Of a DNA stretch of 64,000 nt, positions 1 through 64,000 are shown piece by piece. The translations under genes were made by a program, and so were the position numbers. The DNA is from Camelus dromedarius (taxonomy: Eukaryota): assembly GCF_036321535.1 (NCBI RefSeq), contig NC_087449.1, positions 66,898,001 through 66,962,000 of the forward strand, given 5' to 3'. The notes under the pieces are model-generated. The model made no database searches and was not told the origin of the DNA. It saw nothing but the letters and a program-made list of their open reading frames with translations. How positions within the stretch are numbered: the first letter of the stretch is position 1; each line of letters starts with the position of its first letter.

Positions 1-185
1 GGGACCAAATAGGCAACTTTTTGCAATTCTCATTTCTTTTCCTCAAGCTCCCAAGCTAGCATCTTTTGTGGGCAGCTCCCAAGGGAAAGTCGAGGCACTT
101 CCATGCTGCTCCTCCAGGTGGCAGCCAGAAAGTGGTGATGCTGGGTTTTAAACAGCACCCTCGAATAAGACTCTGTTGGTTACAG

Positions 186-762
186 GCGGGGCTGCCTGGG
201 TTCTACGACCCATGTGTGGGTGAAGAGAAGAACCTGAAGGTGCTCTACCAGTTCCGGGGTGTCCTGCACCAGGTGATGGCGCTCGACAGCGAGGCGCTCA
301 GGATACCAAAGCAGTGTGAGTACTGCCACCCACCCTGTGCTGGATTCAGGGGAGGCTCTCAGCCACTGACAGGGACCAGGGACCTCGGAGTGTGGGGTGA
401 CAACCACCTTCCCTCTCTCCTCTTCCAGGAGCATCGGGCTTGGGCGTCACAGCTTGCTTAGAGCCATAAAGCAATGCCGGGGGTGGCGGGGGTCAGCCCT
501 CTCCCAGGTGGACTTAGCGTGAGCTCTTTGCTTGGAAACTGCAGCATGGGTGGCTGAGTATGAAGCAAAGCCAGCTGCTCTTTTGTGTTCCAGAACAGAT
601 GATTCTCTGCAGCTTGTACTCTGCTCAGCTGCAGGCCAGGCAGTCTCTGGTCTGTTGATGGCCGAACCGCCTAAGTGGAAAGAGGGTGTAGAAACAGTTG
701 CCTTTCGATGTACTGAGTTGGTCTTTTCTTTTACAGCTCACAGGATTGATACTGATGGATAA
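186..762 (+). CDS. DNAJC11: DnaJ homolog subfamily C member 11, last two coding exons (186-315, 737-762); gene begins upstream of the window
   Basis: Exon 186-315 (ttacag|GCG...CAGT|gtgag) encodes [43 protein letters not shown]. Exon 737-762 (ttacag|CTCAC) completes SHRIDTDG-TAA. This matches the DNAJC11 C-terminus as I recall it, and synteny with THAP3 agrees. Confidence 0.95.
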
Positions 763-2145
763 ACCGCTTGAGAAACCAGATTAAAAAGAGGCTGCAAAAA
801 ATCTTCCTGGGAGTCTACAAATTTGGAAGCAGGGAAGAAACCCAGACATCAGATGTGTTTATTTTGTATTTTCTATAGAAGGTGGTACCGTATCAATTAT
901 GTGAAGGGGCGTGTACACAGGCACCCTACTTTCACGGGTGCTGCAGGTAGGACTGGGGCAGCCCCACCTGGACCAGAACCGCACCTTGGCCCGTGTCTGC
1001 TTTCCCAAGGATCATGTCCCTTGAGGAAAGGGCCCTCCCCAGGTTCCTCAGCACATGTGCTGGCTGCAGCCACTCAGTAGCTCTCGGTCTGTCGTGAGGT
1101 ATTTATGAACATCTTGCCTTCATGCATAGGACTGTGAACTACTTTTCCTGAAATCCACACTGAACATGGGAAATGAAATGGAAGGAAGGAGTTCCCCTGA
1201 GCAGAGTCTCCAGATCGAGTGAGCATCTATCCAGTCAACTTCCTGAAAACCACCTTTTCCTGTTGAAATATTACTGAGAATCTGGAGAGGATTGTGTGGG
1301 TGTATAAATCTGCTTTTTATCTGAGAACAAATGGTTTTGGAAATTAGTCTCTATTTTCCCCTCCCAGAACTTCTCGATTCATTCCACTGGCACCTGGCTT
1401 GGGACGGAAGGTGTAACTCCTGGTCCCAGGGTCTACCCTGTCATGGGTCACTCTCCCCCCAGGAGCCACCCGTGTCCTCGTGGAAAAGGCAGGTGCCTGT
1501 CGACCTGCCCCCTGCAGCTCAGTGCCCGAGCTGCTGCCGCACTGCACATTGGCTGCACATTGGAGTGCGGAACGGGAGCAGGTTCAGAAGGGGAGATGGG
1601 GTCAGAGTTGCTGGGAGAGCTCCAGACCCACCTGCGCCGCCCTCGCTCGCGGCCAGCAGGTGGCGCCGCTGCTCTCGCACCTGGTGGATCTAGCTCCTCC
1701 CCACTTTCTGAGTGCTCGCAAGACTCTTCCTTCGCTTGCCTCTTCTGTGGATGCAGGACATTTCAGGAGCCAGGATACGCCTGAACAGCCTGGTCTGTTC
1801 ACTGCGCTCAACAGCTACCTGATGAGCAGAGGCCCCAGCCGGTGGTGGTTGTGACAGCGCCCCCCCCCACCCCAGGTGGTGTTAAAATCAGGTTTCACTC
1901 TTGACATTGGTACCGGAGAAATCACTGATAACCCCTTCCTCCAATCTTTAAAGAGTTCAGGTTGTCCAGCTCTGTAACATTTACCTCCAGTGAAGTTTCC
2001 CTCCGAGCTGCCGCTCTGAATGTAAATCGTGCAATAAGCGCCGTTACCTGAGCGGCCGCAGCCGTGCTCCCTCCGCGGCGCGCAGCTTGGGCGCCGCTGC
2101 CCTGCCTTCTATCTGAAATGGACTGTACGGAAGACCCTCCGCCCC

Positions 2146-2151
2146 AATAAA
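2146..2151 (+). terminator. DNAJC11: Probable DNAJC11 polyadenylation signal AATAAA (3'UTR ~763-2170)
   Basis: Canonical AATAAA followed ~20 nt later by GT-rich sequence, ~1.4 kb after the stop codon. Confidence 0.65.
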
Positions 2152-2525
2152 CCTTTCCTGAAAGCGGGGCCGTGTGCCGGCACGTCTGTTCACGCCCCAC
2201 CTCACAGGCCTTGCTCTGGCCTTTATTCTCATTGTTCCAACTACATTTTAAACCATGAGGTTCAACTTGAAGCCAGGCTTCAGTTCTCTGAGTCAGACAT
2301 TTGCCTGAGAAAGACAGGCCAGCCTTAGGATAGAGGCCAGGAGTCTCGGCTGGCTTTTTTTTTTTTTTTTTAACTAAAGCCACCTTTTTGGGTCGTCAAG
2401 GTGGTCGTGCCCTGCTGGCCCTTCAGCAGGGTCAAGGCCATCACTCTGGCAGGAGAGAGGGGAGCAGCTCAGACAAGAGCCACTCGTTTTCAGTGACGGA
2501 GGGAGCGGGTGGCACAGGGAGACAC

Positions 2526-2531
2526 TTTATT
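2526..2531 (-). terminator. THAP3: Probable THAP3 polyadenylation signal (AATAAA on minus); a second one lies at 2222-2227
   Basis: TTTATT on + strand, ~390 nt past the THAP3 stop codon. Confidence 0.65.
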
Positions 2532-2923
2532 ACGTTGTTTGCCCAACCCTGGCTGGGCCAGGCGGGGCTCCTTAGAACAGAAGCTGGTCACCACCACAGG
2601 GAGAGCCAGCTGTCCAGCGAAGGAGGGGACCCTCCCACCACCTTAGAGCCAGCTCGCCACTCCCCGCCGGCATCCTTCCCTGGCCCTGCTGCCCCTCAAG
2701 GAAACCCTTCCTCCGGGCTGGGGGAGCATCTGCCACACCGCGGCTCAGGATGGCTTCCCAGGCGATGGTCCCAGGGACGCAGCCCAGCTGGTGCCAAAGG
2801 GCCTGCTGTCGCCTCCGGGAGAAGCGGAGTGTCGGCTCAAGGCCTGGCCCCTCCCAGGAGGCGCTGGGCTCCTCAAGTGTCAGCGGTCAGGCTGGCAGGG
2901 CTGAAAGGTCCTGGCCCGGAGAC

Positions 2924-5900
2924 TCAGCTTTGCGGCCCTGGCCCGGGCAGTGCCTGCAGTCCTGGCGGCCCTGCGCTGCGGGCGCGGAGGAGGCGACTGG
3001 ACATCCGCCGTATCACCAGCCTCTGGGCCTTCAAGCGCCTGCGCAGCTTCTCGTTCTCCTTCAGCGTCAGGAAGAGTTTTTTTTTCAGGGCATCCAAGTC
3101 CAAAAGGGCGTAGCTGTGGTCGGAAGGCTGCACGGGGAGGGGCCTGCCCACCGCGGGACCCGCCTGCTGACCTGGCGCCTGGGCAGCTCCCGGCCTGGGC
3201 GGCGGGACCTGAGGACGGAGGGGAGGGACAGGTGAGCGGCGCCCAGAGGCCCGTGGCCCGCGGGAAGGGGCAGGGGGAGGGCCCCAGAAGGCCTGCAGCA
3301 GCATTCACTTCCCCAGCTCTCCCGGAACCCACGTGTGCTGGATCGCAGCTGGTAATTTCACTGGTAAGGCCTGAAATCCAGCTGCCATGGTGCTGGCGGT
3401 TTGGGTACCAGTTCTCTTCATTTTGTCTGACGCAGACACCCTCATGCTGAGACCAGCCACACGCTGCCTTCGCAGCTGGCGCCTCACCTGTTCTCCCAGG
3501 CCTCCAGCGTTCACGGGCGGCCGCAGTCCTTCCAGCGTAGTGTCCGTCTCTCTCCCTGGGCCACACTCCCTGGCCCCTGGCTCGGGGAGGGCCTGGGGAC
3601 GACAGGACGGGCGCCTGAGCAGTGCAGACACCGGATCCTCCCTCAGCTGTCATTTGTCTGCTCCTCCAGGAATCCCCTCCCCCCATCTGGGAGTGGCTCG
3701 GCCAGGGAACCCGCAGGACAGCAGCCTCCTCCACAGGTCTGGGCCTGGACCCCCAGAACTGGAGCAGGGGCCAGACTTGTGACCAACTGCACTGCCTGAC
3801 AATGAACTGGAAGAAGGCATGAGAGGCCTCAGCTTTCCCTTCTCTAGGAAAAGAGAGAATCCAAAACCCCAACTTGGAGAAAGTACAACAAACCCCAGCA
3901 GACCAGCCCAGCAGGAGGGTGCCTCAGTTCAAGTCCCAACGCTCGGTGACAGCTGGGGCAGACTCACCTGTCCCTTCTCAGAGGTGGCATCTGCACTCCC
4001 GCAGGCAGGGTCCGTGTTCTCCCTCACCAGCTGCGAGAGACAGGGAGCAGCTGCAGACGGGCCCCAAGGTTCAGCTCCCTCTGGGTCTAAGCCGGTCTGC
4101 ACCCACCAGGGCCCCAGGCCAGGCGCCAGGCCTCGCACTTCTTTGCCCCCACACTCAGCCAGATGCCTTCAGTTAAATGGCCCTGAGACCCAGCCCAGCT
4201 CTACTCCCACCATCACTGATGCCCCAGGGCCTGGCATTCTTTATGGCACGTAGTGGGTGACTCAGTGGTGGCCTTCTGGTGGAAGACAGCCCACTCAGAG
4301 CCTGCAGTCCCTAGGCATCCACAGAGCTGGGCTGGGGCCTGAACCAGTTTCTCCACGGCTCCGGGCACTGGAAGCATTAAGGAGCAGAATCACAAAGGGT
4401 CCCCCAGTTGTTAACCTGTAATCTCTCACTTCGGGGCAAACACTTTACCTCAAATGCGTAAAAGTACTGCATTCTATTAACAAGTGTGCATTGAATTGGG
4501 TGTGGGGCATTGCTAATCAGCAGGCATAAAGTTTCAGATAAGCAAAGTAAGTTCTAGAGCCCTGCCCCACAACATGGTGCCTCCAGTCAGCAGTCCTGTG
4601 TTGTGCACTGAAGAGTTTGTTTAGAGGGTAGATCTCGTGTGGTAAGTATTCTTACCACAATAAAATAAAATTTAAAAAATATATATATATACATATATAT
4701 AAAATAGCGGGGGAGGGATAATTGGGAATTTAGGATTAACAGATACATGTTATATACATGATACAGATATATAAAGCAGATAAACAAGAATCTACCATAT
4801 AGCACAGGGAACTATATTCAATATCTTATAACCTATAATGGAAAATAATCTGAATCACTTTGCTGTACACCTGAAACACTAAGTCAACTATACTTCAATT
4901 TTTAAAAGCTATATATATATATATATACACACATATATATATACACACACACGTGTGTGTGTGTGTGTATAATAAAAGGACTTCCATGTTTAAATGAAAA
5001 AAAAAAAAACCTCTTGCATCACGCAGCTACTCTGTGCACCATTCCGGGTGTTGGGAATAAAGCAGGGGAGCCAAGCAAGGCCCTTGTAGAGGCTCCATGG
5101 GGACAGAAGATGCTCGCTGGTGCTAGGAAGACAGAGGAGAAGGGCAGAGTAGGGGCCTCGTACAGGCACAGGGAGCCTCGGAGGGTGAGGCCGAGAGATC
5201 GAGCAAAGGGAAGGTCAAGGGCCGGCCCCTGACCCAGGATGCTCTGAGCGTGTTTGCTCACAAACAGCCACCTGTCCTTCCCCACACCCTGTAACTCAGG
5301 GTCTGCAAAGTCCATCCGCTCCGTCCCCCTCTCATCACCATGCCCAACTTCGGCTCAGGCCACCATGACTGCCCTCACCCGCAACAACACAACACAGGCG
5401 TCCAAACCAGCTTCCAGCCCGCGGGAGTCTTCCAAAGCCAAGTCCCTCCCCAGTGGCCTCACCCCAAAACCCACCACCTGTCCGAGCCTGTCACCATCTG
5501 GGCCCTGCGCCCTCCCACCAGCCTGAATTGAGGCTGCTCCTGAGTCACCCAAATCCCCTCCACCTCCGAGCCTCTGCCACACTGTCCTTGGTCTCCCTCC
5601 AGGGCTCCGCCTGCACACGGTCCTGTGCCCCAGGCGGTATAGCACTTGGTGGGACTTAATGGAGACCTGCCGGGTGGCAGTGGCACAGCCTCTGGCTTCC
5701 TGGCCACGTGCTCCCCGGCCATGTGCTCCCCAGCGCCGGCTACTACAAGCAAGAGGAGGACGAGGTCTGAATGCAACACCGCAGAGAAGGTGCTTTGCCC
5801 TCGAGTGGCACCAAAAGTGAGATGCAGAGAGGACCAAGCTCCCGGCACGCTTGCCAGGAGGCTGCTTCTATAGCATCATTGTGCAACGTGATTTATTTTT

Positions 5901-8894
5901 AAAGCAGCTTTAAACTGCAAGTTCCCTAAAGTGAAGGTCATGGCCAGCTAGGCCAGCTGGGCTCTGAAGCCAGAGGCCCGACAGTGCCACAGGTTGGTAG
6001 TTCTCAGCCTTTGCCATCCCCGCACATGACACCCACACCCGCACCCAGCCTGGGGCCCCGCAGCCGAGCGCACCTGCGGGGGGCCCTGGAAGGCGAACAC
6101 CGTGGGCACCGCGTTGTGCTTCAGGTTCTTGCGGTTCCCAAAGGCGCTGAAGCACTCGGGTCGGAAGTGCTCGGAGCAGATGACTGTGTGCTGCTTGGGC
6201 TCGAAGTTGCCCCGGCCAATGTTCAGCACCCATTCCTTCAGCAGCTCGGGCCGGCTGAACGGGAACCTGAGCGGCAAAGCAAGGAGGGGTGAGGGGCTGG
6301 CTAGCCGGCTGGGGCCCGGCAGGGTTCCCCACACCGTGTTTTACTGAACAGCCTGGAAAAGTCAGAGGCCTCATCCTGTTAAACCGCATGTGCTTTGGGA
6401 AGCCTCTGTCTTGGCTGTTTACGGCACCCTCAGTCGGAAACTTGGGACAAGAATGTGGCCAAAGAGCCCAGGAGAGCTGTTTCTAGTCCATCCCTCCAGG
6501 GCCTGCTCTGTGCTGAGCCTGCTCCCGGGGCTGGGGGAGTGGGAGTGAATCAGACAGCCTGCCCTCGTGGAGCCTACATTCTAGAATGGGGAGACAGACG
6601 GGACACCACACAGCCATGGGCTGTGTAGGAATGCAGAGAAGGAAATGGTCGGGAAGGCCACCTGAGGGGGGACAACTGAGCGGTCAGAGGCAGGGTTGGC
6701 TGAGACAGCAAGAGAAGGACACAGGCCTCGGGCAGGAGGGGGATTCCTGGAGGCTCGGGCAGAGGGTGACAAGTGGAGTCCACCCTGGCTACTGTAGGAG
6801 GAGGGCACCTGGGGGCTGGGATCAAGGCACCAGCAGGAGGGGATAATGAGCAGGCAGATCTGGGACGCATTCTGAAAATGGGCCGTGAAGCAGAGAAAGG
6901 AGGGAGTTTCACATACTAAGACTATGGGGGAGTGGGAGGGGCAGCTTTGGAGGGTTGGAAGTTTGGTTTTACATGTTAGACGTAGAATCTGAGGTGTCTT
7001 TTAGACCTCCAAGTGCTGGAGTTGAGCAGCAGCTGGACATGCGTGTCTGGAGATGTCACGGTGGGGCCGTCCCCACATAAAGGGTGGCAGGGCCATAAGC
7101 CTGGGTGAGATAGGTGCCCTGGGGATTGAATGTGGACATGGACGAGACAGGGGCATGGCTCTTGCCCCAAAGTGCTCCAACATCTCCAACCAAGGAGACT
7201 GAGAAGGGACACTGTGACAAAGGTAGAGGCTGAGAGGTGTCCTACAAGCCAAGTGGGAAAGGGGCCTCAAGGGGTCAACTGTCGGTTGTGACAAATGCTG
7301 CAGAGAGATCAATTCAGAGGAGGATGGACCATGGCATTTGGCATCATAAGGGCCACTGGGGACTTGACAGAGCTCTTCTGTGGGAGTGTTGGGGGCAAGA
7401 GACTGACTGGAATGGACGAGAGAGAACTGGTGGCAACACCGCCCCGAGGTACACACCCAACTGACAACTACAGATACAGGTGCTGGAAGACAAGTCCTGG
7501 AAAAACGCCCAGAGCCATGTGCTCATAATGGGCCAAAACACAGAGGCACCCAGATGCCCTTCAATTGTAGAACAAGTCAATTTTGGTAAATACATTCATG
7601 GAACACTAAGCAGCTCTGCAAAGGATGAGCTGCTGCTGAGGCCACACGGGGGACTCTCAGACACAGTGGTGAGCAAAGGACAGGAAAAAACACAGTGCTG
7701 TGATTCCATCCCTGTGAGGTTCCAAAAAGGCCAAGCAATCCGCTCCGACAGAAAGCAGGAATGCCTTCCCCTTGGGGACCTGGGCGGATGAGGGGCTGGA
7801 AGGGGGCGCGGTGGGGGGGGGGGTCTCCTGAGGGCTGTGTTGTTCAGTTCATCACAGTCACACGGGGTGATCACTTTGTTAAACTGGTTGGGCTGTGTAT
7901 TTGTGATTTGTGCACTTTTCTGTAGGTGTCTATATGCAGTTTACAATAGGCACGTTCACTTTGAAAAAGAAAATGCTAGTAGGAGGAGAGAAAGTGGAGA
8001 CAAGGAGAGCAGCAGCCCTAGGGAGTCCCGCTCTGAATGGAACCGAGGAAGAGGCCGCGGATGGCACCTTGAAAGCGTGCAACACTCGATCGATCGGCAC
8101 CGGAGCGCGAGATCTCCCGGGCAGGCACCCATTTACTCGGCCAGGCCCGGAACACGGGGCGCGGAGGGACAGACTCCAAAGGCTCCGCCATCCTCCCGCA
8201 AAGTCCGCGCGTCCAGGCCCCGCGAGCCCCCACCCTCTGGAACGTTCCCGTACCTCCATCCCACCCTTTCTTTCTGACATGAGGCCCGGAGAGAGAAGCA
8301 GAGCGCCCGACACACCGCAAACCTGAGAGACGTCACCCTGGCTCATTCCTGCAGCAAATACTGAACACCTACGACGTTCCGGGCTGCGGCTGGGAACGAG
8401 TTAGAGTCCCCGGGCCGCGGGGGGAACGCACACCTAAATACTGCAGGGGCGCTAGCGGGGGGCGGCCTGAGCCCGGAGCTGAGCGCGCCCCAGGCCCTCC
8501 ACGGCCTTCCCCGCACGCGGCTCCCCGGACCGGCAGGAGGCTGTGCGCCTGTGGGCAGGTTACTCAGCCTCCCCGACCGTCTCCTCGCGCGCCCAGCCGG
8601 CCATGGCGGTGTCAGGCTTCCTGGCCTCGGACCTCGCCGGTCTCCGAGCCGCCGCCCCTCCGCGAAGGGCTCGGCCGCACGCCCTCGGGCCTCCCCGGAG
8701 GCCGGGCAGCGGCCCTGGCGTCCCCACCCGACGCTCCAGGTCTGGGGTTCCGGCGGGGGCCGCGGCCGACCGGCCCAGACGAATCGGGCCCCCGAGTCCC
8801 CTGGCGCCCCCGACCCTCACCGGTGGAAGGTGAGCTGCTTCCTGCGATTGCTGTAGCGGTTGCAGCACTGCCGGGCCGCGCACGACTTCGGCAT
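2924..8894 (-). CDS. THAP3: THAP domain-containing protein 3, 239 aa; coding exons 8894-8821, 6266-6074, 4030-3968, 3592-3488, 3208-2924
   Basis: Exon lengths 74+193+63+105+285=720 nt, all GT-AG, frame continuous. N-terminal THAP C2CH domain (MPKSCAARQCC...FPFSRPELLKEWVLNIGR...ICSEHF...AVPTVF), DHSY HCF-1-binding motif and C-terminal coiled coil (LKKKLFLTLKENEKLRRRLKAQR). Confidence 0.95.
4490..4905 (+). mobile_element. Two adjacent L1 3'-end fragments (older L1MA/MB-like ~4490-4680, artiodactyl-type ~4700-4905)
   Basis: Recognisable L1 3'UTR motifs (agagggtagatctc...ttcttaccacaataaaataaaa; atagcacagggaactatattcaatatctt...caactatacttcaat+A tail). Subfamily names are from memory. Confidence 0.7.
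4910..4969. repeat. Compound (TA)n(CA)n(TG)n microsatellite
   Basis: Directly visible dinucleotide runs after the L1 tail. Confidence 0.9.
6490..7110 (-). mobile_element. Degenerate LINE-2 fragment in THAP3 intron
   Basis: Purine-rich L2-like phrases (cctacattctagaatggggagacag; gaggtgtcttttagacctccaagtg...gtctggag). Boundaries approximate. Confidence 0.5.
7200..7970 (+). mobile_element. Old L1M (L1MD/ME-like) 3' fragment
   Basis: cccagatgcccttcaattgtagaac...gatgagctgctgct...tgattccatccctgtgaggttccaaaaaggccaagc resembles GC-drifted L1M 3'UTR. Confidence 0.5.
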
Positions 8895-9150
8895 CTCCAG
8901 ACGCCAGGCCCGGCTGCCCCTAACAAAGATGGCAGCGGCGGGGCCTGCGGGAGCCGCGGAGACACCAGGAGGGGCGGGGTCAGAGGATGGGGCGGAGCTG
9001 GTCAGTGGAGGCGGGGCGAGTGGCTGGGGCGGGGCCTGCCGTGCGCGGCAGGGCCTTGAACAGGGCTGGGCCAGTAAGAGAGGAGGGGCCTGCGGGTCGG
9101 GCGGGCGGGCGGGGCGGGGCGGGACGGGGCCTGCAAGGCGCCTGGTAGAT
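8050..9150 (-). promoter_or_regulatory. THAP3: THAP3 CpG-island promoter with YY1 motif (AAGATGGC 8926-8933) and GC-box/G-run cluster (9094-9129)
   Basis: Dense CpG around the start codon; motifs read directly. Confidence 0.8.
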
Positions 9151-9812
9151 TGCTCCTGCGCCCAACTCGGGCCGACACCCACAACTGGGCTGGCTGGTCC
9201 AAGTTCCACCCCAATTCGCTGAAGCCCGTCGCCCTCACCTCCTTGCTTTGGAGCCTCCAAAATTCACACACACCCACCCACAGCCTTGAACAACTGGAAA
9301 CCAGAGGCTCAACGCCCACTTAGGCCAGTATTTTCAAGATTTTAAGGTGTTGATTCATACTTTGGCTGCTCAAACATCACACAGGAGGTACTAGCTGACC
9401 ACTGCTGGTCCCAGATTAGTTAGGCAGACACAGCTAATGGACAAACAGGCTCAGCCACTGGGGACCCCCACGTGTAAAGGAGCAGAATGGGCACTCTAGG
9501 GGGTAACTCCAGTCACCTGCAGAACATGAGAGGAGGCTGCAGCTTTTACAATGCTGGTTAACCACTCACTGGGGTTTAAGGTAATGCACAGTTTGATGAA
9601 GAAATTGTGAAAGCTATTCATGTCTATTCATACTGTGGTTTGTTTCTGGAGAATTTACTATAAAAGTGTAGTAAGGGCGGTGAGCACTTTTCATCCTGCT
9701 AAACCAAACTCAGATGCTTTAACTTCCCAAGTCTTCATGTAATCATGGTTTGGGGGCAGTGACGTAGGGAGAAAAAACACAAGGGTCCTTCAACCTTTAG
9801 AATACAAACACC

Positions 9813-9975
9813 NNNNNNNNNNNNNNNNNNNNNNNNNNNNNNNNNNNNNNNNNNNNNNNNNNNNNNNNNNNNNNNNNNNNNNNNNNNNNNNNNNNNNNNN
9901 NNNNNNNNNNNNNNNNNNNNNNNNNNNNNNNNNNNNNNNNNNNNNNNNNNNNNNNNNNNNNNNNNNNNNNNNNNN
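9813..9975. other. N-run (163 nt), probably at or near the distal PHF13 3'UTR
   Basis: Directly visible. Confidence 0.99.
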
Positions 9976-12261
9976 GGGGGTAACACCATTCCCTCCCCGT
10001 ACATCATTAGCCAACAACCAGGACCCCCTGGATGGGCCATGCCTAATTTGCATCAAGCTGATTGCAGCTGCCCAGCTCAATCTAACACAAAAACCAAGGT
10101 GTCTTGACTTCTTAGACACCACCCACAGGGATAAATCTGTTAAAAAAAAAAAAAAAAAAAAACAGAAAGGAAATGAAGGAAACAGAAATCGAGGTGAGTA
10201 TCAAATGCCTTCCAGAAATGGAACTGAACCACCACCAGGAACTTCCACCAGGCACTGAACCTTCTAAGAGCAACAGGGCAATTGCCAGTGTTGGCAGGCA
10301 GTTCCACTCTAAAATCACACCTATTCTTAAATGCACTTTTAAAACTTTGTGAATTTCTTTTTTTTTTTTTAAAGAGAGAAACATTTTGAAACTTTGGCTA
10401 CTCTGGTGGTAAAGACACTGGACAGGCAATGTCATGGGGCAGATCTTTGGCAAATTCCTCTCCAACTTTTCCTGGATGTTTGCCCTAGTGAGAGCCAGAC
10501 AGTTGTCTGGGGAGAAGGTTGTTTCAAGCCAGCTTCTTACTATTTTTCTCTACAGCAGAACTTCTCCCTTGGGGATCTTCACAATAAAATGGGTTTCAGA
10601 AACTATTTCTCTCTATTTTTATGTTAATATAAGTAACAGAAGTAAAAACAAAACAAAAAGGCAGTTGGCTGGTCAAGCATGAAAGATACCAGGACAAAAT
10701 ACAGGCTCTGATTAGTCAAGTACAGTCCAACCCGCTACGGTGCTTCAGTGGGAAACTGTGGACCAAGCCCGCCTCGTAGCCCTGCACGAGGGCACCACAG
10801 GAGAAGCCCCCAGCAGGGAGACTGGGGGGCCATCTTCATGTAAACATGACTAACTTGGGCATCCTTCCCTTCTCATGCTTTATAAGAAACAATGTTTATG
10901 AAAACACACTCATCGATTTACAAAAAAAAAAACATTTCTGAGAACAAGTACTTGAACTGCTAAAGAGCAATGTCAACTTCGGAGAAAGCTGGAGCCCACC
11001 CTCTCCTCCAGCCCCAGAACCACCAGTGTCCCGGGCTACACTGCCCCAGAGCAGAGGCCCGCGTGGGCCTCACACTCCCTGGCTTCCCCAGAGGTGGCTT
11101 GCACAGGGGTCTCCCCAGTCCAGGGTCCTAGTTAAGGTCTAAGGAACTCTGCACAGTTCAATTCCTGCAGGCCAATGTTACCACGTCACTCACTCACCAA
11201 TTCAAACCAAACAAAAAAAGGCTTCAAAACTCCTAACCTTGCCCCATGGAACCAGCAGGCCAGCCTGTATGAGGGGCACACTAAGAACCCATGGGAGAGG
11301 CCTTCCCCCCAATTTTCCCTTACCCCACTCTGTAGAGGAACACTGTTCCCCAGCGATTGCCTAACCTTTAACGCTGCTACCAGAATGAAGTGAAGGGGAG
11401 AGACAAGGAGAGAATCCAAGTGCCCCCTCGCTTAGAAACAGCTTGGCGGGCACCCCCAGGCCCTCAGAAGCCAAATGGAGAGAAAGGGGACCCAGGCAGA
11501 AGTCTGCCAATACTTTTGGCTATTTCGTGCAAAAAGACAGGTTTTTTTACATCGTGCAAAACAGGAAACTGAGTTATGAACACGGGCCACCTTGATCCCC
11601 CAATCCGACCCCCTTGCCACAGAGAAGTGGCCGCATACTGTCCCTTTTAATGAACAGAAGGAAACTTGGGGGTCACTAGCTAGCCCACCACCCCAGGGCT
11701 CCTCTCAGAGTGAGACCACAGGACTCCAGCGGGCAGCCCCCCAGGCAGGGGAGAGGGTAGACCACTAAGGTAGGGGCAGTTTTGATGGCTGCTGTACAGA
11801 CACTTATGGTAAAAGACTGACACACACGAGAAGAAGCTTACATGTATGGCTGTTCATAAACAGGCCGGGGAAGCCGAACATCTCTCCCCAACACAGCGGA
11901 AGCAGGAACAACAGCTAGCACTTGTTCCGATCAGCGGGCGTTTGTTAACAATGAGAGCAAGAATTCACAACTACCACGTACCCTCACCTTCAGCTGGACC
12001 AAACCCACTGCACTCGGGTGTGTAGTCCACCTCCACTGCAGAGAACACAGCTCCAGCAGCAGCTTTGGCCAACGAGGATTTTATTCAGTCACTGGCTATG
12101 TACAGTTTATACCTTGGACAGCCTGTCCTTTCGCTTAGGCACCTGTGTGGCAGGGGTCTGCCCGCACCAGAGCTGAGAGTTCTGTGCTCAACTAAGAGAG
12201 GGGCCAAGAGGCCCAGTGTCCCTTCCGGTTCCTCACCCACAGTCTCCTCACTCTCCAGCAG

Positions 12262-15200
12262 TCAGTCCAGAAACAGCTTCCGGGNNNNNNNNNNNNNNNN
12301 NNNNNNNNNNNNNNNNNNNNNNNNNNNNNNNNNNNNNNNNNNNNNNNNNNNNNNNNNNNNNNNNNNNNNNNNNNNNNNNNNNNNNNNNNNNNNNNNNNNN
12401 NNNNNNNNNNNNNNNNTACACTCTATCATGGGGCGGCCGGCAAATGGCTTCATGCAGAAGCAGGTGACGAGGTCCCAGGAGTCGTCGTCTGAAAGAAGAG
12501 AAACACGTAAGGGGGGAACTTCTCACCATGTCTCTCCATCAGGGCCTCTCCTCCATAAGGACCCCTCCGTTGGGAACCCCCTTCTCATCAGGACCTGTCC
12601 TCCACTGGGACCCCTCCCCCATCAGGACCCTTCATTGGGACCCCCCCCTTCAGGAAAGCCACTCTCCAATGGGACAGAGCAGCTGAGCTGTGGTGAAACC
12701 CGAACCTCAACAAATGAAACCAATTTCAAGTTTCACTTAAGGCTGACACTTCCCTCTCTGAAAATGCAGCAAGCGCACCACACAAAGGGCACTGGAATGT
12801 GTGGTAGCAGGAATCATCCATGAGGTGCTTCCATGTGGGCAACGCCATTTTTACATTTTGAGGTCTGTTTTTGGAACCGCAGCTGTTTTGAGCTGTGACG
12901 GCCCCTTCCTAAACATCTCCATATCCACCCTCTTGCACCTTTCTCCCTGGAGGTGATGGGCCCGCTCCACAGTCACACCGCAAGGAAGGGGCCGCTGTGA
13001 GCACCAGCCAAGGGCGCGCCGTCCTCCGGGCACTCTCACCTGAGTCCACCATTATGTCCTCGTCGTTGCCGGTGCTGTCCTCGTCCCGGAACACCACCTG
13101 CTTGCCCTGCCGGACGATAGTCCGTTTGCCTTCAGTTTTTATTTCTTTGACCTGATCGGGTGACACCGTGGCACAAGATCCACTGGAAGGAGTGTCGGAG
13201 TCCCAGCCCGAGCAGGGGTCGCCAGGGGCCTGGGGGATATCCTGCAGGGCAGGGCTCGTGGGGGTCTCCCCATATGGGTCGGTGGCTTCCAGCTGCAGCA
13301 GGCCCCCCATGTAGCCCTCCTTCCCGGGCACGTCACTGTCCCTCCGCTTCCTCTTCTTCTTCTTCTTCAGCTTGTCAGTCTTCTTTCTGTCCAGCAGGAA
13401 GTTGCTGGGCTTGGCTCGCTGCAGGAGGGTGGGCTGCAGGTGGCCAAAGCAGCGGTCAGAGACCGGCAAGGGCACTGCGGATGAGATGTCGGTGAAACCA
13501 GCATCCCAGCCATCACTGTCAATGGTACCAGCAGTGCTGTTGGCGGGGCTGGGGCTGCTCCTCAAAGGGAGTTCCTGAAAGAACAGACACAAAGGTGGCA
13601 GGTTCTGATTATTTCAACCAGCCCCCCAGCTCCAAGAGTGGGCCCTGAGCAGAGCCTCCCCCGGGGCCGCCCCAGCCAGGTCAGGTCAGACCTGCAGATG
13701 TCGGAGGCACACAACCCCAAGCTTCCCAGTTCTCACCAGCATTACTCCCTAGGAAGGGAGTTATTAATACTTTGGTGTGACCTTCCAGATAGCACGCGAA
13801 CTCACCAGGGGGAACCTCCACCCCTTGCTGAACCCTCAGCCCCTGCCCAAGCCAGGAACTTACTTGCTACTCAATACATGCCTGTGAGGGGAGTACTGAG
13901 ACCCTCAAACTTTTCATCTTTCCTGACTGTACAATCTCCCCACTGCTATTCTCCCGAAGGATGTATTTTTTTAATTAAGTGAATTTAAATTAATTGTGAG
14001 AATTCTCCGACACTATAAAACCTGGAGATATCCCAAAATATTGCAAAATCAAAGTAAGTAATTACTGCCCAAAAGCAATGAGCTGAGCTCTATGGTTCCT
14101 TCGGATCATTCAAGCATTTTATTTGCCAATAGTGGCAACATTTTGCATGGCACCAAGCAAGCATTATCCACCTAGCTGGCCGTGGAAACAGTAAGCAAGC
14201 CAATGCTAGGATTTGGCCTCTGAGAACTACTGGATTCCTTTCTTTTTAGCACTGCACAATAGGAATGAGCCCCCCCTCATGTCTGAGCACCACGGCAGCA
14301 CTGGTCCACAGCTCTGCCCATTTCTCAGCAAAGGAGAAAAATCCCTTAATTTACATGGGATTTTGGCCATGAGTCCCTGAAGATTCTGTAATGTGGCATG
14401 TGCAGCAACCAGGAGGTCGCTCACAAGTCAGGGCAGGGTGGACCGGGCCTGACCATCTGATCTGGTTGAACACCAGGTTCCACCACCGATTAGCCTATGA
14501 CCCAGAGTAAGGAGTTCTCGCTCCATTCCCCCACAGTCCTCATCTTTAAAATGGAGATAAATAACAGCTCCTATCTCATATCACTTCAACAGCAAAAACA
14601 GTGCCTGGCCACAGTAAGCACTCAGTAAGTACTGGCCATAAGGAGCAAGCAGATATCAAATACATTATTTGCAAACAAACTTTGAAAGTTTATCAAATAA
14701 TTTTCTAGACAACTCTGTATTTTCTGTCAGTTTTAGGAACCACTTCCCACGCTGCAAGTTTGTAAGAAAGATTTCTCCCCCAATATTGGCTTAAGTCCTC
14801 CCAGGTAACCCCTTCCAGACCCACCGCCTTGTCAAAAACTCTGGTTTTGCTGCCAGCAAGGTTCAAAAATGCTGAAAATTACCTCTTTCGGATAAGGGAT
14901 GTAGCCTGCATAGGCCAAGACAAAGGTGCAGAATTTGTTGAAATCCTCCACGGTCCTGCGCCTCTTGTAACTGGGGGAATACTCCTGTTAACAGGCGGGA
15001 AAATGGAGCGCGTTTGAAAGTAGACACTTACAGGTGGAATCCCAGAAACAAAACCAAGCAAGCTGCAGCTGTTATTGTCAGCCCCTCAAAGACATACCCT
15101 TAGATCCACAAACACTCCAGAAACAAGGTAAGTTCGGGTCAAGAAATAACACTGTTTTCAAGAAGGCTGAAAGAGGGAGTATTACCACGTTATGCCAAGA

Positions 15201-17367
15201 ATACTGGGAAACTGGTTCGAGATAAAAGCTTGCACGAAAGTCTTTCTCAGCACTCACGTGACATTTTCTGACCCTATCTGTGAGTTTCTACAGACCTATC
15301 AAGAGGCCTAGTATCTACTTTTTTGCCACAAATTTTCTATTTTGAAAATAAACTGCTGCTACAGCTGTAACTAAAGTCGTTTAAATGACTCCAAAAACCA
15401 ACTAGTTCTTAATCTTCAGAGCTCAGGCCTGGGATCCTGGAGCTCAGTCTCAAGTGACCCCTCCCCAGCCCCGGCTGCGTGAGGACCTCTCCTCCAGAGA
15501 AGACACTTTCTGCTGGCCCTTCCAGTGCTGACCATCCGGGGCCCAGGCACCCAAATATACCCCAGAAACAACCCTGCTAATCTCATTTGCACTCTGAAGA
15601 TGCTAGAAGTTTCGGCCTGTGTGTTCCATCCCCATTCAATCAAGAAACGCCCTCGACAAGAACGGATTTTCTCCTAAGAGAGCAGCTTGGAGAAAAAAGC
15701 TCTTATTTGTTACTAAGCAAAACAACTGTGCTTCACTTCAGCTTACAGTCTAGCGTATTTACTAGGGTTTTCTTTAAGCATTTTATCACCCACCCCCAAC
15801 CCCATCCTCAGAAGCTCAACTAGCATTTCCAGAGCCTAGGGGCCCACTCCCCGCTGGGGTGAAAGTTGGGGAGGAAATGGGGGAAGTGGGCTCCTGGGCC
15901 CGGCCCGCCCCGCCCCAGCCCCTCCCCAGCAGAGCGCCTAGAAAACAGCGCGGCCCGCAGTCGGCTTCGAGGGCTCCACTTTTTTTTTATTCTCTCCACT
16001 CGGTGAGAGCAAACCACCTCCTCCCCCTCCCCACCCATCGGCCGCCCGGACCGAGGGGCGCTCCGGGGAGCAGAGCGCCGACTTCGCGCGAGCCCCAGCG
16101 CTTCGGCCGCCGGGGAGACCCTGCCCCCACGCCCGGAAAGAACTGACCGCCCTCCCTCCGGCCGGGTGGGAGGGCCGCGGCCCTCAAACTCTTGGGGAGA
16201 ACTTTTATTTCGGCGGGGAACGTGTAGAAGTGGGTCGGCAGCCGGGAACCAAGACAGAGTGGAAGGCGGCGGCGCCCTCGGGCCCGGGGCGGGAGACCCG
16301 CGCCGCCCCCACCGCGCCCTCCGCCCCAGCCCCGCCGCCTTTAGGAAAAGCAGATGGCGATGCGGCCCCCTCCCCGCCCTCCCACGGAAGCCGCCCCCCG
16401 CAGGCACTCGGCCCCGGAAGGTGCGGGGCCCATCCCGCGGGGGAGGGGGCGCGGGTAGCCAGCCAGAATTCGGGGTCCGGGTCTGGCAGGCCCCGCGAGC
16501 CCCGAGGCGGCAGCGGGGCGGGCGAGGGAGCCCGGCGCCGCCTCCCCTCCCCCACCCGCCTGCGGCCGGACCCGCACCCTGGACTCCGCCGTTCTCGGGA
16601 GAGGGAGGGGGAGGGGACGGCGCTGGGGGCGCCGGCCGGGAGAACCGAGGGCCGATCCCCGGAAGGAGGGGGAGCGGGGCGGGGCGAGCAGAACCCGGAG
16701 GCGGGGGCCCGGAGGGGGAGACGAGCGCGCTGGGGGTGGGAGCATGGCTCGGGCCCCCGCAGGGGTGGAGACCCCGAAAAACAATCCCCCCTCCCCCGAG
16801 CCGGAGGGGGCGAGGGCCGAGCGGGAGTCAGGGGGCGGGGCGCGGGCCACTGGGCCCGGGGGATTAGGGAAGAAGACGGGGGCGCGCCGAGCTGAGTCTA
16901 GGTTCGAGGGGGACCGCAAACCCCTCCGGGAGGGGGAGGGGGATCCCTCCGAGAAGCGGGAGCGCGGGGCGGCGGCAGCTCGGACCGAGTCCCCGGGGGC
17001 GGGGAAGGGGTAAGCCAGGCCTGCGGGGAGGGGCCGGGGACGCACACAGATCCCGGGGCTATGCGAGGCCGGGGAGGGGTGGACGCGGCGGACCGGGGGA
17101 AGGGGCGCCGGGAGGACACGGACGCCCGCGGAAGGGACACCGCGGAAAGCGGGCGGAGAAGACCGGGCGCGGGCCCGAGCGGGGGGCGGGGCTGGACGCT
17201 AGGTGGGCGACGAGAGAAAACTGGGGGAGGGGAGGGCGGAGCTCGGTCAGCGGGGGTCCGGCTCCGGGAGCGTAGGATCGGGGTGGGGGGGGGGGGCTGG
17301 GGGCTATCGCGGCGCAGCTCTCACTCACCTCCGGGTGGAAAGCGGCGGCGCAGGAGTCGGAGTCCAT
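12262..17367 (-). CDS. PHF13: PHD finger protein 13 (SPOC1), 300 aa; coding exons 17367-17329, 14984-14883, 13574-13040, 12488-12262 (last exon contains an N-run)
   Basis: Exon lengths 39+102+535+227=903 nt, GT-AG, frame continuous. [13 protein letters not shown]|[34 protein letters not shown]|ELPLRSS...[11 protein letters not shown] (NLS)...[22 protein letters not shown][N]RKLFLD is the start of a PHD finger. Confidence 0.95.
12285..12416. other. N-run (132 nt) masking most of the PHF13 PHD finger
   Basis: Directly visible inside PHF13 exon 4. Confidence 0.99.
14490..14640. mobile_element. MIR fragment
   Basis: cagtcctcatctttaaaatggagataaataacagctcctatctcata...cacagtaagcactcagtaagt is the MIR core. 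Confidence 0.55.
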
Positions 17368-18350
17368 GTTCAGGGTTGGGGGCGGCGGCCGCGGGAGTGC
17401 AGGGGCCGGGATGCGGGCGCGGGGCCGCGGAGCCGCTCAAGGCTGGGGGCTCCGGCGGCCGCGGAGGACGAGGGCGGACCCGGGAGGGGTCGCCCCGGCT
17501 GGAGATGCTGGGGGGCTCGGTGTGTCGCGTCCCGGGCACTGTGCTCTCGGACTGGCGGCTCCACAACCGAGCAGAGTTGTCGATGCAGCTCCCGCGACCA
17601 GCGCGACTGGGCAGGCGGGAGAGTCGCTGTGGGGGGCGGCGGCGGCGGCGGCAGCGAGCGGGAACCCGACCGGCTCCCCGACCTGACGCCCAGTTCGGCT
17701 CGTGTCTCCGGAGGGAGGGCGGGAGAGCCGCAAGGGCTGTCGGGAATTGTAGTCTGGGGGCGACGGGAAGCGGAGGGCGAGGGGGCTTGGCACTGGGGCT
17801 GGCGCAGTGCATTGTGGGAGTCGTAGTCCCCAGCTTGGCAGCTGAGGCGCACAAATGCCGCCTCAAGGACTCCAACTCCCACAGAGCTCCGCGGCAGCTG
17901 CCCGGTCTGCGGAGGCGGTGGCTCCCGGACCTGAGGCCGCCGGAGCGGGGGAGGTGCGGGGGCTCGCGCTGGCTCGGCGATGGGGGTGGGGCGGCGCGAG
18001 CGGCAGCGCCTCGGTCTCCGCGGGGGCGGGGAGGGTCAGGGGTCGCCCCGGCGGGTGGGGGCGGGACTGACAGCCTTGGTCTCGATGGGCGGTGGCGGCT
18101 GGCACTTCCTCTTTCTCCTTTGGGACGTGGGGTCTGTGTCTCTTTGTGGGCCTGGGGTCCCCGCGGCCCGGGCGGGGAGGTGGGTGCTGACTTCGCAGCC
18201 GACCCCCGGCTCCACTCCCGCGCTTCGAGTTTTCGCAGCTGTGCGTCTCCTAGCCGGCTCCTTGCCCCGGGGCTCGGGATGGCGGGACCGAGGCCGAGCC
18301 GGGGTAGGACTGCCCGAGGCTCTCTGGTTGGAAACAGTTTGGGGTGTCGG
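15850..18350 (-). promoter_or_regulatory. PHF13: Large PHF13 CpG island (promoter, exon 1, intron 1) with (GGC)n tract at ~17633-17652
   Basis: Very high GC and CpG density around the PHF13 ATG at 17367. Confidence 0.9.
17742..17887. promoter_or_regulatory. Cluster of three ZNF143/THAP11-type SBS elements (17742-17754, 17809-17828, 17868-17887)
   Basis: GGGAATTGTAGTC; GCATTGTGGGAGTCGTAGTC (full ACTAC-NNN-TCCCA-NN-ATGC match on minus); GACTCCAACTCCCACAGAGC (degenerate, opposite orientation). Confidence 0.75.
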
Positions 18351-21322
18351 GTTACCGCAATTTTAAAAAACCTAGATCAGTGTTACCACTGTTTTAGAAG
18401 ATGTTTTCTTTAAATTCGCTTTTTTTTCCCTCTTCGCTTAATCTTGGGACCACCCCTGTTTTCTCAACTTTACATTGAATTCTTTCCTGAATATATTCTT
18501 CACAGGATTAGAACCGTAGGGTGAGGCAAAAACGTGACAGAGATATTTGGTATTGACATTGATTGTTTATTGATATTTAATTGAGGAGTTGGCAGCGTTT
18601 AAACGCTGGACCGCGGAGTATTTTACAACTTTGTATGTTGAAGGTTGATTGACTTTGAAGACTTAGTTGAAAATTAACTGCCCTGATAAAATTACCATGA
18701 AGAAGACTGATGTACTTCAATATTTTTAATAGCCATTTGAAAGAAAAAAATCTACACAAAACGCAAATGATTCAATAACCTATTTGATAGCTTTGAAGAT
18801 AGAGATTTGTTCAAGAGGAGTAACATAAAATTTTAAACTCAAATCAGAAAACCGACTCATCATACTAAGTCAGACGATGACTGGAAGAGCCCCTAAAAGA
18901 TGAGATTAATTCTGAGAGAGTGAATACTCCATTGGTTGACTATTGCTATTTGGGTGGTTAAGATAACTCTGCTGGGAACATTTAGTGGTTAAAAGGCTGA
19001 GTTTATCTTAGAAATACTTCTCTGAACCTCAGTTACGTTAGCTATAAAATATTTAGAGTACCTCAATAAGTAGTAGTTTACTCTTATTATTGTTGTTACT
19101 TTTTAAAATATTATTTAAGCAAGATCTTCGAAGATTGGAGGGCTCCCCAGAGGTGATAACAAATTGTGGTGCTTTCCAAAGCTAGTAGGATAAAAACAGA
19201 CATTGCATTTAGCCTGTGGAAACACCATTAACAACTTCTCACAGAGTTGTCACTTTCAGATGATTTAGCCAGATTTGGAAATGTTATCTGATCACTATGG
19301 CCAGAGCCAGTGTCCTGAGGTTAGCCAGTGTTGCCCAGGTTCAGATTCACCGGGAGCAACTTCTTTTGCCTAAATATGAAAGGGCCAAGAAGAATATTAT
19401 CCTACTGGTAGTTTAAAAGTGTAAATGCCAAAAAAAGAGTAAGTCCAAATGACAAAAGAGGGAAATTTTTTTAACTGATCATTATTACCGATAGTATAAT
19501 TTTTCACATAATAAACAGTAAATATCCCCCAATTAAGAAACTGAAGTAAAGAACTTGTTCATAATAATAATGGTCTTGATGACAAACCAGACTAGAATTC
19601 GGGAACCTATATTGGACTACTGAGTCACACTAAAGAAGAAATCGCAGTCTTGGATTGTGTCATGTGACAGTGATAACTCTCACTCAGAATAGGTATCCAA
19701 TATTATTTCTCGAATAAATTCTTAGTAAACAGTAGTTCTTAGCACACAGAGGTGATCAGTACTACCTGGTGTACTGAGCTCATCTCCCTGCCTGCCTCTC
19801 CAGTGAAATAGAAAGCTTCATGGAGAAAGACTGTTGTCTCTCCTTCCTTTGATTTCCCTTAGAAATTTAGCCCTTTGGAGGAGGTTTAGATGTTAGTATC
19901 TACCATCCCTTCCCAGGACTCAAAAAGGAGTATAACACCAATAAGTGATCCAAATTCAGTAGCATAATATGTAGCTGTGAGAATAATAAAAGCTAGTTTT
20001 CTATGTGACAGGCTTAGGTTTCTTCAATATATCCAGTTTATTTCTCACGTGTACTGTACTATACTCCTAGGCTCTGGGGGCAAATCTAGAATTCCATGAT
20101 TAATGCAAGAGCATTAGCCACAGTAGCCAGATCCTTGGAGAGTCCTTGTTTCCTCCTTTAAAAAAAAAAAAAAAAAAAAATCTGCTGGTGAATGCTAAGT
20201 CTCAGATGATTATAGTTACTCAGGAAAGAGGAAGAAAAAAGCCAACATTAGCACAGGTTGTGACAAGTTTTAACATACTAAGAATACCATGGTTTCTCAG
20301 TAAGTAACTTGAGAATGTAGTTATTTTAATTTGGTTACCAAACATAGCTTCACCTTCCTAAATCTCACTAGCTACACTCCATTCACTTGGGGAAAATTCA
20401 GGAAAGACTTCTGCCTCCCATTTCGGCTCTGCACTTGAGTGTGGGTATGAACATAATCAAATGTTTATTTTTCCTGGAATTATTTTTTGGCATTTCAGCT
20501 TTCTGTTCAGCCTAATAGGATATTCTTAGAAATTCTTATATAGATTTTTCCTACCCTCAGTTTTCTGCGTTTCTTACTTCCGTTTGCAAGAGAGGAAAAT
20601 AAGTGAAAATTCCTCAAAACTATTGTTTTCACCTTTTAGGGGGACAGGGCCCTTGTTACTGTTTTCAACGTTTTATTTTGCCTGCTGTATGAATATATGT
20701 GTGAAAATTTTAAATCATTAATAAATAATGTACAAACTATGTATTGTCACCTTTTCAAATAGTGAGGAAAATTACCTATGCATAAAAGAATCAAATGAAT
20801 CTCTTGTGTTACAGTTTTCACAGGGAAATTATAAAGGTTAATAGCTAGCACTATGTGCCAAACTATTTGTTTTTACTTGCAGTGTGTCATTTACATATAA
20901 TAATGCACTTAATAAACAGAGACTACTGGAACAGCCCTTAAAGGAAAAAGTATATGTGCAGTGAGTGCATTACAAACCACACCTCAGGCGGCCCAGAATT
21001 AGAGAAAATCAGAACGTGTAATAGGAAAAAAGGTGTAATCTTTTTTTGACCCTATAAATGCTATGCTATGTGTCCCTATATGTTCTCAAAGAAAAGAAAA
21101 AATAAAGGTAAAAGCAGCTTTTAAAATTATCTCAGTCACCTCTGGTCCTGTCCACCTAAAATGCAAATTCAAATAACAAAATTAAGGAGTTTTCATGTTT
21201 TTTAATGAAATAGTACCATTATTTGTCAAATCACATTAAATCCATTATCATAAAGTTACTTAGACAAAGACCATTTTCATGATTTTAGAAGGGGTACACT
21301 TCATGTCTGAAGTTTAATCTTT

Positions 21323-21489
21323 TTTTTTTCATTGAGTTATAGTTTACAATGTGTCAATTTCTGGTGTACAGCACAATTTTTCAGTCATACATGAATTTAC
21401 ATATATTTGTTTTCATATTCTTCTTCACCATGAGCTACTACAAGATCTTGAATATATTTCCATGTGCTATACAGTATAAACTTGCTTAT
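21323..21489 (-). mobile_element. 5'-truncated young L1 3' end with 15-bp target-site duplication
   Basis: TGAAGTTTAATCTTT at 21308-21322 and 21490-21504 flanks poly-T plus L1 3'UTR (tttacaatgtgtcaatttctggtgtacagcac...gtgctatacagtataaacttg). Confidence 0.85.
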
Positions 21490-23619
21490 TGAAGTTTAAT
21501 CTTTAAATACATTTTCCCTGCACGCTTGCTTCTTAGCTAGAGTTAACACCTTCCTCACCAAACAGTGCTGCCTCTACCATGCCAGGATGTTGGACGATAT
21601 TTAAGAAGTTTAAATCCCCTAATTTTAATACAGTTCGCTGACTGTATCCATCACATTGTTGTAATGCAGTGAATGAATTTTTCACATTCCCATTTTGAAC
21701 TCATGAGATTAATGAGCAAAAAAAAGGAACTAAATAGCATGCTTAGGTTAGCAGGTTATTCAAAATTCCAAGCACAGCTGGTGAGTCTAAATCTGTTCTT
21801 TTCCCTTCTGACCACGTTCCTTTATTGACTTAGATATCTATGCAGCTTCAAATGTGCGCCTGTTAGGTCTTAGGTAATATACTGTTTTTTCCTCAAGAAC
21901 TGAATCTTTAATTTTATTTTGAACTTGTAATATTTCTTTAATACACAGGTTATGTATATTTAAGAAAGACAGAAAGAAAATGTGGACAAGCAAAACCAAA
22001 ACAGATGAACTACCTAGAGAAAATATTACCCTCACAATTTAGGGTAGGCATATGAACGCACTTAACAAATTGGGTTATACTATGGGTAATCAGATTTTTT
22101 TTGCTTGCCATTATAGCATGAACATCTTTCCATTTCAATAAACATCCACATCATCATTCTTCACAGTAAAGCTGAAACATGAGTTAAATAAACCCCTGTT
22201 GTTAGGAGTACACAAAACTGGACTCAGTTCTTCTCTGTAGAAACATTACTGATTTCAAGATGTGATCCATACCAGGTGGATGAGTTCTGACCCAGAGAGA
22301 CAGTAGTGTTTTTCCTCATGAACACCCCACTTCCTGGCTACTCAGACTTTCTTGTCACAAAGCTTGAGCAAGTAAGCTTATTGGCTGGGCTCCTGGGCCC
22401 AGGAATGCTGCTGCTGCCGTTAATAGCTGTGTGAACAGTCCATCTATGGGCAACAGGCAGCCGCCTGGGTACCTGAATGTTTTCTGACTTAGGCCTGTCC
22501 TTCCCATGCTGAAATTTAGACCAGACACCTTCTCACAGCCAGATGATTAGAGATTCAGGAGTAGAAGAGAAACCCTACAAGACAGTTCTCACTTCAGGGA
22601 TGGAATAAAAACAAGATGTCTTCTCCAAAGGCTGTGCCGGCTGAGGTGGAACCTAGAAATGACAGCCACTCCCGGTGTGCCTGGCCTGCCCTGGGACACG
22701 TGGGCGGAGTGAGGCCTCCATCAGGAATGTCTTTGCCAAGCCCACAGGGCACTGGGTGGGGGCTAGCAAATCACAGAAACTCAGGTTTCATCTGCAAAAC
22801 AAGAGGCTGAATAAGGGTCTTTTCTAAAACTGATCAAAGCATATATTAAACTAACAAAAAAAATGGCTTCCGAGTAGGGACTTTTTTCATATGGTTTCAT
22901 TGAAAGTGCAGTCCTGGTACTGTATCTATTGGAACCAAGATAAGGAAGATTTCTTTCTTTGCCAGCACCCCACAAGTGACCGTGACAAATCCGAATGGTC
23001 ACATCCCCTGGTTTTTAAGGTAGTCCCCTATCTGACCTTGAGCTGAGGGCCCTGTCCTCAGGGTCCCTAATGCCCCTCTCATGGAATAGAAAAAACTGCT
23101 ATTTTTTTTCTCTGAAATTATTTTCTGGTTCTTCAGTTTTTTGTTCAGCTTAATAATATATTAGGAATTCCCATGGATTTTTCCTTCCCTGCCTTTCCCA
23201 CTTCCATTTCCAGGAGAGGAGGCGAGACCAGGGTAAGGGAAGGCAGTCAGGGCAGACCTGCCCCCTTCAGAGGGTAGCTCCGGAGCCTGAAAGAATCTCT
23301 CTGAATCGGAAACTAAAACTGCGCCTTGTGTGCTGACGAAAGTTAACCACCGAGTTAGTCAAGTCTGAAACTCCTGCAGGGACACAGTGCAGCAGATTCC
23401 TGCCATCTGACTCGCGTCCCTTACGGATGGGCCAAGAAAAAAATGTCACCTAAAAACCTTGTATTTGTTCATGCTTTGGTCCTGAATTGTAAAAATAATC
23501 CTGTCGTCGGAAATCTGTCCCGGGATAGGGTTAACAGCAACCCTTGGAACTAATGGAATTCAAAAAAAAAAAGGCCATTGTACCGAGCCGCCCTGGAGCA
23601 GTTGGGAAGTCTGGCGCGA

Positions 23620-25250
23620 AAGGGGTGGCTTCGCTCGCCCCTACCGGGCTTTGTACAGCAGCCGGGCCCAAGAGAGGGGTGGGCAGGCGCTGGAGGTCCC
23701 AGATCCCAGCCGCCCCTAGGAGAGGACACTTGTCACCTAGTGTCCTCACTCGGGCGTCGGCGGGAGGCCGCAGGAAGCCTCGGAAGGGCGGAGAGAGAGA
23801 GCGAGCGCGGGCGGCGGTGACTCAGCCTGGAGCGCGGGGGCGGGAGAGCGCGAGGCGAGGCGAGTCAGCGCGCCGGGCTGGGCGGCGGGGGGTGGCGGTG
23901 CCGGGCCCGGAGGGGTTAAGTGGGCGGTTCCCTCGGCGCCCCGCCCCCTCCCGACCCTACCCTACAGAGGCGGGCTGCGCCCCGCCGTATTTATAGCGGC
24001 GGCGTCCAGCTCGCAGCGTCTTTCCCGCAGGCCCCGGCGGCGGCGTACCCGAGCGACGCGCATAGCGGCCCCGCGCCCCGCGGCGAAGGCGTCATGGAGC
24101 GGCCGGCGCCCCTGGCGGTGCTGCCCTTCTCGGACCCCGCGCACGCGCTGAGCTTGCTGCGCGGCCTGAGCCAGCTCCGCGCCGAGCGCAAGTTCTTGGA
24201 TGTGACCCTGGAGGCGGCGGGCGGGCGCGACTTTCCGGCGCACCGCGCCGTGCTGGCGGCCGCCAGCCCCTACTTCCGCGCCATGTTCGCCGGGCAGCTG
24301 CGCGAGAGCCGCGCCGAGCGGGTACGCCTGCACGGCGTGCCTCCCGACATGCTGCAGCTGCTCCTCGACTTCAGCTATACCGGCCGCGTGGCGGTGAGCG
24401 GCGACAACGCCGAGCCGCTGCTGCGCGCAGCCGACCTGCTGCAGTTCCCGGCCGTGAAGGAGGCGTGCGGCGCCTTCCTGCAGCAGCAGCTCGACCTGAC
24501 CAACTGCCTGGACATGCAGGACTTTGCCGAGGCCTTCAGCTGCGCGGGGCTGGCGAGCGCCGCTCAGCGCTTCATCTTGCGCCACGTGGGCGAGCTGGGC
24601 GCGGAGCAGCTGGAGCGGCTGCCGCTGGCGAGGCTGCTGCGCTACCTGCGCGACGACGGGCTGTGCGTGCCCAAGGAGGAGGCCGCCTACCAGCTAGCGC
24701 TGCGCTGGGTGCGCGCCGACCCGCCGCGCCGCGCCGCGCACTGGCCGCAGCTGCTGGAGGCGGTGCGCCTGCCCTTCGTGCGTCGCTTCTACCTGCTAGC
24801 GCACGTCGAGGCCGAGCCGCTGGTGGCGCGCTGCCCGCCCTGCCTGCGCCTGGTGCGCGAGGCGCGCGACTTCCAGGCGGCGCGCTACGACCGTCACGAT
24901 CGCGGGCCCTGCCCCCGGATGCGCCCGCGCCCCTCCACTGGCCTCGCCGAGATCCTCGTTCTAGTGGGCGGCTGTGACCAGGACTGTGACGAGTTGGTCA
25001 CCGTCGACTGCTACAACCCGCAGACGGGCCAGTGGCGCTACCTGGCCGAGTTCCCCAACCACCTGGGCGGGGGCTACAGCATCGTGGCGCTGGGCAACGA
25101 CATCTACGTGACAGGTGAGTGGGCTGGGGGCTGGCCAGGAGGACCCTGGGCCGGCGAGCCCTCCGCGCCCCTGGGTGAGCACACCCACCTGCAGGAGAAT
25201 CTGGAATCCCGGGACCGCATCTGGGTGCCAACGGCCACTGCCCTTACCCC
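23620..25250 (+). promoter_or_regulatory. KLHL21: KLHL21 CpG island with TATA-like TATTTATA (23988-23995) and AP-1/ARE-like TGACTCAGC (23818-23826)
   Basis: CpG-dense; motifs read directly ~100 and ~275 nt upstream of the ATG. Confidence 0.75.
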
Positions 25251-28200
25251 TCCCCAGATTGGCAGACACAGACACGTTTCTAGGATTGATACTTAAGACT
25301 TAGAAGAAGAGTCCTCTGTGTGAGTGGGAACAAGTAGCTGTTTGTGGGTCTCTTCCCTGTGCAGCAGGGCCTGCCTGGGTAGCCCCCTCTTTGCCCGGGA
25401 GGTGCCCCCATTTGGCTGGAAGATACTGGGACAGTTACTCTGAACAATGAGTGCTTTCTTTTCTCCCTAAGGGATCCGAGGACAGGCCAGGAACCGAAGC
25501 CCTGTGGTACATCCATTCTCCCCCACCCCGGGGAGTTCACAGCTCATCAGCACGAGTCTCCTGACTCACTCATTTTGTCCCCAGTGACGAGGTTCCCTTG
25601 GGCTTTACACCTAGGCCGTGCGTGTGCTGTGGGTCACATGGTGTTTAGGCTGCTCCCAGCCCAGCGACTGTAAACATAGTCACATGCTAAGAGGTTTTCT
25701 CCCAGTTACTTGGCCCAACCCCAAAACACTGCTGAGTCATGCTGGGCGGGTCCCAGCCAGCCCCAATCCTGGGCATCTCCCACATTTTTTATTCAATTTA
25801 AACCCCGGTTTAAGCATGAGGCTGCCTCCTTGCGTGGGGTGAGGAAGGGCGGTCTGTGTGACGGCTATATAAGGAAAGAACCCGGCAGAGTGTTCACTCA
25901 GCCTACAGAGGGCTGGACCGGTCAGGGAGGCTCGGGCTGGGCTGGGCCATCAGTCTTGCGTCCAGCCTGGTACGTTCAGGAGAAAGGCAGCTCCAAGATA
26001 CTCTCCAAGTGTTCTGTGGGGTGCTTCCCAGCCTGAGGACACACTTGGCCCTGTGACCACAGCTTCCTTGGCCTGCAGCTCCAGTTCTAGCCTCTGCAAG
26101 AATATGCCAGAACCAGTGCCTTTCCAATCTGAGGTTGGCCCCGTGTTGTTTGGAAACCGTCCCGTTCCCTGCCCCCCCCCCCCCGAAGTCTGGCCAGTGA
26201 ACTCCCAGGACTGGTCAGACTCGCCCCAACTTTGCACGCCCTTCCATAAATGTCTCAGCTGAGCAGCTAATCCTTTGGGTTTAGGCGGGTGCCTGGGCCA
26301 TTCCCTGCAGCTGCCTGTAGGGAATTTCATGGGGGCAAGCAAGTGGCTTCAGTTGCCTTTGACACAGTTCTCCTTTAGAAGGAAGAAGGCACCAGAGAGG
26401 ACTTTACCAGGACTGTCTTTTCCCTCGAAAAGCTCAGGGCTGTGAGCCAGATAGCCTGCTGTGCCCTGTCTTGGGGCCAAAGGGAAACGCAGTCCCCTGG
26501 GTTCTTGGGGTCCTTTCACACTGGGAATTCTAATGTCCTTTGTAGACCTGGCTTAATTCATGGTTACAGCTAGCACCACTGGGGTGTTTTGTTTTAAGCC
26601 CTTTTTTAAAAAAAGTTTTTTTAATTTTTCAAAAGCCATCAAGCCCTTTTTCCAAACAAAACATATGTGCAGCAACCTGCACCTGAATCAGGAAATAGAG
26701 CCCCAGGGGTCCACCCTAGCATTACTCTCTGTGCTAGAATTTTTTTCTTTTATTGAAACACAGTTGATTGTGCGTTAGATTTCTTGCTTGCAACGTGACA
26801 GGTTTCTTCTTCTCAACTCATCTGGCACAGCCTTGGTTAGGGGATGCCCAAGAAGCCTAGAATTTGGTGAACGAGTCCCCTCTGCCCCACCCACATGCTT
26901 TGTGGCTCCCCAGGATAATGGTCTCTGAAGATCCAAGGTCCTGGTCCAGTTGAAGTGTTTGACCGAGTCGGGGCTGGGGAGGTCCTGACTAAGGTTGCTG
27001 TTTACTGAGAATTGCAGCCCCCAGGCCTTGGCGTGGCCTGCAGAGATTTGGTGGCATTTTGATGGAGCTCGGCCATCCTCCCGGGCAGGGGTCAGCATGT
27101 GCGTGGCCTTGGCTGCAGCATGGAGCCTTTGGCCTGGGCTTTGCCGAGAGAGGATATGTGTTTATGTGGAGCCAGCTGAGGGTCACTCCCCCCTTCCCCT
27201 GGAGGCTCCCTCAGACGTTCAGGGAGTCACAGGCCGTGACTCACCCTGAGCGGCCAGGGCTGACTGCCCACTCTGCGCCCGGCAGGCGGGTCCGACGGCT
27301 CCCGGCTCTACGACTGCGTGTGGAGGTACAACTCGAGCGTGAACGAGTGGACGGAGGTGGCACCCATGCTGAAGGCCCGGGAGTACCACAGCTCATCCGT
27401 GCTGGACGGGCTGCTATATGTGGTGGCCGCTGACAGCACAGAGCGCTACGACCACACCACCGACTCCTGGGAGGCCCTGCAGCCCATGACCTACCCCATG
27501 GACAACTGCTCCACCACCGCCTGCCGCGGCCGGCTCTATGCCATTGGCTCCCTGGCCGGCAAGGAGACCATGGTGATGCAGTGTTACCACCCGGACACGG
27601 ACCTCTGGTCGCTGGTGGACTGCGGGCAGCTCCCAACCTGGTCCTTTGCCCCCAAGACAGTAACTCTGAACGGACTCATGTACTTCATCAGGTGAGTCCC
27701 CTGGGCCAAGGCCACCTGTGTGATCTTTTTGTTTTTAACCCTGTGCTAAGTACATGATCTCTGTTCTCCCCATTTCACAGATGAGGAAACTGGGGTCCCG
27801 CTGGGATGTGAGGCTGGGTCTTTTCTGACCTGAATCCTTGTTCTATCCCCATTTCTTAGAGCTGTTTCTGTGGGCTTCTAGGGACCCCAGGTGTGAGGGA
27901 GCTGGGTCCTCTCAGAGACCTTTTTGAGATTCACAGAAGCTAAATCAATTGTATGTCTTTGGCTGGACTGCACCCAAGGGGTCCCACTAAAAAGCGCTGC
28001 TTGGTCTCATGTGGCATTCACAAAAACCAGAGAAAAGAGCAGAGGAGAGCTTTCTGGACACTTGAGTCTTTGCAGGAGGTGTGGCCTTGACAGAGGGACC
28101 CTTTGTGGGCTAGCTCGGTGTCGGTGTCCGGTGGTGCCAGGTGGAGGGCCGGCCCCGCCCCCTCTGCAGAAAGAGCAGCACTTGCGTGCTCAGTGTTCCC

Positions 28201-31200
28201 CGGGCTCTGTCTGTTCCCTTCCCACCTGGCCTGGCGCAGGGAGGGCCCGTGAGTCTTGTTGGAAGAACACTTGTCCAGGGATGCCACAGCCCCTCTGGAC
28301 CAGGGAGGGGCCTGACGTTGAACAAACCTGGAGCTGCCTGTGGAGACAACGACAGTACTTAGTGAGTGTTGAGGCCTCGGATGTGCCAAGCTCTGGGCTG
28401 CCTGCCTCAGGCATTTTCACAGTTGATCCCCATGATTGTCTAATGAGATGGGCACCACTGTCCCCATTTCACAGAGGGAAGAACCGACGCTTGGAGGGGT
28501 CAGGGACTTGCTCACAGCCAGAGGCTCTAAGTGGTAGCACAGGGTTTGAATTGAGGACACCCATCCCAGGTCCCAGGTGTGGTCACCATGCGTCCGTGGG
28601 CCTTGATGACTTGTCACAGCCAAGTGCCCCCTCCTGATGGGCCAGTGGGCATCGAAGGAACTGGGTGCTCCCTGCCTGCCACGCACAGCTGCTATGCACG
28701 CGTACACGTGTGCACGTACACAGGTGGTTGTGTATACCTGCTGCTCCCCTCCCTGGCCTAGAGCCTGCCTGAAGCTGCAGGACCAGGAGGGAAGGGCAGG
28801 GTGTGAATGGCCATCCCCTTTCTGTCTGGGGCTTTGAATTGAGAACCTCAGAGGACGAGGATACTGCTTCTCAGCTTCACGGTGTAACTTGTGCAAGTGG
28901 CCAGGGGGCCAGGCCTCACCGTGTCCCAGAAAGCTATGGTCTGCTCAGGTCTGCTCTGAGAAAGCCCCAGAATTCCAACCAGCTCCTGGTCCTGTTATAA
29001 AACCTCATCTGACCCTTTGCCCAGCTCTCCCTCCCCCAAGTTGTGGTAATGCCTTCAAAGAGGGGGTGGAGACCTCTTTGCTATAAATACAACATATCAG
29101 AGTGCAGGACCTTGGCTTCACCTCCTCATGGTAGTTCCAGGCTGAGCGCCTTTGAGAATGTCCTTCCCCACCAGGGTCTTACAGCAGGACTTGCCCAAGG
29201 ACTGGTCTGCGGACAGAAGGCCCCGATGCCTTCCTCCTCCTGGTCTTAGTCACTGGTCTGTTGCTAAAACGCCCCACGTGCAAACATTAGGGTGCCCCCC
29301 AGGCCCACTGTTAGCTTTCATACAGGTTCTCCTGAGCCATGAGGGGTCAGGGAAGGCAGGCTCGACTCTGTTCACTCCCTCCACCACCACCACCGCCACC
29401 GCCACCACCACCAAACCTGGCCGAGAGTGAGCATCGGTAAAGGCAACCCATTTGTCCTCCAAGTGAGGAGCGAGGGCCCAGGTCTCATGCACTTGAGCGT
29501 GTGTGTCCCAGAGCCACCCTGTTCTCGCACTTTGGCGCCTCGCACACAAAACCCACGCTCAGAACGCCCCCTGCCGTGGTAGCTCCTGTCCAGAAGGTGC
29601 CATAGTAACAGGGAGGCATCCCACGCTGCGTGGAGGCCTCAGCCCGCTGACTGCTGGCTATCCTAGGCCGTGAGCAGTTACCAGCTCTTCCTCCTCACCC
29701 AACAGTGCTCTGCCTTGGTCTCCGTTTAACCCGGCTTCTGGGCTTTGGTGTCTCGGGCCCTGCAGAGGCAGGAGCTGAGAGCACTGTCCAGCCCAGCCAC
29801 TTCTGGCACCGTCTATGTCTCTGCAGTGGGGAGGGGGCAGCGGTGGGTGGGGGGACAGCCCAGTGGGTTTCCACGGTAATTATCATCGTCATATGGGCCA
29901 CGAACTAAGAATGGTCTTTACGTTCTGAAATGATTGGAGGAAAAAAATTAGAGTGAGAGTGGTATTTGGTAACATGTGAGAAGTTATGTGAAATTCAAAT
30001 TTGTGTCTCTGAACAAGGTTTTATTGGAATACAACCAGCTACTTTGTTGATATGTCTGTGGCTGCTTTTGGTCTCAGCGGCAGTGTAGGGAACCTAAACT
30101 ATTTAGTCTCTGGTTCTGACCTGTGAGCATCCTGACTGTTACTGCTACCACTCTTTTGGGGGTAGTGTCTTTGTTTTGCAAAGCCGTGCCTTTGAACCTT
30201 TTATTGCAGGGATCAGGAGCGTGTCAAACAAGATTGAAGGGTCCAGACTCCAAGGGGAAGGGTGGTGGTGGCGTCCTCAGCCCTGTCATTGTGGTCTTGC
30301 TGTGGGACACAGAGGATGCAGCAGTGAACAGGATGGGATTGGGCGGCTGACAGTGGTGGGGAGGGCAGTGGCTGAGGAGGCATGGTCCAGGGCACGCTGG
30401 GGTGTGCAGTGGGGCGGGAGGCCTGGCCTCAGCTGGTCAGCCGGGGAAGGCTGTCCTGAAGAGGTGGCACAAGTCCACACTGGAGGGGTGAGTAGGAGAC
30501 TGGTAAGGAAGGGCCTTGATAATTTCAAGATCGCAAGCAAGCTTGGGGAGGGGCAGCAGCAGCGTCGATGCTGGGCTGTGGAAGCCAAGGGCATGACCTT
30601 TGGATGTGCAGAGCAAGGCTGGGCCCTGGCCTCAGCGCTGAGGCCAGGAGGTGTGGGAGCCTGAAATCAGCCCCCATGAACCAGGGATCGGGTCCCCCTG
30701 GCCAGTGGCTGCCAGATAGCATCCCAGAAGTCCCTAAAGGACGTGGGCCTGGAGGAACCTTCTCTAGCCCTTCACACTCCTGGTGCTTCTACTCCCTCTG
30801 ACCCCTTTCCACCCCTTCCCCTTCACAGGGACGACTCCGCTGAGGTGGACGTGTATAACCCCACCAAGAACGAATGGGATAAGATCCCATCCATGAATCA
30901 GGTAAATCCACAGACATCTCAGCCTTGGGAGCACAGGCTGGTCCTGGGTTCCAACCAGAGTGTCAGCATAAGAGCTTCAGAGACAGTCCTGGTGAGCAGG
31001 GCTTGTGTTGGGCCCTTTCCCGGTATTGTCTCACTGATCAAACTGAGACCTTAAATAAGATGCCAGGGTCACATGGCTTAGTGAGTTCATCCATTCAGAC
31101 CGGTGTTCATTGAGTACCTGTTATGAGCCCGAGAGCTTGCTGAGGAAGAGTAATCCACAGAGGGACAGCAAGTCCAAAGGCCCTGGGCAGGGTGGGCCTG

Positions 31201-32500
31201 GTGTGTCCATGGAGTAAGCCCTCTGCATAGTGTGGCTGGAGCAGAGTGAACAAGGGGGACAATAAAGGGGACGCGGTCTTTGGGCACTGACTTTGGGAAT
31301 GCATTTATTGAACAAATGCTGCGTGCTCTGAACAGGACCCCCACACTGCTGCTGCCTAACAGGGTTTCTCCTCTTCTCTGCCTGTTTGAGAAGAGGATAC
31401 TGAGCTTGACAGTGTGATGGGGCCAGGAAGGTCAGTGGCCTTTGTTCATATGGCCAATCTCCTTGGTCCCAGATACACATCTACACCTGCCTGTTTCTTT
31501 TTCTGTCTTCCTTAAAAATTACCAAACCTTGGGGGAGGGTGTAGCTCAAGTGGTAGAGCACGTGCTTGGCATGCACGAGGTCCTGGGTTCAATTCCCAGT
31601 ACTTCCTCTAAAAATAAACAAATCAATCTAATTACCCCCCTAAAAATACAAAAACAAGCAAACAAAAATTAAAATTTCCAAACCTGCTCTTACGATACCT
31701 CTGTGTGACAAAGGTCGAAATTTATAATATTACGGTTTACTTAACATCTTTACATTTAGGAAATGTATCTTCATGTTTTTCCCCATAATGAGCTACACGT
31801 ACTCATTATAGCAATTTTGGGAAAGATGGACTAGTCCAGCCTTGTGGTTCAGAGCCCAGACTTTGGATCGAGTCTCAGCTCTGCCACTGTTGGCTATACA
31901 AGGCTCAGTTTTCCCATCTGTAAGATGGGAGAGCAGTCATGCTGGCCTTACCGGGCTGATGCTGCTCGTGGGACACCTCTGCCTCGGCAGCCCGTGACCC
32001 TGGGCGTGGATCCCTGTCTTAGCTGGGGTGTGGGAAGGGCACCGGCCTGTCCTGGGACGTGTGCAGAGGACAGCTCCCAGCATCGCTCTGGGAAGCGCCA
32101 AGGCCGCCCCCCAAGGGCCCCCGGCACCTCCCCCACGGAGAGGGATGTGAGGGCTCTCTCCTGCCCTGGCTGCCAGCCTCCACTCACCGTCCCCCTTGGC
32201 CCACAGATGCATGTAGGGGGCAGCCTGGCTGTCCTCGGAGGGAAGCTCTACGTCTCTGGGGGGTACGACAATACGTTTGAACTCTCCGACATGGTGGAGG
32301 CCTACGACCCAGAGACGCGGGCGTGGAGCGTGGTGGGACGGCTCCCAGAGCCCACCTTCTGGCACGGCAGCGTCAGCATCTTCCGCCAGTTCATGCCCCA
32401 GACGCCCTCGGGTGGGCGCGGCTTTGAGCTGGACAGTGGCGGCGGCGACGTGGATGTGGGCCGGCCCCGGCCACCACAGAACCCCATCGAGCTGCACTAG
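24094..32500 (+). CDS. KLHL21: Kelch-like protein 21 (CUL3 adaptor), 597 aa; coding exons 24094-25114, 27286-27691, 30829-30901, 32207-32500
   Basis: Exon lengths 1021+406+73+294=1794 nt, GT-AG, frame continuous. [22 protein letters not shown]..., BTB (DVTL...[19 protein letters not shown]), BACK and kelch repeats (GG...YNP...W). Confidence 0.97.
27740..28900. mobile_element. Several MIR fragments in KLHL21 intron 2 (~27740-27830, 28340-28570, 28800-28900)
   Basis: cccatttcacagatgaggaaactggg and ccccatttcacagagggaagaacc...gggacttgctcacagcc are MIR cores. Confidence 0.55.
29381..29413. repeat. (CAC/CGC)n trinucleotide microsatellite
   Basis: ccaccaccaccaccgccaccgccaccaccacc visible. Confidence 0.85.
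29935..30125. mobile_element. hAT-Charlie DNA transposon relic (MER58-family-like)
   Basis: gtgaaattcaaatttgtgtctc...aaggttttattggaatacaacc...ggctgctttt...cctaaactattta matches the MER58-type consensus as recalled. Confidence 0.55.
31531..31670 (+). mobile_element. tRNA-Ala-derived camelid SINE (Vic-1-like)
   Basis: GGGGGAGGGTGTAGCTCAAGTGGTAGAGC...GGTTCAATTCCCAG head (A and B boxes), AT-rich tail (ctaattacccccc...A-rich), near-perfect TSD aaaatt(a/t)ccaaacct. Confidence 0.85.
31830..31960. mobile_element. MIR fragment
   Basis: ctcagctctgccact...ctcagttttcccatctgtaagatggg. Confidence 0.6.
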
Positions 32501-34338
32501 CCCCGGCCTGGCCCCGGGAGGGCCTCGGTGCAGGTAACCCGGCACCTCTTGGGGGCAGCACCCCCTTCCTTCGTGCACAAAGACAGGTTGGGCTCACCAG
32601 ATGGAGCATGGGCGCTCGGGCCGCTGAGCTGAGCCAACCTCAGGATCTGACACCTGGAGAGTTTCTGTGAGCTTAGAGCCCGAGTCACAGCTACTGGGGC
32701 CAAGGCTGGTGGTGGATGCCCCTCCCTTGGTCCAGGAAGAGCTGCCTCCCTGCTGACACATCTCACCGACGCAGCGCACACCCCTCCTGCAGCCACCACC
32801 TGTGCCTGTTAGCTCCCGCCTCCAGAGACGAGGGCCACTTCTGGGGTACGAGTGGAGGGGGAGGGGTCCTTCCAGAAGAGTGAGGATGGCCTCGGCCTGC
32901 CTTCCTGCAGGCCTTGCTGTCCGGAGCATCAAGAATTAGGCAGACGATGACTGCGGTGGGGTCCCGAGCTCCTCAGCCGGTGCTGAACACCCAGCAGGCC
33001 AGCTTCCCAGATGGAGAGAGAGGCTCTACCTGCCTAGCTCCTCCCCCATGCTGGGGTCTCACACCAAAACACCCCTCGTGGGTGGACCTCTGGAGGTGAG
33101 CTCAGACCTGGGTGCACAGGGCAGTGGGACAGGACAGGAGTGTGGCCCTGGAGGAGGCCTACAGGGACTGCTGACTGTTCTATCCCCAGTGGACCTGGGC
33201 TGAGGCAGATGCTGGGTGTCCCTGTCTACACACCAACCAGCTGACGTGTCCCCAGCTGGCTGGGAGTCTCCTGGACCTTCCTCCCTGGCCAGCGCAGGAG
33301 AAGAAGCTTGCAATGCAAGGTCACAGGTCAGTGGGAGGCCCTGGGACTTTGTTGCTGAAGCCCAGCCAGGCAGACAGCTGCAGACACCCTTGCCCTCACT
33401 GGCCTGCAAGTGGAGAGTCCTGTTGCTTCTCAAGGAAGCCCAGGGCAGGGGGGCCTCAGTAGTTGGTTGCAAGTTTTCGAAAGTAGTTTGGCCTTTCCTT
33501 AAAAGGAGACACCTCGAAACGGTCTGGTTTGTTTAATTTTTAATCTGTCACAGTCCTGTCACTGAAGCGTTCTGCGGGGTGGAGGTGCCTGGCTTCTCCA
33601 GGAGGGTGGTGGCAGGAGCTCCTGGGAAACCCTGTAGCTCAGGTGTCCCTGGTTTTCTCTGAGGAGTGAGCGTTTCAGGGGATTGGTGGGCTCATCCCCT
33701 CAAGGTTCCCAAGGTAGCCTTTGCTTGAATTTGTCTTTCCCTTCCAGAGGGGAGGGCGGTGACGTTTCCCTCGTTAGATCAGTGTTCATCCACATGCTCT
33801 CACCAGGAGAGAGTTTTCTCACTACTTCACAAATGGCACTTAAAGCCCTTTCATTGGCCAGAAGCCTCCTGGCCTTTGGGGCTGTTGGACGGGGCCCTGC
33901 CTTCCCTCCTGTGTGCCCACTGTGAGCCCTGGTGCGGTGTTGTGGCTGTCAAGTCTGCCGTCTGGCCCTGCAACCCCTCCGGGAGCAGCCACGGCTCACA
34001 GCTGGCCCTTCAGTCTTAGGTCGTGCCTCAGCTGGCCACTCGCAAGCCCCCATGTGGTAGGCACAGTGGGAGGGCGGGGTATGAGCCCCAGTACTTCCTG
34101 CCTCAGGCCTTGGCCAGCGTGGGTGCTCAGCCCTCTGTTCCCTTGGGGGACCCCTCCCCCAGTCTTTGCCTTCACCCCTCTTGGTCTGGTGTTCTCCCGC
34201 AGTGAGTTGGGGCTTCCCTGTCCCCTCCCCCCAGGATAGTCGCAGCCCTCACTTCCCTTCCCAGTGGTTACTGGGGCCTTTTTCTGGTGCAGGTGCCTGC
34301 CCGGCAAGGCAGGGCTGCATGAGACTCATGGAGCCCTG

Positions 34339-34342
<4 letters not shown>

Positions 34343-34381
<39 letters not shown>
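34343..34381. repeat. (TA)~19 microsatellite in the KLHL21 3'UTR
   Basis: Perfect TA run visible. Confidence 0.95.
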
Positions 34382-34384
<3 letters not shown>

Positions 34385-35387
34385 CAAGCCAGTGCCAGAC
34401 TGCCCTGCCAGGTGGGTGTGACATGCCACACAGGGAGATGTTGGATAGCGGCTGGGACACTTGTCTGGGGGACCTCCCTGGGGAGCATGTAGACCTCGAT
34501 CTCCTGGGAAAGACTCTAGGTTCCTTCCCTTGGGCTGTCTCTGTGGAGGGCCTGGCAGGACGGGGAGAGGAGTGGACTTAGACATGTGCGGCAGTCACTG
34601 GAGCACCCACTCCCTCCAGGCGGGTGTGGCTATGCCTCTGGCAAGGGCAGTGACTCATGAGGGGAGCTTTTTTGCTAGGACAGGGGAGCTGCAAACATAT
34701 TTTTCTTATTTATAAGCCTTTATAACCCCCTGCATTGGTTATGGTCAGCACTGAGGGCTGGAGCCTGGGCCCGGGCCTTTGTCTGGTCTTCCCTGGATTT
34801 TTGGTACTTTACTGTGGAAATGACCATCCCAATCTGGTGACTGTTCAGGTGATGGTTGGTTTAGTGGGGCCGGTGATGTTCACTCTCTAGAACTGCCCGG
34901 GTCCCCACCACCGTCTTTGGTTTAAAAGACCAAAGATGGGAAGGGGAGGCAGCAGGCACCACCTGGGGGTCCAGGATCAGGGATGACCCTTGAGAAACGT
35001 CTACTCCCTGCCCTGCCCTCCCCGCTCCTTGTGGGCCCCGGTTCCAGGCTGTGGAGTTCCCATCACTTACAGATGTCTGCACTGACAGGCCGGGCCAGCT
35101 GGGGTGAGACTGTCTACATGTTGGGTGTACACAACTTTTTCAGTCTATAGGACAAATTAAGTTATGAAAACTCAGTGACTAGTATTTAATGCTGATCTAC
35201 TATGAAGTGTGCTGTATATGACCCCAGAGACTTCCGTACTGGAGGACCCCCCCGCCCCCAGTGTCCAGCATCCAGTTCCAGCCCCAGGCGGTGGGGCAGA
35301 TTTGCATATTTATTTGTCTGTTCTGTAAGCTTACGTGTCTAGAATCCCATTTAAGGTTTTAGGATGCCTTCAATATGTATTTTTTGA

Positions 35388-35393
35388 AATAAA
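35388..35393 (+). terminator. KLHL21: Probable KLHL21 distal polyadenylation signal (3'UTR ~2.9 kb)
   Basis: AATAAA in AT-rich context followed by GT-rich downstream sequence. Confidence 0.7.
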
Positions 35394-36139
35394 AATATTT
35401 CCTATACACTTGGTGTCGTCTCTATCCTGCTTTGGCCGTGTCTTGGGTCCTCTAGGCTGAGGCCACGTGCATGGGGCAGGGAGAGCAAAGTGGTAGCCTG
35501 CTCCAGAGCCAGCTGCAGCCTCCCGGCCCCACCTCTGGGTGCTCTGCCCCTTGCCTCACTCCCTGCTCCTCCTGAAGGTGGGGTCCCAAATGGTGATGAG
35601 ATCCCTGTCTGCAGTGGGTGAACCTTGGACCTGGCAGGGCCGGGGGTGGGTGGGTGGTAGAACCCATAAAACAGAGGAGCCCAGAAGAGGCCGTGAAGCT
35701 CAGAAACATTCCTCACACCTGCAGAGCCCACCTGAACCCAAGGAAGAGGCCACTGCCAGGCTGAAAAGAGCTTCGTGAGGCCACAGTCTGTCCTAGTCCC
35801 CTTGCCAGATCAGGAGCATGTGACCTGGCTGGCAGTTACTGCACTTGAATCCTGTCTTTACCACTGAGCTCCCTAGTGGTCAAGGAATAAAAGAAAAGAT
35901 GGTTAGACGGGTTCTTGGTCCTCAAACGCTGGAGGGACTTAGCCTAGCATGGGGCTGGTGCTTTGGGAATCCTCCAGTGAAGGGTGTAAGTAGTGCCTGA
36001 CTTGAGTTCTTGGGATCATGACCTTCAGTACCACTGATTGAGCGTTCACTCCATGCCAAGCACTGAGTAGGAGCACTCCCTTGGGCCAGTTGGAAAATGT
36101 GCAAATTCTTTGACACTCTTCCCACTAAGTGGAAGGGTC

Positions 36140-36360
36140 TGTGTTCCCTTGAATCTAAGGAATGTCATTTATGGTGACTGGACCAACACAACATGGCAGG
36201 AATGACACTGACACTTGACTTCCAGGGCTAGGTCACAAAAGGGCCTTAAGGCTTGAGCCTGCTGGGACATTTGTTCTTGGCACCCAGCCACCATGCCGTG
36301 AGAAAGCCCAGGCAGCCCACGGAGAGGCACCCAAGCCCACTCGGCCGAGGTCTCTGGACA
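36140..36360. mobile_element. MLT1-type (ERVL-MaLR) LTR fragment
   Basis: acttccagggctaggtcacaaaagg...cccagccaccatgccgtgagaaagcccaggcagccc resembles MLT1 LTRs. Confidence 0.5.
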
Positions 36361-36499
36361 ACGCGGGGAAGCTGCAGGCCCGGCTCTGAGGTGCACGGAG
36401 GGTCGGGCAGGGTACACAGTGGAGTCCATGCCTGGAGTCCAGGTTACTGAGGAACGGACCACAGGATGGGCTAGAACAATCGAGTCCAAAGCCATGTGG

Positions 36500-36505
36500 T
36501 TTATT
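36500..36505 (-). terminator. ZBTB48: ZBTB48 polyadenylation signal
   Basis: TTTATT on +, ~36 nt after the stop codon. Confidence 0.8.
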
Positions 36506-36541
36506 GGGGGCTGGGGCCAAGCAGACTGGTGGGCAGGGGGG

Positions 36542-39500
36542 CTACGTGTCACAGTCCTCAGGGACGGTGGCCGTGATGATGAGCGAGGGCTCCATGGCGC
36601 TCGGGCCTGCGAAGCTGTGATCTGCACACAGCCTCCGGCCAGGGAGCTGGGAAGCCAGGCCACCCTGGGCCAGGGACTCCACGATGACCTCGGCTGAGCC
36701 CACCTCCAGCTCAGCTGGTGGCTGCAGCGCCACCACCACCACCTTCTCGTCCTCGATGACCAGGTTGCGGAGCTTGCGCTGCCGTGGGTTGTAGTTCTCC
36801 ACCCGGTCATGGATCTCCATGTGCCTCCGCAGGTGAGCCTGTGGAGCAGGGGGCTCAGAGCTGGGTGCCAAGGGGCTCAGGGACCCGCGGTGGGGCAGGA
36901 GGCGAGCCAGGCCCCAGGCCTACCTGCCGGGTGAACTTGTAGCCACATTCGGTGCACTCGAACTTGCGAACCCCCTTGTGCCTTCTCACGTGCACACGCA
37001 GCTGCTCCACTGCTGCAGAAGGGAAGGGACCCCACATTAGGAGAGGCAGAAGTGGGCAGTCCCAGGTTTGCAACTGCTTCCTGGGCCCTACTGGGCTCTA
37101 CAGCGCCACCCGGAGGTCAGTGCTACACCAGGCCCTCAGGAGCCTCCACCCTTTCACCTCAGTCAAAGCAGTGCCAGGTTCATTAACTAATTCTGGGGAA
37201 TGGAGAACATTCTGGGGAGTGGAGATTTGATGGTGAGAAGGCTCTGCTCCGCAGGAGAGATGAAAGCCACTGCAGCATCCGACCTCTCCGGGTGAAGTGC
37301 CACCATCTCCGGTCACCCAGCGGGAAATCACCCAGCCCTCTGCTCCCCTAGGGCAGGCCCAGGCACCTTTGAAGGTCTTCCCACAGATCTGGCAGAAGTG
37401 GGGCCGGCCCTCCTGGTGGCGGCTGGCCACGTGCCTCAGCAGGGGCCCCTTCTCCGTGAAGCGCTGCTCACAGAACTCACAGCTGAAGGGCCTCTCGCCG
37501 GTGTGGGTGCGGTTGTGCTTGTCCAGACTGGCTGTGGGGACAGGGCGAGCGCTCAGCTGCGGGGCCTCTACCCCAGGGCAGGGTGGGGAAGGGCCTGCCT
37601 CACCTTGGGTGCGGAAGGTCTTGCCACAGAGGTGGCACTGGAAGGGCTTCTCGCCCGTATGCGTGCGCAGGTGCATGTTGAGGTTGGCCTTCTGGGTGAA
37701 GGCGTGGCTGCAGAACTCACAGACGTACGGCCTCTCGTTCCTATCCAGGCGGGGGACACAGGCAGAGGCCATCACCGAGGGAAGCAGCTCCCTTCACGCC
37801 AGTGCAGCTGGGAACATGCCTGGCCCCAGAGCCAAGGACACAGGCCAGGCTGAAGCATGCCCACCTGAGCCACTGGAAGGGGCCCAGGCAGAACGAGCTG
37901 CCTGGTGGAAAGAAGGCTCAGGCAGTGCTGGGAAAGGGGCACTAGCTCCGCCTTGGGAACATGAGAAACTGAGAATCTGTCCAGGGAGGTACCAAGCCTC
38001 ATCTTAGTCTGAAATCCACACTTCCCTAGACCCCTGCCCTGCCGGCCTCCCTGCTGGGCAAGCCTGCTCACCCCTCAGGCACCCCCACCCAAAAAGGCTG
38101 CAGGCACCAGACTCAGGGTGGGGGACGTGCACCTCAGCAACTTGGCCTCCCCAGCCCACTGGCTGGCCTGGGGCCAGCAGCAGGGCCAGGGCCTGGGGAA
38201 ACGGGCCAACCCCCACCTGTGCTTGGCCTTGATGTGCATCTGCAGGCCGTTCCGACTTGACGCCCGGTGCCCACACTCCTCACACACGAACAGCTTCTCC
38301 CCACGGTGCTTGAAAGCCTCGTGCAGCTGCAGTTCCGTTCGGGACAAGAAGCACTTGGCACAGGTGGGACACTGAGGGACAGAGGGGATGGCCAGAGGGA
38401 GTGGGCCCACAGAGTAAGGACAGGTAGGACTGCCCCCGGAGCCCCACGGAATCCCCTTGACCTTTCCCCCATGGCAGACACCATGCAGCCCACCTGCTCT
38501 AGACGCCACTCCAGGCACCTCACTCGCGCCAGTCCCAGCACCAGCGGGAGCCCGGCCCCGCCCTCCACACGGCCTGGCACTTACGGCGTGGGGCTTGGGG
38601 GCTCCATGAAGCTTGATCATGTGGCTCTGCAGGTCCTTCTTCTGCATGAACTGCTGGGAGCAGGAGGAACACTGAAAAATAGGCCCACAGTCACCTCTGA
38701 GGCAGCCTACAACCATGGAACCCTGGTCACCCCTGGGCTATGGGGTGGGAACTTAAAGGCAAGGCCCAGTGTGAGATGCCGGGAGGCTCCTTGACTTGGT
38801 GTGAAAGCCTCCAGTGCCAGGCCCACAGGGATGCTGGGCCTGCCCTCCACGGAAAGAAACAAGGGCCCAGAAAGGACCAGCAGCCCTACCCGAAGATACG
38901 GGAGCACTGGATGGGGAGGGAAGGCTGAGCTCCTTGATGGCTGGCCGAGGGAGGCACCTGACTCTCCCGCAAAAAGGGCTGGGTGGGAGGGATCCCGGGC
39001 TGCCCCTCCGTCCCTGGGGTCAGGCCGAGCCTAACCTTGTAGGGCATCTCCCCTGTGTGGGACACCATGTGCACCCGCAGCTCCATCCTCCGGCGGAAGG
39101 TCTCCTGGCACACGGAGCAGGTGAAGACCTGGCAGTGTGGGGGCAAGCAGGGCCGGCATCAGCGGGGGCTCTGCCCGCGACGGCAGACTCTGCCCGGGTT
39201 TCCACTTGCTGCTGGGAGGAGTCTGCCCAGGGAGAGGGGCGCTAGGGTGGGAGAGGGCAACATGTAACCTGCTTGCCCTGACCCTGACCGTCACTGAGCG
39301 CTGTAGGCCCACCACGCCAGGCTGGGGCTAGGCTGGGGCTAGGGGCCGAACGGCCTCCCTCACAGCCCCCACTCTGCCAGCGACAGGCCTCTAGGAAGAG
39401 ACAGGCAGGGTTTAGCCAGCCAGGGGGGTTGGGGGAGATGGCCAGGAGGCCTTTCTCAGTAGCCAACCCCCACCGAAGTACCCCGTCTCCAAAGCCCAGG

Positions 39501-42500
39501 GGCCTAGTCAGGCAAACCCAAAATGCCTCCTGCCAAGTCCCTCCTGGGCTTGTCCCATCTGCCTCTGGGACCCGTGTCCCCAACTGTAGTACCAAGGGGG
39601 TGGACTCACGGACATCCAAGGACCCTGCAGCTCTGGAGTTTACAGTCCTGTCTAGGACAGTCTCCTGGGGGCCCCTCCCCGATGGCAGAGCAACAGAGAC
39701 CAGCACACTCCTGCCCACAAGGACCCGGGCTGGCCCCCAGGTACCTGTTCCGAGCGGTTCATGCAGTTCCGGGCTTCATGCTCTAGGAGGTTCTCCTTCC
39801 GAAAGTAACATTTTCCACATTTGGGACACTCGAAGGGTTTCTCCCCAGTGTGTTTCCTGCTGGGAGAATCCACAGGGGGTGTGGGGGCTGAGCAGAACTC
39901 CCTGCCCTCCCTCAGCCAGTGCCCCTTCTGATGCCCCGCTGCCAGGGCTGTGCTCCACGGCAGAGGAAGGACCTGACGTCGCCACCTGAGGATCAGTCAG
40001 ACTCCACTGGTGAACCTGCAGGGGTGAGCCCCGAAACCCTTCTCTCTTGTGCAGACTCTGCAGGGGAAAGGGCCACACAGCGTCATGCCGGAGGGGACAC
40101 CCTGGAGCCACCACACAGGCCAATGAGGAGGCCCAGCTGCCAGCATCTCCCCAAAGGCAGAAATAATCCTCAGGCCCTGACTCCCTGAAGAAACCACTCA
40201 GTCTCCCTGGAACTTCTGTGGGCTCTACCTTCAAAACCATGGCCAGAATCTGACCACTTCACCTCGCCTCCATATTACCACCCAGTGCAGCCACGCCATC
40301 CTCAGGCTCCTGTCTGGGCCTCCTAGCCTGTCTCGTGCTCCACACCTGCCTCCCAACAGGTTGTTGTTTTTTGTTTTTTGATTTTTTTTTTAATTGAAGT
40401 ACAGTCAGTTACAATGCATCAATTTCTGGCGTACAGCACAATGTCCCAGTCATGCATATACATACATATATTCGTTTTCGTATTCTTTTTCATTAAAGGT
40501 TATTACCAGATACTGAATGTAGTTCCCTGTGCTATACAGAAGAAACTTTTTAAAGTCTATTTTTATATATAATGGCTAACATTTGTAAATCTCAAACTCC
40601 CAAATTTATCCCTTCCCACTCTCTTTCCCCTCGTCACCATAAAATTATTTACTACGTCTGCGAGTCTGTTTCTATTTTGTAGATTTTTTTTTTGAATGGA
40701 GGTACTGGGAATTGAACCCAGGACCTTGCGCATGCTAAGAACACGCTCTACCACTGAGCTATACCCTTCCCAACCAACACACATGTTTTAACTTCAGGAG
40801 CCAGAGGGGCCCTTAAGTATGGTCGGATCTCATCACCTCTGCTCACAACCCTCTAAAGCTTTCCATCTCACCCTGAGAAAGGCCTGGGGGCCTATGAGGG
40901 TATTGCTGGCCTGCCCCGTACCTTGCCAGACTCAGTCCCCGGCCTGGCCTCCCTGCCAACCCAGAGGCTCTGCTCTGGCTCCTCTCAGGCCCAGAGCGCT
41001 CTCCCCAGCCATCCTCACTTCCTTTGAGTCTGCGGGACTTTCTTTAGAATCACAACCTGACCCCACCCTGAACTCCCCTGCCCTGGCCCTGCTGTCCTTC
41101 TCCTTTGTTCTGTGGCACTTCCAGTCCTTCATCACACTGCGAAGTCACTTATCTGGTAGTTCAGAGTCTCATTGCCCTGCTGGAAGGCAAGCTCCACAAG
41201 GCCTCTTTGTTCTGTTCACTAAGGTATCCCCAGTGCCCAGCTCCTGGCAGACAGCTCACTGAATGAACAAAATGAACCCTGACCTCAGAGCACGTGAGCG
41301 GCCCTGGGAGAGCTCTCACCGCCTGCCAGAGGCCACACACTCCTCTTATCCTCTGCTGCTACACTGACTGTCCTTGTCCCCCGTCCCAGTGACCGCAGGA
41401 GGCCATCACTCCCTCCCACTTCTCAGGGTCAGTCCAGCAGCCTGCAGCCCAAGGTAGGGTGAGGACTCTGCCTGCACCCGTGTCTTACACTGGGGGTGTG
41501 TCCAGGCAGACATGGACCACCGGATGGTGACTTCCCTGAAGACGCCACTGGCAGCAGCTGCCCCCAAGCAGGGAGAACAAACGGGCTTCACTCCCAATTC
41601 CAACCCTATTCGGTTGCCGGTGGCTTCCCAGAGCTTCATACTGAGAAAACGGGTATGGCGCAATCTGGCTTGGCAAGAAACAGCACAGCGGTGCACCAGT
41701 GATGTCTTGGGCCAGGGAGGGGCAGGACAGGGAGTCAAGTCACCTAGATGCCATTCCTGGAGGCCTTGCAGGGACTCTAGAGCAGCGCCGTCCAAGAGGA
41801 CCCTCTGGCATGATGGAAACCATCTGCCTCTGCTGTTGCATTTGGCAGGCAGGGGCCACATGTGGCCACCAAGCCCTTGAAATGCACCTAGCGTGTCTGA
41901 GGAACTGAACTTCTTTAATTTTAATAACTTCCAAGTTAAAATATCTTCGTGTGACATCTAATTACCTTATTGGACACTGCAGCTTTAGACAAATGGTCTT
42001 TAATGACACTGAGCTGACATCTCAGAGCTAACCTCTCCCCAGAAATGCAGGTGGCACCAACCCTAAAGATTGACGACTTCGCCCAAAGCCCACACTGCCA
42101 GGCTTTAGAAATACCTACGGTCAGGCCTCAGCCACAGCACAGAGCCACAGGCTTCTCTCATCCCCTGGGCAGAAGCCAGTTCGAGGTCAAGGTCCGCAGT
42201 GGGTGGAACCTGTTGATAAGGTCCACAAAGCCACTCCAAGGAGGAGGGGGAGGAAGAAGGAAGCCGACCAAGGTCAGGTTCTCACTTCCTGATGAGCAGA
42301 GGCCTGCTAACGTCAGGCACTACGTGGGTCTGAGATGGAGCCCCTGACCCCTACATGGCCCAGAAGTGGGGAATGCAGGCCCCCTCCCCCAACANNNNNN
42401 NNNNNNNNNNNNNNNNNNNNNNNNNNNNNNNNNNNNNNNNNNNNNNNNNNNNNNNNNNNNNNNNNNNNNNNNNNNNNNNNNNNNNNNNNNNNNNNNNNNN

Positions 42501-43840
42501 NNNNNNNNNNNNNNNNNNNNNNNNNNNNNNNNNNNNNNNNNNNNNAGGGAACCTGCGCTCAGGGCCGGCTCGGCAGCACAGGGCTTTCTGAGTACGTTCG
42601 CTTTCCTCCTGGCTGGCACAGTCTCAGTCTCAGAAACGTAATCGGCATCCCCGTCATCCTCAACTTGAACCACCACTTCCCACTAGAGCAGAATAGGCAG
42701 CAGGAGGGAGTGAGGTCACCAAATTAATCAGCAGGGGTTCTGGGGACAGATCGACAGGGCAGCCAGCTCCATCCAGGCCCATCCCAAGCCCCGACCCAGG
42801 CACATCCCTAGATAAGTCCCTTCATCCATGACTATTCCCTGGATGGTTCCAGGGCAGGCAGCATCCGCATCTTGGACTTGGAGGGCAATAGCTTTACTTG
42901 TGGGTAACTGGAAGTTTGTCTGGACTTCACTACCCTGGGGAAACTCTTGATGCTGCCCACTCCACCCCAAGAAGCCATGCCTCACAGAAAGGTCAGCCTG
43001 AGGCTGCAGGACAAAACCAGCTATATTTGGAGAAAACCTGTCCCAAACCCACAGAAGAGATTCTACCTTAGGGTCCAGATTATCCCAGGAAAGTGTCAGT
43101 CTCTTCTCTCCACTCCTGCCTCCCCCTTTCCAGCACCCTGAGCACAATACCTCATTACTCCCGCCCTGCAGCTGGACACCTTCAGCCTCAAAGGGCCTGG
43201 AGGGCACTTTGCAATCCTCAGACTCCTTGTCCTCAGGGGGACAAAGCTTCAGGGCCTGCCTGAGTTTCCCATGGAGGAAGGAGGGGCTCTCACACTGAGC
43301 AGGGAGACCAAGCTGAGGCCTCTGGGGGCTAAGACTGCTGCTGAGCTCCTGATCCTTGGGGACTTGACCCAGAGTCCTTGAAACTTCCTCTTCCTCCAAG
43401 CCTGAGGGCTCCTTGAGGTGGCTGTTCACATCCTGGGGGGCAGGTTTCCCCAGCCCACTCCGGACACTTGGCACCTGTCCCACTGAGGTTTTGGGCTTGA
43501 AGCTCTGGCACAGCTCTACAGCCTCAGGCACCCGCAGCTCCCTGGCTGCCAGAAGCACCTGATCCCGGTTCCCTGAGGTGAGGGCAAGGTGACCAGTGTA
43601 GAAAAAGTCCAACAGGAGGCCAAAGATCTCTGCAAAGCCAGCAGGGAGGACGACACTGCCCCCTGAGCCATCCCCGTAGAGACTCTGGAAGAAGTGGCTG
43701 CAGCAGGCCAAAACACTCCAGTGCGCCTTGAACACCAGGCCCCCCACATCCAGGGTGGCATCGCAGTATTGGCCCCTCTCCCGCTGCTTGTTGAGCTCCT
43801 GCAGAACCCTCACACTGTGCTGGACGAAGGAGCCGTCCAT
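36542..43840 (-). CDS. ZBTB48: Zinc finger and BTB domain-containing protein 48 (TZAP/HKR3), ~688 aa; coding exons 43840-43151, 42682-(~42441, end inside N-run), 39856-39745, 39128-39036, 38671-38585, 38371-38217, 37740-37604, 37531-37367, 37012-36924, 36838-36542
   Basis: [30 protein letters not shown] domain, then C2H2 fingers (ZF2-ZF11 visible) and C-terminal [12 protein letters not shown] arm. Visible splice sites are all GT-AG and in phase. The end of the second coding exon is inferred from orthologue length. Confidence 0.95.
40375..40683 (-). mobile_element. 5'-truncated artiodactyl/camelid-type L1 3' end
   Basis: poly-T, attgaagtacagtcagttacaatg...gttccctgtgctatacag...ctcccaaatttatccc; same family as 21323 and 62891. 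Confidence 0.75.
40684..40771 (-). mobile_element. tRNA-Ala-derived SINE head (short form) abutting the L1 fragment
   Basis: Reverse complement reads GGGAAGGGTATAGCTCAGTGGTAGAGCGTGTTCTTAGCATGCGCAAGGTCCTGGGTTCAATTCCCAGTACCTCC + A-run. Confidence 0.85.
41790..41985. mobile_element. MER3-like hAT-Charlie relic
   Basis: ggccacatgtggcc...ccttgaaatg...gaggaactgaacttctttaattttaat...ttattggacactgcag. Confidence 0.6.
42395..42545. other. N-run (151 nt) hiding ZBTB48 zinc finger 1 and its splice donor
   Basis: Directly visible; the reading frame enters the gap at ...EPALSAGS. Confidence 0.97.
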
Positions 43841-44229
43841 GGTCCGTCTGAAGGGGAGAAAGGCAGCAGTGACACCCTGGCCAGTCCAACTCAGAGGTGG
43901 CAAGCCCCTGGACTTGAGAAGAGGGAAAGGGGAGGAGAACTCTAATCAGTCACATTTATTACAACGAGGGCTTGGATCAAGGTTAGGGAATGCAAGGTGA
44001 GACAGGAACGAACTGAAAGCCTCTCTGGGAGCGGGGGGGTCAAGTAAGCAGCCCATACTTGGGGTGGCCAGAGAGCGTGGGTGGGAGGGGCGCAGGCGGA
44101 CTAGGTGGGGACAGGGTCGTGAAGGGGTGCTGGTGGGAGGAAATCAAAAGTTTGGGAAAAGAGGCGGGGGATCAGCCCGAACTTATCAGCCTGGCACAGC
44201 GAGACCAGAGCAAGGGAGGGAGGTGGCTG

Positions 44230-44760
44230 CAGACAGGTGAACCGAGCCCACGCCGCACCCACACGTCCCTGCAGCCGGGCGGAAGGCGGCCGCGGTCACA
44301 CTCCATCAGCGACCACCGCGGCCCATAGCCCCTCTCCCTCTCCCTGTGCCCCGCGATCTCCTCATCCGGGCCCGTCCTCCCCACACCAGCCCCACGGGCC
44401 CGAAACCACGCCGCCCACCCAGCCCCACTGACCACCTGCCCCGGCCGTACGCGCCCGGCAGACCGTGCGGAGACGCCGCCGCCGCCGCCGGACGTGACGT
44501 CAGGACGCGCCGGCCGGGTTGAGACGCCTCGGAAGAGCAGGCCTTTACCTCCGGCTCCTGGAGGCGGTACCAAGTAGAGAATACCCAATGAGATGCTTGG
44601 GGAGGCGGGACCAGCCCCTTTCCACCGTAGCTGGGCCCGCCTCCCGGAGTTGCCTAGCAACGCCAAGCAGGACATTGGCTGTTCGCCCAGCTCTGGCAGA
44701 GTCCTAAGGTTCCGGTTGCATTTCTCCCCTAGCGGCGCCCTCAGGCTTGAAGCGGCAGCG
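44230..44760 (-). promoter_or_regulatory. ZBTB48: ZBTB48 CpG promoter and non-coding first exon (donor at 44549/44548), with RFX X-box GTTGCCTAGCAAC (44649-44661) and palindromic CRE TGACGTCA (44495-44502)
   Basis: CpG-rich; GGAG|GTAAAG donor on minus; acceptor of the first coding exon at 43847; motifs read directly. Confidence 0.7.
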
Positions 44761-44811
44761 CCCCACCCTCACCCTAGAGAGGAAGCCCAGCAAAGCAGCA
44801 CGTTTCACCTG

Positions 44812-44817
44812 TTTATT
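44812..44817 (-). terminator. TAS1R1: TAS1R1 polyadenylation signal
   Basis: TTTATT on +, ~170 nt after the stop codon. Confidence 0.8.
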
Positions 44818-44988
44818 GGAGCCCGGACTGAGCTCTCCCTTGGACTTACACTTCCCCAGCCAAGGCTAAGGAGCCCAAAGGCCTCCCCGACACCCCAGGT
44901 CCTGAGCGCCCCACTCCACCTTCGACCCTCAGGGCAGTGGACACTTCCAGTCCGCTCCGCCCTGGCTTGGTCCTGCCTGACCCAGGGG

Positions 44989-47900
44989 TCAGGTGGAGCC
45001 ACAGCGCCTGGTGTAGTCCTGGATGGAGGCCTGGAAGTGCTCCGTGCTGTTGAGTTCTGGGCGGCACAGGATCACATAGCACTTGGGGAGGAAGTAACCG
45101 CTGAAGTCGCCACTCAGGCAGCTCAGCGCGGCCAGCACGTTGACTGCAGGTAGATACTGGCCCTGGTAGACACTGGCCACTGTGAAGAAGGCAATCCAGG
45201 ACACAAAGTTGAGGAGCAGGCTGAAGGTGACACATTTTGCCTCGTTGTAGTTCTCTGGCAGGTCCTTGCCCAGGTAGCTGCAGGCAAAGGCGCTGACAGA
45301 GAGGAGGCCATTGTAGGCAAAAGCCAGCATGAATCCCAGTGAGTTAGCCTCTGTGCAATCTAGCACCACCAGCTGAGGGAAGCGCTGGTATTCCCTGGTG
45401 GGCAGTGGGGTCCACACTGCAAACCAAATTAGACAGATAAGCAGCTGGACTGTCGAGCTGATCACCACAAACAGGCCAGCACCATGGTTTTGGACCCACG
45501 CACGGAAGAAGGTGGGTACCTTGGCAGAAAACTTGAAGATGAAGACAAGTTGGAAGGAGCGGATTGTCAGGCAGGACAAGAAGATGGCAAAACCGAGGGC
45601 AAAGAGGCCTTGGCGCAGCAAGCATGTGGGCCACGTGGGTTCCCCAAAGAAGCCATAGAGGCCCAAGCTGCCCCCTGCCAGGGAGCCCAGCATGAGGAAG
45701 CACAGTCTGCCCCCAGCTGACTTCACCACGGGGGTGTCTAGGTGCCAGGCAAACAGGCCAGCAGTCCCAGCCACCACCACGAGCAGCAGCGTATTAGCTG
45801 CCAACAGGACCAAAGAGATGGGCTCATGCCAAGTCAAAAACACCACAGTGCGTGGGAAGCAGGTCTGGCTTCCCTCAGGTGCCCACTCTTCTTTCCCGCA
45901 AGGCTGGCAGCGGTAGAAGTCTGGAAGGAAAGGCAGAGAGGTTCCTGAGAGGCAGGTGAGCACAGCAGGAATGGGGGAGGGAGGCTGTGCAAGCCTGCCA
46001 GGTGCTGTGAGGGCTGTACCACAGGAGCTGGGCTCTGCCAGGCACGGCAAGAAGGGGGCAGCCCTGAATGGGGGCCCCGAGGCCACGGGCTTCCTCAAAA
46101 TGCCTGTGTTAATTACAGTTTACAGAGACACTTGTGTAGGTTCTGCTTGACTCATGGTCCCAGAAGGGTTTGCAAACCAAGAGCCTTACCCTGTAGCTCT
46201 GCCCACAAACCAGTGAGGCAATGATCCTATGGGAGTAGCCAACCCAAAGGGAAGGGCATTTTCATCTCTCCCTGGTGCTGCCACTAACCACATCCCCCTT
46301 CCTGAGCTGCCACGCTGTGGTTTCTCTGAGTTGACTCTATGCCCAAAGAGACAGTAAAAGGGAAGCATGTGGCCCCTGGCGTCCAGCTCTGGGCTGAAGC
46401 CTTAGCCACCTCAGTTTGGCCTCTGATCTTGACCCTGCATCACTTTTTTCCTCTTCTCTTTAAAATGTTTTTGCAGAGAGGTAATTAGATTTATTTATTA
46501 ATTTTTTAAAAGGAGGGACTGGGGATCGAACCCAGGACCTCGTGCATACCAGGCATATGCTCTACCACTGAGCTATACCCTCCCACCCTGCATCACTTTT
46601 TTTTCTGTTGCAGACATGCTACTATCTGCCTTTAGGCCAAGCTCTTCAAGATGCTGCTTGTCTTTGGCATGGACGCCAGAAGGGACTTCATACAGATAGC
46701 AGGAGAGGGCACAAAGGGAACAATAGCTACATCTGTTTGGATTAAGAGGTTGAAATAGGAAAAAATTGCCTCTGTAGGCATTGCGTTGAGAGCTCGCTAA
46801 TAAAGGACACAGCTAGGACTGAGGCCATCAATTGGTTGTTTCTGCTTGATGTGACTTCAGTCTGATGGAAGGTGTCCTCCAACCTGTCCCTGACTGGCAG
46901 CAAAGTGACCAGGGCCCTGGTTCTGCACATGTGTGGCCTGAGAGAGGTCCTTTCTTCTATTCTGCAGATCCTTGGAGTCCTGGGAGGTTTGCCCACTCAC
47001 CGTTTGGTCACTCACCACTCTTGTTGAGGAAGGTCCCGGCCTCACAGGGCACACACTCAAAGCAACAGTGGTGGAAACCCCAAACCACTCTCTGGTGCCC
47101 TTCAAGACAGTCGCTGGAACACACAGACTTAGGCACCTGCAAGAAACCACAGGTGTTATGCAAGCATGTGGAGGGGCCCAGGTCAAGGACATGCACATGT
47201 GGGATGGAAAACTGGATCTCTGTGTATCCGCCCTCACGGCTCACTCCCAGGGCAGAGCCTCTAGTTGTATGAACCAGCAGCAACTGGACATCTGTCTGTG
47301 AGCCTAGGGGCCTTCCCTGGCAGGGCTGCATAGAGGCAGAGCAGCCTTGGAACCTGGGCTCCCCTCTCCTGCTCTGTGTCAGAGTGTCCCCAGGCTCCAG
47401 GCTGCCCATCAGGCAGTCACCTGGTGAGTGACCACGTCCCCATTACCTGGTTGTCCTTTCCATGCCACTGGATTTTGGTTGTATTTATGTCTAGCCGAGC
47501 TGGGGATGATGTGGAGGAGCCAATGACCCTGAAGGTCCATTCGGGGCCATTCCATTCCCAGGCAATTATGTCATAGCCACCAAGGGGGTCCCCGTTGTCT
47601 TTAAATATCACATTGTGCTTGTGTAGGAGGAAATTCACCTTGCGGATATGCTCCAGAAGCTGAGACAAACAGGGAGGACAGAGCAGCTGTAGATGACACA
47701 CGGGCTGCTCCCCGTGGACACTCCCAGCCCGACAGCCCAGGAAGCGGGTGTGTGGGGCCTTGCTGGGCTTCTCTCTGCCTGGTTTCAGCCTTTCTGGAAG
47801 TTCTGGTCCCTTCCTCAGGCCCCCTCCCCTCCTAGGAGGCCCCTTGACCCTCCCGACCAGCCTCTTGAGAGAGAGCAAGCCTCTTAACAAAGGAGCCCTT

Positions 47901-50900
47901 GACAGCAACTTTCAGCCCTGGATTTGAGGCATGGTGGGTGGGAGGGGCCACGATTCAGAAAAGCGAGGACTAAGAGGAGCCTCAGAGAAGGAATCAGCTC
48001 TCTAGTTGGGGGCCTTTGCCCCCCAATCCCAGGCACTTCGGGTCACCAAAGAGTGGCCATTCTTCTTGCTTCAGGAAGACTCCCTGATACGGAGTGCCAG
48101 TGGCAGGACCGCCTTACCTGCCAGGGGTGGACTCGGCCCCCAGCACAGGCGCCAGAGCCGCAGCCCAGGAGCTGATGGAGGCCGTGGGCCACGGCGTAGA
48201 CGGCCTGGTACGCGTTGTAGGCAGAGCTCATGGAGAACTTTCCAAGTCTGGGCATCTCTGTGAAAGCCCAACACTCTCTACAGACCTGGTTGCTGCCGCA
48301 CCAGGAGCCCCTGGGGCAGGGCCCGAGGGTTCCTTTGTCTGCCCGGACATAAGCCTCTTCAAACTCCTTCAGGCCAGGGACAAGCCTCTGCGGGATGGAC
48401 ACGCCCAGCACCGAGCCGATGCCCTGGATACCGGGCACACTGCTGATGTGTCTGGAGATGGACCAGTCTTCCGAGGCGATCCACACCTTGGCAGTCAGGT
48501 TGGCCAGCACCACAGACTCGAAGAACACCCTGGCCAGCTGCCTGCCGGAGAAAACCACCACGACCGTGGTCCCCGCTTGAGCCAGGTGGCGCATCATGCT
48601 CTGCATCCTCTCGTCACCCGGCCGGGCAGAGAATGGCACAATGTCCTTGAAGGCAACACAGATGCCCTGCTGGGTGGCCCGGCCCTCCAGCGCCTGCACC
48701 CCGAGCTGCCCGTAGTCGCCCTCGCTGCCCACCATGGAGATCCAGACCCAGCCGAACCTCTGCAGCAGCAGCACCAAGATCTCCACCTGGAGCTCATCAC
48801 TGGGGATGGTGCGCAGGAAGGAGGGGTACCGCCGCTTCATGCTGAGTATCACGCTGCTGGCATCGTAGCTGACCTGTGGGGGTTCAGTTCAGCAACTTCA
48901 GTGGCATTAGCCTCGACTCAGGGCTGGCCTTGAGCTGGGTGCGGTGACCCGGAAGGCTGGACACAAGGTCCTGGCCCGGGTTCTCACTACTCGACAGTCC
49001 CGGCCCAGGTTCTCACTACTCGACATGGGAGGCTAACAAGTTACATATGGGGAAGGGGGTAGGTCTCAAGGGAGACTTCTGGGCGTGGGATGGGAATCTG
49101 TCCCCGGGACAAAGGGAACTAAACCTGCATGCAGGGGCTGAGATGGTATGTGTGTGGGGTCCTTTAGGGACTTGCAGGTCAGTTCCAGGAAGAAGAAGAG
49201 CATGAGCACATGTGTCTGGTCTGGGCAGGAAGCCTTAGCTCTCAGGCTACAAGGCTGGGGTTTTATCCGAAGGCCTTAAAGAGCCCCTAAGGGTTTAGGC
49301 AGAGAAGTGGCATCAGACTTGTGTTTTAGGAGTGTATCTCTGATTTCAGTGAGGAACGTGTTTAAGAAGGCTCAAGGCCAGAGTCAAGGACCTCCCAGAG
49401 ACCTCCTGGGAGCTGATGGAATCATCTGGAAGAGAGAGGATGGTGTGAGTGAAATCTGCCGAGGCCATGGCTGTAGAGAACGGGGGTGGAGTCGGCAGTG
49501 GTTACAAGGGCCCCGTGGCAGAGGGCGTGGAGACGGGCTAGACTGCAGGGGCAGGGAAGGGTGTGTAGGTAGTGCTGCAGAGTTTCTGGCTGCCTTAGGG
49601 ATGGTCACTCTGCCAGATGGGCTGGGGTAGGGATGCAAGGAGAAAAGAGGCTTTTGTTCCGTAGGGAGGTAAGTTCAGTTTGGGGCCTGCTTGGTCCTTG
49701 AACTGGGGGCGCAGGTTGAGCATCTGGAAATGAGTCTGGTGCTCAGAAGTCAGAAGGAAGGTAGAGAAGGGAAGGGGAAGTTCAGCAGGGGGTCTTGGCC
49801 AGCCTGGGAAGGGGAGGGGTCTGCTCTAGGGAATCACTGCCTTCTGGGGAAGGGGTACACAGGAGTGGGGGCAGAATTCTCTAAAGGAAACCAGAAACAA
49901 GTGAAAGAGGGGGTCATAAATGCAGAGGGAAAACTGTCAAAATGATAAAATGGATTGGAGACCTAGGGTTAGACCCCCTAGACCTAGACCACTGGGGCAG
50001 GTACTGAGGAGCGGTAACCACCTAGACCTACAGGCCCTCTGCCAGCCCTCCTCAGCAAGACCTTGCCGGTTCTGCCTCTGAGATTGCCACTTGAACCACA
50101 TCCAATCCCTACCAACCTGCAGTCGCCACCCTCAAGCATTGGCCAGAAGGGCAGAACCCAGGGCAGTGGGTGGAGGAGCAGGTAAAAAGAGGGAGAAGCA
50201 AACCGGATGGAGTCTGGCTGGAAAGAGGGCAGAGGGAGTCCAGGCTGAGAGTAGAGGTGCCTGGAGGATGGAGGGGGATGAGGCAAGCAGGTGGGCTGAG
50301 GAGGAAGCCCAGGGAGAGGTGGACGAGCAGAGGAAGGGGTGAGAACCAGAGGGACAGGACTGGCCCGCACAGGGAGGGGCACCACACCTCTAAGCCTGGA
50401 GGGAGGGGAGCAGAGAGGTGGGAGGAGAGCAGGGAGATGTGAAGTTTGCAGGGTGGGAGATGTGAAGTTCATGGGGTGGGAAATGAAGGGTGTTCAGTTC
50501 TGCACAAAGGTGATGGGACAGTGGGAGGAGTGAGAGGGGCAGAAGTTTCCAGGGAGAATGGATTTGCCAGGCAGCATTGAAGCAGGGAGATCTGGAGCAG
50601 CACTTGGAGAGGAAGGAACACTGGGGCAGGTACCTAAGGAGCGGTGACCGCCCAGGAGATCCAGGGGTCCAGACTGGCCTCGGGCACAGCAACTCTGTCC
50701 ACCCACCCCAGCCCACCCTGGACTTGCCTGGAGGGGCAATGAGCGAACTGCCGGGGCCCCAGCTCACCAGGGGCACCAGGAAGGGACTCAGCAGGGCTGC
50801 CGTGGTGGTGACATGGGTGGTGGTGTCAGGCCCAATCACCGCCAGGGTCATGGGGGAAGAGTGGGCGGGGTTTCCTGGGATCTCCACGCGATGTGTCCCC

Positions 50901-52891
50901 AGCGTGCTCAGGATGCTCAGCGTGGCATACACGTTGGCTGACTCCGAGCACACGTCATACAGCTGGTACCCCAGGGTGACATTGGGCAGCAGGGTGGTGG
51001 AGTTGTTTATCTCCTCAATGCCGAACCGCACGGCCTGGAAGAGGTGGTAGCCGTGGCCGTTGAAGTTGTTGGACCTAGAGGGAAAGCCAAGCCGAGAGCT
51101 GAGAAAGGCAAGGCCCCACCGAAACCCTGGCTTCCTGGAACCCCAGGACGGGGTGGGGGGGTGGAGAGAAAGGAAACTCTGGGTCATCTGTCCAGTCCCC
51201 AGAACCATGATCTCAACATGGGCTCCGTAGTGCATACACAGTTCTGGTAACAGGCGTTTGAAGAAGTGGGGGACAAGCTGGAGAAATACACACGACATAT
51301 CCTCCCAACACACACAGGCGTGTTAGCACTGAAAGTCTCACACGTCCTGTAGGAGAGAAACCTGTCGTATTAGGGTTCTCCAGAGAAACAAAGCCAAGAT
51401 GAGGTACATAAATATATGTACACAGAGAGAGAGCGAAAAAGAGTTTTTATTTAAGGAACTGGCTCGTGTGATAGTGGGGGCTGGCAAGTCCGAGAATTGC
51501 AGGGCAGGCTGGAAATTCCCACAAGAGTTTGCGTTGCAGTCTTGAGGCTGAAGGTAGAAATCCTTCCTCAATCTTGTCTCTTAAGGTCTTCAACTGATGG
51601 GATGTGGCCCACCTATATCCTGGAGGACCATTTGCTCTACTTAGTCTATTGATCTAAATGTTAACCATGTCTAAAAATGCCTTCACAGCAACATCTAGAC
51701 TGGTTTTAAGCCAACAACTGGGCACCATACCCTAGCCGAGCTGACAGATGAAATTAACCATGGCACCTGCTTTACCTCGTTTGACCAGAACTTTTCACTG
51801 GGACTCTCGTGACTGTGGTGAGGGCCTGTGTTCCTGATGGCCTCTCTGGGAAACACTGACAGGGGTGCTCTGGAGACATGATTTAGCCCTGCCTGAAGAG
51901 TGTGCTAGCCTGCTGTGCTATTGTTCCTGTCACTCTGTCCTTGAGTCCTGCCCATGACAGCCCTTCAGTTATCTGAAGCCAATTTTCATCTGTCACCTCC
52001 TCCCTCAAGTCTCCCCTCTAACTAGGCTCCCATCTGTGGCTCTTTGGGCCAGTCTTCCTGCACCAGGCGTTCCAAAACCTTCCTCCTGGGCTGGCTGTCA
52101 GGTGTGCGTCCTATTCAGGGCCTCCTATGTTGAGCCCTGATAACATACTCAAGCCACCCAGATCTATGACTTGCACAGATGGCAAGCAACTCTCTTCTTT
52201 ATAAGAAAAGCAGTTGTTTTTTCCTACCTAGACCGTCGAGTTCATGAAGGCACCAACCTAATTTATCTTTGCTAATCTCCGGGAGCATCTACTGCTATGT
52301 GTGCCCACTTCCTTCCTCCTAGAGAACCATACTTGCCATCTGGGAGACTTAAGGAGTGTGAATTCAGGGAGGAACCAGGAGGAGATGGAAGAGGGGAAAG
52401 GCCACCCTTGCTTAATCCTTGCCATCTACTTACACCACAAAGCCAGGAAATAACCGACATGGAATTATAATACAAACAGCCAGGACAAAGTAGTGTATTA
52501 CAAAATGGAAACTGGGCAAAAATGCCAGGAACGGTCTAGCCAGCACTTGAGGGTGGCAACTGCAGGCTGGGGAGGGACTGGAGGCGGTTCAGATGGTAAC
52601 CCCAGAGGCAGAACCGGCAAGGTCTTGCTGAAGAGGGCTGGCAGAGGGCCCTGTAAGCACAGGTCCCCCTCGGTGACGGTTCTGCTGACCCCTCACTCAC
52701 CTGTCACAGAAGGTCACCGTGGGTCTGCGTCTCACCCCTGGATAGTCACTGTGGAGAGGGAACAGGCCTGCAACAAGGTAGTCCCCAGGGAGGCTGAAGT
52801 CGGGAGACGACGTGGTGCTTTGGCAGTTGAAGGCCCAGCAGCAGGACAGGGAAAGCTGCAGGCTGACCAGGTACGTCTCCCACAGTAACAT
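44989..52891 (-). CDS. TAS1R1: Taste receptor type 1 member 1 (umami subunit, class C GPCR), intact, 839 aa; coding exons 52891-52701, 51074-50768, 48873-48118, 47659-47447, 47136-47016, 45920-44989
   Basis: Exon lengths 191+307+756+213+121+932=2520 nt, GT-AG, no frameshift or internal stop. Signal peptide, Venus flytrap domain ([13 protein letters not shown]; [16 protein letters not shown]; YPSFLRT), Cys-rich domain ([11 protein letters not shown]...CCFECVPC) and 7TM ending [11 protein letters not shown]. Confidence 0.97.
46450..46584 (-). mobile_element. tRNA-Ala-derived camelid SINE (Vic-1-like) in TAS1R1 intron 5
   Basis: Head GGGAGGGTATAGCTCAGTGGTAGAGC...GGTTCGATCCCCAG on minus; perfect 18-bp TSD ACCCTGCATCACTTTTTT at 46432-46449 and 46585-46602. 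Confidence 0.9.
49190..49960 (-). mobile_element. LINE-2 fragments in TAS1R1 intron 2
   Basis: ggggttttatcc...gagcccctaagggtttaggcagagaagtggcatcagacttgtgttttagg; aagttcagtttgggg...gagtctggtgctcag. Confidence 0.55.
50029..50147. repeat. Arm B of an inverted repeat (partner 52535-52655)
   Basis: Hand alignment with the reverse complement of 52535-52655 gives 103/121 identities. Confidence 0.9.
51363..51765 (-). mobile_element. MLT2-type (ERVL) solo LTR in TAS1R1 intron 1
   Basis: tg...tagggttctccagagaaac...aaggaactggctcgtgtgat...ggcccacc...cacagcaacatctagactgg...gaaattaaccatggca, with TG...CA termini. Confidence 0.75.
52535..52655. repeat. Arm A of an inverted repeat (partner 50029-50147), 46 nt inside TAS1R1 intron 1
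   Basis: Core 52603-52650 matches arm B at 47/48. Confidence 0.9.
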
Positions 52892-52899
52892 GCTGGCCA

Positions 52900-54360
52900 G
52901 ACGGTCCTGCACTTGGCATGGCCGAGCTGCCCACTCTGACAGGGTCGGGCTCTTTAAATAGAATGGCCGGCAGCTGCCCAGATGCTTCCCAGCTTCGTGC
53001 CTTGGAAAGGGGAGGGACTGGAGCCCAGTTGTTGGAGTTGTAGGGCTGTTTGCCTTGGCCTTCCGGGCCTGCGGTCCTACTCAGGAACTGAGCAGGGTGA
53101 AAACACAGGTGCCAACCAGGCGGCACCCCTGACCCTTCCTCTGGATGGTTGTGGGTTCTGTCCTTGCTCTGGTGCCTGTGGCTTCACCTGGCTCAGAAAG
53201 GGAGCCCTGGTATTTTGGGGAGGCGGAGGGAGGCGGGGACTCAGCTTCCCTGGGGGCTCTGAGGAACAGAATGTGGAAGGCTGCCATCAAGGAGCTGCGG
53301 GTTTTAGAACCTTTGACCTGGGCCTCAGTTTACCGAATGAGACAGGCTTTGAGTTAAACTCGTACACAGCCCGCCACCCCAACCCCCAAGTCCTCAAATA
53401 GAAATCATCCTGAGTGAATCACCCTGGCTTGGCCTTGTGACACAGGGTCGCTCCCTTCAGCTCAGAGACAAATGCATGCAAACGGAGGGTATGCAAATAG
53501 GCCGATTTTGTTTAAAACGTCAGTCCTGGAGCTTTTTCTGCAGGAAAAAATAAATCCTAGGTGGATTTCCGGAGAGATGGCCCTGGATTCGCGGTATCTG
53601 ACTTTCCCTCTCGAGGCGGCCGGGGTGGAGCTTTTGCATAATGTAAATCGAGCCCCCTAATCTCCCCCCGCTGGCGGCCTCCTCCTCGGAGAGGCAGGCA
53701 GAGGCCCGCGTGCGCTGCCGAGGCCGCCGGCAGAGGGCGCCCGCGGCTCCTGGGCCGCTGGTCGGGCCGCGGGGCGGAGCGACGGGATCTCGCGGGATTC
53801 TCGCGCGGCAGGGGCCGGCAGCCAGCATGGCGGACTCGGTGCTGCTGCTCAAGCGGGGTCCTTCCCGCTCCACGTGGCTGCGGGCCCGCAAGGCCCGGCC
53901 CCAGCTCATCCTTAGCCACCGGCCCCGCCGCCGGCTCTGGACCCTGCGCTGGTGCGGCCGAAGGCGCCTTCGGCGGCGGCTGCTGCAGGCCCAGGCGGCC
54001 GGCGCGGACTGGCGGGAGGGCGGCTGCCTGGTGTCGCGCGCGCCGGCGGCCCGGAGGCCCAAGACCGGGGCCCGCAGCCCGGCCCTCAGCCCGGCCCCAG
54101 AGGCGGCCCCGGCCTCGAGTTGTGCTGCGATCCTTCCCATTCCGCCGGTGCGGCCGGCCGGCCCGGGCCGCGCCTTGTTGCTGCTGCCGCTCGGCCAGGT
54201 GGGTCGCGCCGGGGAATCCGGGCGGGCAGAGAAGGAGGGGTGGAGTGACAGCCCCAGAGCTGCCGGCCGGGAGAGGACTGCGTGCCCCCGCTGGTTCTCG
54301 AACCGCAAGCCGGGCTCGTTCCTCGGCCGGTGGTGCTGAGTAGGGTAACGAGGACCCTCC
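52900..54360. promoter_or_regulatory. Divergent TAS1R1/NOL9 promoter region: TATA-like TATTTAAA on minus (52960-52953), octamer cluster (53472-53648), CGCG-type elements (53788-53808), NOL9 CpG island
   Basis: The two ATGs (52891 minus, 53827 plus) are 936 bp apart, head-to-head; motifs read directly. Confidence 0.75.
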
Positions 54361-57300
54361 CGAGGGGATTCTAGGTCTTCGGAGCGGAAGGGACTTTAAT
54401 AGCAATACTAACAATAGGTCGCATTTACCGGGTGTTTAGAAATGCCAGGCTCTAAGTGTTCTAAGCGTATGATTCCATTTAGTACTACGTACTCTCTGTG
54501 GAGTCATTACCACTGTATTTACAGAAAGAGCAGATACAGTATAGCTTTGGTAACTTGCCAAAAGATAAAAGAGTGGAGGAAGAGCCAGCAGTCAGACCCT
54601 GACAGCCCCTGCTCTTCACTTGGACATTGGTCTGGAAGGTCTCCCTCAATACAGGAGGGAAGTGAAAACCCAGGAACGGGAGACTCGCAGGCACTGGACC
54701 TTTGTAAGGACAGGGAGCCTTGAGAACAGCAGAGCTGAGTCCAGGGGACCGCCTCGAGTCAGTGTTCACTAGACTGTCCCTGCGGCTGCCATGGGATATG
54801 ATCTTAGGTTAAAAATATTTATAGTTTAATCTATTAATGAGTCACCCGCAAAGTATTGTGTTACGTAGAAATTAGCCTTCTTTTGATATGTGAATAGCCA
54901 GTTAAGGCCTTAGACGTTTTCAGTTCATTAATAAAAGAACCTGTAACCTTCTTTCTTCCTTTCTCTTTTCTCTCCCTCTAGGGCTTTACTTTTAGCGGAA
55001 TCTGTCGTGTGACCTGCCTCTATGGCCAGGTGCAGGTGCTGGGTTTTGCCATCAGCCAAGGCCAGCCCGCCCAGGATGTCTTCTCGACCTACACCCACTC
55101 TCGCCTGACTATCAGTGCAGTCCATTATTCAGTGCCTGAGAAGAGCAAGGAGATGAAAAGGGAAGCCCGGGCTCTGCTCAGATCTCATCTTAGCCGAGGT
55201 AATGAGAAGAACTGGGGGACCCAGTGAGGATGTGTTCTAACAAGGCTGGTCATTTGTAGGTGCTGACTGTGGCCTAGACCTTGCACTCTACTGCATCGAT
55301 TTAAATCCTCACCAGGGTCCTGAGAGCGAAACTATTGTTCTCACCATTTTACAGATGAGAAAAGTTGCCCAAGGCCACACAACTTTAATGTAGCAAACCT
55401 TGATTGACTTCTGCACCCAGGTGTGTTCCTGTTATGCAGTACAACCCCCTGAAAAAGGATTTGAAACATAATTCCTACTCTCAGAAAATTTGCTATTTAG
55501 CAGAGGAGAAGGTAGTGCTAACGGGCATAGAGTTTAAAGGAGTTGTATGTCTAAGGTAGTTTATATTTGTCTTTACAGATGACAGACGTTGTTTGATGAA
55601 GAATTTTTCTCCTCTGTGTTCCATTATCATGCTGGAACGTCTGAGAACCTCCACTGTGAACTTCATAACCAGCCATCCAGGTTTATCTTACATTTTCGTA
55701 CAAGAGGTAGAACCAGTTTTCGTTCAGCATTTTGCTAATTAATTTCACCAAAGCAGTCATATCATATGACTATGTAGGTTGCTCCCTTGGAAGATCAGTC
55801 TGTCTGTCATGTTGTGCTGTAAGTCTGCAGAATGTAATACATGTTTATAATTTAAAAAAAATAGTATGGAAGGATATATTGTGAATATTGTGTCTTCTAC
55901 CCATCCCCCCTCCTTAGTTTCATCCCCCAGAGAAAGGCATCCTTTTCTATTGTAGTTGGTTAAATGCCTTTTGGCTTTTTTGTTTTGTTTTGGGGGGTAG
56001 GTAATTAGGTTATTTATTAATTTTTTTAATAAAGGTACTGGGGATTGAACCCAGGACCTTGTGCATGCTAAGCACACACTCTACCACTGAGCTATACCCT
56101 CCCCATTTTGGCATTTTTTTTTTTTAATGGTTATCTTTATGTCTTGGTATATTAACTTGAGACAGAGTAAATTTTTTCTAAACTCTGAATTTCAGTGTAC
56201 TTAACACCTTCTCCCATCTCTCTCTTTCCTCAACTCTAAGTTTTTGCTGCCCATGTTGTTAATTTCCTGAAGTCAACTCTGTTACTATGATTGTCTCCCA
56301 TGAGCCGGTAAATTGAGTGTAAACTACGGGAACATCAGACTGGATGTGAGGTGTGAGGAAGGGTGGAGGAATGACACCAGGCTGTTTGGCCTAATCACCT
56401 GGGTGCATGGAGTTGCCATGAACTGAGATAGGGCTGCTGTGGGAGGAGATTTGGGTCCGTTCACTTTAAGGTGCCTGTTGGACATTCCGTTGGAGATGTC
56501 AGGTGGGCAGCTGACTTTGTGAGTCTGGAGTTCCAAGGAGTTGGGAGTGTAAATTTGGGAGCTTTCAACAGAAGAGTGTTCCAAAGCCCATGAAATGGGG
56601 TAATAGCATGAAGGGAGTTGCTGCAGGTAGAAATGAGGAGGTTCGAGGTCTGAGCCCCGAGGCACTCCCAAGAAGAGATCTAGATGAAGGAGCGGCAAAG
56701 AGACTGAGAAGGAGGGGGTGTACTGATGTTGGAGGAAACCAGGCCAGTGTGATCAGGAAGCCTTGCAAGGAAGTGGAAGTGTCAGATGCTGCTGAGGGTG
56801 ACCTGAGGCCTGAGAAAGGAACTCCAGGTGTGGACTCACAATCTGGACAAGGGTGGTTTCATTGGATTGCTGAGCGGGAAAGCCTGGTTGGAGTGGGATG
56901 AACAGCTGGGGAATACAGGAACTCAAGGGTTTAGTCGTAAGGGATTTGGGCTTTTATAGAGTTCGGCTGTAAAGGGAAGAAAGAAATGAAACAGTCATTG
57001 GAGGAGTAAGTGTGATCAGGAGAGTTTTGTTTTTGTTAAGGTGGATGAAAAAAATGCATAATTGAACACAGCCACAGGAGAGAGTGCTGGTGTTGCAGTG
57101 GAGAGAGGGTGGCTGGAGCAGTGTCAGTGACTGGGCCTCAAGGGCAGGGTCCCCATGTCTGCCTGAGGAGCAGAGGCAGTTCCTTCAGAGTGGCCGGAGG
57201 AAATGCCCCACACAGGGCCGGGGTGTGTTACAAGTTCTCTTCTGTTTCCTCTTACTCTGTGAAGTGAGTCAGGGTTATCACTGAGTGGGGGCCTAGGTAG

Positions 57301-60300
57301 TGGGTGGGTGTTGGAGGTTTGAAATGAACGGAGAAGATATGAAACGAGGGTGGGACAGTGAGGGGACGGCTGTGGTCACATATATTTAATCTCGTGCAGA
57401 GTCCAGTGGCTTGATCAAGGCCGTAGAGAAGGGAATGGAAACTCTGCGTTACCTAGAGAATGTTCCAGATCCCACAATCAAAAACATTCTTTTTTCATTT
57501 ATTTTCAGCTTTTCTTTTCCTGCAACTTACTCAACCATCACTGTTCATTTTTTTTATGGTCTTTCTTAGGTAGCTTCCCTCTCCCCACTTAGGTGTTGAT
57601 ACGTTCTTGAGTTGTATTTTCACGTAAGACAGACAGTAAACTTAAGATTGTCTCATTTTAAAGATGTTTTTATTTTGCCCTCAGTGATTGATAGTTGAGC
57701 AGAGTGTGGAATTAATAGGTTCAAAAGAAGTTTTCCTCAAAACCTCAAAGAACTTGCTCCATTGTTTTATAGAGCCCAGGGTTGGGCTAGGAATCCTCAC
57801 GCCAGGCTGATTCTTGCTCCTTGTATGACATCTTTATCGTCATGGTGGAGGAACTGCAGGAAGATGTGATCATGGGTGGGTCTCTTCCTTGATCCTCCGT
57901 CATGCCATCTGAAGCCCGCACTTGCTTCTGCCCGGGTCCCGCTCTTCCATTCCTGGGGTTTCTTGGTACTTCTGCTAGAAAGCCGTTGGACATCACCACT
58001 CTGTCTTCCACGTCCATTCAACTCTTTGTGTTTTTCTTGATGCTCTTGGGGATTGTCTTGACTTCATTCCAAATCATCAACCTGTTCTACAGCTGTGGTC
58101 TTCGGTGAATTTTTCTTGTGACAATCACTTTTAAATTTCCGTCCATTTTCTTTTTCTCTGGAGTCTCCTGCACAGGTGATGGCAGCTTGGAAGGAAGTGT
58201 GAGCTATGAAAATAGAGACATGGATGACTTTAGGAAGATAGTTGACAGGACTTATTGAAGGGTTGGATGTGGAGGGTGAGACGAAGGGAGGGGTCACATT
58301 GATCTTTTGTGGCTCACAGCTGTATGGGGCTTACTGTTTAGAATGGAAGAAAGAAAGGTGCATCTGTGCTCACTTGTTCTCAAAGCTTTCCTTGTTATTT
58401 GCAGATTCCGACTTTCCAGATTAACTCGGAATATTTTGCCTTGAGGTCTGTGGGCATTAGAAGAGATAAAAAGAAAAGCGGCCTCCGTGTAACAGAGAGC
58501 GCCTTTTCGGTCATGGAGGAGTTAGTCAGCGTTTCTTGCGGTGAGTAGTGCACGCTGATGAAGTCCAGTGCTTACCCAGCAAAGCCCCGGAGGATTGCTG
58601 TTAATGGTTAGAGTCTAAAGGAGATGGCTGATTTTGGGGTCGCTGTTTGTTTCACCTCCAGAAGAAGCAGATGGCTGCCCTGTCATTCTGGTCTGTGGCT
58701 CTCAAGATGTTGGAAAGTCAACATTTATTAGATACCTGATTAACCAGTTGTTAAACAGGTAAATGTTTTTATTCTTGTTTTGACATGTTACGAGTTTTGG
58801 CAGAAGGTAGGATTTTTATTTCACAAGCTAGGTAGGAACGCATGTTGACTTCTGAGTGGAGATTATGGACAGTTACGCCCAAAGCCACTCAGCTGGCGGG
58901 TGGCGGTCTTGGTTATACTGTGTTTTGAGGTGAAGGGGTGATGCTTTCAGGTGTACCCACCATGCCTGTCTGTGAGCTCTGCAGGGTCATTCTTTGGTCT
59001 CAGAATCCATGTGTCCAAATCCAGAGATTCAGAGTAGGGATAAATTCTGTTGTACTTAACAGGTAAAATTTTAGGAAAGACAAAGTTCTATCCATGTAAT
59101 GAGTGGATACTGTGGCCATGCCGGTCACATTTTCTCTTTACTGTTCTTTTTTTTTATGTTGGTTTGGGGCATTCTACCTAAAAGGCTGCATACAATGGAT
59201 TGTTCCTGTGTATCATGTAAAATCTTTACAATCTGAAATCTGATTTATCCTTTGGATGTAGTAAAAGATGTAGTAAAAGTTAAGATTTTCTTTCTTTCTT
59301 TTAAATTTTCAGTATATCCTGTGTGGACTATTTGGAGTGTGATCTGGGACAGACAGAATTTACCCCTCCAGGTTGCATTTCTTTACTTAATATTACAGAA
59401 CCAGTCCTAGGTATGTATTACATATTTCTTATATGTCTTGGTTTTCTAAAATGCAAAAGTAATGATACTTCCAAAAAACTCAAGGAATACAAAAATATAA
59501 AATGCAAACAATGAACATTCTTTACTACCTCATGATCTTCCCGTAACTGTTCCTCTAGCCTCAAAAGACACCCAGAAACCTCAATGATACCTTACTAAAA
59601 TGGAACTACCATCCATCATGTTTCATAAATTAAAAACACACTTTCCTCTAAGATTAGCCTCTTATGTAACCCTACACAATGACCTAACCAAGAAATTGAT
59701 GTGATACAATACTGCTAACTAATCTATGTTTTATTCAGAGTTCACCAGATGTCCTACTAATACCCTTTTTATGGTTCAGAATCCAAATCAGAATCCCACA
59801 CTGCTTTTTTTAATAAGAAAATATACATAGCATGATATTTATCATTTTAACCATTCATATGTGTACAATTCAGTGGCATTGAATATGGTCGCAGTGGTGT
59901 ATAACCACTGTCTCTCTCCAGACCCTTTTCATTATCCCAAACTGAAATGCTATACTCATCAAACAGTAATGCCCCCACCGGCCCTCCCTCTAGCCCCGTG
60001 GAGCCTCTAACCTGCTTTCTGTCCCTGTGAATTCGCCTGTTCTAGGTACCTTGTATAAGTGAAGTCGTATAGTATTTGTTTGTCTGTATCAGGCTTTTTT
60101 CAGTACACAAAAAGGTTTTTAAAGTCTGTTCATATTGTAGTATATTATACATCAAAGTTTAATTCCTTCTTATGTTATATCCATGAAGTTACCAAATCCG
60201 GTGTCATGAAGATTTTCTGTACTGTTTTCTTATAGTAATTTCATAAGTTTTAGGCCTAACATTTTGGTCCTTGATCCATTTTGAGTTAATTTGTGCGTAT

Positions 60301-63300
60301 AATACAAGGAAAGGGTCCAGCATGTGGATGTCCAGCTCTCCAGTATCCATCTGTTGTCCTGTCCCCATTGAATGTTCTTGGCAGTCTTGCTGAAAATCGT
60401 TTGACCATATATGCAAGATTGTTGGGGTTTTTTTTTTCTGGGATCCTTATTCTATTCCATTGTCTATATGTCTTGGGCCAGTACCACACTTTTAATAACT
60501 GTACCTTTGTAATGAGTTCAGAGTTGGGAAGTGTGAGTCTTCCAGCTTTATTCTTTTTCAAGATTGTTTTGGCCTTTTGGGACCCTTTACAATTCCATAT
60601 GAATTTGAGAATAAGTTTTTCCATTTCTGGGGAAAAGGCTGTTAGAGTTTCGATAGGGATTGTATTGAATGTAGATCGGGTGGTGTTGGCATCCTAATGT
60701 AGTCTTCGTGTCCATGAACACAGGATGTCATTCTAATTTTTTAGGTCTTTAATTTCTTTAAGCAATATTTTACCTCCTTGGTTAGATTTATTCCTATGGA
60801 TTTAATCCTTTTAGTTGTTATTGTAAACAGAATTGTCATTCCAATTTCCTTTGCAGATTGTTCATTGCTGGTGTATCGAAATGTGACTGACGTGTGTTTT
60901 GATCTTGTGCCCTGCAGCTTCCCTGAATTCCTTTATTATCTCCAGTAGTCTTCTTGTAAATTCTTTGGGATTTTCTGTGTATAAGATCATGTCAGCTCTG
61001 AATAGGATTGGTTTTACCTCTTCCTTTCCAGTGTTGATGCCTTTTGTTTCTTGTCCAGTAGCTCTGGCTCGATCCTCTAATGCAATGTTTTGTTTTGTTT
61101 TAATTTTTTAATTTACTTTTTTATTGAAGTATAGTCGATGTACAATGTTGTGTTAATTTCTGGTGTACAGCATAGCGATTCATGTATATATATGGGTATG
61201 TGTATATATACCTTTTCATATTTTTTTATTATAGGCCATTACAAGGTATTGATTATAGTTCCCTGTGCTGTACAGTGGATCCTTGTTTAACGCAATATCG
61301 AGTAGAAGGAAACATCCTTTTCTTGTTCCCGATCTTAGAGGAATGCATTTAGTCCTTTACCATTAAGTAAGGTGTCAGCTGTAGGTTTTTCAGTTCCCCT
61401 TTGTCAGGTTGAAGAAGTTGTCTTCTATTCCTGTTTTATGGAATGTTTTTTATCATGAAAGGATGTTGGATTTCGTCAAACACGTTTTTTGTTTCTGTTG
61501 AGGTAATTGTGTGACTTCTGTTGATTTTTAAAGGAAGCAGATGGTATCGTATTAGGTTGCTGGATATGTTAGGGATTTCACAGATTTCTTGTTAGTAAGA
61601 ATTTTTGAAAACATTTTTTAAACAGTTTTATCAAAAATAATTGTTTAGACTTAGCTCTTTAGCTGGCTTCGTTGTTCTTCTTTTTACATTTTCTCTACGC
61701 TTTCCCCCCCCTTTTTCCCCCTTAATATTTCAGTGGGCATTTCTCAAAACAAGGACGCTTGGCTGCATAATCATAACACCACCACTGGAATCAGGGTAGT
61801 AACACTGCTGCAGTGCGGGCACTCGGTTTTGTCTGTTGTCCCAGTCATCTGGGTAGGCCCAGTGTGTACTCGTTAAGTCTTTAGTTTCCTTCACTCTGGA
61901 GCAGTTCCTCTGGCTTTTCTTATCTTTTGTGACCTTCACAATCTGAGAGTACATTTGTATGTTCACCCATGATTAGGTTTAGAAGTGATGCTTCTCCGAG
62001 TGTCATGTCAACACTGTCAGTTTGTCCGGTCACCAGAGACGTTAGCTTTGATCGATTGGTTAAGATGGTGTTTGCCAGGGTTTTCCACTCTCACTAGGTG
62101 TGCTGGTTTTATTTTCTTCTGAGTGTCATTGCTCCTACATCCCCTCAGTGGACAGACCCCCCCCCCCCCATGGACAGAGTTAGCCAATGTATGTATGTTT
62201 AAACCCACACATGACATGTATGTACATGTATAATGTGTGTGTGCATATATATGTTATATGTACACACATACATATTTTTGTCTCTTTCTGTATCTTTGTA
62301 TTTATTAAGAGCCATGAGTTTGCACCAATCATTCTGATTCTACTCTAGCACCAAGGCTTTAATCTAGTTAGCCTTCCCCTGCCATATTTATGAGTTCCTT
62401 CTCTGATGGTAAGAACCTTGGCTACAGTTATTCCCAGTATAATTCAATCCCTTGACTACACGGGCCACTCCATCAGTTGTGGGCCACCCCGAGTCCCCTG
62501 GCCCCAGCCTTGAGGGGAACCTTGCCAGCTCTATCCCAGCTGGCCTTGCACCAGCCACATTGGTCAAGGTCCTGGCCCTGCCAGCTGTGTTGGCAGCAGT
62601 GTCCTGGTCACCTGCCTGCCATGTATGCTGGCCCTGCCCCCGACCACAGGGCATAGGAAATGGCTCAGGGAGTGTCAGCTCTGGATCGAGACCACCTGAG
62701 TTCCAGCCCAGCTGATACCTGCTAGCTGTGCGACCGTGGTCAGGTTGATCTCTTTCTCAATTTCTTCATCTGTCGAAATGGGGAAAGTAACACACGTACC
62801 CCACAGGTTTTTATGAAAACTGGAGACTCAGAGTAGTACACCTCGGACACAGTAAGTACTGTGTTTCAGCAAGTGATTCCTGTTATTTTTTTTTAACATT
62901 TTTTATTGATTTATAATCATTTTACAATGTTGTGTCAAATTCCAGTGTTCAGAACAATTTTTCAGTCATACGTGGACATATACACACTCATTGTCACATT
63001 TTTTTCTCTGTGAGCTACCATAACATTTTGTGTATATTTGCCTGTGCTATACAGTATAAGCTTGTTTATCTATTCTACAATTTTGAAATCCCAGTCTATC
63101 CCTTCCCACCCTCCGCCCCCCGGCAACCACAAGGATTCCTGTTATTTTTAAGTGCCCTTCAATTAGTGTGCAAGCCCTACAAGGGCAGGGATGTTTGTTC
63201 AGTTCACAGGCATGTTCTAAGTATCTGTAGCATATGTCCAGTAAATGTTGAATGAATGGCCATATTAGGACATGATTGGGGTTAACTGTGCATGTTAATG

Positions 63301-64000
63301 TGCCTAGATTTCTGAAAATGAGAGCACAGCTATTCCTAATGTAGGATGATCTCCGATTTCCTAAGGAGCTTTGCCAGGGAAGACGGCTGAAGCAAAGCCC
63401 TTGCCTCCTCTGAAGTCCTCATGGATTGATTACTCTCAACTCTATCTTCTTAGGACCGCCTTTCACTCACCAGAGGACCCCACAGAAAATGGTATATTAT
63501 GGGAAGCCTTCCTGTAAAAACAACTTTGAGAATTATATTGAGATTATCAAGTACGTGTTCAGCTCCTACAGGAGAGAGTCCCCTCTGATCGTCAACACGA
63601 TGGGCTGGGTGGCAGGTGAGTCTGTGGAGGCACCTTGGCAGGAGGGCCGGACTTTTGGGCATTAGTGCTGGAGCCAGTTTTTAGGAGAGTCTCCTTGTTG
63701 GTCACTTGTTGTCCCAGCTCCTGGTGGGAGTGTGCCATTGCTTGGTGTGCTCACTGCCCCCGTCACCTCCCTCCTCACAGACCAAGGGCTCCTGCTCCTC
63801 ATTGACCTGATCCGGCTGCTTTCACCCAGCCATGTCATTCAGTTCAGCTCTGACCGCAGTAAGTACATGCCGGACCTCACCCCCGACTACGTGGACGACA
63901 TGGATGGCCTGTACACGAGAAGCAAGTCCAAAGTCAGAAACAGAGGTTTCTACCTGCCAGAATTTGCTGACAATTCTGAATTTGCTGATGAAGAAAAGGA
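53827..64000 (+). CDS. NOL9: Polynucleotide 5'-hydroxyl-kinase NOL9, 5' part; exons 53827-54198, 54982-55198, 55579-55706, 58405-58540, 58662-58758, 59313-59410, 63454-63615, 63781-(>64000)
   Basis: MADSVLLLKRG...RPRRRL...RRRLRRRLLQAQAAG (basic nucleolar signal); Clp1/Grc3-type P-loop CGSQDVGKST; DYLECDLGQTEF; IVNTMGWV. All sites GT-AG and in phase. Runs off the window. Confidence 0.95.
55250..55420. mobile_element. MIR fragment
   Basis: atttaaatcctcacc...ccattttacagatgagaaaagttgcccaaggccacacaac. Confidence 0.65.
55976..56104 (-). mobile_element. tRNA-Ala-derived camelid SINE (Vic-1-like) in NOL9 intron 3
   Basis: GGGGAGGGTATAGCTCAGTGGTAGAGTGTGTGCTTAGCATGCACAAGGTCCTGGGTTCAATCCCCAG on minus, with the aataaataacctaattacc tail shared with other copies. 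Confidence 0.88.
56330..57300 (-). mobile_element. LINE-2 fragment in NOL9 intron 3
   Basis: ggatgtgaggtgtgagg...gagttgccatgaactgagat...aaggtgcctgttggacattcc...gtgatcaggaagcc. Confidence 0.65.
59560..62400 (-). mobile_element. Nested L1 block in NOL9 intron 6: L1MC-like host (~59560-59810 and ~61700-62400) interrupted by L1MB-like (~59810-61650), itself interrupted by a younger L1 3' end (~61090-61290)
   Basis: Characteristic 3'UTR and ORF2-end phrases in antisense (gatacaatactgctaactaatc; tttaaccattcatatgtgtacaattcagtggc; ttgaagtatagtcgatgtacaatgttgtg). Boundaries approximate. Confidence 0.7.
62680..62870. mobile_element. MIR fragment
   Basis: gagttccagcccagctgatacctgctagctgtgcgacc...caatttcttcatctgtcgaaatggg. 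Confidence 0.65.
62891..63133 (-). mobile_element. Young 5'-truncated camelid-type L1 3' end with perfect 16-bp TSD
   Basis: GATTCCTGTTATTTTT at 62875-62890 and 63134-63149 flanks poly-T plus L1 3'UTR. Confidence 0.88.

What the first reader, a model, noticed from the sequence alone, without database searches (positions are those of the whole stretch)
50029..52655. Inverted repeat brackets TAS1R1 exon 2, with mismatches skewed toward G-U pairs in the pre-mRNA
Seen: 52535-52655 (start of intron 1, 46 nt from the exon-1 donor) and 50029-50147 (intron 2, ~620 nt past the exon-2 donor) are reverse complements. My hand alignment gives 103/121 identity (16 substitutions, 2 gaps), with a 48-bp core at 47/48. 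Of 14 transitions, 11 form G-U wobble pairs in the TAS1R1-sense RNA and only 3 in the opposite strand (one-sided binomial ~0.03, post hoc). I do not recognise the arms as a common transposon. Established: complementary intronic sequences flanking an exon promote exon skipping, back-splicing to circRNA, and ADAR editing. Inference: the pre-mRNA may fold a ~120-bp stem that loops out the 307-nt exon 2. Skipping would frameshift (phase 2 joined to phase 0) and trigger NMD, or yield a 307-nt circRNA, giving a post-transcriptional dial on umami-receptor output.
Basis: partly seen in the sequence, partly recalled or inferred. Interest (0 to 1): 0.72.

Follow-up and report, generated by a model that had tools for sequence, protein, structure and literature searches.

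The report
Old inverted intron copy flanking TAS1R1 exon 2
The 120-base inverted repeat around exon 2 of the camel umami-receptor gene is real, but it is a roughly 60-million-year-old backwards copy of the start of intron 1 that has decayed or broken in pig, hippo and cattle, and nothing shows it is kept to control splicing.

Summary
Arms 50029-50147 and 52535-52655 are reverse complements at 103/121, with a 47/48 core. They mismatch at 16 substitutions, 14 of them transitions: 11 are G-U in the TAS1R1-sense RNA and 3 in the antisense RNA.

The arms are not copies of a multi-copy transposon. Arm B is ancestral intron-1 sequence, found directly after exon 1 in alpaca, cattle, deer, hippo, pig, horse, lynx and aye-aye. 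Arm A exists only in cetartiodactyls. It sits where horse, lynx and aye-aye share a different ancestral sequence. It is therefore a local inverted copy made in the cetartiodactyl stem.

Thermodynamically, the camel pre-mRNA would form the stem: 114 of 121 arm-B bases pair with arm A, worth about -178 kcal/mol.

Evolution gives no support for selection on pairing:
- Pig arm B is split by a 1258-nt transposon.
- Hippo arm A has lost its core.
- Ruminant arms are down to about 70% Watson-Crick pairing.
- Compensatory-like double changes are at chance level (3 of 20, p=0.54).
- The G-U skew is also seen in horse and lynx arm B, which have no partner arm.

Verdict: a real, datable, probably neutral reverse-complementary match. 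A splicing effect is plausible but untested.

The parts
52535..52655 (-). Arm B: the 5' arm in the TAS1R1 pre-mRNA, nt +46 to +166 of intron 1. It is ancestral intron sequence and the source of the copy.
   Evidence: for the repeat. Orthologous copies lie directly after exon 1 in Camelus ferus (100%), Vicugna (97.5%), Hippo (83.6%/116), Equus (81.7%/109), Bos (76%/125), Dama (76.9%/121), Lynx (partial), Sus (split) and Daubentonia (75%/81).
50029..50147 (-). Arm A: the 3' arm in the pre-mRNA, in intron 2, 620 nt past the exon-2 donor and 1155 nt before the exon-3 acceptor. It is the inverted copy of arm B.
   Evidence: Present at the same place only in Camelus, Vicugna, Bos, Dama, Hippo (with an internal deletion) and Sus (about 70%). 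Equus, Lynx and Daubentonia carry a different, mutually homologous sequence there.
50768..51074 (-). TAS1R1 exon 2 (307 nt), enclosed by the two arms.
   Evidence: AG acceptor and GT donor read. The translation matches TAS1R1. 82-100% identical to exon 2 of eight other mammals.
52701..52891 (-). TAS1R1 exon 1 coding part (ATG at 52891, 191 nt, ends in phase 2).
   Evidence: ORF. Donor CAG|GTGAGT read.
48118..48873 (-). TAS1R1 exon 3 (756 nt, phase 0). It would be joined to exon 1 if exon 2 were skipped.
   Evidence: Splice sites read. ORF.
50148..50616 (-). Pyrimidine-rich (sense strand) ancestral intron-2 sequence between exon 2 and arm A. It is not part of the copy.
   Evidence: Orthologous in Equus (72%/479), Lynx (71%/407), Hippo, Bos, Dama and Sus.
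49988..50026 (-). Camelid-only second copy of a 40-nt intron-2 segment (first copy at 50617-50656). It abuts arm A.
   Evidence: 34/40 identical. The second copy is absent in Bos, Hippo, Sus, Equus and Lynx.

Best explanation
The repeat is a locus-specific inverted micro-duplication. In the stem lineage of Cetartiodactyla, about 120 nt from the very start of TAS1R1 intron 1 (arm B) were copied backwards into intron 2. The copy replaced about 90 nt of older sequence, most likely during repair of a break by template switching. That mechanism is inferred.

Since then the two copies have drifted essentially neutrally. In camels, where few changes have accumulated on either arm, they are still 85% complementary, or about 93% if G-U pairs are counted. 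The sense pre-mRNA can therefore in principle fold a stem of about 120 bp that loops out exon 2. That makes it a potential reverse-complementary match for exon-2 circularisation, exon skipping or A-to-I editing. There is no sign that this potential has been maintained by selection, and no sign yet that it is realised.
For: Origin:
- Arm B is orthologous across nine mammals, including a primate, always directly after exon 1.
- Arm A is found only in cetartiodactyls, at one fixed site.
- That site holds another sequence shared by horse, lynx and aye-aye.
- Arm A shares states with cetartiodactyl arm B (CAGC-AAGACC, GCCGGTT) that horse and lynx lack. It also keeps horse-like states (TTGCCACTTGAAC) that cetartiodactyl arm B later changed.
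- The ML tree groups all cetartiodactyl A and B copies apart from horse, lynx and aye-aye, but with weak support, 69/78.
- There are no further copies in the 64-kb window.

Neutral drift:
- Pig arm B is split by a 1258-nt insertion with a 14-nt target duplication. Hippo arm A has lost 32-40 nt of the core.
- Watson-Crick pairing within species is camel 83%, alpaca 82.5%, cattle 70%, deer 68%, hippo 73%, pig 69%.
- Sense-strand duplex energy falls from -229.5 kcal/mol in camel to -149 (cattle), -139 (hippo) and -117 (pig).
- Orthologous divergence of the arms equals that of flanking intron: camel-cattle 24% and 20% against 23.8%, camel-alpaca 2.5% and 0.8% against 2.6%.
- Same-branch double changes are 3 of 20 against 13.9% expected, p=0.54.

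Folding potential:
- In the minimum-energy fold of 3013 nt of sense RNA, 114 of 121 arm-B bases pair with arm A. Forcing arm A single-stranded costs 178 kcal/mol.
Against: Three weak signals point the other way.

(1) Transition events that would turn a Watson-Crick pair into G-U in the sense RNA outnumber those giving A-C by 43:23 over all cetartiodactyl arm branches (p about 0.02). Flanking intron shows 213:210.

(2) Camel arms differ less than expected from flank rates: 16-20 differences against about 29 expected (Poisson p = 0.05 for the 20 counted; about 0.01 by my own estimate for 16). Cattle arms differ more than expected, 35 against 27.

(3) Both camelid arms carry the same derived T>C at one column, which is either a compensatory pair or a gene conversion.

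None of these survives correction for post-hoc testing. Signal (1) is also present where no partner arm exists. Genome-wide copy number of the arms could not be measured.
Confidence: 0.72

Rival explanations
1. The stem works in camelids. Pairing of the two arms in the pre-mRNA measurably promotes exon-2 back-splicing (a 307-nt circRNA) and/or exon-2 skipping (frameshift, then nonsense-mediated decay). It thereby lowers productive TAS1R1 mRNA, either as a selected regulator or as an unselected side effect.
For: - The stem dominates the predicted fold.
- The sense-strand duplex is stronger than the antisense one, -229.5 against -200.8 kcal/mol.
- Reverse-complementary matches much shorter than this drive both back-splicing and skipping in experiments (PMC8330042).
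- Camel arms are less diverged than flank rates predict.
- There is a G-U-type excess of 43:23.
- There is one compensatory-like double change in camelids.
- Tas1r1 is transcribed, with regulated intron retention, in mouse round spermatids (PMC12918597).
- RNA runs from reproductive tissue hold words of this locus.
Against: - No RNA junction data exist for this locus.
- The repeat is broken in pig and hippo and eroded in ruminants, so it has no conserved role.
- Covariation is at chance level.
- The G-U skew also appears in arm B of species without arm A.
- Intron 1 may be spliced before arm A is transcribed, about 2.4 kb later. This point is inference.
Confidence: 0.2
2. The two arms are independent insertions of an uncharacterised low-copy interspersed repeat, not a local duplication.
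For: No repeat library or whole-genome search was available, so copy number outside the window and the ten loci is unknown. Arm A appeared as a discrete block of about 120 nt.
Against: - Arm B is at least as old as the primate-laurasiatherian split, while arm A is cetartiodactyl-only. Even so, arm A carries states derived in the cetartiodactyl arm-B lineage.
- No third copy exists in 64 kb of window or elsewhere in ten 10-15-kb orthologous loci.
- The arm A insertion site shows no target-site duplication and no poly(A) or terminal repeats.
- Rfam gives no match.
Confidence: 0.05
3. The high identity in camelids is kept by occasional gene conversion between the arms, without any RNA-level function.
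For: - A 47/48 core sits beside a remainder that is about 77% identical.
- Both arms have retained a CpG (GCCGGTT) that decayed in hippo arm B and cattle arm A.
- There is one shared derived T>C in both camelid arms.
- Divergence is lower than expected.
Against: - The core equals the inferred ancestral sequence rather than a shared derived one, which points to few mutations rather than homogenisation.
- 120 bp is short for mammalian gene conversion. This is general knowledge and was not tested here.
- Only one shared derived site was found.
Confidence: 0.1

Closest known systems
Non-repetitive reverse-complementary matches (RCMs) flanking circularised or skipped exons, e.g. the C. elegans zip-2 RCM (PMC8330042)
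   Same: Unique, non-transposon complementary sequences in the two introns flanking a single exon. They are predicted to bring its splice sites together.
   Different: The zip-2 RCM is 13 nt, conserved across nematodes, and shown by deletion to be required for both circRNA and skipping. Here the match is about 120 nt, is not conserved as a pair, and no circRNA or skipped transcript has been observed.
Inverted Alu or SINE pairs (IRAlus) in flanking introns of circRNA exons and ADAR substrates (general knowledge)
   Same: Long imperfect intronic dsRNA spanning an exon. Same expected consequences: back-splicing, skipping and A-to-I editing.
   Different: The arms here are not members of a dispersed repeat family. 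One is native intron sequence and the other its local inverted copy.
Mouse Sry locus, where locus-specific inverted repeats flank the exon that forms the Sry circRNA (general knowledge)
   Same: A locus-specific inverted duplication, not a transposon, surrounds the circularised exon.
   Different: The Sry arms are many kilobases long and nearly identical, and the circRNA is documented. Here the arms are 120 nt at 85% identity and the product is hypothetical.
   Same: A short piece of conserved intron copied backwards into the neighbouring intron so that it brackets exon 2. The follow-up found no evidence of a splicing effect.
   Different: That copy is reported as camelid-only and 74 bp at 92% identity. 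This one is older (all cetartiodactyls) and longer. I did not re-check that note.

Membership tests
Intronic reverse-complementary match (RCM) flanking an exon | Significant reverse complementarity between the upstream and downstream intron of the same exon | tested here: met
   103/121, E about 1e-33. The arms lie in intron 1 and intron 2 of TAS1R1.
Intronic reverse-complementary match (RCM) flanking an exon | The arms pair with each other in the predicted fold of the pre-mRNA rather than with local competitors | tested here: met
   114 of 121 arm-B bases pair with arm A in the MFE of 3013 nt. ddG is -178 kcal/mol.
circRNA-producing or exon-skipping RCM (functional) | A back-splice junction or exon 1-exon 3 junction is observed in RNA | not testable with these tools
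All RNA holders are contigs that also hold intron words. No literature on it.
circRNA-producing or exon-skipping RCM (functional) | Pairing conserved or compensated across species | tested here: not met
   Pig arm B is split, hippo arm A core is deleted, and ruminants are at 68-70% Watson-Crick pairing. Same-branch double changes are 3 of 20 against 13.9% expected.
Interspersed repeat (transposon-derived) inverted pair | Further copies elsewhere; insertion hallmarks (target-site duplication, poly(A), terminal repeats) | tested here: inconclusive
   No other copy in 64 kb or elsewhere in ten orthologous loci, and no hallmarks at the arm A junctions. A genome-wide count was not possible.
Local inverted segmental micro-duplication | One copy orthologous in outgroups, the other absent from the orthologous empty site, and the copy nested within the source lineage | tested here: met
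   Arm B is present in horse, lynx and aye-aye. The arm A site is occupied by a different shared sequence in those three. Shared derived states link A to cetartiodactyl B. Tree support is weak, 69/78.

The most novel reading that the evidence does not exclude
In camelids, and only there, the stem has been kept nearly intact because it controls TAS1R1 output. Pairing of a native intron-1 segment with its 60-million-year-old inverted copy would loop out exon 2 and divert transcripts into a 307-nt circRNA or a frameshifted exon 1-3 mRNA. The excess of G-U-preserving substitutions and the unusually low divergence of the camel arms would then be footprints of selection on an RNA duplex.
Probability: 0.07. 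Interest if true: 0.7.

Novelty: new member of a known kind. Interest (0 to 1): 0.3.

Why it matters
If the stem acts in camels, it would be a cleanly dated, non-transposon example of how a small repair accident creates a circRNA or exon-skipping switch in a sensory receptor gene. Natural 'knock-outs' in pig (arm split by a transposon) and hippo (arm core deleted) would serve for comparison. As it stands, it mainly shows that long exon-flanking inverted repeats can be neutral relics. It also shows that a G-U skew among about 14 mismatches is not evidence of RNA-level selection. Together with the KCNK7 note, it suggests that local inverted micro-duplications in introns recur in this genome.

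Tried and rejected
RNA evidence:
There is therefore no junction, editing or copy-number evidence.

Other searches that found nothing:
- Rfam scans of both arms found nothing meaningful.
- blastn of the arms and of the neighbouring block against the window found no third copy and no extension of the homology.
- The pig isoform P0251 was not on record.
- Galemys (L009) was too diverged to align either arm.
- A search for TAS1R1 circRNA papers gave only an unrelated mouse testis study.

Ideas considered and rejected:
- The 40-nt direct repeat plus arm A plus the purine-rich (plus-strand) block are one inserted unit. Rejected because the block is ancestral in horse and lynx, and the second 40-nt copy is camelid-only.
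- Transcription-associated mutation bias fully explains the skew. Rejected because flanking intron is balanced, 213:210.
- An apparent excess of covarying columns in pairwise comparisons. It disappeared when all parallel changes on the tree were counted.

Caveat: the multiple alignment misplaces the first 12 nt or so of hippo arm A, which adds a few false events on that branch.
Full report
**1. The observation**

The repeat finder reports two adjoining inverted repeats, 50033-50113/52570-52650 and 50112-50147/52535-52570. A local alignment joins them into one match. It runs from 50029-50147 to the reverse complement of 52535-52655, with 103 of 121 identical and two one-base gaps. It stops sharply at both ends. 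The core is 47/48.

There are 16 substitutions, 14 of them transitions. Eleven are G-U in the minus-strand (TAS1R1-sense) RNA and three in the plus-strand RNA. RNAduplex gives -229.5 kcal/mol for the sense strand and -200.8 for the antisense strand.

The gene geometry is as stated:
- Exon 1 coding part is 52701-52891 (191 nt, phase 2).
- Exon 2 is 50768-51074 (307 nt).
- Exon 3 is 48118-48873 (phase 0).
- Arm B starts 46 nt into intron 1.
- Arm A starts 620 nt after the exon-2 donor.

The window is 99.5-99.8% identical to Camelus ferus and 97% to alpaca, so it is a Camelus genome.

**2. What the arms are**

No third copy exists in the 64-kb window, and Rfam finds nothing.

I fetched orthologous TAS1R1 loci through protein look-ups:
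- A 50%-representative search with the exon-6 ORF gave a bovine TAS1R1 isoform.
- That isoform retrieved named TAS1R1 proteins of many mammals.
- Their genes were fetched for Camelus ferus, Bos, Hippopotamus, Equus, Lynx, Vicugna, Sus, Dama, Galemys and Daubentonia.

Arm B is found directly after exon 1 in every species that can be aligned, including horse (81.7% over 109 nt), lynx (partial) and the aye-aye (75% over 81 nt). It is therefore ancestral intron-1 sequence, older than the primate-laurasiatherian split.

Arm A is found only in camelids, cattle, deer, hippo and pig, always at the same place in intron 2. At that place horse and lynx carry a different stretch of about 90 nt. The horse stretch aligns to the aye-aye (69% over 189 nt), so the arm-free state is ancestral. 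The pyrimidine-rich intron segment between exon 2 and arm A is ancestral too.

In the joint alignment:
- Arm A shares states with cetartiodactyl arm B that horse and lynx lack (CAGC-AAGACC, GCCGGTT).
- Arm A keeps horse-like states (TTGCCACTTGAAC) where cetartiodactyl arm B later changed.

An ML tree puts all cetartiodactyl A and B copies on one side of horse, lynx and aye-aye, with weak support of 69/78.

The simplest reading is a single event in the cetartiodactyl stem. About 120 nt of intron 1 were copied in inverted orientation into intron 2, replacing about 90 nt. The mechanism (break repair with template switching) is inferred. The 85% identity fits that age.

**3. Is the pairing maintained?**

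State of the pair in each species:

| Species | Watson-Crick pairing within species | Sense duplex energy (kcal/mol) | Structural damage |
|---|---|---|---|
| Camel | 83% | -229.5 | none |
| Alpaca | 82.5% | -228 | none |
| Cattle | 70% | -149 | none |
| Deer | 68% | -149 | none |
| Hippo | 73% of what is left | -139 | arm A has lost 32-40 nt, exactly the part that is the 47/48 core in camel |
| Pig | 69% | -117 | arm B split by a 1258-nt transposon insertion with a 14-nt target duplication |

Between species the arms diverge like the flanking intron:
- Camel-cattle: 24% and 20% in the arms against 23.8% in the flanks.
- Camel-alpaca: 2.5% and 0.8% in the arms against 2.6% in the flanks.

Pairwise comparisons first suggested several covarying columns. 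I then placed all substitutions on the species tree by parsimony. Only 3 of 20 cases where both arms acquired the same base lay on corresponding branches. That compares with 13.9% expected from branch event frequencies (p=0.54). Homologous hypermutable sites such as CpG explain such parallel changes.

**4. The G-U skew**

I polarised the camel mismatches with the other copies. The 11 G-U sites come from sense-strand C>T (8) and A>G (3) changes. Two of them are one CpG that decayed in opposite directions in the two arms, so they are not independent.

Counts of G-U-type against A-C-type events:
- All cetartiodactyl arm branches: 43:23, p about 0.02.
- Branches independent of the camel path: 32:20, p=0.13.
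- Arm A alone: 19:14.
- Horse and lynx arm B, which have no partner arm: 9:4.
- Flanking intron: 213:210.

Because the flanks are balanced, a general transcription-linked bias does not explain the skew. However, the skew sits mostly in arm B and is present without a partner. I therefore read it as a local property of that C-rich, promoter-proximal segment, or as chance, and not as selection for pairing.

One residual oddity remains. The camel arms differ at 16-20 sites where flank rates predict about 29. Cattle arms differ at 35 where 27 are predicted.

**5. What it could do**

In the minimum-energy fold of 3013 nt of sense pre-mRNA (exon 1 to just past arm A), 114 of 121 arm-B bases pair with arm A. 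Forbidding arm A from pairing costs 178 kcal/mol. For this fold, places 51363-51402 were masked.

[quoted passage not shown] The proposed effect is therefore mechanistically reasonable. Skipping exon 2 would indeed shift the frame.

Nothing shows that it happens:
- The single reads call was lost.
- The RNA runs that hold this locus (reproductive-tract libraries) also hold most intron words. They could be unspliced RNA or DNA carry-over.
- No paper reports a TAS1R1 circRNA.

A mouse study reports Tas1r1 transcripts with regulated intron retention in round spermatids (PMC12918597). Germ-line and testis tissue would be the place to look.

**6. Verdict**

The feature is real and its origin is now clear: a locus-specific inverted copy, not a transposon pair. 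Its evolutionary record is that of a neutral relic. It happens to be best preserved in camelids.

I give about 0.2 to a measurable splicing effect in camels. I give about 0.07 to a selected regulatory role.

I did not re-test that note.

Noticed in passing
L002:1692-1796 (Bos), compared with window 52701-52772: Cattle carry a tandem duplication of about 105 nt covering the last 72 nt of TAS1R1 exon 1 plus the first intron bases. There are therefore two candidate exon-1 donors, and arm B lies after the second one.
   Followed up: partly
window 49988-50026 and 50617-50656: A 40-nt direct repeat (34/40) in intron 2. The second copy abuts arm A and is present only in camelids, so it is a separate, later small duplication.
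   Followed up: partly
L007:1796-3053 (Sus scrofa): A 1258-nt composite transposon insertion with a poly(T) head and a SINE-like tail splits pig arm B. It is flanked by the 14-nt target duplication GGGTTACTATTT(G/A)A.
   Followed up: partly
L003:4590-4740 (Hippopotamus): Hippo arm A has an internal deletion of 32-40 nt. A tRNA-derived SINE-like element lies about 40 nt downstream of it.
   Followed up: partly
window 47900-53100: RNA-seq libraries labelled reproductive-system metagenome, from three studies, hold 34-81% of the sampled 31-mers of this mostly intronic 5.2-kb stretch. That suggests unspliced TAS1R1 RNA or DNA carry-over.
   Followed up: no
window 48118-48873 (exon 3) and protein list: 587-aa TAS1R1 isoforms lacking about 254 residues (by size, exon 3) are annotated in dozens of mammals. 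So are 770-aa forms lacking about 71 residues (by size, probably exon 4). In-frame exon skipping thus appears widespread in this gene and does not depend on the repeat.
   Followed up: no
window 50432-50477: A tandem pair of a 23-nt unit (83% identical) lies inside the purine-rich (plus-strand) part of intron 2.
   Followed up: no
window about 42380-42560: A run of N (446 N in the window in total) lies about 170 nt below the BTB-domain ORF (42728-43903, ZBTB48 by its place in the orthologous loci).
   Followed up: no
window 51363-51402: This place in intron 1 tripped the reads filter.
   Followed up: no
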